This document shows positions 1-64,000 of a DNA stretch of 64,000 bases, piece after piece. The notes under the pieces were generated by a model. It made no database searches and was not told the origin of the DNA. It worked only from the letters and a program-made list of their open reading frames with translations. The stretch comes from Promethearchaeota archaeon (GTDB lineage Archaea; Asgardarchaeota; Thorarchaeia; Thorarchaeales; Thorarchaeaceae), in the NCBI GenBank assembly GCA_014728035.1, contig WJMJ01000018.1, positions 64,001-128,000 of the forward strand. Reading direction: 5' to 3'. Both the position numbers and the translations under genes were made by a program. Positions within the stretch are counted from its first letter, which is position 1; each line of letters begins with the position of its first letter.

Positions 1-44
1 AATACCTGACTTTCTCCCAACTGAAATTCCGAGTAGGACTTCCC

Positions 45-707
45 ATGAAGCAAATAATCGCTCCTTCAATTTTATCAGCAGATTTTACAAATTTAGAACG
101 TGATATTAAAGCCGCAGAGAGAGGTGGTGCTGATTATTTCCATATTGATGTAATGGATGGCCACTTTGTTCCAAATATATCCTACGGCTCCATCATGGTG
201 AGAACCATGAAAAAAATAACAAATATCCCTCTCGATGTTCACCTGATGATTGAAGACCCTGACAAGTATATTCCGGAGTTTATAGACGCTGGAGCTGACT
301 TGGTAATCCCACATGTTGAGGCACCATATGACATCTATCGGTCTGTACAGTTGATCAATAATTTAGGGGCACAAGCTGGAGTTGCACTAAACCCCGGTAC
401 ACCTCTTTGTTGCATTGAACCATTGATTGAACAGATTGAAGCTGTATTGATAATGAGTGTTTGTCCAGGTTTCGGAGGGCAATCATTTCAGCCAGAAAGT
501 CTGAAGAAGGTCAGACAGCTCAGAGAGATGCTTGATGATCTCAAACCAAGTGTTCATGTTGCTATTGATGGTGGAATCGGACGAAATAATATCCAAGAAG
601 TACAAAGAGCGGGAGCTAACTTCTTTGTGATGGGTTCTGCGGTATTTCGTCAAGACGATATTGAGAAGACAGTAAAAGAACTGAAGGGAGTAGTCGAGAG
701 TAGATGA
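45..707 (+). CDS. rpe: Ribulose-phosphate 3-epimerase
   Basis: IAPSILSADF, HIDVMDGHFVPN, DVHLMI, MSVCPGFGGQ and DGGI motifs; ATGA overlap with the next gene. Confidence 0.97.
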   Translation: MKQIIAPSILSADFTNLERDIKAAERGGADYFHIDVMDGHFVPNISYGSIMVRTMKKITNIPLDVHLMIEDPDKYIPEFIDAGADLVIPHVEAPYDIYRSVQLINNLGAQAGVALNPGTPLCCIEPLIEQIEAVLIMSVCPGFGGQSFQPESLKKVRQLREMLDDLKPSVHVAIDGGIGRNNIQEVQRAGANFFVMGSAVFRQDDIEKTVKELKGVVESR

Positions 708-1546
708 ACATAGATGAGCTGAGAAGACAATCCATTCAAAATCGAATAGATATCATTGAGATGATAGCTGAGGCTGGCTCAGGCCATCCAGGAGGGTCCC
801 TTTCCTGCATCGATATTCTAACAGTTCTGTACTTTGAAAAAATGAATATCGATCCATCAAATCCTGAATGGGAAGATCGTGACCGATTTGTTCTCTCTAA
901 AGGACACGCGGCTCCAGCCCTATATGCCTGTCTAGCTGAGAGGGGGTATTTTTCCAAACGTACATTGTTGACTCTTAGAAAACTCAAATCAATTCTTCAG
1001 GGACATCCCGACTGTGTTCGAACTCCTGGGGTTGATACTTCTTCAGGCTCTCTAGGACAGGGATTATCAATAGCAAACGGGATGGCACTTGCTGCTAAAA
1101 TTGATGAGAAAGACTATTTTGTCTATACTGTCTTAGGTGATGGAGAAATTCAAGAGGGGCAAATATGGGAGGCTGCTATGACTGCATCACATCACGCTCT
1201 TGGAAATCTCATTGCTTTTGTTGACTGGAATGGATTACAGATTGATGGTCGATGTGATGACTTGAAATGTATCTGTCCAATAGAAGACAAATTTCTAGCT
1301 TTTGGTTGGTATGTGATATCAATTGACGGACATGATTTCGAGCAAATTGCAGTGGCTATTGATGAAGCACAGGGTATCGAAGACAGACCTACAATGATCG
1401 TCGCAAAGACAATCAAAGGGAAAGATGTGAGCTTCATGGAAGATAACATTGGTTTTCATGGAAAAGCTCCAAATGATGAAGAGACTGAACAAGCACTGCA
1501 AGAACTCAAATTATTGCTTGAGCAAAATGGAGGGTCTGTTGAATGA
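704..1546 (+). CDS. tktA: Transketolase, N-terminal (TPP-binding) subunit of a split enzyme
   Basis: SGHPGGSLS, DRFVLSKGH, LQGHP, GSLGQG and the GDGE...N TPP motif. Confidence 0.96.
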   Translation: MNIDELRRQSIQNRIDIIEMIAEAGSGHPGGSLSCIDILTVLYFEKMNIDPSNPEWEDRDRFVLSKGHAAPALYACLAERGYFSKRTLLTLRKLKSILQGHPDCVRTPGVDTSSGSLGQGLSIANGMALAAKIDEKDYFVYTVLGDGEIQEGQIWEAAMTASHHALGNLIAFVDWNGLQIDGRCDDLKCICPIEDKFLAFGWYVISIDGHDFEQIAVAIDEAQGIEDRPTMIVAKTIKGKDVSFMEDNIGFHGKAPNDEETEQALQELKLLLEQNGGSVE

Positions 1547-2505
1547 AAAAGGGAACCCTTTACGAAACACGAGGAGCATACGGTGAAACTTTAGTCGAAC
1601 TTGGAAACGAAATGGGAAAGAAAATTATTGTGCTTGATGCGGACCTATCAGGATCAACAAGAACAAGCAAATTCGCAGAGAAATTTCCGGATCAATTCTT
1701 CAATATGGGGATAGCAGAGCAGGACATGATGGGAACAGCTGCAGGATTAGCACTATCAGGTAAGACTGTCTTCACTAGTACTTTTGCAATCTTTGCAGCT
1801 GGACGACCGTACGAACAGATAAGAAATTCAATTGCATATTCAAAACTTGATGTAAAGATAGTAGCATCACATGGAGGAATTTCAGTTGGGCCTGATGGCT
1901 CATCTCATCAAGCAATCGAAGATATTTCCTTAATGCGAGCAATACCAAACATGCGGGTAGTAGTTCCTTGTGATGCACGTGAAACAGTTGGAGCAATTAA
2001 AACAGCAGCCCGGACTCCAGGACCATTTTATATCAGAGTGATGAGACCGAAGACGAAGGTTATCTGTGATGAGGATTATAGATTCAGTCTCGGAAAAGCT
2101 CATACTATGAGAGCTGGATCAGATATAACCATGGTTGCATGTGGTCTAATGGTAGAGATGGCTCTGGATGCAGCAGATTTTCTAAGCAAAGAAGGAATAG
2201 AATGCGAAGTGATTAATTCTTCAACCATAAAACCTCTTGACGAGGATACAATCACTCGTAGCACTCTCAATACTGGTGCTTGTATAACTCTGGAGGAAAA
2301 CACAATTATTGGTGGTCTGGGTTCTGCTGTAGCAGAGCTCCTTGGAGAAAGAAATCCGGTACCTATGCATAGAATTGGTATTCAAGATAAATTCGGTCAA
2401 TCCGGAACACCTAAGGAGCTTATGGATACATATGGATTGAACCGTGCTCATATAGTGTATGCAGTACGAGAAACCCTCGCAAGAAAAGTCGAAAACGGGA
2501 GATAA
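1543..2505 (+). CDS. tktB: Transketolase, C-terminal subunit
   Basis: [21 protein letters not shown] and TIKPLD motifs; ATGA overlap with the N-terminal subunit gene. Confidence 0.95.
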
Positions 2506-2512
2506 CAGAAAA

Positions 2513-3160
2513 ATGAAATTCTTTATAGATACAGCAAATGTTGACGCAATCAGGAAGGCTCATGCAAGAGGAATGGTTGACGGAGTAACAACCAATCCCT
2601 CACTTGTAGCCAAAGAAGGAAAGGACTTCAGAAAAATCGTCGATGAGATTGCATCTTTTGTCAAAGGTCCAATTAGTCTTGAAGTTGTTAGTGAAGATGC
2701 TGATGGCATGTTCAAAGAGGCCCAAGAACTCAACGGATGGATTGACAATGCTGCAATAAAAATACCCATGACCTGGGAAGGTCTCAAAGCAACACGAATG
2801 TGTGCAGAAGCAGATATTGATACAAATGTGACTTTAGTCTTCAGTGCAAATCAAGCTCTGCTTGCTGCAAAAGCAGGAGCCACTTTCGTATCACCATTCA
2901 TTGGTAGATTGGATGATATAGGCCACACTGGAATGGATCTAATTGCAGAAACCGTCCAAATCTTCACAAATTATGCAATGGAAACCGAGATAATAGTAGC
3001 AAGTATTAGACATCCAATCCATGTCAAAGAAGCAGCCATGCTTGGGGCTGATATTGCCACAATCCCACCATCGGTTCTTGAAAAGATGGTGACACATCCA
3101 CTCACTGATGTAGGAATTGAAAGATTTCTAGCAGATTGGGAGAAAGTAAAAAGTAAATAA
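2513..3160 (+). CDS. tal: Transaldolase (short FSA/TalC type)
   Basis: [17 protein letters not shown], Schiff-base [20 protein letters not shown]; start reassigned from 2459 to ATG 2513. Confidence 0.93.
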
Positions 3161-3228
3161 ACTGCCAAACTGAAATGGGAAGACAGATATGGTGCTTAGA
3201 CCATGTCTTTCCTATCAGGGTGCAGATT

Positions 3229-4782
3229 ATGGAGATAGAGGCAGACCTCGTTGTTTTCAATGGCAATATAATTACTATGGATCCAGAGCTTCCAAATGCT
3301 TCCTGTTTTGCAACAAAAAGTTGGAAATTTTTCGCAGTTGGAGAGGAAGAACACATCCAAGACCTGATTATGACTGCAAAAAGAGTAATTGATCTTGGAG
3401 GAAAGACTGTCTTACCTGGATTCATCGATGCTCACACTCACATTACATCTGCTGGAATACGTGAAGATCATATCCATTTACACGCAATGAAATCCATTGA
3501 TGAAATCAAAAAGACGATTAGCGAAGCCCTTCACAAATACAAGAAAGAGTCGTGGATTTTAGGCCATGGCTGGGACGAAAGCAAGTGGCCAGAGAAACGA
3601 TATATTACTATGACGGATTTAGACGAGGTTAGCACTGAACACGCAATTTTACTTGATCGAATCGATGGACATCTAACATCGGTTAACTCGATGGCATTTA
3701 AGAAGTTGAAACTTGATGAAAAACATGAGGGAATTATTAGAGACAAGAAGGGGAATCCAACAGGTATTCTAAAGGATATTGAAGGCCTCCATAATGAAAT
3801 TTCCATCTCTGAAGAAGAAATACAAAAAGGAATTCTTTCAGCAGGTAGAATTGCAACACGCCATGGAATTACCACAGTTGTAGATAATGCTGTATCGGGA
3901 ATGCTAAGACATTTACGAACAGCAGAATTTGAAAATGACTTGCACGCAAGATTTGTTGTGAATCCACCAGACAAAATGATGACCCCAATGATAAAATTAG
4001 GAATCACCTCATGTTGGGGTAGCCCAATGTTGAAGATTGGAGGGGTGAAAATCTTTGTTGACGGTTCTATTGGAGCAAGAACAGCATATGTATCAGAACC
4101 TTATAACGACGATCCTGAAAATCGAGGGATATTAGTTTATGATAAGAAGAAACTGAAACGTATTGTTAGAAACGCCATCTCCAACGACATTCAAACAGTG
4201 ATTCACGCAATTGGTGATGAAGCAATAGAGATGGTCATAACAGTCTTTGAAGAAATAAAGGACAAGGAAGCAATCCGTCGCCAAAGACACAGGATAGAAC
4301 ACGCAGAGATGATATCAGAATACCAGATCAGACGTGCGGTAAGCCAAGGTCTCATCTTATCAATGCAACCAAATTTTGTAGGAGAATGGCAACAAAAAGA
4401 TGGCATGTACGTTGATAGATTAGGGGAAGAACGAACAAGAGGTATGAATATGTTCAGAGTAGCTCTTGACAATGGTGCAAGGGTCTGTTTTGGTTCTGAT
4501 GGAATGCCATATGGCCCATTGTATGGTATTTGGTCTGCTGTTACACATCACAACGATAGAGTAAGATTAGAATTAGAAGAAGCGATTCGTTGTTACACAA
4601 TGGAAGGAGCATATTCTGTTTTCATGGAACACACTATTGGTAGCATAAAAGTTGGTAAACGTGCAGATTTTGTTGTTCTTTCAGATAATATAGCAAAAAT
4701 TCCAAAAGAGCAAATAAAGGATATCACTATAGAATCAACATTTGTTGGGGGAATAGAAGAATTTTCTGCTCATCGTCAGTGA
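3229..4782 (+). CDS. Metal-dependent amidohydrolase, YtcJ/Amidohydro_3 family
   Basis: PGFIDAHTH, KIFVDGSIGART, HAIGD, HRIEHA, GSD and GKRADFVVL motifs; likely start MEIEAD at 3229. Confidence 0.92.
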   Translation: MEIEADLVVFNGNIITMDPELPNASCFATKSWKFFAVGEEEHIQDLIMTAKRVIDLGGKTVLPGFIDAHTHITSAGIREDHIHLHAMKSIDEIKKTISEALHKYKKESWILGHGWDESKWPEKRYITMTDLDEVSTEHAILLDRIDGHLTSVNSMAFKKLKLDEKHEGIIRDKKGNPTGILKDIEGLHNEISISEEEIQKGILSAGRIATRHGITTVVDNAVSGMLRHLRTAEFENDLHARFVVNPPDKMMTPMIKLGITSCWGSPMLKIGGVKIFVDGSIGARTAYVSEPYNDDPENRGILVYDKKKLKRIVRNAISNDIQTVIHAIGDEAIEMVITVFEEIKDKEAIRRQRHRIEHAEMISEYQIRRAVSQGLILSMQPNFVGEWQQKDGMYVDRLGEERTRGMNMFRVALDNGARVCFGSDGMPYGPLYGIWSAVTHHNDRVRLELEEAIRCYTMEGAYSVFMEHTIGSIKVGKRADFVVLSDNIAKIPKEQIKDITIESTFVGGIEEFSAHRQ

Positions 4783-4791
4783 GGAGATTCG

Positions 4792-6588
4792 ATGTCGAGA
4801 GTAAGAGTGTTAGATGATGCTCTAGTAACATTGATTGCGGCTGGAGAGGTTATTGAGCATCCAGCTTCAGTTGTCAAAGAACTTATCGAAAATGCCTTGG
4901 ATGCTGGAGCTACACATGTTGATGTAGAGATTCAGGCGGGTGGAATTGACAGTATCAAGGTCTCAGACAATGGTTCAGGAATTCTTTCCGAAGATGTGCC
5001 AATATGCATACTCAGACACTCAACAAGCAAAATATCAGATCGTGCAGATCTTGATTCGATAGCTACCTATGGATTTCGCGGCGAAGCACTTGCAACAATG
5101 ACTGCTGTTGCTGATGTCAAAATTGTAACCCGTCATAAAACCGAAGATATTGGTTCACAGTTGATTGCAAGAACGGGAGAGAAACCAGTAGTGCACTCTT
5201 CAAACAGGTCAGCAGGAACCTTAGTAGAAGTTACCAATCTTTTTTCCCAAGTGCCAGCCAGAAGAAAACACCTCGATAGCGAGAAAGTGGAAGGTCAACG
5301 AGTTCATGAAGTTATAATGAAACATGCAATTGTTAGGAATGATATTGGCTTTAGACTAGTCCGGGATGATATAGTCGTTCTTGATTGTCCAGAAGACCAG
5401 AGTTCGAGAGAAAGAGTTGCTTTGCTCTGGGGTAGTGATATCGCAAAGAATCTGGTTGAAGTTAATCATAGAGAAAGCGATATCAGTATCGCAGGTTTCA
5501 TCGTCCGACCTCCGGTCTCAAGAGGAAATCGGGGAAGAGAATATTTCTCGGTCTTAAAACGCCCCATTGAAGATCAGAGACTTAGTAAAGCGGTTGAAAG
5601 CGCATATTCCACTCTGTTGATGTCAAGCCGGTTTCCTATCTGTTGTTTGGATATATCTCCTCCTATATCTCATGTAGATGCAAATGTACACCCTGCAAAA
5701 AGAGAGGTACGTATTCAAAATATTGACGAACTTGTCAGCACAGTTCGACGAGCTGTGAAGCTTGCCCTTGATTTGGAAACACCACCTGAAGTGACTGATA
5801 CCCTTGATGCCTTCGTTGATGAAGATATAATGCCCTATCAGCGTGAGAGCCAATTTTCCGAATCCTCTGATAGATATGAAGAAACACTAGTAGAACAACA
5901 AAGTTTCGGAGAGATAGCTCCAGCAGCAGATATCTTACATCTAGAGGAGGTCGGAGGAGTCTTTAGAATAATTGGTCAAATTATGAAGGTATATCTACTC
6001 TTAGAATTTGATGAGGCCCTTGTAATTATAGATCAGCATGCAGCTCATGAACGTGTGCTCTATGAAAATTTGAGAAAGCAAGTCAACGAAGGGGAAACCG
6101 TTGTTCAAGAACTGTTAGAACCTATTGTGCTACATTTAGATGCTAATGATGCTGAAAGAATATTGGAACTTGCTGGTGTTCTAGAAAATATAGGATACTC
6201 TGTCAGCAGTTTTGGAGGAAATGAAATCCTCGTGTCTAGTCTTCCTGAAATTCTTGGAAAACGTGCGAATGAGGATGAGCTCATATCTTTGGTGGACAGA
6301 ATACTGGATATTGGAGAAGATGTGACGGAGAAATTTATGGATGACCTATTGCGAGTAACTGCTTGTCACTCAGCTATACGGGCAGGACAAACATTGAGCA
6401 ATAGTGAAATCCGAAAACTCCTCCTAGATTTATCGAAAACACCGAATCGGTATAACTGTGCTCACGGAAGACCAACCATCCTCCGAATCGAGAGAGAAGA
6501 ATTGGACAGAAGATTTGGAAGAATAGGAGTAGCCTATTTCAAGCGCTACAAAGCGAGACATAGAATCGAAGATGATTCTGAGTATTGA
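4792..6588 (+). CDS. mutL: DNA mismatch repair endonuclease MutL
   Basis: IAAGEVIE, KELIENALDAGA, GFRGEAL, DANVHPAK, DQHAAHERVLYE, ACH and CAHGRP motifs; GAGGAG SD. Confidence 0.97.
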   Translation: MSRVRVLDDALVTLIAAGEVIEHPASVVKELIENALDAGATHVDVEIQAGGIDSIKVSDNGSGILSEDVPICILRHSTSKISDRADLDSIATYGFRGEALATMTAVADVKIVTRHKTEDIGSQLIARTGEKPVVHSSNRSAGTLVEVTNLFSQVPARRKHLDSEKVEGQRVHEVIMKHAIVRNDIGFRLVRDDIVVLDCPEDQSSRERVALLWGSDIAKNLVEVNHRESDISIAGFIVRPPVSRGNRGREYFSVLKRPIEDQRLSKAVESAYSTLLMSSRFPICCLDISPPISHVDANVHPAKREVRIQNIDELVSTVRRAVKLALDLETPPEVTDTLDAFVDEDIMPYQRESQFSESSDRYEETLVEQQSFGEIAPAADILHLEEVGGVFRIIGQIMKVYLLLEFDEALVIIDQHAAHERVLYENLRKQVNEGETVVQELLEPIVLHLDANDAERILELAGVLENIGYSVSSFGGNEILVSSLPEILGKRANEDELISLVDRILDIGEDVTEKFMDDLLRVTACHSAIRAGQTLSNSEIRKLLLDLSKTPNRYNCAHGRPTILRIEREELDRRFGRIGVAYFKRYKARHRIEDDSEY

Positions 6589-6633
6589 AAATATTGAAGT
6601 AGAGAAAAGCCGCTACATTCATATTGTCAAATT

Positions 6634-7503
6634 CTAATCTTTTTCATCACTTCGTTTGTCACGTACCTTGTCCATAAATTCTCCAGTGATAACGGTAATT
6701 CCCTCCTTTTTAGCTTCCTCAACTACACCAGCAAAAACGCGCTTCAAAAATATGCGCGGCACACGTACAAGTTTAGCAGCAGCCTCCTCAGTCCATTGGA
6801 CACTTGGATCAAATCTCTTAGCAGCAAACATAATCGAATTAACATTGGTATCATGACGATCAGTTATCTGGACTTTGTAAGGTTTTTTGGCCTCTGTAAA
6901 CCAGAAATACATGTTATCTCTAAATCCATAATCAATGGGAAGTTTTGGAAATTTCTTTGCTTCCATGCCATGGATGATTGCCTCGCGATATTCATTTTTG
7001 AGAAAGATCTCGTCAACACGTAGTAGAAAGTGGTTACATTCAGGGGTTACCTCTAATGGAAAACTATCGTCCCATGTGCATTCCATTATCTGAACAGACT
7101 CTTCTACAATTTCAGGATATTGAATTCCTGTTTTCTTTTCTTTTCGCATGGAAGGAATCAAACTGAAAATACTATGCTTCATTTTCTCCTCTGTTGATTC
7201 ACCAGGCCACCCAAGCTCAACACAGCACTCCATGTACTTTTTATCATCAGGAATAAAATTCAAAGCACAAAAACCAGTTCTCCGGATATTCTCAGCTGTA
7301 TTACTTGTAGCTCTGGAAATAAACATCATCGCGTGTTCTCCTGATTCACCTGCAATGATATGTGGGAAGACAAGAGAATAAGGGCCAAGGTTAGTCATTC
7401 CTGATTCTGAAACAGTACTTACCAATACAACCGGCATTGGAAAGAAAGAACTTGTTTGATAGAAATTATCAAGTATGGGAATTGATTCAAAATCTGTTGT
7501 CAT
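6634..7503 (-). CDS. Flavin reductase-like (FMN split barrel) protein with a C-terminal PCP_red-like domain
   Basis: PMPVVLVST...NLGPYS...TAENIRRTG...LNF; C-terminal WTEEAAAKLVRVPRIF...EAKKEGITVIT resembles the PCP_red domain. Confidence 0.75.
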   Translation of the reverse strand: MTTDFESIPILDNFYQTSSFFPMPVVLVSTVSESGMTNLGPYSLVFPHIIAGESGEHAMMFISRATSNTAENIRRTGFCALNFIPDDKKYMECCVELGWPGESTEEKMKHSIFSLIPSMRKEKKTGIQYPEIVEESVQIMECTWDDSFPLEVTPECNHFLLRVDEIFLKNEYREAIIHGMEAKKFPKLPIDYGFRDNMYFWFTEAKKPYKVQITDRHDTNVNSIMFAAKRFDPSVQWTEEAAAKLVRVPRIFLKRVFAGVVEEAKKEGITVITGEFMDKVRDKRSDEKD

Positions 7504-7680
7504 AGTCTTTTATGGATACATGATACCTTTTTTACTCTCTCAAAAATACAATCATTATTTATTATAATAATGATAATAGTATACCGAAGTAATGACTGTA
7601 TCATTGCGTTGTTTGATGCTTTGATAAATGTAAATAAAGAAAAATAGAATCATGAGTTATGTAATCACAAAAAAAACAAG

Positions 7681-8580
7681 ATGGTCTTAAACACCATAAT
7701 TCTCCCAAATGCTTCTGCTGAGAATGACGCAGTTCTGCTAGCTAAGAGTGTAAGAAAGAATGGCGGTAGTTTCTCTCGATTTCCAATTAAAATGTTCCAA
7801 CCAGTTTCAGATAAAGAGGTTTCATCTAAAGTTCAAAAACTCCTCAAGAATCTTGATGTGGAGATAATTCAATTTAAAATTAAGAGAGATGAGTTGAAAT
7901 TCCCTTTCATGACAGAAGCAATTGCAATGGCTGAAGCTGAAAAATACGGACTGAAAAACTCAGAGCAGATTCTATGGTTAGCGAAAAATACCGTGATCAT
8001 CAAAGAACCAATCGAATTACTACTAAAAGAAAATGAACAGCTAAGGTATAAACCTGTTCATCATTTGCTCATAGGATCACGTTATAGCGAAAACAAAGAT
8101 TCGTTTTGGGATTTGGTGTATCAAGTATGCGGAGTAGAGAAAAACAAGATATTTTCCATGAAAACCCACATCGATAATGAAGAAATCAGACCATATTTTA
8201 ATGCAGGATGTCTGGTTACAAAACCAGAAGCCGAACTATTTCAAAAATATCTGGATATCTTTCAGAGTGTGTATTTACAAGATTCATTCAAGAAATTCTA
8301 TCAAAAGAATAAACTATTCATGATATTTATCCATCAAGCTATTCTCTCTGGAACAATAATAGCAAACTTTCAGAAAGATAGGATGGTAGAATTACCACAC
8401 GTTTACAATTACCCAGTTCATTTATTCAACGAAGATAGAACGAAGAGCCGTCCTAGAATTCTGGACGACGTGGTAACCTTCCGACATGAAGGATTTTATC
8501 AAAAAGATGATTGGATGAAGAAGATGCCAGCTTCAAGCAGGTTGAAAAAATGGCTTGGTGATAATCTTATTCATGGATAA
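7681..8580 (+). CDS. Hypothetical protein, glycosyltransferase family 8-like (GT-A)
   Basis: LLAKSVRK, PYFNAG, HQAILS and YNYP motifs; the expected DxD reads LAKNTV (degenerate). Confidence 0.55.
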   Translation: MVLNTIILPNASAENDAVLLAKSVRKNGGSFSRFPIKMFQPVSDKEVSSKVQKLLKNLDVEIIQFKIKRDELKFPFMTEAIAMAEAEKYGLKNSEQILWLAKNTVIIKEPIELLLKENEQLRYKPVHHLLIGSRYSENKDSFWDLVYQVCGVEKNKIFSMKTHIDNEEIRPYFNAGCLVTKPEAELFQKYLDIFQSVYLQDSFKKFYQKNKLFMIFIHQAILSGTIIANFQKDRMVELPHVYNYPVHLFNEDRTKSRPRILDDVVTFRHEGFYQKDDWMKKMPASSRLKKWLGDNLIHG

Positions 8581-8849
8581 TTTACTACATTTTCTCTCAA
8601 TTCTTGAGTAGAGAATGTTTTAGCTATAAACGACAAACCATAGAAGTTGAGTCCTGTAACACCAACTAGACTGTTTTCCTGTCTAGCAGTAAGTATTCTT
8701 TTTTGGACAAAATGTGTAAGTATGAATTTCAATGCTTGTTCAATACTGCCAAACAAAGATCCAAATTTGGTTGATAGAGAATGGTACAATATTTGAGATA
8801 AAATCAATTTCTCATCTTCAGACAAATCTGGAAAACGCATTATATCCAT
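8571..8849 (-). pseudogene. Probable truncated GNAT acetyltransferase (N-terminal half only)
   Basis: KFGSLFGS...ILTARQENSLVGVTGL resembles GNAT N-termini; ends after 92 aa with no acetyl-CoA-binding RGxG motif, colliding with the convergent gene. Confidence 0.4.
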
Positions 8850-9008
8850 AAATCATTGAAATTCACTAGATAAATAAAATCTTGTATGGAAAAGATTGAC
8901 TAGAGAGATAACATACAAAACGTTCTTTTGAATTGGTAGTGAACCACCCGCAACCCAAAATTATTCCAATCAAACTATATGCCGAAATTTTGAAATCTGG
9001 GAGAATTT

Positions 9009-9386
9009 CTAAGAAATGTCAGGATCTTCTTGTATCTTTATTCTGACCATTTCTATTAGCTCATCAACAGATGATACACTGTTCATCTCTTCAACTGAAA
9101 TAAAATAAGAAAGGTCTCCATTCATCAGCAAAAAAGCAGAGGGAAAAGAAGGATCATCAAAGGAATGTCGATTATTGAACTCGTCTTTATGCAAAACCTC
9201 TACAGGGATGTCTAATGAATCAATGAAATTCTGCCATTCATTTCTCATACCCGTGTTGCTATATGTGACTGCACACAGATTGCACTGATAGGTATCAGGA
9301 GAAATTAGCCTATGAAAGAAATCTTTGGTCGCATTCAAGAGTCCACTATCAGCATTGTAAACGAAAATAATTTTTGAATTTGGCAT
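9009..9386 (-). CDS. Conserved hypothetical protein, probable thioredoxin-like fold
   Basis: IFVYNADSG...SPDTYQCNLCAVTY...W..FI pattern of a widespread bacterial hypothetical family; likely start ATG 9386. Confidence 0.7.
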   Translation of the reverse strand: MPNSKIIFVYNADSGLLNATKDFFHRLISPDTYQCNLCAVTYSNTGMRNEWQNFIDSLDIPVEVLHKDEFNNRHSFDDPSFPSAFLLMNGDLSYFISVEEMNSVSSVDELIEMVRIKIQEDPDIS

Positions 9387-9663
9387 GCTAAGATATAGAA
9401 ACAAATCTATTTGAATAAATGCATTCAAGAAGTTAGATATTGTAGTTTTATTGTTATAGATAGAGGTACGGTTTAATGAGATATAGTTCTAAAGTAAATG
9501 AATACCGGCGACCCAATGAGGTGAAGAACCCAGATAGTTTGCTAGAGAAAATACCAAAATATGCATCATGTGTATTTGAAATATCTGTAAGAATGGAATA
9601 TTTTCATTACAACAGGTGTAAATGGAAGCTAGAAGATAATATTTTCTTTGAGAGTTGGTAATT

Positions 9664-10641
9664 ATGGGAGTCAAACATCGAATCATGAAATCGATCATCC
9701 TAAGATTTGGAATACCTCGAATCAAGCGGATGATGGAGAAACAGAAAGCAATTCAGGATAGACCAGATGCCATCCGACCCACAGCTAACTCTCCAACAAG
9801 ATTTGAGATTCCACTTGAAATGATGAATCTTATCTCAACACGTGATGATATTGAGATGAAGCATATGTTGCCAGTACGAAGACTTCTCTCGGTTATGAAA
9901 AATATTCATCGCTCAGTTGATTCGCTTGAAGAAAACCCCATGAACCCAAAGATATCTATCACCTCAGAAGAAGTAACAAAGTTGGAAGAATATGCTCAAG
10001 GGCAAGGAGTTTCAAGTCTGGGTTATGTGAAGCTTCCTCAAAATTTGATATTTCAGAAATTTGGAGTCATCTATGAAAATGCAATCATTCTCACAATGGA
10101 AATGAGCAAGGAGAAAATAGACAAGGCTCCCAGTCAGAGTACCATGAATATGGTGTTCAAAACATACGATGAACTCGGACAAGCAGGAAACCAAATAGCG
10201 GAATATCTAAGAATTAAAGGATATGCAGCTCAGGCAGATCATCCATTAGGAGGTCTCGTATTGTTTCCACCGTTAGCACAACTAGCAGGACTTGGATGGA
10301 TTGGGAAACATGGACTACTCATAACTCCTAAATACGGACCACGTGTGCGACTAGCTGCTGTCTATACTAGCATTGCAAACCTTTCAATAAAAGAAAATAA
10401 TGAACATGATTGGATTGCTGATTACTGTGCTCTATGTGGAAGGTGTATCAAAGAATGTCCACCTCAAGCAATACTAGAGGACACAGTTGTCCATGAATCA
10501 GGACTTGTCACAAACATCAGACAACAGGAATGCTTCGAATATTTCGGGCAATATTATGGCTGTTCCATATGTGTAAAGGTGTGTCCATTTTCTAGGAGTG
10601 CCACAATGTATCAACGTTTGAAAAAAGTCACTCAACGATGA
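9664..10641 (+). CDS. Reductive dehalogenase/epoxyqueuosine reductase-like cobalamin and 2x[4Fe-4S] protein
   Basis: LAQLAGLGWIGKHGLLITPKYGPRVRL, CALCGRCIKECP and C...CSICVKVCP; no Tat signal. Confidence 0.85.
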   Translation: MGVKHRIMKSIILRFGIPRIKRMMEKQKAIQDRPDAIRPTANSPTRFEIPLEMMNLISTRDDIEMKHMLPVRRLLSVMKNIHRSVDSLEENPMNPKISITSEEVTKLEEYAQGQGVSSLGYVKLPQNLIFQKFGVIYENAIILTMEMSKEKIDKAPSQSTMNMVFKTYDELGQAGNQIAEYLRIKGYAAQADHPLGGLVLFPPLAQLAGLGWIGKHGLLITPKYGPRVRLAAVYTSIANLSIKENNEHDWIADYCALCGRCIKECPPQAILEDTVVHESGLVTNIRQQECFEYFGQYYGCSICVKVCPFSRSATMYQRLKKVTQR

Positions 10642-10760
10642 GTCTATGGCTAGCTCTAATTTTAAATCACAGCCTATCGAAAGGATAAATCTTGATTAGA
10701 GTTGAGTTTGGGAAGATTCGTAATTAACACGCACTCGTAAAATCGAAGAGATGCTGCATT

Positions 10761-11057
10761 ATGAAATCAATTTGTGATCTATGTGGTAGAAACCACAATG
10801 CAGATAGCATGTGGAAGAAGAAAGATGAACAATACTGTGTTCATTGTGCCGCACTGCAAGTGCTCAAGATTCAGTACAATCTTATTCCTCATGAAGCACA
10901 CGAAGAGATTGCCCGGATAAGTGTTGAAATTGAGAGGATGATATATCGTAAACGGGATGATGAAACGTTACCTTTGATTAGGAAATGCTTGATAATGGTC
11001 AATGGTATGACAGTTCCTGAGAGCATGGCTTCTCTTGTAAACGGTTCCAAGAAGTAG
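10761..11057 (+). CDS. Small hypothetical Zn-finger protein
   Basis: CDLC...CVHC followed by a helical C-terminus; fills an intergenic gap. Confidence 0.6.
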   Translation: MKSICDLCGRNHNADSMWKKKDEQYCVHCAALQVLKIQYNLIPHEAHEEIARISVEIERMIYRKRDDETLPLIRKCLIMVNGMTVPESMASLVNGSKK

Positions 11058-11142
11058 TATGGAATAGTTTTTGTGAATCCATATCTAATAATTCACTAAA
11101 CTCAAATAGACCTTACCAGCAAAGAGAAATCAGTGATCTACA

Positions 11143-11454
11143 ATGAGTCAAGATTCACAATCTTTACCTGAATATCTTCCTAATTTAGTAATTTTCTCCG
11201 TACTCTTGGTCGTTGAATACTGGGCATATGTAACTCACCTTGGTAATCTAGCTTTCTCTGGTGATTATGGGCCACTAGTAGGAATACCAATGATTATAGG
11301 CCTCGTTATCATGCTATTTGTTATTCTTGGGCTCTATTCAATTAGTAAGAGTTCCGAGATGCACAAGAAATTGCTCCCAATTGCCTTGATTCTCCTTCTT
11401 GTACAGATGGTACTAATGCTGTTCGAGTATCTCATACCAGCAATAGAAGCATAA
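11143..11454 (+). CDS. Small membrane protein (3 TM)
   Basis: Three hydrophobic segments; followed by a hairpin and T tract. Confidence 0.65.
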   Translation: MSQDSQSLPEYLPNLVIFSVLLVVEYWAYVTHLGNLAFSGDYGPLVGIPMIIGLVIMLFVILGLYSISKSSEMHKKLLPIALILLLVQMVLMLFEYLIPAIEA

Positions 11455-11473
11455 TCACAAAAATAAAGAAAAT

Positions 11474-11512
11474 ACTCCCCTAAGGTTACATGGGGAGTTA
11501 TCCCACTTTTTT
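11474..11512 (+). terminator. Hairpin plus T6 tract
   Basis: ACTCCCC (11474-80) / GGGGAGT (11492-98), then TATCCCACTTTTTT. Confidence 0.5.
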
Positions 11513-11981
11513 GAAGTATTACCAATGAAAGGCAGTTGGAGCCATAGTGTATCGAGGTCCAGAAATTTTGATTGTTGGTAAAGTGAAAATAAAAGACGCA
11601 CCCAGTGGCTCAAAAGATATTCCCATCCAATGGTTACTTCCTGGTGGAGGAATATTAGACTGTGATAGGTCCGAGATTGATGTAATCAAAAGAGAACTGC
11701 ATGAAGAAACAGGCTCAACGAGTTTCAGAATAGTTCAAGAACTTGATGACAAGATCTGTTTCCAATTTCCTCCAGAAATACGTGAGAGTTCAGGTTTTCT
11801 TGGACAAGAAACAATAATCTTTCTAGTGGAATATATTGGAATTGGAGATGACCTGATTCCAATTGATGATGAAATTGATAGAGTCGAATTTGTTACAAAA
11901 GAAAATCTATTTGAGAGAATATTTGTCAAAGAGATGAGAGAGTATCTTGAAGAAAGACTGTCCAATCTCATCCAAGCTTAA
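11511..11981 (+). CDS. NUDIX hydrolase (RppH-like) with a disrupted 5' end (in-frame TGA at 11526-28)
   Basis: Nudix box PGGG...KRELHEETG; the first strand KAVGAIV lies upstream of the ORF-track GTG (11547) and follows a TGA. Confidence 0.75.
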
Positions 11982-13425
11982 TTCTGTTAGTGGCGGTTCC
12001 CAAATACAATTTTGTAAATCCTTCATGTAAGTGATGCCTCAAGTACTCAAAAGTGACGAAGTGTTTCCCTTGCTCAAATTCATCAATATTATGAGTATGT
12101 AGAAAAGTTGCAGCTTGTGATTCATACTCGATTACTCCTTCAACCATAGTCATTAGAACATCTAAGTTAGCTAGCTCACTAGCTGGTACTGAAAGAGGAT
12201 TTCCAGATAACACAACCAAATCAGCTAATTTCCCAACTTCAATACTTCCTTTGATATCTTCCTGAAAAGTGCCATATGCTGCATCAATGGTCAACAAACG
12301 AAGAGCTTGTTCTATCGCAAGCGTTTGGTCCATCATCCAATCAGTAGGAGTCAACCCGTTTACACCCATACGAGTTACTGCCATAGAAAGTATTTTTGGT
12401 ACAGAACGAATATCCATCTGATTCCAAGGATAATCAGTACTTCCAATTGCAGGTGCACCAGATTCGATGATGTCTCTCCATCTCGCAACGAGATGAGAAT
12501 TTTGTTCCAACAGCGGAAATGAACCAGCTTGATTCCAGTCAGACGTAAACCATGAGAGCTGAAATGATGGAAGAATCTGAAGACTACTAATTCTATTAAT
12601 TTGGTCATCTCGAAGATAGACTAGGTGCTCGATTCGATGACGATAGAGATCATTTGATTCACCATCCAAAACGGATTCATAAACGTCCAACACAACATCT
12701 GTGGAATTGTCTACTACACTATGGATAGCAATCTGAAAGCCCAAATCATGAGCCTCCTGCACCAAACTCTTCAATTCAGAAGCATTGAAGTAATGAATCG
12801 GTCTCACATACGAACCATCCATAAAGAGTTTCACACCACCAATCCGTAATTTTGAACTGAACTCTTGGCCGGGTTGGTATGCTTTGTACCAATCACCGAA
12901 TCGCTCAAACTGCCAGCTTAGTGGCAGATATGCATTTACATGTAACCGAAGTCTATTCTGTTGATCTAATGCTTGCAATTCGTCTAACCGGTCTTGATTA
13001 ACAAAAAGCTCAGATACACTTGTCCAACCAGATTCAAGTAAATGATTAACTACTTCGTCGATATCACCGATATCAGTCAGGTATCTATCACCAAAATCAT
13101 GAGTATGAGAGTCAATGAAACCGGGTAGTATGGTGTTTCCTCCTAAATCAAAAACTGTTGTATTTGGTCCTCTCATAGCTAGAATTTCAGTATCACCTCC
13201 GACTGCAATGATTGAACCATTATGAATCGCAATTGCTTCAGCTTGAGCAGGTGAGTTTTCCATGGTGATTACTTCTGCATTATACAGTATCATATCTGGT
13301 TCTGGAGTATCTAGTAGATTAAAAGAGAATTGTAGAAAAACAAAACCCGTTGAACCAATTAGTATTATCATAACAATTCCAATCCAGATTCTGGACCTTT
13401 CAGTACTCATTGATCTTTTCACCAT
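11968..13425 (-). CDS. Membrane-anchored or exported amidohydrolase, YtcJ family
   Basis: N-terminal hydrophobic helix; PGFIDSHTH, KLFMDG, HRIEH, STD and GKLADLVVL motifs. Confidence 0.9.
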   Translation of the reverse strand: MVKRSMSTERSRIWIGIVMIILIGSTGFVFLQFSFNLLDTPEPDMILYNAEVITMENSPAQAEAIAIHNGSIIAVGGDTEILAMRGPNTTVFDLGGNTILPGFIDSHTHDFGDRYLTDIGDIDEVVNHLLESGWTSVSELFVNQDRLDELQALDQQNRLRLHVNAYLPLSWQFERFGDWYKAYQPGQEFSSKLRIGGVKLFMDGSYVRPIHYFNASELKSLVQEAHDLGFQIAIHSVVDNSTDVVLDVYESVLDGESNDLYRHRIEHLVYLRDDQINRISSLQILPSFQLSWFTSDWNQAGSFPLLEQNSHLVARWRDIIESGAPAIGSTDYPWNQMDIRSVPKILSMAVTRMGVNGLTPTDWMMDQTLAIEQALRLLTIDAAYGTFQEDIKGSIEVGKLADLVVLSGNPLSVPASELANLDVLMTMVEGVIEYESQAATFLHTHNIDEFEQGKHFVTFEYLRHHLHEGFTKLYLGTATNRIKLG

Positions 13426-13629
13426 TACAACGAGCTTTCTTATTGAAAAAGCTGGGTCTGTTATTGATGCAAACTATACTATTAAAATGTAGGTTACCAA
13501 TGTAAAACGAATTAAATGGATGAAACAATCTAACCTTGAAAAAAATGCGAAGGTTTTTACTAGAAAAATACATACCATATGTATCCTAGATTGGACTTTG
13601 CTTACGCTGCCACCGAGGAGTCCGAATAC

Positions 13630-14034
13630 ATGGGCACTGTATGGTTTATCGCAAAAGAATATTTGAAACGGCTTCAGGTGGATTTTGAGGAGCATGGAAG
13701 AAAGACCTTCAGTCTCTTTCCATTTGGACAGACAAAAACAGAACAGATTGAAATTTTTCCGGGAACTCACTGGATAACCTTAACCACGCGATTGCTTGAT
13801 CTTTGTGATACACCAGACGAAGTGAAGCAAACCTTCTTTCAAACTCTTTTGAAGGCAAATGCAAAACTCGCAGAGGTCAGCTTTGGAATTGATAAGAAAG
13901 AGTGTGTGATAATTAGAAGTGCAATTCCAGTAATCGGAATTAGTTATGACTCATTCAATGCAACCTACGAGGCCCACAAAAACGGAGTCAAGTTCTTTCA
14001 GAAAAGCCTGGCACCACTTGTTGAATCAAAATAG
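13630..14034 (+). CDS. YbjN / type III secretion chaperone-like (CesT fold) protein
   Basis: W-I-x-L...LLKANAKLAEVSFGIDK pattern; GAGGAG SD before ATG 13630. Confidence 0.7.
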   Translation: MGTVWFIAKEYLKRLQVDFEEHGRKTFSLFPFGQTKTEQIEIFPGTHWITLTTRLLDLCDTPDEVKQTFFQTLLKANAKLAEVSFGIDKKECVIIRSAIPVIGISYDSFNATYEAHKNGVKFFQKSLAPLVESK

Positions 14035-14038
14035 TTAC

Positions 14039-14069
14039 AAAAAGGAGAGAAGAGGGGACGAACCCCTCA
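14039..14069 (-). terminator. Hairpin plus U-rich tract ending the 1979-aa gene
   Basis: GAGGGG-ACGAA-CCCCTC hairpin; the minus strand continues TTCTCTCCTTTTT. Confidence 0.65.
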
Positions 14070-14075
14070 ATTATG

Positions 14076-17000
14076 CTATTTTTTCCGTCTGGAAGCTAGT
14101 AGCGCAATTATGACCACCACAATAGCCGCACTGCCCAGAAGGACAATGACATCCATAGGTATGTCTCCAATCGGAGCTGAAGGTTCTGTAGTAGTTGTTG
14201 TCGTTGTTGGTACTGTTACAGGACCTTGACCAACAATGTATGAACCAACCTGTGATGCATAACTATCGCCATCTGCGATAACCACCACTTTGAAGAACAC
14301 CTGCGTGTCTTCTGGGAAGGGACCAATCAGTCCGGTCCAGTGTGAACCATATACATTGGTCATATCTACACTAATCCAATTTGATTCATCCCTGCTATCA
14401 CCATAGAGAAGATAGACCTCTACATTTTCAAGTTCAGTAGAGATATCTACGCCAATCTCTACAGGGTCATCAGCAGTAGGAATAGTTGGATTGATTGACA
14501 ATGATGAGAAATCAACTCCAGTTATGGGCCCACTTTGGCCACTGCCAGATGCTGATGAATAACCAACAAAGACAGGATCCTGGTAGACGCTATAGCCACC
14601 CCATTCAGGGAATCCTATTGTGACATAGAACATGTTCGTACTGAAGGACCAACCTGTGGCACTCTGTCCGTTATCAGACTGGAATGAGTTCTGGAACGTA
14701 CCCATTGGTGTAGTATAGCTCAATACATCGTAGCGTTGAGATGTATTCTTACCCCAATCATAAGCAACTCCACCCATTATCATCTCAGCAAACTTAGCAC
14801 CAGAGGTGGCAAAGTTGAACGTTTCAGAGGAAACAGTTGTGTCTGATGTTGCAGCAGTACCATTAGCATCTACCGTGTATACATCATTCATTGAGACCTC
14901 AGCAAAGTAGTTCAAAGCTAATGAACGGTTAATTAGATTGTCACGTCCACCAGAGCGGTCTACGTCCCAATTACCAACATAGTTGTCTACTTTCAGGTCA
15001 GCATAGTTGTTCATGGCTCCAGCAGTTTCATTGATGTGACCTTGGAAGTGAACAAGGAATGAAAGTTCGTCTATACTAACCTTAGTTGGACGTTCATCAA
15101 AAGTTCTCAAATCCGAACCTGCCTGAACACCATCATACCAACCCCAATAACCATCCAAAGTATATGGGAATACTGTACCATTAACCTCAGTAAAAGTTAC
15201 ACCCCAAGTGACTTCATCAGTCAGGTTAAGACGTATGGAATCAGTGTCGTTGGTATTGCCATAAGCTTCACCAGGAGTAACAAAACCTACGCTGGTAACA
15301 GAATCTGGAATCAAGTAATGGGAGAGTTCTCCACTACCTGGGTCATCTGGAAATACATCCATCTGATTGTTTTCATTCTCATCTTCCCAAATCATCAATC
15401 CGCTATATTCGTAGTGCATGTTTATACCAAGCCAATGCTCAATATCATTCACTACGTATGAGGTACCATAATTCTGTCCAACACCAAAACTAAGCCAAGT
15501 CCAAGATTGTTCATTGGAAGATATCCAATCCCAACCATTTGCTTCAGCTTCAGCCAGAATATCAGCCCATGTAACATTCTCAGCCATCCATGAAAGATCC
15601 CAGTAACCAGGTTGTGGTTCACCTTCTTCCGTCAGTAATATGGCTTTGACCTCATCCATCTCACTGGCATTCAGTTGAGTGAATGTAGTAGCATCATACC
15701 AGTAGAAGGACTGATTCCATTCGTATGTCCATGTGAAGGTATCTAGACCCATCCAGGAATGAATGTCCATATTATCACCATAGGCAGTTACGTTGGGATC
15801 CCAATCAATATTGACTGACATCCTATCCCAGGTGTGATTCCAGCTGTCTGTAGAGGAGTATTCCTCTTGCACGAAGTATTGGTCATTTGTAGTTTCAAGA
15901 TTTCCATCTAAGTCTAGAGCACCATTACTCGGATTGGTAGTCCAGGATTGAAGTCCCCACATACCCCATTGCGGTACGCCAATAATAAGCTCGTTGAAGT
16001 TCTTGTTAGTAGTACTATCAATTGGCTCAGGTCCATAAATCATCGGATAACCCCATCGTTGTCGTAGTCTCTTGATGCTCTCCATATTAGCAGATGCAGT
16101 CACGTTAGCACCTTCATATGTGAAATTGTATAGTGCACGAGTACCGCGTTCCATATTTAGGAAGATATCTCCAGATGAGCTAGCATTAACAAGACGAAAA
16201 GTCCAGACAGTATAGCCATACCACTCATGTTCATAGGTTTCGCCATTAAAGTCGAAAACCCAATCATGGGTTGTACTATTTCTATAGGCATAAGCCATAT
16301 GAGTAGCTACAATAGGTAATTGTTCCCAGTTTGTTAGATTAATCCAAGTTCCATTCAAAGCTTTGTAGTAATAGTAAGTCACATTATCAATGAATTGTGA
16401 CTCAGGATACGTCATCTGTGAATAGAATGTAGTTCCGTTTACATTATACTCGTTCACTCTGAATACATTAGTTTCTTCAACTAACCAATCAGTTGAGTTG
16501 GTCACAAGATCTAGATATTCGTGAGTGTCATTGTAATAGATTGGCCAATCTGAATCGGTATATTCGGGGATATATTGAATTGACTCAATTACATTAAACG
16601 TAAGTGAATCATCGAAAGTACCAATATCTCCTAGGCGTCCAATCTGAACTGGATCCCAGATCTCTGTTCCATTTGCAGTGGTATATGGAATATTGGTGTA
16701 CTCATCTAATTCAAAAGATGTGCCACTGATATCAATCCAGGTGTCCCATTCTGTCAAATTATAGACTGGATAGTAAGTTCCTTGATATTTTGCAAATTTG
16801 AGACTTGGTACCAGTCCACCATCACTTTCAGTTCGTTCTACATCCCAGTAGTACTCAGCATTAGCTCCATCGTATGGCATCTCATATTCAACACCGTCGA
16901 TTTCAGTATACCATGCTCGATGAACACGCCAGCTCTCCAGAACTAGAGTTCGTTCGGAACCATCGTATTCCACATTGTAATAGTATTGTGGATAACTAAC

Positions 17001-19976
17001 ATAGGTCAAGACACCATCTATGGTCGTCTGATAACGATATCGATAGTTCACAGAATCATAGACTTCTTCAACCTCATAGAGGTTTCCGTCGGTATCAGTC
17101 ATATAGTATGTATTATCACGACTTGACCACCACCATTGAGAGAGCTCAAGTGTGCTACTCTCGCCATAACGAACAAACTTGTTCTGATTATACCGGTCTA
17201 CTTCTACTCTATCATAGAATTCAAAACTTTGAAGGTTCCATTTTTCGTATTCTATGCCACCTTGATGAACTACTCCATCAATATCAATCCAATAGATATA
17301 CTTAGTACTTCCATGAAGCCAAGATAGATGCTGTTCCATTGTTGTTAGGAAGCTGTCTCCAGTTGTAGTTGTAACATTGTAAATGTATGCAACATCATCA
17401 TATGTCACATAAATCTTTGATTCGTTCTTAAGTTCGTAGTAGTAGTAATCCCGGTCATTCACTGGATCCCAGTGATCGTAGAAGAAGAATTGCTCCCACG
17501 TATTTCCACTACTAGGATCATAGTTTTCGTATACTTTAATGGGGAGAATCTCGCCATCGATTTTGATGTAAGGAATCTCCTTACCCATTAGATAATCTGA
17601 TCCCTCATTTGTACAAAGAGTATTGTTGTAGTAAGCTAATTGGTTTTCAATTGGTGCAACATAGATTTGTTCACCATTGTGTTCGAAGCTATTAACCCAC
17701 TCTCTATCCCATGATAGAACATCGTAGTAATCCCATGGTTGAGTGTAGTCTTCATGCCAAGTATTATTCATAAATGAAAAGTCCCACCAATAACTGGTGT
17801 CAGCAACAGTTTCACTCATGTTTACTAAGAATGAAACGACCAGATCACCACCATCGGTCCAGTTATTGAAACTGGATATCTGACAGAAATCAGCTGGAAT
17901 AGCTGCTTCAGGACTCCTTGCAGGTATGTAGTTCTCCTGCCATTCATGTTCTAGTTGGTTGTAATACCACCATTGCCAATGCCAGTCTTCAATCTCTGTC
18001 CACTGCCATTCCCAATACTCACCATATGCCCAATCCCAAGTGTTGGTAGCTGAATTATATTCATAGTGCCAACCCGTGATATTTGTGTAGACATAGTCCC
18101 AGTAAGTACCATAGGTGTAGTTGTATTTCTCAGTCTTGTTGAATGCTGTGAATGTTGGATTACCAAGCATATCGAGAGTGACCTCATATGTCAGGTGAGA
18201 ATATCGAGATTCATCTTCGGTCCAATAGCCATCATGAGCTTCCAGCGAGAATCTTACTCCATCAATGGAGTTAGCAACTTGTAATCCTCCTTGAAGTCTT
18301 CCCTTAACCAAGAAGTTTTCACCCTTATCAGTCTGGAACATCCAACCAGTAGGTGATGTACCATCCGCATTGAGTATTTTTGCAATAGTAACAGGAGTTT
18401 CGATTGCAATCTCCTTAGCGTCTTGATACTCGTTCCAAGTCATCGGTGCATTATCTCCACCTGTATTTGGGCAATATTGATATCCATCAATACCCATTAT
18501 ACGATCCTCAAAATAGAAGGTGTATTGATTAGTAACAGGCATAGCCTGAGTGAAGTGGCCTACGAAATCCACAACTAACTCTCCACGAGCCTCAAAAGTT
18601 GTACATGCAGTATCATTTAGCTCGAAAAGTATTGGAAAGTCATCAGGTAAGGATTGTAGAACTAATTCCTCTTCATCCCAGACTCCCTCAACATAGTGAT
18701 CATAAGGATATACCCATGCTGTATACCCAGTCATAGTTTCAAAATTCCCTGTGGAAGCATTATAGATTAAATAGAGGTTTAGTTTTCGTGTATCATTTCT
18801 TAGAACTACTTCAGCTTCACTAGATTCAGTCGTTTCATTCCAGTACCATTCTAGTGCGTAATATTGCACATCTTCGAAGGTAGCAATATCAACCCAGTCT
18901 ATACGTTGATACTCTCCAAATACTTCTTCTTCATAGGAAACCTCAACTGTATCATCCCATACATAGGTGTCAAGAGTGTCATTGTAAACCCAACCACCAG
19001 TAGTGGTTCTTGTTTCCCAGTGTAGTCCAGAGTCGTTGACCATGGTTTCAATAGAATAGGGCATATCGAATATCAGAGCAGCGTAATCGATTTCACCAGT
19101 TATATTAAATCGCATTGTGAAATCGGTATTACGACTGACAGAATATAGAGTATCTCCATCTTGGTCAATTTTCTGAAGTGTATAGGAACCACCATAGGAG
19201 AAGCTCCAAGCATCTTCCCATGGAATACCAACAGCGATTCCTTGAAACTCGTAACCGCTTCCGTAATTGTATGTACCGATTGAGTTCCAATCTTCATCAA
19301 AAACCATCATATCAAGTTGGAAGAGACCAAGTGGTGCATACTGATTGAATTGTGTCTTGAATTCTACATAGTATGTATTATCATCAGTATAATTTTTACA
19401 GTTGTCTACGTCAAGGTCCATAAATGGATCAGTTGGATACGGGTTATCCAAGCTATAATTGTATAGATTAGTCCATATTGACCATGGTTCCCATGTAAAA
19501 TCAAAATCTTCGTAACCAAGTGTAAAATCAGCACTGAAATTTCCCCAGTTATCGGTCATGTACCAACCACGTAATTCTACCTTGCCTAGTTCTCCATCTT
19601 CAAAGACATTTTTCGGAACAATTACTTTGATAGTAAACCATTCTTCAACATTGACATACTCATCCATTTGCATAAGATGACCAGTCGAATTGTATATCTC
19701 GAATCGAGGAGATGGACCGAATAACCAATTTTTGTTTTCCCATGACCATTCATCGCTTGTAGAATTCGCGTCCTGATTCCATGAAACATACGTTCCATTT
19801 TCCGAGTGTGGTATATATGGTTCATATGCTGGTTGAGATTGAACAGTAGTCACTCCTGTCGTGTATTCATAAGATGGGACAGGTACTGCTGCGTTCGATC
19901 CAACTGCTAACATGGAGACCAGAAATAACGCGACGGATACAAGTGACAGAATCGTCTTTTGTTTATGTTGTCGCAT
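14076..19976 (-). CDS. Giant secreted, C-terminally anchored surface glycoprotein (candidate S-layer subunit A, about 1966 aa)
   Basis: Signal peptide MRQHKQKTILSLVSVALFLVSMLAVGSNAA; very W/Y/D/N/T-rich; dozens of N-x-S/T sequons; one Ig-like domain, poly-Thr linker, TM helix and RRKK tail; start reassigned to ATG 19976. Confidence 0.85.
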   Translation of the reverse strand: MRQHKQKTILSLVSVALFLVSMLAVGSNAAVPVPSYEYTTGVTTVQSQPAYEPYIPHSENGTYVSWNQDANSTSDEWSWENKNWLFGPSPRFEIYNSTGHLMQMDEYVNVEEWFTIKVIVPKNVFEDGELGKVELRGWYMTDNWGNFSADFTLGYEDFDFTWEPWSIWTNLYNYSLDNPYPTDPFMDLDVDNCKNYTDDNTYYVEFKTQFNQYAPLGLFQLDMMVFDEDWNSIGTYNYGSGYEFQGIAVGIPWEDAWSFSYGGSYTLQKIDQDGDTLYSVSRNTDFTMRFNITGEIDYAALIFDMPYSIETMVNDSGLHWETRTTTGGWVYNDTLDTYVWDDTVEVSYEEEVFGEYQRIDWVDIATFEDVQYYALEWYWNETTESSEAEVVLRNDTRKLNLYLIYNASTGNFETMTGYTAWVYPYDHYVEGVWDEEELVLQSLPDDFPILFELNDTACTTFEARGELVVDFVGHFTQAMPVTNQYTFYFEDRIMGIDGYQYCPNTGGDNAPMTWNEYQDAKEIAIETPVTIAKILNADGTSPTGWMFQTDKGENFLVKGRLQGGLQVANSIDGVRFSLEAHDGYWTEDESRYSHLTYEVTLDMLGNPTFTAFNKTEKYNYTYGTYWDYVYTNITGWHYEYNSATNTWDWAYGEYWEWQWTEIEDWHWQWWYYNQLEHEWQENYIPARSPEAAIPADFCQISSFNNWTDGGDLVVSFLVNMSETVADTSYWWDFSFMNNTWHEDYTQPWDYYDVLSWDREWVNSFEHNGEQIYVAPIENQLAYYNNTLCTNEGSDYLMGKEIPYIKIDGEILPIKVYENYDPSSGNTWEQFFFYDHWDPVNDRDYYYYELKNESKIYVTYDDVAYIYNVTTTTGDSFLTTMEQHLSWLHGSTKYIYWIDIDGVVHQGGIEYEKWNLQSFEFYDRVEVDRYNQNKFVRYGESSTLELSQWWWSSRDNTYYMTDTDGNLYEVEEVYDSVNYRYRYQTTIDGVLTYVSYPQYYYNVEYDGSERTLVLESWRVHRAWYTEIDGVEYEMPYDGANAEYYWDVERTESDGGLVPSLKFAKYQGTYYPVYNLTEWDTWIDISGTSFELDEYTNIPYTTANGTEIWDPVQIGRLGDIGTFDDSLTFNVIESIQYIPEYTDSDWPIYYNDTHEYLDLVTNSTDWLVEETNVFRVNEYNVNGTTFYSQMTYPESQFIDNVTYYYYKALNGTWINLTNWEQLPIVATHMAYAYRNSTTHDWVFDFNGETYEHEWYGYTVWTFRLVNASSSGDIFLNMERGTRALYNFTYEGANVTASANMESIKRLRQRWGYPMIYGPEPIDSTTNKNFNELIIGVPQWGMWGLQSWTTNPSNGALDLDGNLETTNDQYFVQEEYSSTDSWNHTWDRMSVNIDWDPNVTAYGDNMDIHSWMGLDTFTWTYEWNQSFYWYDATTFTQLNASEMDEVKAILLTEEGEPQPGYWDLSWMAENVTWADILAEAEANGWDWISSNEQSWTWLSFGVGQNYGTSYVVNDIEHWLGINMHYEYSGLMIWEDENENNQMDVFPDDPGSGELSHYLIPDSVTSVGFVTPGEAYGNTNDTDSIRLNLTDEVTWGVTFTEVNGTVFPYTLDGYWGWYDGVQAGSDLRTFDERPTKVSIDELSFLVHFQGHINETAGAMNNYADLKVDNYVGNWDVDRSGGRDNLINRSLALNYFAEVSMNDVYTVDANGTAATSDTTVSSETFNFATSGAKFAEMIMGGVAYDWGKNTSQRYDVLSYTTPMGTFQNSFQSDNGQSATGWSFSTNMFYVTIGFPEWGGYSVYQDPVFVGYSSASGSGQSGPITGVDFSSLSINPTIPTADDPVEIGVDISTELENVEVYLLYGDSRDESNWISVDMTNVYGSHWTGLIGPFPEDTQVFFKVVVIADGDSYASQVGSYIVGQGPVTVPTTTTTTTEPSAPIGDIPMDVIVLLGSAAIVVVIIALLASRRKK

Positions 19977-20182
19977 TTTCGTCAGTTCTCCCAGTGTACC
20001 TTGTATAACTCTCACTCAGCATAGGGTGTCAAATGTGCTCGAATAAATGGAGAGTCTTCAAGGTATATGGTGCGTCTTACAGAGTCTATGAAATACTCGT
20101 AAAACTAGAAATATAAACTCATACGGGATATACCATCCTTTAGAGCCCTGAAAATGTTCTATTTTTCGAATAGGATGGTGAT

Positions 20183-20220
20183 AAAAAAGAATAGATAGAG
20201 ACAGACTTGCTGTCTGCCTC
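20183..20220 (-). terminator. Hairpin plus U tract ending the 2266-aa gene
   Basis: Minus strand GAGGCAGAC-AGCAA-GTCTGTCTC followed by TATCTATTCTTTTTT. Confidence 0.65.
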
Positions 20221-20232
20221 TTTTATCCTATG

Positions 20233-30076: not shown

Positions 30077-30604
30077 ATGGAAATTAGCAAAGAGTTAGCA
30101 GATATGATTAATGACCAACTTAATTTTGAGATATACAGTGGTTATATCTATCTAGCAATGGGTGCTTGGTTTGAAGACCAGAATCTAAGTGGATTCGCAC
30201 GTTGGATGGAAATACAGTTTGATGAGGAATATGCGCACGCAATAAGATTCTGGAGACATCTTTACGAAAGAGGTGCAAAAGTCGAATTGAAAGCGATTGA
30301 AGCACCTAAGACCGAATGGACCTCTCCTCTAGAAGCATTTCAAGATGCATATGAACATGAGAAATTAGTCACTGAGCGGATCTACAAAATTGGAGAACTC
30401 GCTGAGCAACAGAAAGATAGAGCAACTTTGTCATTTCTGAATTGGTTCTATGACGAACAAGTCGAAGAAGAAGACAAAACTATGACAATTCGTGATACAT
30501 TGAAAATGATTGGCGATAGTATTCCCGCTCTCCTACAACTAGACGCAAAACTTGGAGCAAGACCACCAGTGTCAGGAGTACCTCAAGAATCAACAGAACC
30601 ATAG
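30077..30604 (+). CDS. ftnA: Non-heme ferritin
   Basis: INDQLNFE..S.YIYLAM, EEYAHA, HEKLVT and FLNWFYDEQVEEE ferroxidase residues. Confidence 0.96.
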   Translation: MEISKELADMINDQLNFEIYSGYIYLAMGAWFEDQNLSGFARWMEIQFDEEYAHAIRFWRHLYERGAKVELKAIEAPKTEWTSPLEAFQDAYEHEKLVTERIYKIGELAEQQKDRATLSFLNWFYDEQVEEEDKTMTIRDTLKMIGDSIPALLQLDAKLGARPPVSGVPQESTEP

Positions 30605-30623
30605 AAGATTCACGAATAAACAG

Positions 30624-30653
30624 GCGGCTCTATGAGCCGCACATCATTTTTCT
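30624..30653 (+). terminator. Hairpin plus T tract after ferritin
   Basis: GCGGCTC-TAT-GAGCCGC followed by ACATCATTTTT. Confidence 0.6.
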
Positions 30654-30706
30654 TAAGATAGTATAACTTATTTTCTACCCTTCCATTCAATTTCATTGTG
30701 TAAGCC

Positions 30707-32701
30707 ATGTTACCAAAGAAAGTAATAGACTCTGTAAATGAAGTTGTATCAGGTGTAAAAGCCAAGGATAATGTTGCCCATATATCAGGATTTCATCGGA
30801 TACAAGTTACATCTCAAATTGACTTGGCAATTGACTGGGTTAAAGATGAAATTGATAGGTTAAGTGGAATTGAAACCAAAGTATTCGAATATGACTCAGA
30901 TGGTGTTTCTTCAATCGAAACGTGGGACTCTCTTTACTCGTGGAATCCTGAAAGCGGGATGTTACGACTAATTGAACCTGAGAGTAAGATTCTAGCAGAC
31001 TTTGGAGCTGAGAAAATTTCACTTGCTGCTCACTCAACAACAGCCGATTGTGAAGCTGAAGTGGTCTACGTTGGAAAAGGCACCAAGGACTCTGATTATG
31101 ATGAGAAAGATATCAAAGGGAAAATTGTTCTAGCTACAGGAAAGGCAAAATATGTACATCAAAAAGCATGCATTGAACGTAATGCAATTGGAGTGCTTAC
31201 CTATATACCACCTTCTGGAAAGAACGAAATAGCCTCGATTCGAAGATATGAAGGTCTTTGGCCTAATTCCGAAGAAGCTGAAAAAACCAAATTTGGATTT
31301 GCTTTGACTCAATCTGATGGTATTAAACTAAAATCATGGCTCGATAAAGGAAAGTCAGTAAAAGTAAAAGCAAGAATCAAGGCAGAATTAGGAACAGGAA
31401 AGCAAAGAATTCTTTCAGCACTGATTAAGGGAAAAGATGATTCAAAAGAAGTCTGGGCCTTCGCACATATTTGTCATCCCCATCCAGGTGCTAATGATAA
31501 TGCCTCGGGCGCAGGGTCATTACTTGAAGCAGTAAGAACAATTCAACACATGTTTAATGAAGGCACGATAGAGAAACCAGAATATTCGATCAGATTCCTT
31601 TGGGGTGCAGAGTGGCATTCAACAATTTATCTTATTGAGAATGAAAAGGATATTTTGAAAAAATGTGTTGCAATGATTAACATGGACATGGTGGGAACTA
31701 ATCCTGCGTTATCTGGTAGCATATTCAAAGTATATCGAACTCCATTCTCCTTACCTTCTTCATTGAACAATGTTGTAAGATACTGGTTGGAGCTGGAAGG
31801 TAAGAAGCTACCAAAAGCATCTGAAGGAGGAAGTATCACCCCACACACCTATGGATATTCACGATATAGTGCTGGAAGTGACCATTTTCTATTCACAGAT
31901 GCAACAATTGGTATACCTTCAGTAATGCTCAATCAGTATCCTGACAAATTCTATCATACCTCTACTGATACAATCGACAAGATTGATCCATCACAGATGG
32001 CATATGCAACCAAAGTGCTTGCACTATCACTGCTAACTCTATCATATAGAAAAACAACCTGCAAAGAATCTCTCTTGATAAGCATCAGAAATGAAATGGT
32101 CGAGCTATTGCAGGCAACCTCATTCGATGCGGTTTCAAAACTTGGACAATGCATCGGAGATCCGGAAGATGTCTATGCGCAAGCATTTACATTTCTTGGA
32201 TATGTGCGAAACCTAGGTTTTGCAACTCTTGATAAAGCAAAAGAAGAATGGTATTTGATAAGCGAACAGGAGCAACTCAGACAGTCTCTAAAAACCAGTA
32301 TAGAAATGACTTACACTGCTGAAATGGTGGTCTTGCGGAGGGCATACGAGGGAGCTTGTGCAGAAGTTGGACTTGAGGCAAAAGAGGAGGAACTAATTGA
32401 CCTCGACAAAGTCAGCTTTGAATTGGAAGTAAAACGAAAGTTCAAGTATGCACTCAGTCCATCAAAACTACTTGAAAAAGTTGGAGACCGTTCTGCATAC
32501 TACATTGAGAAGCGAATGAATGACGAACACTTCTTTGATAAGATAGATGAATTACTCAATCTATCTGTAGACTGGGCTAATCTCGATGAGATATGGAAGA
32601 AGCTAGCTTTTCAATTCGGATATTTTGAACAAAAAGAACTTTCGGAAGTAATTAAGGACCTTGAAAAAGGAGGTCTGTTGGAAACCCGGAGTATCAGCTA
32701 A
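30707..32701 (+). CDS. M28 family aminopeptidase with PA domain (DUF4910-like)
   Basis: PA domain VVYVG.G...DY...DIKGKIVL; AHICHP..GANDNASG, NMDMVG, SDH and YHTSTD motifs. Confidence 0.88.
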   Translation: MLPKKVIDSVNEVVSGVKAKDNVAHISGFHRIQVTSQIDLAIDWVKDEIDRLSGIETKVFEYDSDGVSSIETWDSLYSWNPESGMLRLIEPESKILADFGAEKISLAAHSTTADCEAEVVYVGKGTKDSDYDEKDIKGKIVLATGKAKYVHQKACIERNAIGVLTYIPPSGKNEIASIRRYEGLWPNSEEAEKTKFGFALTQSDGIKLKSWLDKGKSVKVKARIKAELGTGKQRILSALIKGKDDSKEVWAFAHICHPHPGANDNASGAGSLLEAVRTIQHMFNEGTIEKPEYSIRFLWGAEWHSTIYLIENEKDILKKCVAMINMDMVGTNPALSGSIFKVYRTPFSLPSSLNNVVRYWLELEGKKLPKASEGGSITPHTYGYSRYSAGSDHFLFTDATIGIPSVMLNQYPDKFYHTSTDTIDKIDPSQMAYATKVLALSLLTLSYRKTTCKESLLISIRNEMVELLQATSFDAVSKLGQCIGDPEDVYAQAFTFLGYVRNLGFATLDKAKEEWYLISEQEQLRQSLKTSIEMTYTAEMVVLRRAYEGACAEVGLEAKEEELIDLDKVSFELEVKRKFKYALSPSKLLEKVGDRSAYYIEKRMNDEHFFDKIDELLNLSVDWANLDEIWKKLAFQFGYFEQKELSEVIKDLEKGGLLETRSIS

Positions 32702-33190
32702 ATGACTGAGAATCAGAGACCGTATTCTAAGGTCATATTTGCAGGGACATTTGACAGGTTGCACGAAGGTCATAAACATCTCCTTCGTGTTAGCCTTTCC
32801 TTAGGAGAAAATCTTGCAATTGGAATAACAACAGATAAGATGTTACAGAAAAAGACCGGTCACGATAAGATCCAATCTTTCAAAGAACGCTCTGCAAATG
32901 TTATGAAGTTCTTACAAGACATTCAAGCTGCAGAAAGATGTGAGATATTCGCTATCGACACTGTAGAGGGAGGGGCTGACAAAATGGAAGATCTAGAAGC
33001 ATTAATCATATCTGATGACAGAAAAGTCTTGGATAATGCCCTCAGAATCAATAATTTGAGGGAAGAAAACGGTCTAGATAGATTTCATATTGTTATTGTA
33101 CCACTTGTAAAAACAAAAGATGGAAAACCACTATCATCTTCCAGAAAACGTCAGGGAGAATCTTTTGAAGAGGAAGAAATTATCTATTAA
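32702..33190 (+). CDS. coaD: Phosphopantetheine adenylyltransferase (archaeal/eukaryotic type)
   Basis: GTFDRLHEGHK, IGITTD, N..REENGL and DGKPLSSS motifs. Confidence 0.88.
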   Translation: MTENQRPYSKVIFAGTFDRLHEGHKHLLRVSLSLGENLAIGITTDKMLQKKTGHDKIQSFKERSANVMKFLQDIQAAERCEIFAIDTVEGGADKMEDLEALIISDDRKVLDNALRINNLREENGLDRFHIVIVPLVKTKDGKPLSSSRKRQGESFEEEEIIY

Positions 33191-34449
33191 AATTCTGAAA
33201 ATCTGTGACCCTGAAGGTAGTACTGGTCAAAAATAGGATTAGAATCTAGAGGAACATACTCAGTTCTACTACAGATCTCAGAGATTTCTTCATCAGGATC
33301 TTGAAGACAGCTTAGAATTCCAGCTCCTTCAAGAGCCCCATGTCCAACTTTTCTATGGCACGCTTGTACAAGATTTGGAAATAGACCAATGGAAGTCGCG
33401 GATTCAATGTCGAGATTAGCACCAAATGATCCAGTAAGGTAAAGATGGTTCACATCCCCTGGAGAGATATCCACACGGTCAAATAGAGTCATAATCGCTC
33501 CAAAGATTGCAGCCTTCGATTGTTGTAACATACGGATATCGGGTTGTGAGATGTATATTCGTTCACCAGTAGCAGAATCATCTTTCTCGACTATAGTATA
33601 GCTAAAGATAGAGTTATGTTCGTGCAAATAGGGCAAATCCAAATTTCTCTGAATCGAACCATTTTCATTAATAATGCCTGTCCGTAACATTTCTGACAGT
33701 AGTGATATTGTGCCTGAACCACAGATTCCGGAAGGTAATAATCTACCAAGAACCAAAGTATTTGGTTTATATGATTCATCAATTTCAACTGCTGTTATCG
33801 CACCAGGTTGTGCTGCCATTCCACATTTGATACTCATGCCTTCAAATGCAGGCCCAGATGGAGCAGAAGTGACTAAATATGAATCTTCATGCTTAAGAAC
33901 AATTTCACTATTCGTGCCAATATCAAGGAGTAGTTTTGTTTTTGATTCATTCTGTTTTGAAGATACTATCATACTGATTGCATCAGATCCGACAAATGCT
34001 TCCATAATTCTTGGACAGAAAACTTGAACATCGGATATTGTTTCCAGTCCAATTTGAGACCCAGAAGTCCAAATTGATCTAGTCTCTGTTGGATGGTAGG
34101 GAAAAGATGCAAGACCATCAAGCGAATAACCGAGAAGGACATGATGCATTACAGTATTTCCAACAACAGTAATCCTCAAAATTTGTTCAACTGAAATATT
34201 GTGACTATCAAGTGTTTTTTGGATTAACAAATTGATTGTAGACCGTAATGAATTTGTCAACTCTCTAAGCTTCTCGGCGTTATTAAAAGAACATCTAATT
34301 AACGAAACAATCTCTTGGCCATATTTGAGTAGAGAATTTGGAATTGAAAATATGGAAAAAGAATCATTACTACAAGTGAGCAATCGAGCAGATATTTGAG
34401 AGGTACCTACATCGATTGCTAGCTTGTACGAATCTTTCTTCTCCACCAC
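33187..34449 (-). CDS. ASKHA ATPase, RACo/DUF4445 corrinoid reductive activator-like, lacking the N-terminal [2Fe-2S] domain
   Basis: AIDVGTS, GNTVMHH, FVGSD, DIGTNSE, GPAFEG, GICGSG, Q.DIR.LQ.SKAAI and L.GSFG motifs; likely GTG start near 34449. Confidence 0.85.
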   Translation of the reverse strand: MVEKKDSYKLAIDVGTSQISARLLTCSNDSFSIFSIPNSLLKYGQEIVSLIRCSFNNAEKLRELTNSLRSTINLLIQKTLDSHNISVEQILRITVVGNTVMHHVLLGYSLDGLASFPYHPTETRSIWTSGSQIGLETISDVQVFCPRIMEAFVGSDAISMIVSSKQNESKTKLLLDIGTNSEIVLKHEDSYLVTSAPSGPAFEGMSIKCGMAAQPGAITAVEIDESYKPNTLVLGRLLPSGICGSGTISLLSEMLRTGIINENGSIQRNLDLPYLHEHNSIFSYTIVEKDDSATGERIYISQPDIRMLQQSKAAIFGAIMTLFDRVDISPGDVNHLYLTGSFGANLDIESATSIGLFPNLVQACHRKVGHGALEGAGILSCLQDPDEEISEICSRTEYVPLDSNPIFDQYYLQGHRFSEF

Positions 34450-34481
34450 ATGCCACCAGCGGTTGGTCTCACAATGAAATT

Positions 34482-34931
34482 TTATCGAACCAACATAACT
34501 GGACAAGTCGCATGATTTACTACTTTGTCACTAATAGATCCAACAAATAATCTCTTGATACCACTAACACCTCGCGAACCCATGATAATCAAGTCTGCAC
34601 CCTGTTCTTCAGCTATCTCAATTATCCGATTTGCAGGATCACCATGAGATATTAGATCAGTTACTTGACAATTCAAGGAATTTGCAATTTTTTTAGCTTT
34701 GGAAAGAATATCCTCACCTAACTTCTGAAGAGCAAGAAAAGGTTGATCGGAAACAGTGTCATGATAGGGAGTGGCTGAAACGAGCATTGGCACCACATTT
34801 AGTAGGATAACCTCTGCCTCTAATTTTGGCCCCATCGAACACGCATATCTTACCGCTTTATCAGAATGCTCAGACCCATCTATTGCAACTAGAATGGTCT
34901 TTAATTCAACTTTCTCAGCTTCTGAACTCAT
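34482..34931 (-). CDS. Universal stress protein
   Basis: ILVAIDGSEHS, GDPA..I, DLIIMGSRG...GSIS..V...A.CPV. Confidence 0.95.
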   Translation of the reverse strand: MSSEAEKVELKTILVAIDGSEHSDKAVRYACSMGPKLEAEVILLNVVPMLVSATPYHDTVSDQPFLALQKLGEDILSKAKKIANSLNCQVTDLISHGDPANRIIEIAEEQGADLIIMGSRGVSGIKRLFVGSISDKVVNHATCPVMLVR

Positions 34932-35072
34932 ATCACACCAACATATGTTTCAGTGTAAGCGAGCCTTATCTCTCTTGTGCCACAGTGTAATTTCAAGTAG
35001 GATATGGAAACACACGATGAGAATATATGGAAATATTTCTCTAATTACTCATATCATTCGGAGCCGTTAATA

Positions 35073-35306
35073 ATGCGAATAACTGGTACACGTTACACTA
35101 TTGACAAAAAACCCCCCGTTTTAGAACTGAGATATCAGGGAAGAGTTGTTTCCAAGTTCGAATATGTTGGCAAAACACTCAATGATGTGTCAGAAGAAAT
35201 TTGGGCCGATCTAAAGCGCAAAGGAACAACAATTCTGAAGGGTGCTTTGAAGGACGAGCTGTCCACTCTATTTCCAGGAATTAGAGTGACAGGGCCCTTG
35301 AAGTAA
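35073..35306 (+). CDS. Small basic hypothetical protein (77 aa)
   Basis: GGAG SD before ATG 35073; K/R-rich beta-beta-alpha-alpha-like sequence; fills the gap between usp and glyS. Confidence 0.7.
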   Translation: MRITGTRYTIDKKPPVLELRYQGRVVSKFEYVGKTLNDVSEEIWADLKRKGTTILKGALKDELSTLFPGIRVTGPLK

Positions 35307-35322
35307 AGAGATTCCTAAGAGG

Positions 35323-36828
35323 TTAGAGGTCTGAGAACCTCTTCTCACCTCTTACCAACAAACGTAGAGTATCAACCAATTCAGTATACTTGACTCTGAC
35401 TTGATCCATACTATCACGGTCTCTTATTGTAACCGTGGTATCCTCTAAGGTATCATAATCGATAGTAATACAATAGGGTGTTCCTATCTCATCCTGCCGA
35501 CGGTATCGCCGTCCAATCGACCCACTTCTATCATAATATGTTATGAGACCGCTTTCTAGGATATCCTCGTAGATTTCCTTTGCTTTTGATTCAAGTTCGT
35601 CTTTCCCCATCAAAGGAAAGACTGCTACTTGAATAGGAGCAACTGATGGTGGGAATCGTAACCAGCTCCTTTCGTCATCTTCTTCATATGCATTATCAAT
35701 TAAACAATAAAGAGGCCGTTCAACGCCAAACGCTATTTCAAGAACATCGGGTACTACAGGTTTTTTATCAACTTTGACATAGAGCTTCTCTTTTGAGAAC
35801 TCTTTGTGGCGTGTCAAGTCATAATTTCCACGATCATGTACACCACAGCATTCCACCCAGCCAAAACTTTCTGTATAAACTTCTACATCCCATGCGTCTT
35901 TTGCATAATGTGCTCGTTCATTTGGAAGGTGTTGACGAAGTCGCATCATATCATCTGTGAAACCCATGCTTCTAAATATCTGATATGCCAGATGCACACA
36001 CCAACCATATGCTTGTTTTTGGAAATAGCCCTTCTCTAGCGCTTCCTTCATTGAAACCTCTACTACCTCATCTGATTCTCCTTCCTGGTTCTGATACGGA
36101 AGCAGAGGAAGTGTATCATCTGCGATGGCAGGGAAGAATTCCCAATCAATCTCATCAGCTTCAAGAATGAATATCTGCCCCTCAACTTGAGTGAATTCTC
36201 TTAGTCTTAGCATGCCTTGACGAGGTGATATTTCGTTTCTGTAGGCTTTTCCAATCTGAAAGACCTGCGCCGGAAGTTTGCGTCTAAAAAATGTAAGAAA
36301 TCTTTTGAACAACAAGTAGGTTGTCGTTGCAGTTTCAGGTCGCATATACGCAGTCTGATCCAGACCAAGTTGCGTCTTTAACATAAGATTATACTGGGTA
36401 ACAGGACCAAGTTCGGCCTTACACGACGGACAGACTATACCTAATTCTTCCATCTTTTCAGTCATCTCATCAAGAGATAGACCTTTGATTTTCGCATCTG
36501 GAACCTGTTCTTCAATGAGGGTATCGGCACGATAACTCTGATCACACTTAGTACATACTGTAACAGGATCGATAAAACCATCGAGGTGACCAGATGCCTT
36601 CCATACAATTTCCGGAGAAACAGTTGGACACTCAACTTCCCAGAAGTTAGCTTTGACAAATGAACCACGTATTTGGCTCTCTAATCGGTTCTTCAAAAGT
36701 TTGCCAAGAGGACCTAAATCATAAAGACCTGCGGCTCCACCATAAATCTCAGGGGATGGCCCCCAGAAGAAACCTCTCTTTTTACAAAGTCCATATATAA
36801 CTTCTTGATGGTCTTTATCATCACTCAT
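35323..36828 (-). CDS. glyS: Glycine--tRNA ligase (alpha2 type)
   Basis: WKASGH, MRPETA, QIGKAYRNEISPRQGMLRLREFTQ, E.AHYA, GSIGRRYRRQDEIGTP. Confidence 0.97.
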   Translation of the reverse strand: MSDDKDHQEVIYGLCKKRGFFWGPSPEIYGGAAGLYDLGPLGKLLKNRLESQIRGSFVKANFWEVECPTVSPEIVWKASGHLDGFIDPVTVCTKCDQSYRADTLIEEQVPDAKIKGLSLDEMTEKMEELGIVCPSCKAELGPVTQYNLMLKTQLGLDQTAYMRPETATTTYLLFKRFLTFFRRKLPAQVFQIGKAYRNEISPRQGMLRLREFTQVEGQIFILEADEIDWEFFPAIADDTLPLLPYQNQEGESDEVVEVSMKEALEKGYFQKQAYGWCVHLAYQIFRSMGFTDDMMRLRQHLPNERAHYAKDAWDVEVYTESFGWVECCGVHDRGNYDLTRHKEFSKEKLYVKVDKKPVVPDVLEIAFGVERPLYCLIDNAYEEDDERSWLRFPPSVAPIQVAVFPLMGKDELESKAKEIYEDILESGLITYYDRSGSIGRRYRRQDEIGTPYCITIDYDTLEDTTVTIRDRDSMDQVRVKYTELVDTLRLLVRGEKRFSDL

Positions 36829-36977
36829 AGTCAAAACCAATCTTCGTGCTAATTACGTGTTTCTTAAACCTATGGTTGAATGACCTATTTTTGTACATCA
36901 CTCGGTAATGATGTTCCTTGGGAAGACGTTCGTCATTCTTATTAGTGAAATAAGACTCTGGAAATCAGGGTGCTGAA

Positions 36978-38240
36978 ATGGTTGAAGATTCGCAAATATC
37001 GGGTTTCTACAAGTTATCAATGAATGAACGACAGAAAAAACTACAAGAACTCACAGGAATTAATCCTGAAGTCCTTGAGCCACTTTTTAATCCTGGCACA
37101 GTTGATATGGAAGTTCTAGACCATATGATAGAAAATGTAGTTGGGTCCATGACCTTACCATTGGGGATAGCTACGAACTTCAGAGTTAACAATCAGGACT
37201 ATCTTATTCCAATGGCGATCGAAGAACCATCAGTTGTTGCAGCTGCGAGTAATGCTGCAAAAATGACTCGTCCTCATGGGGGATTCTATGCTACAGACAC
37301 AGGACCTGTTATGATTGCACAGATACAAGCTATAGAGGTGCCAGCACCGTTTTCAGCTAAGATTGACATATTACGAATAAAAGAAGAGCTTCTAGAATTC
37401 GCAAACAAACAGGATCCGATATTGGTTAAATTTGGAGGTGGTGCAAAGGACATTCGAGTAAGAGTTATTGACTCATCCATTGGACCGATGTTGATAACTG
37501 AACTGATAGTAGATACACGTGATGCCATGGGTGCCAATGCGGTTAACACAATGGCTGAAGCTCTCGCACCTAGAATTAAAGAAGTCACTGGTGGCAAAGT
37601 ACTTCTGAGAATTTTATCAAATCTTGCAGAGTTACGACTTGTTCAGGTTCGGGCAATCTTTGATGCAAAGATGCTTGGTGGTGAAGAAGTGGTAGATGGA
37701 ATAATTGCAGCTTGGGCATTTGCTGAGGCGGACCCGTATAGATGTGCCACACACAACAAAGGAATTATGAACGGAATCGATGCTGTAGTTGTAGCAACTG
37801 GAAATGACTTCAGAGCTATTGAGGCTGGAGCACACAGTTTTGCTGCCAAAAATGGTTACAGTTCATTAACTAAATACGAAAAAAATGAAGATGGAAACCT
37901 TGTTGGAAGTATTGAGATTCCAATGGCAGTTGGACTTGTAGGGGGAGCTACAAAAGTACATCCGGTTGCTAGGGCCAGTGTTAAAATCCTAAATGTTGAA
38001 ACATCCATAGAGCTTGCTCGCATCATTGCTTCAGTGGGACTTGCGCAAAATGCCGCCGCGCTTCGTGCTCTTGCAGCAGAAGGGATTCAGAAAGGGCACA
38101 TGGCACTACACGCAAGAAATGTTGCTTCTACCGCTGGAGCTCGTGGAGAAATGATTGAAGTCATCGCAAAGAAATTGATTGAAGAAAAAATGGTCAAAGT
38201 CGAACGAGCAAAAGAACTCTTGGAAGAACTATCCAAATAG
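36978..38240 (+). CDS. mvaA: HMG-CoA reductase, class II
   Basis: ENVVG, EEPSVVAAAS, DAMGAN, THNKGIMNG and GIQKGHMALH motifs. Confidence 0.95.
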   Translation: MVEDSQISGFYKLSMNERQKKLQELTGINPEVLEPLFNPGTVDMEVLDHMIENVVGSMTLPLGIATNFRVNNQDYLIPMAIEEPSVVAAASNAAKMTRPHGGFYATDTGPVMIAQIQAIEVPAPFSAKIDILRIKEELLEFANKQDPILVKFGGGAKDIRVRVIDSSIGPMLITELIVDTRDAMGANAVNTMAEALAPRIKEVTGGKVLLRILSNLAELRLVQVRAIFDAKMLGGEEVVDGIIAAWAFAEADPYRCATHNKGIMNGIDAVVVATGNDFRAIEAGAHSFAAKNGYSSLTKYEKNEDGNLVGSIEIPMAVGLVGGATKVHPVARASVKILNVETSIELARIIASVGLAQNAAALRALAAEGIQKGHMALHARNVASTAGARGEMIEVIAKKLIEEKMVKVERAKELLEELSK

Positions 38241-38241
38241 G

Positions 38242-41200
38242 TTATTTGGAAACATCATGAAGAGGTATATGAATTCTGAAGCTCGTCTGTTTGGAATCAT
38301 CAAGTGTGATTTTCCAATCATGAGCTTCTATAATTCGTTTCACTATCTGAAGACCTAATCCACCCTTATCTTTGCTACTAATCTTCTTAAGAAAAATAGA
38401 CTTTCTGATTTTTTCAGGGATTTCTTTTCCATCATTTGTTATAACGATATCAACCTCTTTACCATGATATTCGCTAAAAACAGATATGGTAGATGGATTT
38501 CCATGTTCAAATGCATTTTGAATGAGATTTTGAAATGCTTGAGTTATTTTTGCCAAATCGCACTCTACTGTTGGTAGGTTTGAAAGATGCATATCAACTG
38601 AGTTAGGTATGATTGTATCATTTATCGATTGAAGAATCTCGAATAAGTCACATGTTTCTCTTTGGCCTATAATCATACCCGCATCTGCAAGTTGGACTGA
38701 TTCTCTTAGGAGACTCTCCATCTGGTCAATCATAGTCTTGAACCTGGAGATGTAATCAGGATTGTATTCATCATCCAATAATGAAAGTAATCCCATCATA
38801 TTATGTAAGATGTTAGATATGTCATGCTTCATCTGATGTGTGAATTTAGATAGTTCATCTCGCTGGGTTTCTAATTTCAATTTCGCTTCTATCTCAGGAG
38901 TGATATCTTGTGCAGAACCAATTATCCGAAAAACATCTGATTCGGATTTGACTTTCTGAACAGCACCATACCCATGAATCCAACGTATGGTTCCTTCTGG
39001 AAGATGTATGCGATAAATGAAATTAACAACATCCAAATTATCTGCATTTTGTAACAACTGTTTGAATCTCTCTTTGTCATCGGAATGAACTATGGAAAGG
39101 AACCACTTCCACAGGTCTTCCGTTTTTTCTGGAACTTGATTCTGTGTGATTCCATGAATATCACACCACTGATCACTAAAATAAGATTCAGACAGATCAT
39201 TTCTTAATTCAAAATAACCAATTCCGGTGGCCTCCATTGCAATACCGAGTCGCTCCTTGCTCTTCTGAAGCTGCTTTTCAATCTCTATATGTTTGGTAAT
39301 GTCGGTTGCAATCATTAGGAGATGATTGGGCGAAGCCTTTGTAAAGTACCAGATCATATGAAAACTTCGATTTTGTGTAAGCATTTGGTATTCTGTCTCA
39401 AATTGAATGATATCTCCCAAGCTCATTGCCATTGCTTCTGTAATTTTATGTTTATAATGTGGAGATTGGTGATAAATCTCCTCTACAGTCTTTCCAACCA
39501 GAGATTCGACTTTTCCTTTGGAAGCATCATGGATTCTGAAATTAACAGCAACAAGACGAATAGATCCATCTTCTTCACGCTCCCAGACCTGAACAAATTC
39601 TGGTATTGCATTAAATAATGCTCGGAAAAATGCTTCACTCTCTGTAAGTTCTAGAGCCAGTTTTTGTCGTTCAGTTGTGTCTCTCATGCTTGTGCGGAAT
39701 CCAAGTAGCTCACCAAGATTGTTGCGCATTGGTTGATATGACATAGCTATCCAACGAACTAAACCGTCTTTGGTTAATATTCTAAAAGGGATATCATTTC
39801 CTTTGGATTCTCCATCAGTTGCTTGATTCAAGATATCAAATATTTTGTATCGATCTTCTGGATGAATAATTGATATTGGATAATCCTTCATTCCCATACA
39901 GTCTTTCACAGAATATCCAGTAATCCTTTCGACTGCAGGATTTACCCATATGAGATTCCCATCATTACCAATCCAACTCTCCCAATCATAGGTTACATCA
40001 GCAATTATTCTAAAATAGGGGTCTCGAATCGGGTCAGATATACCATTGGCACCTCCAGTAACATCCTTCAGAATGCAGTGGGTCTTCTCAAAGGTTCCAT
40101 TGCTATTATATGAAATGCACCCATCAATGGAAACTTGTCGAATATCTCCGTCCTCTCGAATCATATCATAACGAACGTCATGAACTCGACCGTCTTCTTT
40201 GAATTTCTGGAAGTTTTCGTGGAATTTTCGCCGTTGAGATTCTACAATGAAATCCCCAAAACTTCGTCCGATTACGTTATCTCTATCATAGTCAAATAAT
40301 TCTAGCCATGCCAAATTGACTTCGCGGATACAACCATTTCCATCCAGTGACTGATATGGAAGAGGGGCATATTCGAATAGAGAGCTGAAATAGGAAGTCT
40401 GTTGTTTGATCTCTTGTTCTGCTTTGTATTCCTCAGTTTTGTCTGAGAAAACTACCAATACAGACCGTTTGTCAGCATATTGAATCGGATTCAGAAATGC
40501 CTCTAGCCATTTTATCGTTCCAGAAGTGTTCACTATTTTGTAACGCTTCTTGATAGGTGTATTAAATTCTCCTAGTTTTCTTTCATAATCTTCAACTAAT
40601 TCTGGATGTTCTGATATATCAAGAATTGCTGATAGATTATCCGGTCCAAATCCAATCAGCTCGCTTTTCTTATATCCAAGTATCTCTCCGGCCATCTCAT
40701 TTGCAAATAACACTTGAACTGAATCCAACCCAATAACCAACACTCCTTGCGGGGTTGATTCAATTAATGCTTCTGCTAATTCTTCACTCATCTCTTTTAA
40801 TCGAATGGCCTCTTTCTCTTTTGTAATATCAGATACTAAGAGAACGATATGTTTCCCATTTTGGTGGAGACTAAGGTAAGCACGATACCAAATCTTCTCT
40901 TCATCAAATTCTAACCAGTATTCCATAACTTCTGTCTGACCAGTTTCAAGAATTCTCTGTTTACGTTCGATATATTCTTCATAAATACGAGGCGGAACGA
41001 CATCACTAGCTTTTTTGCCCAGAAATTCATCAGGCGATACAATTACTCTGGACGTTTCAGAACCGAAGAAATCTATATATCTATCATCTTCGTCCATCAC
41101 AAAAATCATATCTTGCATGGATTCGATTAATAGACGATTCCGAAGCTTGGATTCATCTAAAGCCTTACTAATTTGAAAACTCAACACTGCATTTTGCAAC

Positions 41201-41556
41201 GCATGAGCTAATTCAGAATACATTGATTGAGGTTCAGCATCTTTCTTAATGTATTGAGTTGCCCCTTTGTTCAAAGCTTCGATAGCAACATCTTCTCTCG
41301 ACTTCCCGGTAAACAGTATGAAAGGAATCCTGGAATCACGTTTCCGGACATATTCGAGCAGATCAAGACCATTGTGAATAGGCATATCATAATCTGATAT
41401 TATTGCGTCAAATTTTTTCTCTGCAATCAATTCCATTGCTTTTTCACTTGATGATAGAGTTACAATATCTAATCCTGTTAGTGTTGTAAGAAATCGTTTT
41501 GCAACCTGACATGTGATTTCATCATCGTCAACAAATAATACCGTTGCAGAGCACAT
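38242..41556 (-). CDS. Hybrid signal transduction protein: REC, 6 PAS/PAC, histidine kinase
   Basis: VLFVDDD...SDYDMP..NG...FTGK receiver; six PAS repeats ending in DIT-like motifs; KHDISN H-box, NLIQNA N-box, GGLGL G2 box. Confidence 0.93.
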   Translation of the reverse strand: MCSATVLFVDDDEITCQVAKRFLTTLTGLDIVTLSSSEKAMELIAEKKFDAIISDYDMPIHNGLDLLEYVRKRDSRIPFILFTGKSREDVAIEALNKGATQYIKKDAEPQSMYSELAHALQNAVLSFQISKALDESKLRNRLLIESMQDMIFVMDEDDRYIDFFGSETSRVIVSPDEFLGKKASDVVPPRIYEEYIERKQRILETGQTEVMEYWLEFDEEKIWYRAYLSLHQNGKHIVLLVSDITKEKEAIRLKEMSEELAEALIESTPQGVLVIGLDSVQVLFANEMAGEILGYKKSELIGFGPDNLSAILDISEHPELVEDYERKLGEFNTPIKKRYKIVNTSGTIKWLEAFLNPIQYADKRSVLVVFSDKTEEYKAEQEIKQQTSYFSSLFEYAPLPYQSLDGNGCIREVNLAWLELFDYDRDNVIGRSFGDFIVESQRRKFHENFQKFKEDGRVHDVRYDMIREDGDIRQVSIDGCISYNSNGTFEKTHCILKDVTGGANGISDPIRDPYFRIIADVTYDWESWIGNDGNLIWVNPAVERITGYSVKDCMGMKDYPISIIHPEDRYKIFDILNQATDGESKGNDIPFRILTKDGLVRWIAMSYQPMRNNLGELLGFRTSMRDTTERQKLALELTESEAFFRALFNAIPEFVQVWEREEDGSIRLVAVNFRIHDASKGKVESLVGKTVEEIYHQSPHYKHKITEAMAMSLGDIIQFETEYQMLTQNRSFHMIWYFTKASPNHLLMIATDITKHIEIEKQLQKSKERLGIAMEATGIGYFELRNDLSESYFSDQWCDIHGITQNQVPEKTEDLWKWFLSIVHSDDKERFKQLLQNADNLDVVNFIYRIHLPEGTIRWIHGYGAVQKVKSESDVFRIIGSAQDITPEIEAKLKLETQRDELSKFTHQMKHDISNILHNMMGLLSLLDDEYNPDYISRFKTMIDQMESLLRESVQLADAGMIIGQRETCDLFEILQSINDTIIPNSVDMHLSNLPTVECDLAKITQAFQNLIQNAFEHGNPSTISVFSEYHGKEVDIVITNDGKEIPEKIRKSIFLKKISSKDKGGLGLQIVKRIIEAHDWKITLDDSKQTSFRIHIPLHDVSK

Positions 41557-41753
41557 TTAATCACCAGCTAAAGTGCCCTTGTAATAAACAGTTCCACCTT
41601 AGGCATAGGATATATGAAAGAGCACCATTTATCTCTGTTTATTATAAACTATTTATCGAAACCAGTTCATCAGCGGAACATATTTGTACGAATCAAATCA
41701 AATAACCACCTGACCTCAGGCTTGCAGAGGGAACTACAAAGGGTCGGAATAAT

Positions 41754-42485
41754 ATGGAAAACGAATGTATTCAATGGGAAAAACTTGCAGGTGAATTCGC
41801 TGAGAAAGAGAAATACTACCAAGCGGCGAACCAGTTCAGAAATGCTGCTTCCTGCCATTTAGATAAAGTTCTTGAGATGACACGAAAAGCAGCTGAATAC
41901 TATCACATGCATGCTGAAGCTAGTGCTGAAGCAGATGATCACAAATCAGCAGCCAGATCATATTTTGAAGCTGCAAATCAATACCGACAAGTAAGTGATT
42001 TTGCTACTGCTCTGACCCTATTTGAAAATGCTGCTTCTGAAGCATTAGATGAGGGTATGACAGAAACCGCTGCTTCTTCCTATCTATGGGCAGCATTTGC
42101 GTGTCATAAACTTGGTAACACCGACTATTTCCTAACTTGTGCTGAAAATATGGCAAATCTGTATGATAAGGCTGCCGAATCGGTACTCGAAGAAGGGAAA
42201 GCAGAGAGAGCGGTGATTAATTTATCACTTTCAGCTATGGGATTCGCTACAATTCAGAGGATTGATGATGCCAAACAACGAATCGAGAAAGCTAAACGTG
42301 TAATTGATAAAACAAGTTGGCCATGGTTGAAAACACTTCTCTCTTTCAGTGATGCACTGGCAGATGGTAGATTGATCGAAGCTGAAGACCAGTGGAAGGA
42401 TTTCAAGGAAGAAGAAACTATCCAAGAAGTCATGAAAGCTTGCCATAGTATAATTGAAGATAGAGAGCGACGAGGTCAAAAATAG
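41754..42485 (+). CDS. SNAP (soluble NSF attachment protein)-like / TPR-like alpha-solenoid protein
   Basis: Repeated AAxx(Y/F)xxAA helices: QAANQFRNAA, SAARSYFEAA, TAASSYLWAA, ANLYDKAA. Confidence 0.7.
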   Translation: MENECIQWEKLAGEFAEKEKYYQAANQFRNAASCHLDKVLEMTRKAAEYYHMHAEASAEADDHKSAARSYFEAANQYRQVSDFATALTLFENAASEALDEGMTETAASSYLWAAFACHKLGNTDYFLTCAENMANLYDKAAESVLEEGKAERAVINLSLSAMGFATIQRIDDAKQRIEKAKRVIDKTSWPWLKTLLSFSDALADGRLIEAEDQWKDFKEEETIQEVMKACHSIIEDRERRGQK

Positions 42486-42487
42486 AC

Positions 42488-43735
42488 CTATGTCACTCGT
42501 ACCTTCACTGTTTTAGTTACTTCCTTGCCTGTTTTAGTATCCTCAAGTTTCATGGTTGCAAACTGCTCTCCTGTTACTTCAGCTTGGATATAGACCTGGA
42601 AAGACATCCGCTCACCAGCACCTAGGAATTGAATACTTTTCTCAGTTCCTCCAAGCGATACAACCAAGCCATCAGAGAGTTCAATTTTCACGGTGATATT
42701 ACCAGCAGGACCATCACCAGTATTTTGAATCATCACATCAAAGACTATTTCATCTCCGATATCAGCAGAGATCTGTTCTGGATTAACTTCTAATGCTAAT
42801 TCTGATGGAGCTTTGCCTATCCGGAATTCAATCGCGTTACTATGCTTGTTAACTAGCACTGATTCACCTTGTAACGTTAGTACGAAAGGACCGATTTTTC
42901 CATCACCACTTAGTACAGGATTGACAATCAATAACCAAGACTCCTCAGTTTTATTCACAGCTTTTAGTTCCAAGTCTTTTGAAAAGGCAAGACTGTTTGA
43001 TAGAGTATATCTATAATCCACAATTGTAACAGGAATTGGGCATTTATATTTCAGTTCAAACTCGATAGGTGTCTTTGCACTAATCTCATACATTTCCTGT
43101 CCAGCCCACTGCAGTATTAATTCAGTCTGGGTTGCAAGTTTTACACCTTCCACCACATAATTAACAAGACCACTCTCAACCTCGGAGGGTTTAGCTCTTG
43201 AAACTATCCTCTTAATCTCTTTCAGAGATGGTTCTTCACCCTTACAAAGAACATCAACACATAATCGTGCTAATTGCATCATTCCCTCCATAGTCTTAGC
43301 TAATTTATAGCGCTTATCAGTTTTCTTTGTAAGATTAACACATGTATCAAAATTTCTGGAAGCTAAATAACAAATAATTGCTAACCCATTTGCACGCATT
43401 GATGATTTGGTTTTATGTTTCTTGAACAAATGATCAGAAGCTTCAGAATATAGTACAGCTCCTTCATCAAATCTAGCTTCTTGAAGTAAAGTTTCAGCAG
43501 CCGCAATTTTCATCTCTGCCGCTTTTACATGGTCCTCAAAATCTAATGCAGCCCATGCAGCCTCACGGAAGTATTTAACTGCAAAATCAGGTCGGTCTGC
43601 TTCATTGAAGAGCTTTGCAGCTTTCTCGTATTCGGTACACGCATAATCTGAATAACCCTCCTCAAATTCCTCTATTGCCTTCTCGACATGTTTTTTTGCC
43701 TTTGAAATCGGATCTCGTTTAAGAAAGTCGAACAT
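42488..43735 (-). CDS. SNAP-like alpha-solenoid fused to two Ig-like beta-sandwich domains
   Basis: ACTEYEKAAKLF...AVKYFREAA...AIICYLA N-terminal half; C-terminal GDEIVFDVMIQNTGDGPAGNITV (CARDB/DUF11-like); no signal peptide; GAGGA SD before ATG 43735. Confidence 0.7.
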   Translation of the reverse strand: MFDFLKRDPISKAKKHVEKAIEEFEEGYSDYACTEYEKAAKLFNEADRPDFAVKYFREAAWAALDFEDHVKAAEMKIAAAETLLQEARFDEGAVLYSEASDHLFKKHKTKSSMRANGLAIICYLASRNFDTCVNLTKKTDKRYKLAKTMEGMMQLARLCVDVLCKGEEPSLKEIKRIVSRAKPSEVESGLVNYVVEGVKLATQTELILQWAGQEMYEISAKTPIEFELKYKCPIPVTIVDYRYTLSNSLAFSKDLELKAVNKTEESWLLIVNPVLSGDGKIGPFVLTLQGESVLVNKHSNAIEFRIGKAPSELALEVNPEQISADIGDEIVFDVMIQNTGDGPAGNITVKIELSDGLVVSLGGTEKSIQFLGAGERMSFQVYIQAEVTGEQFATMKLEDTKTGKEVTKTVKVRVT

Positions 43736-43815
43736 TTTATAGTCCTCGAATATCTCTGTGAGTAAGTCTAGCGAATTCACCCTTCGCTATATCGCTTTCG
43801 GCTGATGTGATATAA

Positions 43816-45021
43816 ATGATGAAAGAACCACCATATTGGCAAAATCCTTTAACAAAAGAATTTACGGTTACGATTACTTCGTGTGATAAAGAGGGAGAAC
43901 ACTATCTAATTGGCATATCAGAAAATGTCGTTCGTGCTGCTGGTGGAGGTCAAGATGGTGATCGAGGTATATTGCGTGTTGATGGTGCGACTATCCATTT
44001 TCACAACACTGCAAAACATCAAGGCCAATTAGTATTGTTAGCTGATAATCCCATCAATCCGAACCAAACCTCTCAGCTTATCATCGATATTGAGTGGAGA
44101 AGCGGAATGATGCAAAACCACACAGCAGAACACATCTTCGTTGCATCTATCAAGAAGAAAGACCCAACGTATGAGCTAGGGTATATCTGGATTGACGGAA
44201 ACAGAGGTGTTGTTGATATAATGGGACCTCGTTTGGATTTTGATATCATAATGGAAACAGAAAGAAGAGTACAGGAGATTATTGAACAAAAACTCCCCGT
44301 TAACATAGAAATCGTAAATGCTGATGAGCTTGATGCCGAGATAAGAGCAAGAGAGGGTGTGACATTAAAACATGAACATGTCAGAATCGTCAGTGTAGGG
44401 GATTTTGACAGCTCAGCCTGCTCAGGAACTCATGTGTTCAACACAGAAGAAATTGGTGCTTTCAAGGTGATAGATTTTCGACCTGTTGAAGGTGGAACAC
44501 GAATAGAATTTTTGACTTCAAAAAATGCTATCAAAGAAATGAGGACTGTCTACAATATTGCTCTACAAAGGAAATATGAACATCCTTTTGAAATGGAGCA
44601 ACTTGGGATTATTATTGACAGAGCAAAAAATCTCACTGTTGAAAGAGATCAGCTTGTTTCGCATCTTAGCAGAATCATCGTTGAGGGACAAAATACTGAT
44701 TTGATCAAGGACATTACATTCTGGAAGGAATATCTTCCAGGACTTGACATGAAAGAAGCACGTTCTATTATCAAAGATTATCCAATGGACAGAAAATTAG
44801 CAATTCTCTTCTTCATTCCAGGAGAAAAATCAAGCCTGGTATTTTGGACTAACGAGCTCCCTGAAAATGCATCTCACTACATATCTGAAATCGTTACTGA
44901 TCTTGGTGGAAGAGGAGGGGGAAGTAAGGATGTCTACACTGGAGGGTTTTCATCTTCTCCAAATCCAGAAAAAATCTATGAAGAAATCGTATCCAGATTG
45001 CACAAACGTCTTTCTCACTAA
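43816..45021 (+). CDS. alaX: Alanyl-tRNA editing protein (AlaX) with a C-terminal DHHA1 domain
   Basis: GGGQDGDRG, HTAEH and CSGTH Zn-binding motifs; GGRGGG in DHHA1. Confidence 0.9.
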   Translation: MMKEPPYWQNPLTKEFTVTITSCDKEGEHYLIGISENVVRAAGGGQDGDRGILRVDGATIHFHNTAKHQGQLVLLADNPINPNQTSQLIIDIEWRSGMMQNHTAEHIFVASIKKKDPTYELGYIWIDGNRGVVDIMGPRLDFDIIMETERRVQEIIEQKLPVNIEIVNADELDAEIRAREGVTLKHEHVRIVSVGDFDSSACSGTHVFNTEEIGAFKVIDFRPVEGGTRIEFLTSKNAIKEMRTVYNIALQRKYEHPFEMEQLGIIIDRAKNLTVERDQLVSHLSRIIVEGQNTDLIKDITFWKEYLPGLDMKEARSIIKDYPMDRKLAILFFIPGEKSSLVFWTNELPENASHYISEIVTDLGGRGGGSKDVYTGGFSSSPNPEKIYEEIVSRLHKRLSH

Positions 45022-45022
45022 C

Positions 45023-45478
45023 TCACTCCAAATTGTATCTGCTGGCTATTTCAGTCCAGAACTTTTTAACAGCCCATGGAACAGCGAGAAACTCCTCGCG
45101 AAACATATCAAAGTTAAGGCCTTGTACCATCATTTCCTGTGATGTTCCTATTATGCCCCTAGCTTCATCAAAATCAAAACAGACTTCAGCATAACGACGA
45201 TTGCATGCTAAGAGATCTAAAAATACGTCTTCTCTAATATCTTCAGGAATTTCTTCAAGGGCATATACATCGCAGAAAACCTGTATCCATTTTTCATCAG
45301 GTTTGACAGTAATGGTATATCGGAAATGATCATCGGCTTGCTCGGGTAATGGACTCGCTGGTAGTTCATCTTTGCGTTCACTAAAGACTAATTCAAATAT
45401 TCCATCACGCTCATTCCAGGTGTGTTTGAGTTTCAACAATTCAAGGTAGTCTTCAATCTGAGTCTTTATTCCAACCAT
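45023..45478 (-). CDS. YbjN / type III secretion chaperone-like protein
   Basis: KWIQVFC...LLACNRRYAEVCFDFD; same pattern as 13630..14034. Confidence 0.7.
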   Translation of the reverse strand: MVGIKTQIEDYLELLKLKHTWNERDGIFELVFSERKDELPASPLPEQADDHFRYTITVKPDEKWIQVFCDVYALEEIPEDIREDVFLDLLACNRRYAEVCFDFDEARGIIGTSQEMMVQGLNFDMFREEFLAVPWAVKKFWTEIASRYNLE

Positions 45479-45540
45479 CTATATCCCTTAAGACTTGAAT
45501 TCAATGACTTTGATTTAAGCATACTGTGCCAACACGGACC

Positions 45541-47151
45541 TTAGGGATAATAGTAATCCAATATCGTGACCTTACTCCAGTTGACGTGATAAACTGACAT
45601 TGTATCACGTCCACTGATAACATTATCATCCAGATGAACGGTTAGCTTAATAGTAACACCAGCTCCAAGTAGAATCTGATAATACAGCATAAGCTCATTG
45701 AAGAACACAAAATAATTACACCCTTGTTCTCGGAGATAATATAGTAATTCAATTGTACTCATATTTCCATGTATGATATCGGGGCTTACTAATCCCGCTA
45801 AATCAATTACTGTCCTATTAGAAATGAATCGAATTGCACCCGCATCATGTATGGCAAGAACTGCATCCTGTGGAGTATTATTTGCTAACCAATATCCAAT
45901 ATAGACCTGTTGTTCATTTATGTTTTTAACAGAGTTACCATAGAAGTCAGCTTGATGAACGTATTCTGGAAGTAAAGGTACAATCATAAGAAAGATGAGA
46001 AAGAGTAGAGTTATTAGCTCTCTATCTAGTGGATTCTCGAGTTTAGCTTCATATTGAAGAATGTAGGGAGTTATTTTTGCTATTGATGCAATAGCAGTGA
46101 TAAGGAAGAAACTGAACACAGGAACTAGGTATCGAGCATTGTTGATTAAAGAAGCATAAGGTACATTCAATCTGTACAATAAAACCAGTCCAACAGCAAG
46201 TAGCCACGTGAAGGGTTTTTTCTCGACAACCAATGCAATTCCTAAAATTCCTCCAATCATGATAAAGAAATATTCAATAAGCCAGTAATTCCACCAAAAC
46301 CGCCAAGCGTTTATCTGATCCTCTGTTGGTGGGTGTACCTTAGCATAGAATGTATCAGGTAAAGGAAGTCCTGTAGTACTTAAGCAATGAAATATCCAAG
46401 GTGAAACTACGAGAAGTGCCAATGCTCCTGTAATGATAAGTGATATCCACCTTTTCCAATCTACTAATTCTTCATAATCAAGCATGAGGAAACGAATCAA
46501 CACAAAAAGAGCTAGTATTGCTCCTTCAGGGCGGGATAGAAAGGCCAGACCCACAACTACTCCAATAATTGGATCATACTTGATATCCGTTTTATCCAAA
46601 AGTGCCACACCAAGAATCAAGAGGAATAAGAATATTGGAGTTTCCATCCCTGAAAGCATCAACCAAGTAGTACGTGGCATAATAACGAATCCAATCATTC
46701 CACATACAGCATAAGATAGTTTTCCAGTGTATTCATTCACTATGTATCCTACAAGGAATGTAGTGAAACTATAGAACACAATTGATATGAGATAGGTTCC
46801 TATAACCAGCTCGATTGGCTTCTGGGTGAATATGAATAAACTAGAGAGAACAAGTGACCATAGAGGACTAGTAGATCCCGTACTAGGATATCCTGGAGAA
46901 TACTCCCAAGGAGTACCATCATAGATGGTTCTAGCATATTGTAAATGAATCCATGAATCATCAAGAGAGAATCCAGGAAAAGTCCAGTTTATCATGGTGA
47001 ATAGATAATGAACACATGATAGAGCTGTTATTAAAACAGCAAAAACAAGAAGTTTTGTTAGGTTTGATGTTTTTTTGAAATGGTCCCAAGCGATTCTGAA
47101 AAATTTTTGAAGAGAATTCTCTTGGTCTTCTATAGGCGCTCCTTGCGTCAT
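45541..47151 (-). CDS. GT-C superfamily membrane glycosyltransferase
   Basis: LDDSWIHLQYA...GSTSPLW, SGMETP, RPEG, RYLVP and DAGAIRF...IDLAGL motifs; many TM helices. Confidence 0.85.
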   Translation of the reverse strand: MTQGAPIEDQENSLQKFFRIAWDHFKKTSNLTKLLVFAVLITALSCVHYLFTMINWTFPGFSLDDSWIHLQYARTIYDGTPWEYSPGYPSTGSTSPLWSLVLSSLFIFTQKPIELVIGTYLISIVFYSFTTFLVGYIVNEYTGKLSYAVCGMIGFVIMPRTTWLMLSGMETPIFLFLLILGVALLDKTDIKYDPIIGVVVGLAFLSRPEGAILALFVLIRFLMLDYEELVDWKRWISLIITGALALLVVSPWIFHCLSTTGLPLPDTFYAKVHPPTEDQINAWRFWWNYWLIEYFFIMIGGILGIALVVEKKPFTWLLAVGLVLLYRLNVPYASLINNARYLVPVFSFFLITAIASIAKITPYILQYEAKLENPLDRELITLLFLIFLMIVPLLPEYVHQADFYGNSVKNINEQQVYIGYWLANNTPQDAVLAIHDAGAIRFISNRTVIDLAGLVSPDIIHGNMSTIELLYYLREQGCNYFVFFNELMLYYQILLGAGVTIKLTVHLDDNVISGRDTMSVYHVNWSKVTILDYYYP

Positions 47152-47224
47152 TGGATCACATATCACTGAAATTATGCATTACAAAAAAAGGATTCTCAAT
47201 AATGTCAAAGAATACTTTCGGTTA

Positions 47225-47283
47225 ACCCTCTCCGGGATGCGGTTGTCTGTTTGAAAGAACATGGCCAGCTGAGAAGGGTCATA
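47225..47283 (+). ncRNA. Candidate H/ACA-like guide RNA hairpin
   Basis: ACCCT/AGGGT basal stem, large internal loop, TGTTT-GAAA-GAACA apical stem, ATA box just after the stem. Confidence 0.3.
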
Positions 47284-47335
47284 GGAATACATACTCAAAC
47301 TTCCATAGGTCCACCCTTAAGAAGGGGGTATTAAT

Positions 47336-48484
47336 ACGGCAATCGGTCAAGCACTTTCTTCGCAATTACAACTGGAGTCTATCGAGGCAAGTTCAAATCT
47401 TACAGTCTATTCGCCTCCCGGCGTTACTGTTGAAACTGCTAAGTATCCAATCATGTGGGCCGGGGTACTAGCTTCAACTCAAGCCTCTGAATGGCTCTCG
47501 ATTTATGACCACCCCATTGCGTGGAATGGTATTCAAAAAGAAGCAATCCTAACCATGCGCGAGTATCTCTATCGGTTCGTGGTCCCCATAGATGCACGAG
47601 AGATGATGCCTACAGATATGGTTGAAACACTTCAGACCGTTGCAATGTCCGTGACTCCTATAGCACTTGATGTGGAGGTTGGAAGATTACCTCCACGCAC
47701 CCTTCAAACAAATGGAGGTTTACTCCCTTCTAGTCCCCAAGTTCAAGTAAAATCGATGAAAATCGTTTCTGATCCAGAGATCAGTGTTGTTGCTGAGAAA
47801 ATATCGCAAAGAGATGTTCCAGCTTCAGAATCAATTTGGAAACTCTTGGATTTTGAGTATTCTTTAGACCAAGTAGCAAGAATCATGTCTCTTGGACTTC
47901 TGGGAAAACTGAAACGAAGACGGATTATTCCCCTTAAAGCAGCTTACAAGGTAGTTATTGATAGTTTTATAGATCGTTCTATATCCGAGCTCATGGATAA
48001 AGCTGAAGGAAGTTCCAGTAAGTTATTCATCTCTGATTTTCTCGATGATTCATTTGTAGTAGTTATGACGCCTGGTGGTCCAAGTGTTGATTACGTCCAT
48101 CTGCAAGATTATGAGATGGATAAAAAACGTACATTGAGTATGGAGGGAGAGCTAAATCATATGACGGATCCCAAGACTATTCTTTATGCCGACCATGCTC
48201 GTTTTTCTAGCTATACTCAGATGCTTAATGAACACAGAAATTATCACATCACAGTGTTTCACTATTCCAACAAGACCACAAATCAGATTCTTGGCCCTTG
48301 GGTTGCAAGAGCTGGAGTTACGGAAGCATTCAATAATTCCTCAGTTCATCTTGAAGATCCAGAAGTAACAAAGACAATTCTGGATTCACTTCTATATCGT
48401 GGGTTAGAGTATTGGACAAAAGATACGCCAATATTGAATAGAATGAACTTGGAAAATGTCGCTTATGGTCTTGCTATAAAATAA
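47336..48484 (+). CDS. Nre (DUF650/651)-like archaeal DNA repair protein, divergent; true start upstream of the first ATG (47453)
   Basis: SPPGVTV...YP upstream of the ATG, then LSLGLLG...RRIIP...A...V.D and LG.WV.R..V motifs of the Nre family; no N-terminal Cys cluster or C-terminal PIP box. Confidence 0.65.
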   Translation, partial: TAIGQALSSQLQLESIEASSNLTVYSPPGVTVETAKYPIMWAGVLASTQASEWLSIYDHPIAWNGIQKEAILTMREYLYRFVVPIDAREMMPTDMVETLQTVAMSVTPIALDVEVGRLPPRTLQTNGGLLPSSPQVQVKSMKIVSDPEISVVAEKISQRDVPASESIWKLLDFEYSLDQVARIMSLGLLGKLKRRRIIPLKAAYKVVIDSFIDRSISELMDKAEGSSSKLFISDFLDDSFVVVMTPGGPSVDYVHLQDYEMDKKRTLSMEGELNHMTDPKTILYADHARFSSYTQMLNEHRNYHITVFHYSNKTTNQILGPWVARAGVTEAFNNSSVHLEDPEVTKTILDSLLYRGLEYWTKDTPILNRMNLENVAYGLAIK

Positions 48485-48509
48485 AAAAGAAAGAGGGTAG
48501 GAACTAGTC

Positions 48510-49469
48510 CTAAATCTCTTCTTTTGCTTCTTTTCTAGATACTCCCTTGTAGAGAAGTGCCAATCCTATAATGGCAAACAATGCGCCACCAACATAGCCA
48601 CCGCCAGGTAGAATATTGAATTGATATGCTGCTGCAATAAGACCAATACCTAGCAAGAGCATAATAAGACCAAATCCAACACCCATTGCTCTGAAAGCCA
48701 TAGAACGAGGATATTTGCTCTCAATAACATAACCTGTTGCTGCTGCAACTGAAGCTTTGTATTTTCTCTTGCCATATCGATATGTCAATTCCCAGACTGG
48801 TACATGAATCAGGAAGGTCTCTCCGACATCGATGTTATCATCTCGTGATTCTATCTTATCGACCTCATCAAGTACCAAAGCGGTCTGTTTGTCAAAAGCA
48901 ATCTGATGTGCTTTCTTCTTTGCTTCCTCTTCACCGATTTTGCTATGAAGTACATCGCCATCATACTCTTCAGCGTGAGCATGACTGAAGTATTCTTTTG
49001 CACGGGAAGGTATTGGGAATTTCTTGATATCTTCGTCTATCGATTCAATACCAGGAATATTGATCTCATGCCTTCTAGTGAATTGGCCTGATTCTGGTTT
49101 GTAGAAGAAGTCTATTCTCTTATACGCACCACGTCGCTGTGGCCACTCGTCGTAGAAGTTAGCATCACGACCTAATCCTTGATAGGTGGTGTGAGCGTCT
49201 ACCCTGCTAATCCAAAAAGGATAGAAGACCAATTTGTATTTCAAGAAGTGTGCTTTTACAGGAAGGTCCTGTGGTGCACCCAATTGCTTTGAACACCAGT
49301 CCAACAATGTGGTCTGTGCTGTGTGTTGAGCAAAGTGAACACGAATCATATAGTGATCTTTGAACTTGGCTCCTTCTTGAGTCTGAGCTGTCCCACAATA
49401 GGGGCAGACTAAGAGAACATCACCAGGTCCGGTCTCGAAATTAGCTGAACAAAATGCACATGTAACCAT
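48510..49469 (-). CDS. Zn-ribbon membrane protein, YdjG-like
   Basis: CAFC...CPYC, FYPFW, HVPVW...Y.....Y...V...TG.V and two C-terminal TMs. Confidence 0.75.
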   Translation of the reverse strand: MVTCAFCSANFETGPGDVLLVCPYCGTAQTQEGAKFKDHYMIRVHFAQHTAQTTLLDWCSKQLGAPQDLPVKAHFLKYKLVFYPFWISRVDAHTTYQGLGRDANFYDEWPQRRGAYKRIDFFYKPESGQFTRRHEINIPGIESIDEDIKKFPIPSRAKEYFSHAHAEEYDGDVLHSKIGEEEAKKKAHQIAFDKQTALVLDEVDKIESRDDNIDVGETFLIHVPVWELTYRYGKRKYKASVAAATGYVIESKYPRSMAFRAMGVGFGLIMLLLGIGLIAAAYQFNILPGGGYVGGALFAIIGLALLYKGVSRKEAKEEI

Positions 49470-49473
49470 TTGA

Positions 49474-50499
49474 TCACCCCGTCTTCTCCCGCTGAGTCAT
49501 CAGCAATACACGAATTCCAAAGAATGTCATCACTACCCCAATAATTGTCATAAGAATGCCAATCAATAGAGTGGTGGTTTCGCCACCAATTCCAATAAAC
49601 CCAAGCTCTCCACCAATAGTTGCAAGGACAATACCTACTAGTCCAAGAATGGTCCAGAGGACTCTCTGGGCTTTAGTAATTGGTATCTCTCCTAAGACAA
49701 CTTTACCAGTCTTTCCATCGATGGCACACTTGTAGAGGTCGCCTTCGAATTTGTAACGTATCAGTGAAAAGGGTGCTTGCAGGTATGTTGTACCACTGAC
49801 ACTTGTCTGAGTTCTGCAGTCAAACAGTTCGGCCAAACCACTCTTGGCTTGACTTCGATGTCTGTCAGCAACTCTTCCGTGAACAGTGGACTCGAACTCT
49901 TCCTGTCCAATCTCAGCATTGAGCATGTCTGGTTCCAAATCCTTTATCGTATCATAATTGTACGGAATCGTCTTTGAAATGTCAATCTCATCAAGATATG
50001 CTTCCAGACCGTACAATCGAGCTCCTTTTCGAGCCAGCAATCGCTCATCCGTATTGCTGTGTATCTCGTCTTGTACTGGTACGTATCCTGTTTCGTAGTC
50101 CGTATAGGTCTCAGTACGGTAGTTTCCTTCAGAGTCTCGGACTCGTCGGGTCTTTTGTACTGGAACTTGCACGGTCTTGTAACCCTTATACCAGCTGTCT
50201 GCTTTAACTTTCGCTGTCCAGACCGGGACATAGATGAGTCGATTTTCGACCACCTCAGCGCCAGTGATAAGACTACTATTGATACCTTTGTTCTTATCTA
50301 GGAACTTGCGGAATGCCTCAAGACGTTTATCAGCGTCCACAGCTACTTCCATGAGGTGTTCTCCGATCTCCTTTCCATCGATTGAGGTAGTACTACCACA
50401 ATAGGAGCAGGTGATCACAACATCATCAGGTCCGATCTTGACATTTCCATTGCAAACAGGGCACTTGTACATATCTGGTGCCTGTGCTTCAGATGCCAT
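49474..50499 (-). CDS. Zn-ribbon membrane protein, YdjG-like (tandem paralog)
   Basis: CPVC...CSYC, YVPVW, IDGKTGKV..GE.P and two C-terminal TMs; GGAG SD before ATG 50499. Confidence 0.75.
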   Translation of the reverse strand: MASEAQAPDMYKCPVCNGNVKIGPDDVVITCSYCGSTTSIDGKEIGEHLMEVAVDADKRLEAFRKFLDKNKGINSSLITGAEVVENRLIYVPVWTAKVKADSWYKGYKTVQVPVQKTRRVRDSEGNYRTETYTDYETGYVPVQDEIHSNTDERLLARKGARLYGLEAYLDEIDISKTIPYNYDTIKDLEPDMLNAEIGQEEFESTVHGRVADRHRSQAKSGLAELFDCRTQTSVSGTTYLQAPFSLIRYKFEGDLYKCAIDGKTGKVVLGEIPITKAQRVLWTILGLVGIVLATIGGELGFIGIGGETTTLLIGILMTIIGVVMTFFGIRVLLMTQREKTG

Positions 50500-50667
50500 C
50501 GTCAAGTCTCCATTATCAATAACTGACAAATCAGTGTGGAGAGTTCTATTTAGCCTTACGGTGATATAGTAACGAGAGATATCTAATCTTGCGATGGTGT
50601 CTTTTAATCAAATCTACAAATCCGTTTCAACACAAAATTACTAAACCTATTTTTCAAAGAGGTAGGT

Positions 50668-53600
50668 ATGTCCCAAACCTATCAGAAGCAATTGGAAAGC
50701 ATAAAAAAAATCCTCAAAGATAATCCACGAGGAATGACGATAATTGATGTTTCAAGAAGTATTGGAATGAATAGGAATACTGTGGCTCGCTACCTTGATG
50801 TGCTACTGATTTCAGGGCAGGTAGAGATGAAAACATTCGGGTCAGCAAAGGTTTTCTTTCCCTCACACCGTGTTCCAGTATCAGCATTACTGGATTTTTC
50901 ATCTGATGCTATTGTTGTTGTAGATAGGAAACTGAAAATTCTTCAGATAAACGAAAATTTTCTCAACCTTATCCAGATGAAGAGAGAAAAAGTTGAAGGA
51001 AATTATCTGACTGAAATCAAATCACCTCTTTTCAGGTTGTCTAATATTGTTGATAGAATCAATGAAACTTTCGAAAGTGAAACAGGTCCAGAGCAATCAT
51101 TCGAAATTTCCAGTGGGAATCAATTCTTCCTAGTTAAAACCATTCCAACCTCCTTTGATACAGGCAGTGACGGTGTTACAGTATTATTTGAAGATATTAC
51201 AGAGCAAAAGAGAGCAGAAGAAGATTTACGAAAAAGCGAGGAGAAATACAGAACTCTTGCAGACGAATCACCTGTGGGTATCGTCATCTTCTCTGGAAAC
51301 GATATCAAATATGTTAATTCATCATTCAGTGATATAGTTGGAAGAAATATCGATGAAATCCAGTTGTTAGGAATTAGAGAAACCCTGAAATTCATTGATA
51401 AACGTGACAGATCCAGAATACTAAGAAGAATCGAGTCCACTACCATTTCACAAGATATGGCCCTTGTAAGAGTAAATAGACCGGATGGAGATATTAGATG
51501 GATTGAAGCTCGAAGCAATAGTATAGAGTATGAAGGAGAAAGTGCAATCCAAGTACTAGTCACAGATGCTACCGATAGAATGAGAGCACAGGCAGCTATG
51601 CAAGAAAGCGAGAATAGACTACGGATAGTTGTTGAATCTATGTCTGATATGGTTTTTGTATTAGACAAGGAAGATAGATACCTAGAATATTATTCTTCAG
51701 AGGATTCTGAATTATACATCGAACCAAAATCATTCATAGGAAAGCACATATCTCAAGTAATACCTGCTAATGTCTACAAGCCCTATTTAGAAATAGCAGC
51801 AGAGGTAAGAAGGACAGGAAAAGGCAAACAATTCGATTACGAGATGGAAGTAAATGGAAATAATTATTGGTTCTCGTGTGTCCTTACCAGAGCTGAGGAT
51901 GCGGAGAGCATAATTGCCTCTGTAAGAAATGTTACAGAAAGAAAACACGCTGAACAAAATCTTAAACACTTGATTGAAACAAAACAAGAACTAGAATCTA
52001 TTATCAACAGTGGGCCAGTGATACTTGTTTCATTACGGTTGGATGACAACCTTTCAGTTGAGATTGTTACTGATAATATTGAGCAAATGGGTTATAGTTC
52101 AAATCAGTTTGTTTCAGGTAAGATGGACTGGATTGAAATTGTATATCCAGATGATTATGAACAGATGAGGATTGAACTTGAACAGAATAAAGACAATACC
52201 GATGAATTCGTTCAAGAATACCGAATCATAACAAATGGACAAGGGATAAGATGGATATCGGCCAACTCAAGATTTCTACTGGATACTGATAACAAAGTAA
52301 ATCGAGTTCAATGTATTATCCAAGATATAACCGATCAAAAGGAAGCAATGCAAGCATTAGAAGAGAGCGAAAAGAAATATCGGACCTTGGTTGAGGAGTC
52401 TCTGCAAGGGATAGTGGTTATCCAAAACGGAAGAGTGGTATTTGCTAATGATGCCTATTGTCGTATTGCTGGAGTTGAATGCACAGCCCTCTATGAAATG
52501 GATGAGAATGAAGTTTGGAGCATAATTCATCCTGAAGATGTGAAGCAGATAACGAAACGAAATGAGATTCGAGAAAAAGGAGGATATGTAAATCCATTCT
52601 TTGCATTTCGATATCTGCACAAAGACGGTAACATTCGATATGTAGAATCATATTCAAGTGTTATTGATTATGGTGGTGATCCTGCACTTCAGATTCTAAT
52701 CATTGATGTTACTTCACAAACTGAAGCTGAAGCTGCACTTCGAGAATCGGAAGTAAAATACCGTTCTCTAGCAGAAACATCTTTGCATGGAATTATTATT
52801 TTGGATGAAAAGAAGCCTGTCTATATGAATAATGCATTTTTAGAGATAGTTGGATTAAAGAGAGATGAACTACTAGAGGAGGATTTTGGAGGTATTAAAG
52901 CAATTGTCCATCCTGACGATTATGATGAAAGACTGGAGAGGTATGAAAAATGGATTGATGGTGCCAATATTTCTGCAACCTCAGAGTTCAGATTTGTACG
53001 ATCAAACGGAGAGGTAAGATATGTCAAAACCTACCTCTCAAGTATAGAAACCAACGAATCCAAGTATTTGCAGGTTCAGCTCCTAGATATTACTGACCAA
53101 AGACATGCTGAAATGAAATTTGAAAAGATTCGTACCATCAAAGAATCGCTTATGAATGCTATTGATGATTTCATGTTTCTCCTTGATGATGAATACAGAA
53201 TAGTCGAAATCAATCCTGCAGTTACAAACACTCTAGGGTACACCTTAGAAGATATCCTAAATGTACCCATTTCCGAACTTATAATGAGAAAGAAAGATTT
53301 CTCAGAATTTTCAAGAATGGTTGGGGATGGTACAGTTGAAAAATCTGTGATTCAAATTAAGAACAAATCTGAAGAAGAAATACCTGTAGAAGCTAAGTTC
53401 GAATCTATAACTCTTGATGCCTCCACAATAATATTAGTGCTTGCGAAGGACATCAGGGAAAAACTGCAAACTGAGAGATTAATGAATTTGCAGCGAGAGG
53501 TTGGATTCAAGCTGAGTTCTACTTCAGATTTAGACATAGCTCTAAATCATGTTGTTGACTCACTTCTTAGTATTGATGGAATAGATTCTGCGGGTATCTA

Positions 53601-53958
53601 TCTAACACGTTTTGATGAGGAAATATTTGAACTTTACACATCTCGAAACTTATCAAAAAGCTTCTTGAAAGAGATGACAAAGGTTGGATTCGATCATCCT
53701 TATTCAAAAGTAATACTTGCTGGAAAACAAAATTCATACCACTTCTCAGGGGATCAATTAACAGAAAAAATAAGAGAAGAAGGATTTGTAAGTACCTATT
53801 CGATACCAATAACTCTTGTCGGAAAAATAATTGCTGTAGTAAACTTAGCATCAAAAGAAAAAGTGAAAATTCACGAGTCTTCAATGAAGAGCATCGAGTC
53901 TATAGCTAATATTGCCGGAGAGGTTATTCTCCGATTAAAAAGGGATAATCATTTTTAG
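50668..53958 (+). CDS. One-component regulator: winged HTH, 7 PAS/PAC, GAF (no kinase)
   Basis: N-terminal NPRGMTI..VSRSIGMNRNTVARYLD HTH; seven PAS repeats; C-terminal GAF (SIPI...GKIIAVVNL); no H-box or HATPase. Confidence 0.88.
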   Translation: MSQTYQKQLESIKKILKDNPRGMTIIDVSRSIGMNRNTVARYLDVLLISGQVEMKTFGSAKVFFPSHRVPVSALLDFSSDAIVVVDRKLKILQINENFLNLIQMKREKVEGNYLTEIKSPLFRLSNIVDRINETFESETGPEQSFEISSGNQFFLVKTIPTSFDTGSDGVTVLFEDITEQKRAEEDLRKSEEKYRTLADESPVGIVIFSGNDIKYVNSSFSDIVGRNIDEIQLLGIRETLKFIDKRDRSRILRRIESTTISQDMALVRVNRPDGDIRWIEARSNSIEYEGESAIQVLVTDATDRMRAQAAMQESENRLRIVVESMSDMVFVLDKEDRYLEYYSSEDSELYIEPKSFIGKHISQVIPANVYKPYLEIAAEVRRTGKGKQFDYEMEVNGNNYWFSCVLTRAEDAESIIASVRNVTERKHAEQNLKHLIETKQELESIINSGPVILVSLRLDDNLSVEIVTDNIEQMGYSSNQFVSGKMDWIEIVYPDDYEQMRIELEQNKDNTDEFVQEYRIITNGQGIRWISANSRFLLDTDNKVNRVQCIIQDITDQKEAMQALEESEKKYRTLVEESLQGIVVIQNGRVVFANDAYCRIAGVECTALYEMDENEVWSIIHPEDVKQITKRNEIREKGGYVNPFFAFRYLHKDGNIRYVESYSSVIDYGGDPALQILIIDVTSQTEAEAALRESEVKYRSLAETSLHGIIILDEKKPVYMNNAFLEIVGLKRDELLEEDFGGIKAIVHPDDYDERLERYEKWIDGANISATSEFRFVRSNGEVRYVKTYLSSIETNESKYLQVQLLDITDQRHAEMKFEKIRTIKESLMNAIDDFMFLLDDEYRIVEINPAVTNTLGYTLEDILNVPISELIMRKKDFSEFSRMVGDGTVEKSVIQIKNKSEEEIPVEAKFESITLDASTIILVLAKDIREKLQTERLMNLQREVGFKLSSTSDLDIALNHVVDSLLSIDGIDSAGIYLTRFDEEIFELYTSRNLSKSFLKEMTKVGFDHPYSKVILAGKQNSYHFSGDQLTEKIREEGFVSTYSIPITLVGKIIAVVNLASKEKVKIHESSMKSIESIANIAGEVILRLKRDNHF

Positions 53959-54021
53959 AATGAAATTTGCATAAATAGTTAGCAATGCCTTGCAGCTTTG
54001 CATAACATTCTGCACAATCAT

Positions 54022-54036
54022 CGAAGCATTTTATAA
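54022..54036 (+). promoter_or_regulatory. BRE plus TATA box with no downstream CDS
   Basis: CGAAGCA-TTTTATAA, about 25 nt upstream of a structured GC-richer segment. Confidence 0.55.
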
Positions 54037-54057
54037 GGCGTCTAAAGTGATAGAAGG

Positions 54058-54175
54058 TTAAGAACAGCAGCTGCGCAATCTGATGGTCCCTTAGGCACAC
54101 ACCAAAATCATCAGAAGTAGCTGTTCGTGACTTGCTCGCATCAAAGTGGTTCAGCCTCTCCGCTGGACCACACAC
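54058..54175 (+). ncRNA. Candidate stand-alone structured small RNA (about 115 nt)
   Basis: Long hairpin 54062-54126 and 10-bp hairpin 54146-54171 followed by ACA; G-U pairs form only on the + strand; own TATA box. Confidence 0.5.
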
Positions 54176-54230
54176 TATATTCTCAATAACTATCCAGCAC
54201 ATGAAATGAATTTTTCAAGCCTACTAAATC

Positions 54231-54263
54231 AGGTGAGATAACTATCGACCAAAAATCTCACCT
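54231..54263. repeat. 9-bp inverted repeat downstream of trpS (possible terminator or processing hairpin)
   Basis: AGGTGAGAT (54231-39) / ATCTCACCT (54255-63). Confidence 0.5.
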
Positions 54264-54272
54264 TAGAATAAC

Positions 54273-55418
54273 TCATTTTCGCACTAAATCCCGTAGCTTA
54301 TCCGCAGAGAACTCATGCAATCGTTCTTTTGCTTCCTCACGTGCAGCTTGATGGTTCTCAAGAAATTCCATCATTCTTGGTACTAGAATCTGTTTACATG
54401 CACCACAGAGAATCTCTCCACTCACACATTTCTTCCTAATATCAAGAAGTTCCTTATCATCAGGCATGAAAATGAAGGTGTAATACTTGAAAACAGAACA
54501 GATTTCCGGATTAGCTCCCAACTCTCGCTGTTCTTTGGCGGTTGTTCTTCCACCAGTGAAGGCAGCCATCACTTTCTTTTTAGCCTTCTTTGGAGAATCA
54601 GTAGTGTAGATGGCAGACATTGGGTCAGATGAAGACATTTTTCCGCCTTCTTGGAGACCTGGAACAAACTTATTCTGTATCGAAGCAGGTTTGTAGTATC
54701 CGATTTTTTCCGCGACATCTCGGGCAATTCTCCAGTAAGGATCCTGATCAATTGCACAAGGAATAACACATGGTGTCTTTGTCCCATGAATCCATGAGTG
54801 CAAGAAGGCGGGAACCGCTTGTAGTGATGGATAGAAGATCCCACCAATATTCATGCTATTTTCGAATCCAAATACTGCTCGAGCTGTTGAGAAAGTTACT
54901 CGTTTAGCAACCTTGACAGCTAATTCATACAAGAGGTCAATATGTTTGATATCATCAATAATGAATGTCTTCTCTGGGTCGAAACCTGTAGCTATAACAT
55001 CCAAAGCATTGTCTCGAGTCAGCTCATGGACTTTATCATACTTCATATCTTGATCAAACCAATACTTCTCATCGTTTGTGAGTTGGAAGTATAATGGCAC
55101 ATCGAATCGGTCTTGCATCCATTTTGTGAACATCCAAGGAACAAGATGACCGATATGGACATCTCCACTGGGACCACGCCCTGTATAGAGAACGAATCTA
55201 TTTCCTTTCTCATACTCCTTCAGGACCCAATCGAAATCTCGATGTGAAAAGAACATTTCCCTATCTAGTAGGATATGACTTTCACCAGCTATCTTCTTGA
55301 TTTTGTTTCGCAATTCTTCATCGATTAGTTCTGTTCCAAATTCCTCGACTAATCGTTCATAATCAATTGTACCCTTGACTTCCCAAGGAGTGACCAGCAT
55401 CTCATCTTCGTTAGTCAT
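54273..55418 (-). CDS. trpS: Tryptophan--tRNA ligase (archaeal/eukaryotic type)
   Basis: VTPWEV, YTGRGPS...HIGH, CAIDQDPY, KMSSS and CGACK motifs. Confidence 0.97.
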   Translation of the reverse strand: MTNEDEMLVTPWEVKGTIDYERLVEEFGTELIDEELRNKIKKIAGESHILLDREMFFSHRDFDWVLKEYEKGNRFVLYTGRGPSGDVHIGHLVPWMFTKWMQDRFDVPLYFQLTNDEKYWFDQDMKYDKVHELTRDNALDVIATGFDPEKTFIIDDIKHIDLLYELAVKVAKRVTFSTARAVFGFENSMNIGGIFYPSLQAVPAFLHSWIHGTKTPCVIPCAIDQDPYWRIARDVAEKIGYYKPASIQNKFVPGLQEGGKMSSSDPMSAIYTTDSPKKAKKKVMAAFTGGRTTAKEQRELGANPEICSVFKYYTFIFMPDDKELLDIRKKCVSGEILCGACKQILVPRMMEFLENHQAAREEAKERLHEFSADKLRDLVRK

Positions 55419-55586
55419 AGATGTTCACCTAGGTGTATTTTCGATTCAGATAGGCATATCAATTAAGCATGATGGTGCTGCAGAAGAACACCGAGTTGTG
55501 ACGTATCCAACTAGTTTAAGAGGCATAATTCACAAGAAGACAGCTACCTAAGTTATGAGTTCATTCACAAAAGCAGGTGGCAAATT

Positions 55587-55829
55587 GTGCGTATTGATGA
55601 ATTCGAGTTTGAAGAAGAAAAGACTCTCAGCACCGTTGCTGAGCTACTTGAGAAAATGGCGAAAGAGATCCGAGATGGAGACAGATTGGAGCTTCCTATG
55701 CCGAGTCTTAAAGAAGGCGTAATTAAACTACCATTGGGTGAACCAATCGAGACTAGTATTGAGGTAAATATAAGAAAGAAAGCAATTCGACTCAATCTGG
55801 TCATGCGATGGAACGCAAAAGAAGACTAA
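55587..55829 (+). CDS. Amphi-Trp domain protein
   Basis: VAELLEKMAKEIRDG amphipathic helix...IE...L.L.MRW with near-terminal Trp; AGGTGG SD. Confidence 0.75.
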   Translation: MRIDEFEFEEEKTLSTVAELLEKMAKEIRDGDRLELPMPSLKEGVIKLPLGEPIETSIEVNIRKKAIRLNLVMRWNAKED

Positions 55830-55840
55830 GAGGTTTTGTG

Positions 55841-56461
55841 ATGAGTAAAGATAATGCTGACAGAGAAACCATAATCAAAGGATTATCAGAGATAGGAGGA
55901 TTCCTAGTTCAAGTAGCTTCTGCAGTCGATACAGAGCTAAGTTGTCCGACAAGATGTACTAATTCTGAATGGGATGAAGTTCGGAAAAAGACCATTAAAC
56001 ACCTCCAGAAACTTATTCCGAAATACTCTATGTCATTACACTTGCCAAAAGATGAGATGGGAATCAGTGCCCAAGCAGCTATTGCAAGCCTGATGAAGAT
56101 ACAATATGCGTATACTCACATCATTATTATGTTAGATATGATTAGAGGGGACGATTTCAGAGAAGTCTACATGGATTCACTTGTGGAAATCTCTAAAAAA
56201 GTGTATGACTCTATCCTTGCATTCCATACTGCAGTTTTGGATTATGATGGAACACAAAAATCGATAGAAAATGGCCTTGAGATAGTAAAGAAATTAGAAC
56301 GAGAGGTAGACGAAGAGAACATAATAATCTGTCGTCAAATTTCTGTTGCTACCGGTGGCGAATCAGGCTTCATATCATATATAATGAGAAAGATAGTTGG
56401 TGAACTTGAACACATCACAGATTATCTTGAAGATGTTATGGAAATAATCGACGACCTTTAG
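55841..56461 (+). CDS. PhoU/DUF47-like helical-bundle protein
   Basis: VKKLEREVDEE and LEHITDYLEDV acidic metal-binding repeats typical of PhoU/DUF47. Confidence 0.65.
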   Translation: MSKDNADRETIIKGLSEIGGFLVQVASAVDTELSCPTRCTNSEWDEVRKKTIKHLQKLIPKYSMSLHLPKDEMGISAQAAIASLMKIQYAYTHIIIMLDMIRGDDFREVYMDSLVEISKKVYDSILAFHTAVLDYDGTQKSIENGLEIVKKLEREVDEENIIICRQISVATGGESGFISYIMRKIVGELEHITDYLEDVMEIIDDL

Positions 56462-56471
56462 GTGAGTAGGA

Positions 56472-58139
56472 GTGGCAGCAGAACAGTACCTAATTGTAGG
56501 TGTTTTAATAATTGGTACAGCTCTAGCAAAAATATCTGAGAAATACCGTCTTCCATATCCCATTCCATTGATTATTGCCGGAATGGTTCTGGCTCAGGCA
56601 TTACCAGGAGAAGGAATTCCTGAAGCTTTAGGGCTAGAATTCATCGCACAGTTGACACTTGCAACTGTATTGTTCTATGCGGGCCTTACCATGAATTTGC
56701 GAGAGCTTAGACTGTCACTTCCTGTTGTAGCTGCACTCGCTAGTGTAGGAGTACTAGCCACTTCAATCATTGCAGGCGGAGCAATTTTCTTGGCTTTCTC
56801 TGGAATCGGACTTGCAGCTTTCTTAATTGGAGCTATTCTTTCTCCTACGGACCCTGCAGCTCTGTTTTCAGTTCTTGAGTCTGGAGGGGTGAGAGTGAAA
56901 AGGAAGATTTACTCTATTTTGGAAGGTGAAGCAGTATTCAATGATGCAACTTCTGTTATCTTGGTAATTACTGTCTTCGAGCCGATTGTAGCTGTAAATC
57001 TGATTGGAGACCCCAGCCTTGCTCAACCATGGTGGATTATCCTAGGGCAATTTGTAGGAAGTATAGTTTTTGGTGTTATCATTGCATATGGTATTGCACG
57101 CTTCATCGGAATGGTAATTCTTCGTGATGCAGATCCAACTAACATCGCAATTCTTACTGCAGCAACACCAATTCTAGCTTATGGTACTGGAGAACTGCTA
57201 ACCTTTCTAGGATTCCATCCAGGAGCTATGGCTGCAGTATTTACTGGAATCTTCATGGCAAACGCAAAAATGGTCGGTCTAGATGTATTACCTCAACAGT
57301 CAATGCGAAATACCACTAAGAATGTATCATTTGCATTTGAAATTGTAGTCTTCATTCTTTTGGGTTATACTGTCAATCTAAGTTTTATCACAGGAGTATT
57401 TGCAGGTACACAGGTTCCTGTTCTCCTAGTAGGTTCAGTCGTGGCAATTTTGGTCATCTTCGTGGCAAGACCAATCTCAGTGTTTTTGATTACCGCACCA
57501 GATAGAAAAATGACTTGGAAAGATAGATTCTTTATTAGCTGGGCAGGAGTAAAGGGAGTTGCAAGCGCAGCTCTAGCTGCCATTGCAGTTTCTGTATTAG
57601 TGCATACTATTCCTGAAGGAACACCACAGGTGATAATAGACCAAGTAACAACAGCTGCAGATACTATTACTGGAATCGTGTTTATTGTCTTAATGATTAG
57701 TCTAGTGCTACAAGGAATTACAGCTCCACTATTCGCAAAGAAACTAGGTCTCGAAGAAGAACAGGATGCCTTTGATGAAATCTCTGCAAAGCGAAATGCC
57801 ACAAGGCATGCACTACTAAGACTGGTAGATGAATATACAGAAGGGAAAGTTGATTCTGAATTATACAGAATTCTCAAAGCAGAACTGGAAGAAGAGATTT
57901 TCCAATTGGAAGACGAACTAAGAAAAATGGTTCAGGAAAAACGAGCCCGTCTAATGGAAATCTCTATTCGTGAAGAGATTTGCAAAAGCAAGTTGTCATA
58001 CTATGAAGAACAGTATGAGAAGGGAAAGATACCTGAAACTGTCTATGATGACAGAAAAGACGAGATTGAAGCAGAGATCAATGAACTCTCTGTTATGCGG
58101 AAACACTGCGCCGAGGGAAAAATAGATCCCATCGATTAG
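56472..58139 (+). CDS. CPA1 (NhaP-type) cation/H+ antiporter with a cytoplasmic coiled-coil / SHOCT-like tail
   Basis: GAILSPTDPAA, LEGEAVFND, ARP and WAGVKG motifs; tail with two G(K)(V/I)xxxxY repeats. Confidence 0.9.
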   Translation: MAAEQYLIVGVLIIGTALAKISEKYRLPYPIPLIIAGMVLAQALPGEGIPEALGLEFIAQLTLATVLFYAGLTMNLRELRLSLPVVAALASVGVLATSIIAGGAIFLAFSGIGLAAFLIGAILSPTDPAALFSVLESGGVRVKRKIYSILEGEAVFNDATSVILVITVFEPIVAVNLIGDPSLAQPWWIILGQFVGSIVFGVIIAYGIARFIGMVILRDADPTNIAILTAATPILAYGTGELLTFLGFHPGAMAAVFTGIFMANAKMVGLDVLPQQSMRNTTKNVSFAFEIVVFILLGYTVNLSFITGVFAGTQVPVLLVGSVVAILVIFVARPISVFLITAPDRKMTWKDRFFISWAGVKGVASAALAAIAVSVLVHTIPEGTPQVIIDQVTTAADTITGIVFIVLMISLVLQGITAPLFAKKLGLEEEQDAFDEISAKRNATRHALLRLVDEYTEGKVDSELYRILKAELEEEIFQLEDELRKMVQEKRARLMEISIREEICKSKLSYYEEQYEKGKIPETVYDDRKDEIEAEINELSVMRKHCAEGKIDPID

Positions 58140-58792
58140 TAAGAGGCTTTCTTGTAAATATCAGGTATACGAATGCCAGTCTTGCCATTGAATACATCAC
58201 GTAAGAGTTCAAAGTGCTCATCCAAATCTTTTAGGAGTTTTTCCAGAGCATTTGGTTCGATATTCGGTTCTGCAGTCCAGATGGTGAGATAATTACTCAC
58301 AACACCAAGCTCGACACCACCTTCTTCTAAGTCTCTGAAAATGGTAATCTTAACTAGGAACTCTGCTTCGAACATATCCAATACTTCATGAACACTTATG
58401 ATAATCAAGTCAAGAAATCCAATAAGATCTTCAAGTACTGGAGATTCTTCTATACTTCCCCGAAGTGATTCTGTAAAGGTCTGAATGGTAGAAGCTCGTT
58501 GCTTAAGAGTTTCAAACATCCTCATCAATTTTGAGAATTCTTTGATTGAAGATTCAAGCGCTGGTACCAATTTGTCAAATAAATTCACAAGGAGTTTACC
58601 ACGAGCATTTTCACGGATATTGTGATATCCATCGAGTTTGCCCAAGGGGCCATCAAGATGTTCAATCTGAACTAGAGTGTTTGTTACGGCTTGTACTGAC
58701 TTGACTGAGCTCCGTTGAATTTTTGACCAACGTTCGACAAAAGTGTCGATACCTTCACGCAAGTCTTCAAGTATTTCTAACTCTCTGGCCAA
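58136..58792 (-). CDS. CINP/C1orf109-like helical protein (eukaryotic signature-like)
   Basis: ERWSKIQ...N, then VHEVLDMFEAEFLVKITIFRDL...SNYLTIWTAEPNIE, matching the CINP C-terminal pattern M(Y/F)xxExxxK...YLxxWxxxP; TTG start with GGAG SD. Confidence 0.6.
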   Translation of the reverse strand: MARELEILEDLREGIDTFVERWSKIQRSSVKSVQAVTNTLVQIEHLDGPLGKLDGYHNIRENARGKLLVNLFDKLVPALESSIKEFSKLMRMFETLKQRASTIQTFTESLRGSIEESPVLEDLIGFLDLIIISVHEVLDMFEAEFLVKITIFRDLEEGGVELGVVSNYLTIWTAEPNIEPNALEKLLKDLDEHFELLRDVFNGKTGIRIPDIYKKASY

Positions 58793-58885
58793 TGATATTT
58801 CTCCATTCTTACCAATGTATTACAACATATAACTCATTCTGCGTTGGCATTGTTGTGTCACTGATAGGGAGTCGTTTTTTTCAAA

Positions 58886-61360
58886 TTACGAAATCCCAGA
58901 TGTATCAACATCACCTTTAACTCTTCCAAACACAGCACGCAGAACGTCAACTCCGCCAGTAGCAGCACCGACAACATCACCAGTGAATAGAGATAGAAGG
59001 ACGTTAGCAGCTTTTGCTGGTGTACTCGTCTTCTTCTTCAAATCTTTCACACGGGTAGAGAAACTATGCCATAGCTCACGAGTGGTCCCTCGTTCAAGTA
59101 CACCCTCTTCTTCAAGTGCTTTGATTAGATTCGAGCCAACTTGGCCTTCTGTTGCGAATCCACATACCAAATCTAATGCTTCTTTTGCTTGTGGATCGTC
59201 AACTGAACGTTCCATTAAATCGACAAATGCGCGTGTTGTAGATTCAACAGTATCAAAGAGGTCGAGGAGCTTAATCTTCTGAATAGCAGACAGGTCCGAT
59301 TCGAGAGTCAAGTCGATAGTCCGCTCAATATCACTAAAATCAACAAACGAAAGGTCTCTACCTTTTAGACTGTGTTTCATTGAATCTGTTACACTAGTAA
59401 TCATTCCTATGAATTTGTTACCTTGAATGACCTTCAAGATATTCTGAACCGTTTTACGTTCATCTTCTGAGAGAATTGTTTCGTTTGTTTCTAGACTGAG
59501 AAGGAAGTCTCTGAAATTAGGTTCAAACATTTCCATCTCCATTTTCAACCGGTCTATACTCTTCCGACTCTTTGATTCGTAGGTAAGACTTTCTTCCTGA
59601 TTTACGTAGACAAGAGTAGAGTATTCTATAGCTTGTTTCCAAACAGGTTCGAGGGTGTTATCAAGAATCCCTTTTGCTAGCACGGAATCAATCTTCTCCT
59701 CATAGAATTGCTGCAATTCATCATCTAATTCCTTTTTTCGTGCGATTCTGCCACGTTCGAGCAAAGCAACGTGATTCAAAAGTAGGAGAATGTCAAACTC
59801 AGTTGGTTCAGAGCCGTTTTCTGTGATGATAGATAACCCTTCAAAGAACCGGACAATTTGTTCATGAGAGAGGTTGTTCTCAAAAGCTACCTCACCCAAA
59901 GGTGTGAGATGAAATTCATTATCTTTCTTCTCAACAAGTGGACGATTCATCTTTATCATTTGCTTAAGTACACGAGAAGTTGAACTCTTTTTATAGAACA
60001 TTCCAAGTCGCTTTGAGAGTTTTTTCCTCTCACTCTCAGTCTTCATAAGACCTAGACCTATTTGACCCAATAATATCTTGGAGAGTTGACTGTTATTGAG
60101 AAATCTAGTAGGAAGTTTCGGAGAAGAATACACACGTTGTAATTCACCTACATCAGTGATGCTCTTAGTAAAGACGGTGCAATCTCCAGCTCTGCCTTTT
60201 CCACGACGCATCCGCACAGCTCGTGCCATCATAGACTGTCTAAATATTTCATCAATCCCAGGAGCGCTCATCACAACATGTGATACGGGGGTATTCACCC
60301 CGTAAGCTAGAGCTTCAGTTCCAAACAGAAAACGGATATATTTTCGCCGAAATGCCCATTCAATGAACCATCTCTGTGCTTCATCCATCTGTCCGTGATA
60401 ACAACCGATTCCTTGTTCTACTTGAGTGTAGCTCGGATATTCTAATTCCTTCAATACAGCAGATACTTTCTCAAGACGTTCACGAATAATATGTTCAACA
60501 TCAAAAGATACAGCCTCCCCAAGTTCTGATCCTTTCTCTTCAACAAAGTTATTTATCTGATCAATCGAGTTCACATATACCAAGGTTCTTGTGCCATCAT
60601 CTGCCAAGTCAAGTAGATGTTCTGCGAACTTGGTATGCTTCTCTTTAGTACTCTTGTAATTAATCAATCGAATGTCAGGAGGATCGTATTCTTTCTCATC
60701 AATGATCAATTTGACTCCAAAAGCTGTTTCAAGCCGAGTCGGTTCATCAAACTGAGCAGAAAGAATAAGGATACGAGGAGAGGGAGTCATTTGATTCTTT
60801 GCAAATTTCATGATTTCAAAAAGCATAGGGCCTCTTACAGGGTCATGAATAATGGAATGCGTATCATCAGAAACAAGTACTCGGAGGTTTCTAGAAAGAA
60901 GCCATTCTCTGGTCTCCTGCATTCTAATCATATCAAACATAGCATCTGGAGTTGCAATCAATACATTTGGAGAAAATCCCTTTGACAACTGGAGAATTGA
61001 ACGATTTTCGCGTATTTCACCAACTACAACCATTGGACGTAAGAACCATCCAAAAAATTGACTCAGTGTCGCCGAAGTATCTCTTGCTGAAGCATGGAAT
61101 GGAGCTAGAATAATCGCTAACTCATTTGATTCACTATCAGGTGTTTCCTCTTTTCGTTTAGAAATAGCTTGAAATAGCTCATTTGCAATCAGCAAACCTC
61201 CAGCAAAACTCTTTCCGGTCCTAGACATAGATACAATGCCGAAATCACCATCAGTGGTATACAATCCAGAGTCTGCTGCAATTCTCTGGACCTCATTCAG
61301 TCTTTTGATTCCCAAAGCTTCAGAAATCTTAGCAAGAGACGGTTCAAGAACTTCAATCAT
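58886..61360 (-). CDS. Ski2/Hel308-like SF2 helicase with degenerate catalytic motifs
   Basis: Q-motif GIKRLNEVQ; I SRTGKS; II DDTH; RGP; III LSAQ; YHGQM; V TEALAYGVNTP; VI QSMMARAVR; LTPLG winged helix. Confidence 0.8.
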   Translation of the reverse strand: MIEVLEPSLAKISEALGIKRLNEVQRIAADSGLYTTDGDFGIVSMSRTGKSFAGGLLIANELFQAISKRKEETPDSESNELAIILAPFHASARDTSATLSQFFGWFLRPMVVVGEIRENRSILQLSKGFSPNVLIATPDAMFDMIRMQETREWLLSRNLRVLVSDDTHSIIHDPVRGPMLFEIMKFAKNQMTPSPRILILSAQFDEPTRLETAFGVKLIIDEKEYDPPDIRLINYKSTKEKHTKFAEHLLDLADDGTRTLVYVNSIDQINNFVEEKGSELGEAVSFDVEHIIRERLEKVSAVLKELEYPSYTQVEQGIGCYHGQMDEAQRWFIEWAFRRKYIRFLFGTEALAYGVNTPVSHVVMSAPGIDEIFRQSMMARAVRMRRGKGRAGDCTVFTKSITDVGELQRVYSSPKLPTRFLNNSQLSKILLGQIGLGLMKTESERKKLSKRLGMFYKKSSTSRVLKQMIKMNRPLVEKKDNEFHLTPLGEVAFENNLSHEQIVRFFEGLSIITENGSEPTEFDILLLLNHVALLERGRIARKKELDDELQQFYEEKIDSVLAKGILDNTLEPVWKQAIEYSTLVYVNQEESLTYESKSRKSIDRLKMEMEMFEPNFRDFLLSLETNETILSEDERKTVQNILKVIQGNKFIGMITSVTDSMKHSLKGRDLSFVDFSDIERTIDLTLESDLSAIQKIKLLDLFDTVESTTRAFVDLMERSVDDPQAKEALDLVCGFATEGQVGSNLIKALEEEGVLERGTTRELWHSFSTRVKDLKKKTSTPAKAANVLLSLFTGDVVGAATGGVDVLRAVFGRVKGDVDTSGIS

Positions 61361-61415
61361 AAGCGTGCGCTCCACTACTGAGGGATAATCAGAAGGAAAT
61401 AAAGATTGCCCGAGA

Positions 61416-61955
61416 TTAAGACAATCCTAATTTCAAGAGATCAGATCTTGTGATTATTCCACTTAGCCTTCCTTGATTCAATAGCAATACTGCTTGATGC
61501 AAGTCGAATAAAGGGAGTATTGAATCAATTGGAGTACTTTCATCAATCCTTGGAGGTCCACTAGTTTCAACAACAGCTTCCACGGATATTTTAGATGCAT
61601 CATGCTGTAAGTTTCTGATAATGTCCCTCTCTGTAATCATGCCAACAATTCTACCCGTGCGTACCACTGGTAACTGTGAGTACCCATATTTCTGCATCAC
61701 CTCAATAGCATTTGCAACGCTTTTTCTAGCATCGATAGTTTTAGGATTAGCAGTCATTATCTCTAAGCATCTGATTGTTCTTGACTTTGTAAGATAGTCC
61801 ACAATCTTGTTTACCAGAGATAGTTTAGGATCCAGGGAGCCTTTTTCCATTCTTGCAATGTATGCCTGTGTCACACCTACCGCTTCAGCTAAATCGAGTT
61901 GAGTAATATTTGCCTCTTCTCGCAGCTTTTTGAGATCTTCTTTTGTGATTAACAC
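61416..61955 (-). CDS. XRE-HTH plus CBS-pair transcriptional regulator (COG3620-like)
   Basis: LKKLREEANITQLDLAEAVGVTQAYIARMEKG..DP; CBS motifs YSQLPVV, GMITERD and GIITRSD. Confidence 0.92.
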   Translation of the reverse strand: MLITKEDLKKLREEANITQLDLAEAVGVTQAYIARMEKGSLDPKLSLVNKIVDYLTKSRTIRCLEIMTANPKTIDARKSVANAIEVMQKYGYSQLPVVRTGRIVGMITERDIIRNLQHDASKISVEAVVETSGPPRIDESTPIDSILPLFDLHQAVLLLNQGRLSGIITRSDLLKLGLS

Positions 61956-61968
61956 ATCAATCCACCAT

Positions 61969-62016
61969 ATAATTATGAGTAATATTTATTATATTTTCAA
62001 TAACTACGGGTAATAT
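61969..62016. promoter_or_regulatory. Pair of 17-bp boxes (candidate operator) between the divergent HTH-CBS and MAT genes
   Basis: ATAATTATGAGTAATAT (61969-85) and ATAACTACGGGTAATAT (62000-16); 14/17 identical, 31-bp period. Confidence 0.55.
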
Positions 62017-62083
62017 AGTATCCAAAGATATTTAACGGTTTAGTAGCGGCACCAAAGGAAAGCACTAGTATAAGGTGACTGTA

Positions 62084-63283
62084 ATGCAATTGAAAGTTAC
62101 ACGCGGTGACGGAAGACCCGTTACAAAGAGAGAAGTTGAAATCGTAGAAAGAAAAGGAAAAGGTCACCCAGACACGCTATGTGACAAAGCAGCTGAAGAA
62201 CTGTCAGTACGTCTGAGCGAATTCTACCTTGAAAAATTCGATAGAGTCATGCATCATAATGTTGACAAAGTGTTACTTGTTGGTGGACAATCAAATGCCA
62301 GATTTGGTGGCGGAGATGTCATTGAGCCAATCTATTTGTTACTCAGTGGTCGAGCTGTTGATGTCGTTGATAGAGATTATGAGCGTCAGGTCCCAGTAGG
62401 AAAGTTTGCAGTAGAACACACAAGACAATGGCTAAGTGAAGACCTACCACACCTTGATGTGAATTCTGACCTAATTGTAGATTACAAAATACGTGCGGGA
62501 AGTACAGATCTAGTTGGAAATTTCGATCAAGATATTGAAGTTCCAAAAGCAAACGATACTAGTTTTGGAGTTGCATATGGGCCATACTCAGCAACTGAGA
62601 AAGTTGTCCTAGAGTCTGAACTTCTATTGAACTCGGAAGCTATCAAGAAAAAGTACCCCCAGATTGGAGAAGACATCAAGGTAATGGGTACACGTGTTGG
62701 AAAGAAACTGCACCTTCAGGTCGCAGCTGCAATTATCTCTACAGAAACCAAAGATGCAGATGAATATGCCAGTGTAATGGACGCCATTACCAGTGAAATA
62801 ACAGACCTTGCAGTGAAACTGACAGACTTGGACATAGAAGTTGCAGTCAACACAGCAGATGTACCTGAAGAAGATTTGTACTATCTAACTGTAACAGGTA
62901 CTTCAGCCGAACATGGAGACGACGGCCAAGTTGGTAGAGGAAATCGTGCAAATGGTCTCATCACGCCATATAGACCCATGACTCTTGAAGCTGCAGCTGG
63001 TAAGAATCCAGTATCTCACGTTGGGAAAACCTACAATGTAGCAGCTAGCGAAATTGTAGAACGTGTTGTAAAAGAGCACCCCGACATCGAGCAAGTTTAC
63101 TGTTATCTCGTTAGTCAGATTGGTGCACCCATCACCGAACCACAAGCGGTTAACATTGAGCTCTACGGTGACTGTGATGTTGAAAAGATTCGAAAATCAG
63201 TAGAGAGTATCTCGGAAGAAGTCATTGCAAAACTACCCAAGGTCTGGGAAGGCTTTGTTAAGAGAAAATTCCAGCTATGGTAA
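62084..63283 (+). CDS. mat: S-adenosylmethionine synthetase, archaeal type
   Basis: [45 protein letters not shown] and [10 protein letters not shown] motifs; AGGTGA SD before ATG 62084. Confidence 0.97.
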
Positions 63284-63293
63284 ATTAGAATAG

Positions 63294-63325
63294 GAAGGCA
63301 CAGAGTGCCTTCATTTTTCATTTTT
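63294..63325 (+). terminator. Hairpin plus T tracts after MAT
   Basis: GAAGGCAC-AGA-GTGCCTTC followed by ATTTTTCATTTTT. Confidence 0.7.
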
Positions 63326-63416
63326 GAACAACACTTTTTGAAATCAAACTTACAATAATCATGCTAGGGATTATTTCGTTTTATATCGAACAATGAAATG
63401 GTTGTTATTCATTCAT

Positions 63417-64000
63417 CTAATCTACTAACCGTTCAAGAACCGATCTAAAAACGGTCTTAAGTGCCGTATTCAATTCTTTTCCATGACTGATTTCTACCAA
63501 ATTTGTTGCTCCATCTTTATTCAACCTAAGCACTTCTATGGTGTCACCCATTTCATCTACATGAGCTTGAAACTTGGCCCCACCAGTAGCTTCAGGAATT
63601 GCAATGATACCTATTTGAGCGGATCCTGCATCGAGTTGCTCCTTGACCCTTTTAGCAGAATAATATGCAGCTACTCCACCACTTCTATCCCAATCGCGAA
63701 CATTTGGAACATCAATACACATTTTGACTTTGTTTGTAGTTTTGACTACTTCCAAAACTGCTGAAGATGCACTGGAGCTATCATCATTTTCAACAGCAAG
63801 ACGGATTTCAGCACCTAGTTCGTCACCAACAATTCGAAGGCCATGCATAATAGCCCCCAAGACAGTAGTTGATGTCAGCTTAATCACATAGTCTGGCTGG
63901 GGTTCAGGTTCAATTGGGGCTCTATCATATACAATAGAATCTAATTTTGGTATTAGTCGTTTTATTGCTTCTCTGGGAACCCCTTGAGACTCTACAAATA
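63417..64000 (-). CDS. Hypothetical protein, C-terminal part (5' end beyond the window)
   Basis: The frame stays open from the window edge (...FVESQGVPREAIKRLIPKLDSIVYDRAPIEPEPQPDY) into the 156-aa ORF. Confidence 0.65.
   Translation of the reverse strand, partial: FVESQGVPREAIKRLIPKLDSIVYDRAPIEPEPQPDYVIKLTSTTVLGAIMHGLRIVGDELGAEIRLAVENDDSSSASSAVLEVVKTTNKVKMCIDVPNVRDWDRSGGVAAYYSAKRVKEQLDAGSAQIGIIAIPEATGGAKFQAHVDEMGDTIEVLRLNKDGATNLVEISHGKELNTALKTVFRSVLERLVD

Follow-up and report, generated by a model that had tools for sequence, protein, structure and literature searches.

A probable Thorarchaeal member of the Asgard CINP-like protein family, related to CINP and more loosely to C1orf109

A 218-residue helical protein from a Thorarchaeal genome very probably belongs to the family of Asgard CINP-like proteins (CINPL) and is homologous to CINP and, more loosely, to C1orf109. 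CINP and C1orf109 are helical adaptors that sit on the AAA+ unfoldase SPATA5-SPATA5L1 (55LCC), at its N-terminal domains. Both the maturation of the 60S ribosome and the turnover of the replisome require this unfoldase, and it is found mutated in neurodevelopmental disease of humans. Asgard CINP-like proteins have already been published, and the core finding is therefore not new: Köstlbacher et al. (bioRxiv 10.1101/2024.07.03.601958; Nat Microbiol 2026, PMC12962969) describe homologues of CINP from five clades of Asgard archaea, with a prokaryotic occurrence limited to Asgard lineages. The first-pass annotation, made from the sequence alone, had correctly mentioned such a report. The existence of an Asgard relative makes the adaptor fold older than eukaryotes, a point that has been published as well.

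The gene is found in a window of 64,000 nucleotides from a member of the Thorarchaeaceae (Promethearchaeota archaeon, GCA_014728035.1, contig WJMJ01000018.1, positions 64,001-128,000). All coordinates given here are those of the window. The gene and its putative expression signals are as follows.

58136-58792, minus strand: CINP/C1orf109-like (CINPL) coding sequence, 218 aa plus stop (ORF list, homologues, AF2 model, CINP profile matches, selection and composition)
58801-58804, minus strand: GGAG, Shine-Dalgarno-like, 8 nt upstream of the TTG start (sequence read directly)
58827-58832, minus strand: TTATAT, TATA-like box, ~35 nt upstream of the CINPL start codon (sequence read directly)

The open reading frame had been annotated with 218 residues, and exactly this length was found, on the minus strand. 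It was confirmed as a real gene. Its homologues formed 146 clusters at a minimum of 68% identity, and comparison with a same-genus orthologue gave a dN/dS of 0.013, revealing strong purifying selection; both results speak against a chance ORF. The start codon is TTG (58792-58790), and the aligned homologues share the same first residue. The product has a mass of ~25 kDa and is acidic (pI 4.9, net charge -12). The TTATAT box is located within the 93-nt spacer that separates a helicase-like gene from CINPL and, judged by its sequence, suggests that CINPL has a putative promoter of its own.

The protein had been described as all-helical, and AF2 indeed returned a confident five-helix bundle (pLDDT 84.8, pTM 0.78), with long helices at residues 2-46, 57-111, 120-156, 162-173 and 180-201. 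Three conserved elements were located in alignments of the Thorarchaeota (A1) and of the whole family (A2).

58613-58660, minus strand: alpha1-alpha2 loop, residues 45-60 (alignments A1 and A2)
58259-58393, minus strand: CINP-like C-terminal signature, residues 134-178 (phmmer/hmmsearch alignments to human CINP, alignment A2)
58727-58729, minus strand: codon of W22 in helix 1 (alignment A2)

W22 alone is unchanged throughout the 21 family members of the alignment, among them P0146, a eukaryote-type CINP that scores 89 bits to human CINP. In the loop, H45, G48, G51, L53 and R60 are invariant among Thorarchaeota, and L53 is nearly invariant across the whole family. The equivalent loop in human C1orf109 makes the T-contact with CINP (PMC12019325), an equivalence that we infer for the Thorarchaeal residues. 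The C-terminal signature reads H-x3-L-x-M-[FY]-E-x-E-x-L-x-K ... Y-L-T-I-W-x-x-E-P-N-I-E, with I137, M140, E142, W172, E175 and P176 nearly invariant in the entire Asgard family.

The kinship to CINP is upheld both by sequence profiles and by a full-length fold match. A phmmer search of the PDB aligned residues 73-182 with human CINP chains (E 0.013-0.023, next match at E 1.1), independently reproducing a C-terminal parallel that the first-pass annotation had quoted. A Thorarchaeal profile built from A1 reached human CINP at E 6.9e-4, through residues 72-184 alone. A profile of the non-Thorarchaeal Asgard members reached it at E 1.6e-9 (40.6 bits, positions 5-178 of 207), with collinear motifs: the helix-1 W, I-x2-M-Y-E-x-E-L-x-L-K and Y-L-x-x-W-x-x-x-P-Y-x-E. 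CINP chains topped the PDB sequence searches with the Thorarchaeal protein, its profile and P0145, and unrelated matches were far behind.

A Foldseek comparison with CINP and C1orf109 had been proposed; chains of both were the best matches of the CINPL model, and both proteins are its best natural fold matches. Among the top Foldseek chains, CINP aligned with Z 15.4 and rmsd 3.8 over 188/196 residues. In an exhaustive fold search of 48,161 PDB representatives it ranked first (Z 14.2, rmsd 3.1, 167/174 residues aligned). Designed helical bundles reach Z 13-15.6 against models of the CINPL family, and 13.8 against the Thorarchaeal protein. Fold Z-scores barely exceed these values, and structure alone thus cannot establish homology. 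The high scores that helical bundles attain by chance, together with the weak single-sequence E-values (0.013), are what would be expected if an unrelated Asgard bundle had come to resemble CINP by convergence. We consider this highly improbable, since the non-Thorarchaeal profile match spans the whole length with collinear motifs, CINP comes first in the PDB searches well ahead of unrelated proteins, and a Pfam model and a language-model search independently indicate the same eukaryotic complex.

A resemblance of the N-terminal half to C1orf109 had also been noted, and it held in part. The best Pfam family for CINPL was PF15011 (C1orf109, CA109-like), matching residues 19-102 at E 1.2e-3, but the score of 19.2 bits is below the gathering cutoff of 27 bits. 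Some Thorarchaeal orthologues carry a precomputed PF15011 match, and 11 other Asgard representatives exceed the cutoff, with 35.3-54.5 bits over nearly the whole model. The eukaryote-type CINP P0146 scored 26.4 bits, lower than any of these 11. Human C1orf109 chains were present in the search library and remained unmatched at E<=10 by the Thorarchaeal profile, the non-Thorarchaeal Asgard profile and single sequences.

By fold, C1orf109 ranked fourth of 48,161 for the Thorarchaeal protein (Z 12.9, rmsd 4.3, 184/202), with designed bundles within ~1 Z unit, and CINP was the better structural match. For the Hodarchaeota-type member P0134, the two adaptors were tied at the top, C1orf109 with Z 16.0 (rmsd 3.7, 190/202, 18% identity, designed bundles again within ~1 Z unit) and CINP with Z 15.7 (rmsd 3.0, 167/174). 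The top seven Foldseek matches of P0134 were all 55LCC adaptors, and its identity to C1orf109 (18-20%) was higher than that to CINP (15-17%). In the ESM Atlas, the nearest clusters were eukaryotic C1orf109 homologues (0.94); after removal of PF15011 clusters, the search returned solely eukaryotic clusters, at less than 0.9.

In prokaryotes, members of the family occur in several Asgard lineages only, and as a single copy. When 1.84 billion representatives were searched exhaustively by HMM, with no length limit, 27 clusters were obtained. Many of them have no source name, and every named one is Asgard; P0146 is a eukaryote-type CINP. Fused forms were looked for, but no member was longer than 244 aa. 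The Thorarchaeal profile retrieved the non-Thorarchaeal Asgard members (Hodarchaeota, Asgardarchaeia, Promethearchaeota) at E 2e-29 to 6e-4. CINPL occurred in 130 of 400 Asgard genomes, in a family-specific pattern and essentially always as one copy; extra matches in positive genomes were contig-end fragments. A second member was absent from the genome studied here at E<=10, and none of the 130 positive genomes had a second paralogue as a C1orf109-type partner. In a tree of 30 family members, the Thorarchaeota formed a clade separate from the Hodarchaeota-type clade. The position of P0146 in this tree was disregarded, as its branch (4.55) was joined to another long branch; a homologue search started from P0146 had retrieved P0146 alone.

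The first-pass annotation had proposed a single ancestor that predates the duplication into CINP and C1orf109. Both proteins are also found in plants (PMC12332008), which dates the two families to about LECA. The Asgard family links to both, is single-copy, with no two-copy genome among the 400, and has a Hodarchaeota-type member that is as close in structure to CINP as to C1orf109. A pre-duplication form fits these results without being proven by them, and we lean slightly towards it. The proposal is thus consistent with the data but not demonstrated, as human C1orf109 was unmatched (E>10) and the Thorarchaeal clade is not nearest to eukaryotes.

Alternatively, CINPL could be an orthologue-type relative of CINP only, with C1orf109 having arisen separately or far earlier and resembling it through a generic five-helix bundle and composition. 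Asgard profiles match human CINP and never human C1orf109, CINP is structurally closer to the Thorarchaeal protein, and designed bundles nearly equal C1orf109 in Z. In addition, eukaryotic CINP and Hodarchaeales are sister groups in the published tree (PMC12962969). This CINP-only origin would leave unexplained why 11 Asgard representatives exceed the PF15011 cutoff over nearly the whole model while a bona fide CINP does not, why C1orf109 is the top structural match of the Hodarchaeota-type member and the closer one in identity, and why the language-model neighbours are C1orf109 clusters. It also lacks a second Asgard paralogue as a separate ancestor of C1orf109. We regard it as rather unlikely. 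Neither a discussion of the relation between CINPL and C1orf109 nor the names of the five clades were found in the accessible text of Köstlbacher et al. (PMC12962969).

On the SPATA5 N-domains, human CINP and C1orf109, each with five helices, come together as a T-shaped dimer (PMC12019325). The archaea have one gene in place of this heterodimer, from which we infer that CINPL most probably associates with itself. Its conserved alpha1-alpha2 loop would lie against the helical side of a second copy, in the way that C1orf109 packs on CINP. The oligomer would then bind one of the two VAT/Cdc48-type ATPases of the genome at the N-domains, where it could serve as a lid that selects substrates. Rlp24, the substrate in eukaryotes, is ruled out here: a PF01246 search found one eL24 gene only in the genome, and hence no Rlp24-type placeholder. 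A CINP-like homologue that likely self-associates and docks on VAT/Cdc48-type N-domains is our best overall explanation, at somewhat less than even confidence. That CINPL is an adaptor for a Cdc48-type ATPase, as proposed by analogy to the eukaryotic complex, is more tentative; gene context, paralogue counts and the search for an Rlp24-like substrate all failed to support it.

The two Cdc48_N ATPases of the genome are possible partners. Both are generic VAT-like proteins, not SPATA5-like, and close homologues of VAT (824-849 bits). Complex prediction with two CINPL copies and the N-domain of Cdc48 paralogue A gave ipSAE values of 0.01 and 0.06 (mark 0.32), which weigh on neither side of the question of binding. 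Human CINP and C1orf109 are each monomeric alone (PMC11055677), so that one ancestral-type protein cannot simply be assumed to self-associate. No ATPase gene adjoins CINPL in any lineage examined, and Cdc48_N copy number showed no pattern with CINPL presence (two in Thorarchaeota, three to five in the large CINPL-less family f22, which quite possibly takes in the cultured Lokiarchaeia).

The recurrent neighbours of CINPL were limited to two: a regulator of the CBS-HTH type and a Ski2-like helicase-like gene, the latter present in 11 of the 86 genomes of this genome family. The best PDB relatives of the helicase-like protein, which has 829 aa in the genome studied here, are ASCC3, Slh1 and Brr2. 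In all 11 genomes that have it, the helicase-like gene is directly upstream of CINPL and co-oriented, always in the same slot of a conserved SAM synthetase / HTH-CBS / CINPL block. Considered as a functional link, this 11/11 adjacency was downgraded to inherited synteny with repeated loss. Outside Thorarchaeota, the neighbours were phosphoglucomutases (f14), HypF and RNA cyclase (f30), or a 714-730 aa protein without Pfam match (f11), with no operon partner common to these lineages.

These neighbours, and the lack of either linkage or co-occurrence with ATPase genes, would suit a member of the same family that has no AAA+ partner in archaea. CINPL would be a small helical scaffold with other partners, such as nucleic-acid or RNP machinery; the adjoining Ski2/ASCC3-like protein could be one of them in some Thorarchaeota, and the SPATA5 pairing would be a later eukaryotic recruitment. 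The earliest description of CINP, cited in PMC12962969, was as an interactor in replication and checkpoint pathways, which agrees with such a role. However, the helicase is missing in 75/86 genomes of the genome family and CINPL is kept in 79/85, so that CINPL does not depend on it. The helicase was not found beside CINPL outside that genome family, and its constant slot is expected from one ancestral arrangement and repeated loss. Furthermore, for eukaryotic homologues of solved structure, the one role backed by experiment is on SPATA5-type ATPases. The scaffold is possible, though not probable.

Archaeal Cdc48/VAT is usually considered cofactor-free, and we know of no helical lid adaptor described for it so far. 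By analogy to 55LCC, it may have one, and CINPL, if it bound this ATPase, would be the first. CINPL may also be the common ancestor-type of both eukaryotic adaptors. The combined proposal, in which single-copy CINPL is both the pre-duplication state and a homo-oligomeric helical lid on the archaeal Cdc48/VAT hexamer, is unlikely as a whole. If true, an adaptor-guided unfoldase like 55LCC would have existed before eukaryotes arose, acting on something other than Rlp24. The label "CINP homologue" would then understate the family, which would equally be ancestor-type of C1orf109.

Compared with known systems, the Thorarchaeal protein resembles human CINP (8cih, 9gwj_B, 8rhn_C, 9lgo_J) in length class, its five helices, the helix-1 W and the motifs of the last two helices. 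It differs in its low identity (~15%) and in having no C1orf109 partner gene. In our reading of the alignments, E147, the residue through which human CINP contacts SPATA5 R84, is matched by the hydrophobic I131 of the Thorarchaeal protein. With human C1orf109 and plant OPENER (PF15011) it shares the alpha1-alpha2 loop, and its full-length fold alignment to C1orf109 scores within the range of designed bundles. The two candidate ATPases of the genome are close homologues of the archaeal VAT/Cdc48 proteins known as cofactor-free unfoldases (Thermoplasma VAT, PDB 5g4f). The protein belongs to the same family as the published CINPL of Köstlbacher et al., as shown by Thorarchaeal profile matches to members that in turn match human CINP (E 1.6e-9). 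It is placed in the Thorarchaeota clade, and not in the Hodarchaeota-type clade that stands beside eukaryotic CINP in that study (PMC12962969).

The 218-aa all-helical open reading frame of the first-pass annotation was recovered at exactly 58136-58792. It encodes CINPL, as we call the CINP-like protein family of Asgard archaea, and lies among the following features.

55808-56461: PhoU-like gene, preceding the Na+/H+ exchanger gene
56472-58139, plus strand: Na+/H+ exchanger with a charged coiled-coil C-terminal tail of ~130 aa
58136..58792, minus strand: CINPL coding sequence, 218 aa, TTG start (ORF list)
8 nt upstream of the CINPL TTG start, minus strand: GGAG (read from the sequence)
~35 nt upstream of the CINPL start, inside the 93-nt spacer, minus strand: TTATAT box (read from the sequence)
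58886-61375, minus strand: Ski2-like helicase relative, 829 aa (PDB and Pfam matches)
61428-61402: terminator-like hairpin after the HTH-CBS gene
61416-61955, minus strand: regulator with HTH_3 and two CBS domains (HTH-CBS)
62075-63283, plus strand: SAM synthetase

The CINPL open reading frame is a real gene. Its aligned homologues begin at the same residue, and the homologue search gave 146 clusters at at least 68% identity, the named ones all being Thorarchaeota-type MAG proteins annotated as 'hypothetical'. One copy is present in its own 4.3-Mb genome. Purifying selection is very strong, with a dN/dS of 0.013 against the same-genus orthologue; across the family, with synonymous sites saturated, dN was 0.10-0.22. 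The protein is acidic (pI 4.9). AlphaFold2, given a 21-sequence alignment, produced a confident model of five long helices (pLDDT 84.8, pTM 0.78), the same predicted architecture as that reported for both CINP and C1orf109 (PMC12019325).

The resemblance of CINPL to CINP is real and reflects homology. In a single-sequence PDB search, the only noteworthy matches were four human CINP chains (E 0.013-0.023), aligned to residues 73-182, which recovered the C-terminal motif match proposed at first pass. A profile of Thorarchaeota (Thor) sequences raised the human CINP match to E 6.9e-4. The related family is small. Exhaustive HMM searching across 1.84 billion representatives yielded 27 clusters, with named members from Hodarchaeota, 'Asgardarchaeia' and other Asgard MAGs. 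A profile of non-Thor Asgard members only matched human CINP at E 1.6e-9, essentially over its full length. Structural comparison agreed, CINP being rank 1 among 48,161 PDB representatives searched exhaustively (Z 14.2, rmsd 3.1, 167/174 aligned) and C1orf109 rank 4 (Z 12.9, rmsd 4.3, 184/202). The ranks between them were taken by de novo designed bundles only. Since these score Z 13-14 against the model, the fold match backs the sequence evidence and is insufficient by itself.

An N-terminal likeness to C1orf109 had also been noticed. PF15011 (C1orf109-like) was indeed the best Pfam match and covered the N-terminal half, but its 19.2 bits fall below the curated cutoff of 27 bits. This cutoff was exceeded by 11 other Asgard representatives (35-54 bits, nearly the whole model), and P0146, which matches human CINP at 89 bits and is a genuine eukaryote-type CINP, scored only 26.4. 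By language-model search, the nearest ESM Atlas clusters to CINPL were eukaryotic 'C1orf109 homolog' proteins (0.94). The Hodarchaeota-type member P0134 folded with a pLDDT of 86.6, and C1orf109 (Z 16.0, rmsd 3.7, 190/202, 18% identity) and CINP (Z 15.7, rmsd 3.0, 167/174, 15% identity) tied at the top of its matches. Its best seven Foldseek matches were all adaptor chains of 55LCC, the SPATA5-SPATA5L1 AAA+ unfoldase complex. No Asgard profile or sequence tried matched human C1orf109 directly at E<=10; the evidence for a C1orf109 link comes from the fold, the Pfam model and the language-model neighbours. We read the Asgard family as bridging the CINP and C1orf109 families.

As an Asgard CINP relative, CINPL is already known. 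Köstlbacher et al. (bioRxiv July 2024; Nat Microbiol March 2026), reported that, among prokaryotes, CINP homologues are confined to Asgard archaea, where five major clades have them; the eukaryotic sequences were sister to Hodarchaeales. The core finding is therefore theirs, in line with the caution in the first-pass annotation. In the accessible text, C1orf109 appears only within a reference title, and a full-text literature search found no further papers connecting Asgard with CINP. Relating the family even-handedly to C1orf109 as well refines this picture modestly.

The helicase relative directly upstream has DEAD and Helicase_C domains (Pfam), a C-terminal region of ~430 aa without family, and ASCC3, Slh1 and Brr2 as best PDB matches. 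It was found in 11/86 genomes of the window's family (4 genera, 47-85% identity), in all 11 directly upstream of CINPL and co-oriented. Its slot is constant, between the HTH-CBS regulator and CINPL in a conserved block that also includes SAM synthetase, and many genomes without it still keep CINPL. One ancestral arrangement with repeated loss predicts the same pattern, so the adjacency is weak evidence of a functional link.

The block of HTH-CBS, SAM synthetase and CINPL is conserved in the Thor family and a sister family (loci L020, L021, L056-L071), with HTH-CBS usually in the orientation of CINPL. On the other side, the convergent exchanger gene overlaps the CINPL 3' end by 4 nt with its stop; several Thor genera keep the exchanger and PhoU-like genes as neighbours of CINPL. 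One Hodarchaeota-type genus, in three genomes, encodes a conserved 714-730 aa protein divergently beside CINPL (L016:7348-9489, plus; L023:7390-9579, plus; L017:4027-6186, minus). It had no Pfam family at E<=1e-5 and, though similar in length, is not a Cdc48. In the Asgard family f14 (L018, L022), CINPL lies inside an unusual triple array of paralogous phosphoglucomutase/phosphomannomutase genes (459-470 aa).

The CINPL genome encodes two ATPases with Cdc48_N, both closest to Thermoplasma VAT, with p97 next and SPATA5 far behind; the SPATA5 score was slightly higher for paralogue A (630 vs 581 bits). The longest open reading frame of paralogue A (L024:1300-3555, minus, contig C25) starts from a TTG ~20 codons upstream of where the alignment of 45/45 family orthologues starts, and the actual start probably lies near residue 19-22. 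Across the Asgard phylum, Cdc48_N copy number did not track CINPL presence. The genome has only one eL24 gene and therefore no Rlp24-type placeholder, the established eukaryotic substrate. Neighbourhoods differ between the Asgard lineages examined, and none held an ATPase gene near CINPL. Because none of these computations (paralogue scores, co-occurrence, eL24, neighbourhoods) tied CINPL to an AAA+ ATPase, an adaptor role is one that we infer from homology. The human heterodimer is T-shaped; on that model, candidate contact surfaces would be the alpha1-alpha2 loop (residues 45-60), which is conserved, and the C-terminal W-x2-E-P region.

CINPL was present in 130/400 Asgard genomes, and its presence followed family lines. 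The window's own family had it in 79/85 genomes, three other families in 21/22, 17/19 and 5/5, and the largest one sampled in 0/135. Copy number was essentially always one, additional matches being fragments at contig ends, and hence a CINP-plus-C1orf109-type pair was found in 0 of the 400. Adaptors of both types serve SPATA5-type ATPases in animals and plants (PMC12332008), which dates both families to about LECA. Given this and the single Asgard copy, a gene older than a stem-eukaryote duplication is plausible as the simplest reading. Our own family tree placed the sole eukaryote-type sequence unreliably, on a long branch. It separated the Thor clade from the Hodarchaeota-type clade, and it is the latter, not the Thor clade, that adjoins eukaryotic CINP in the published analysis.
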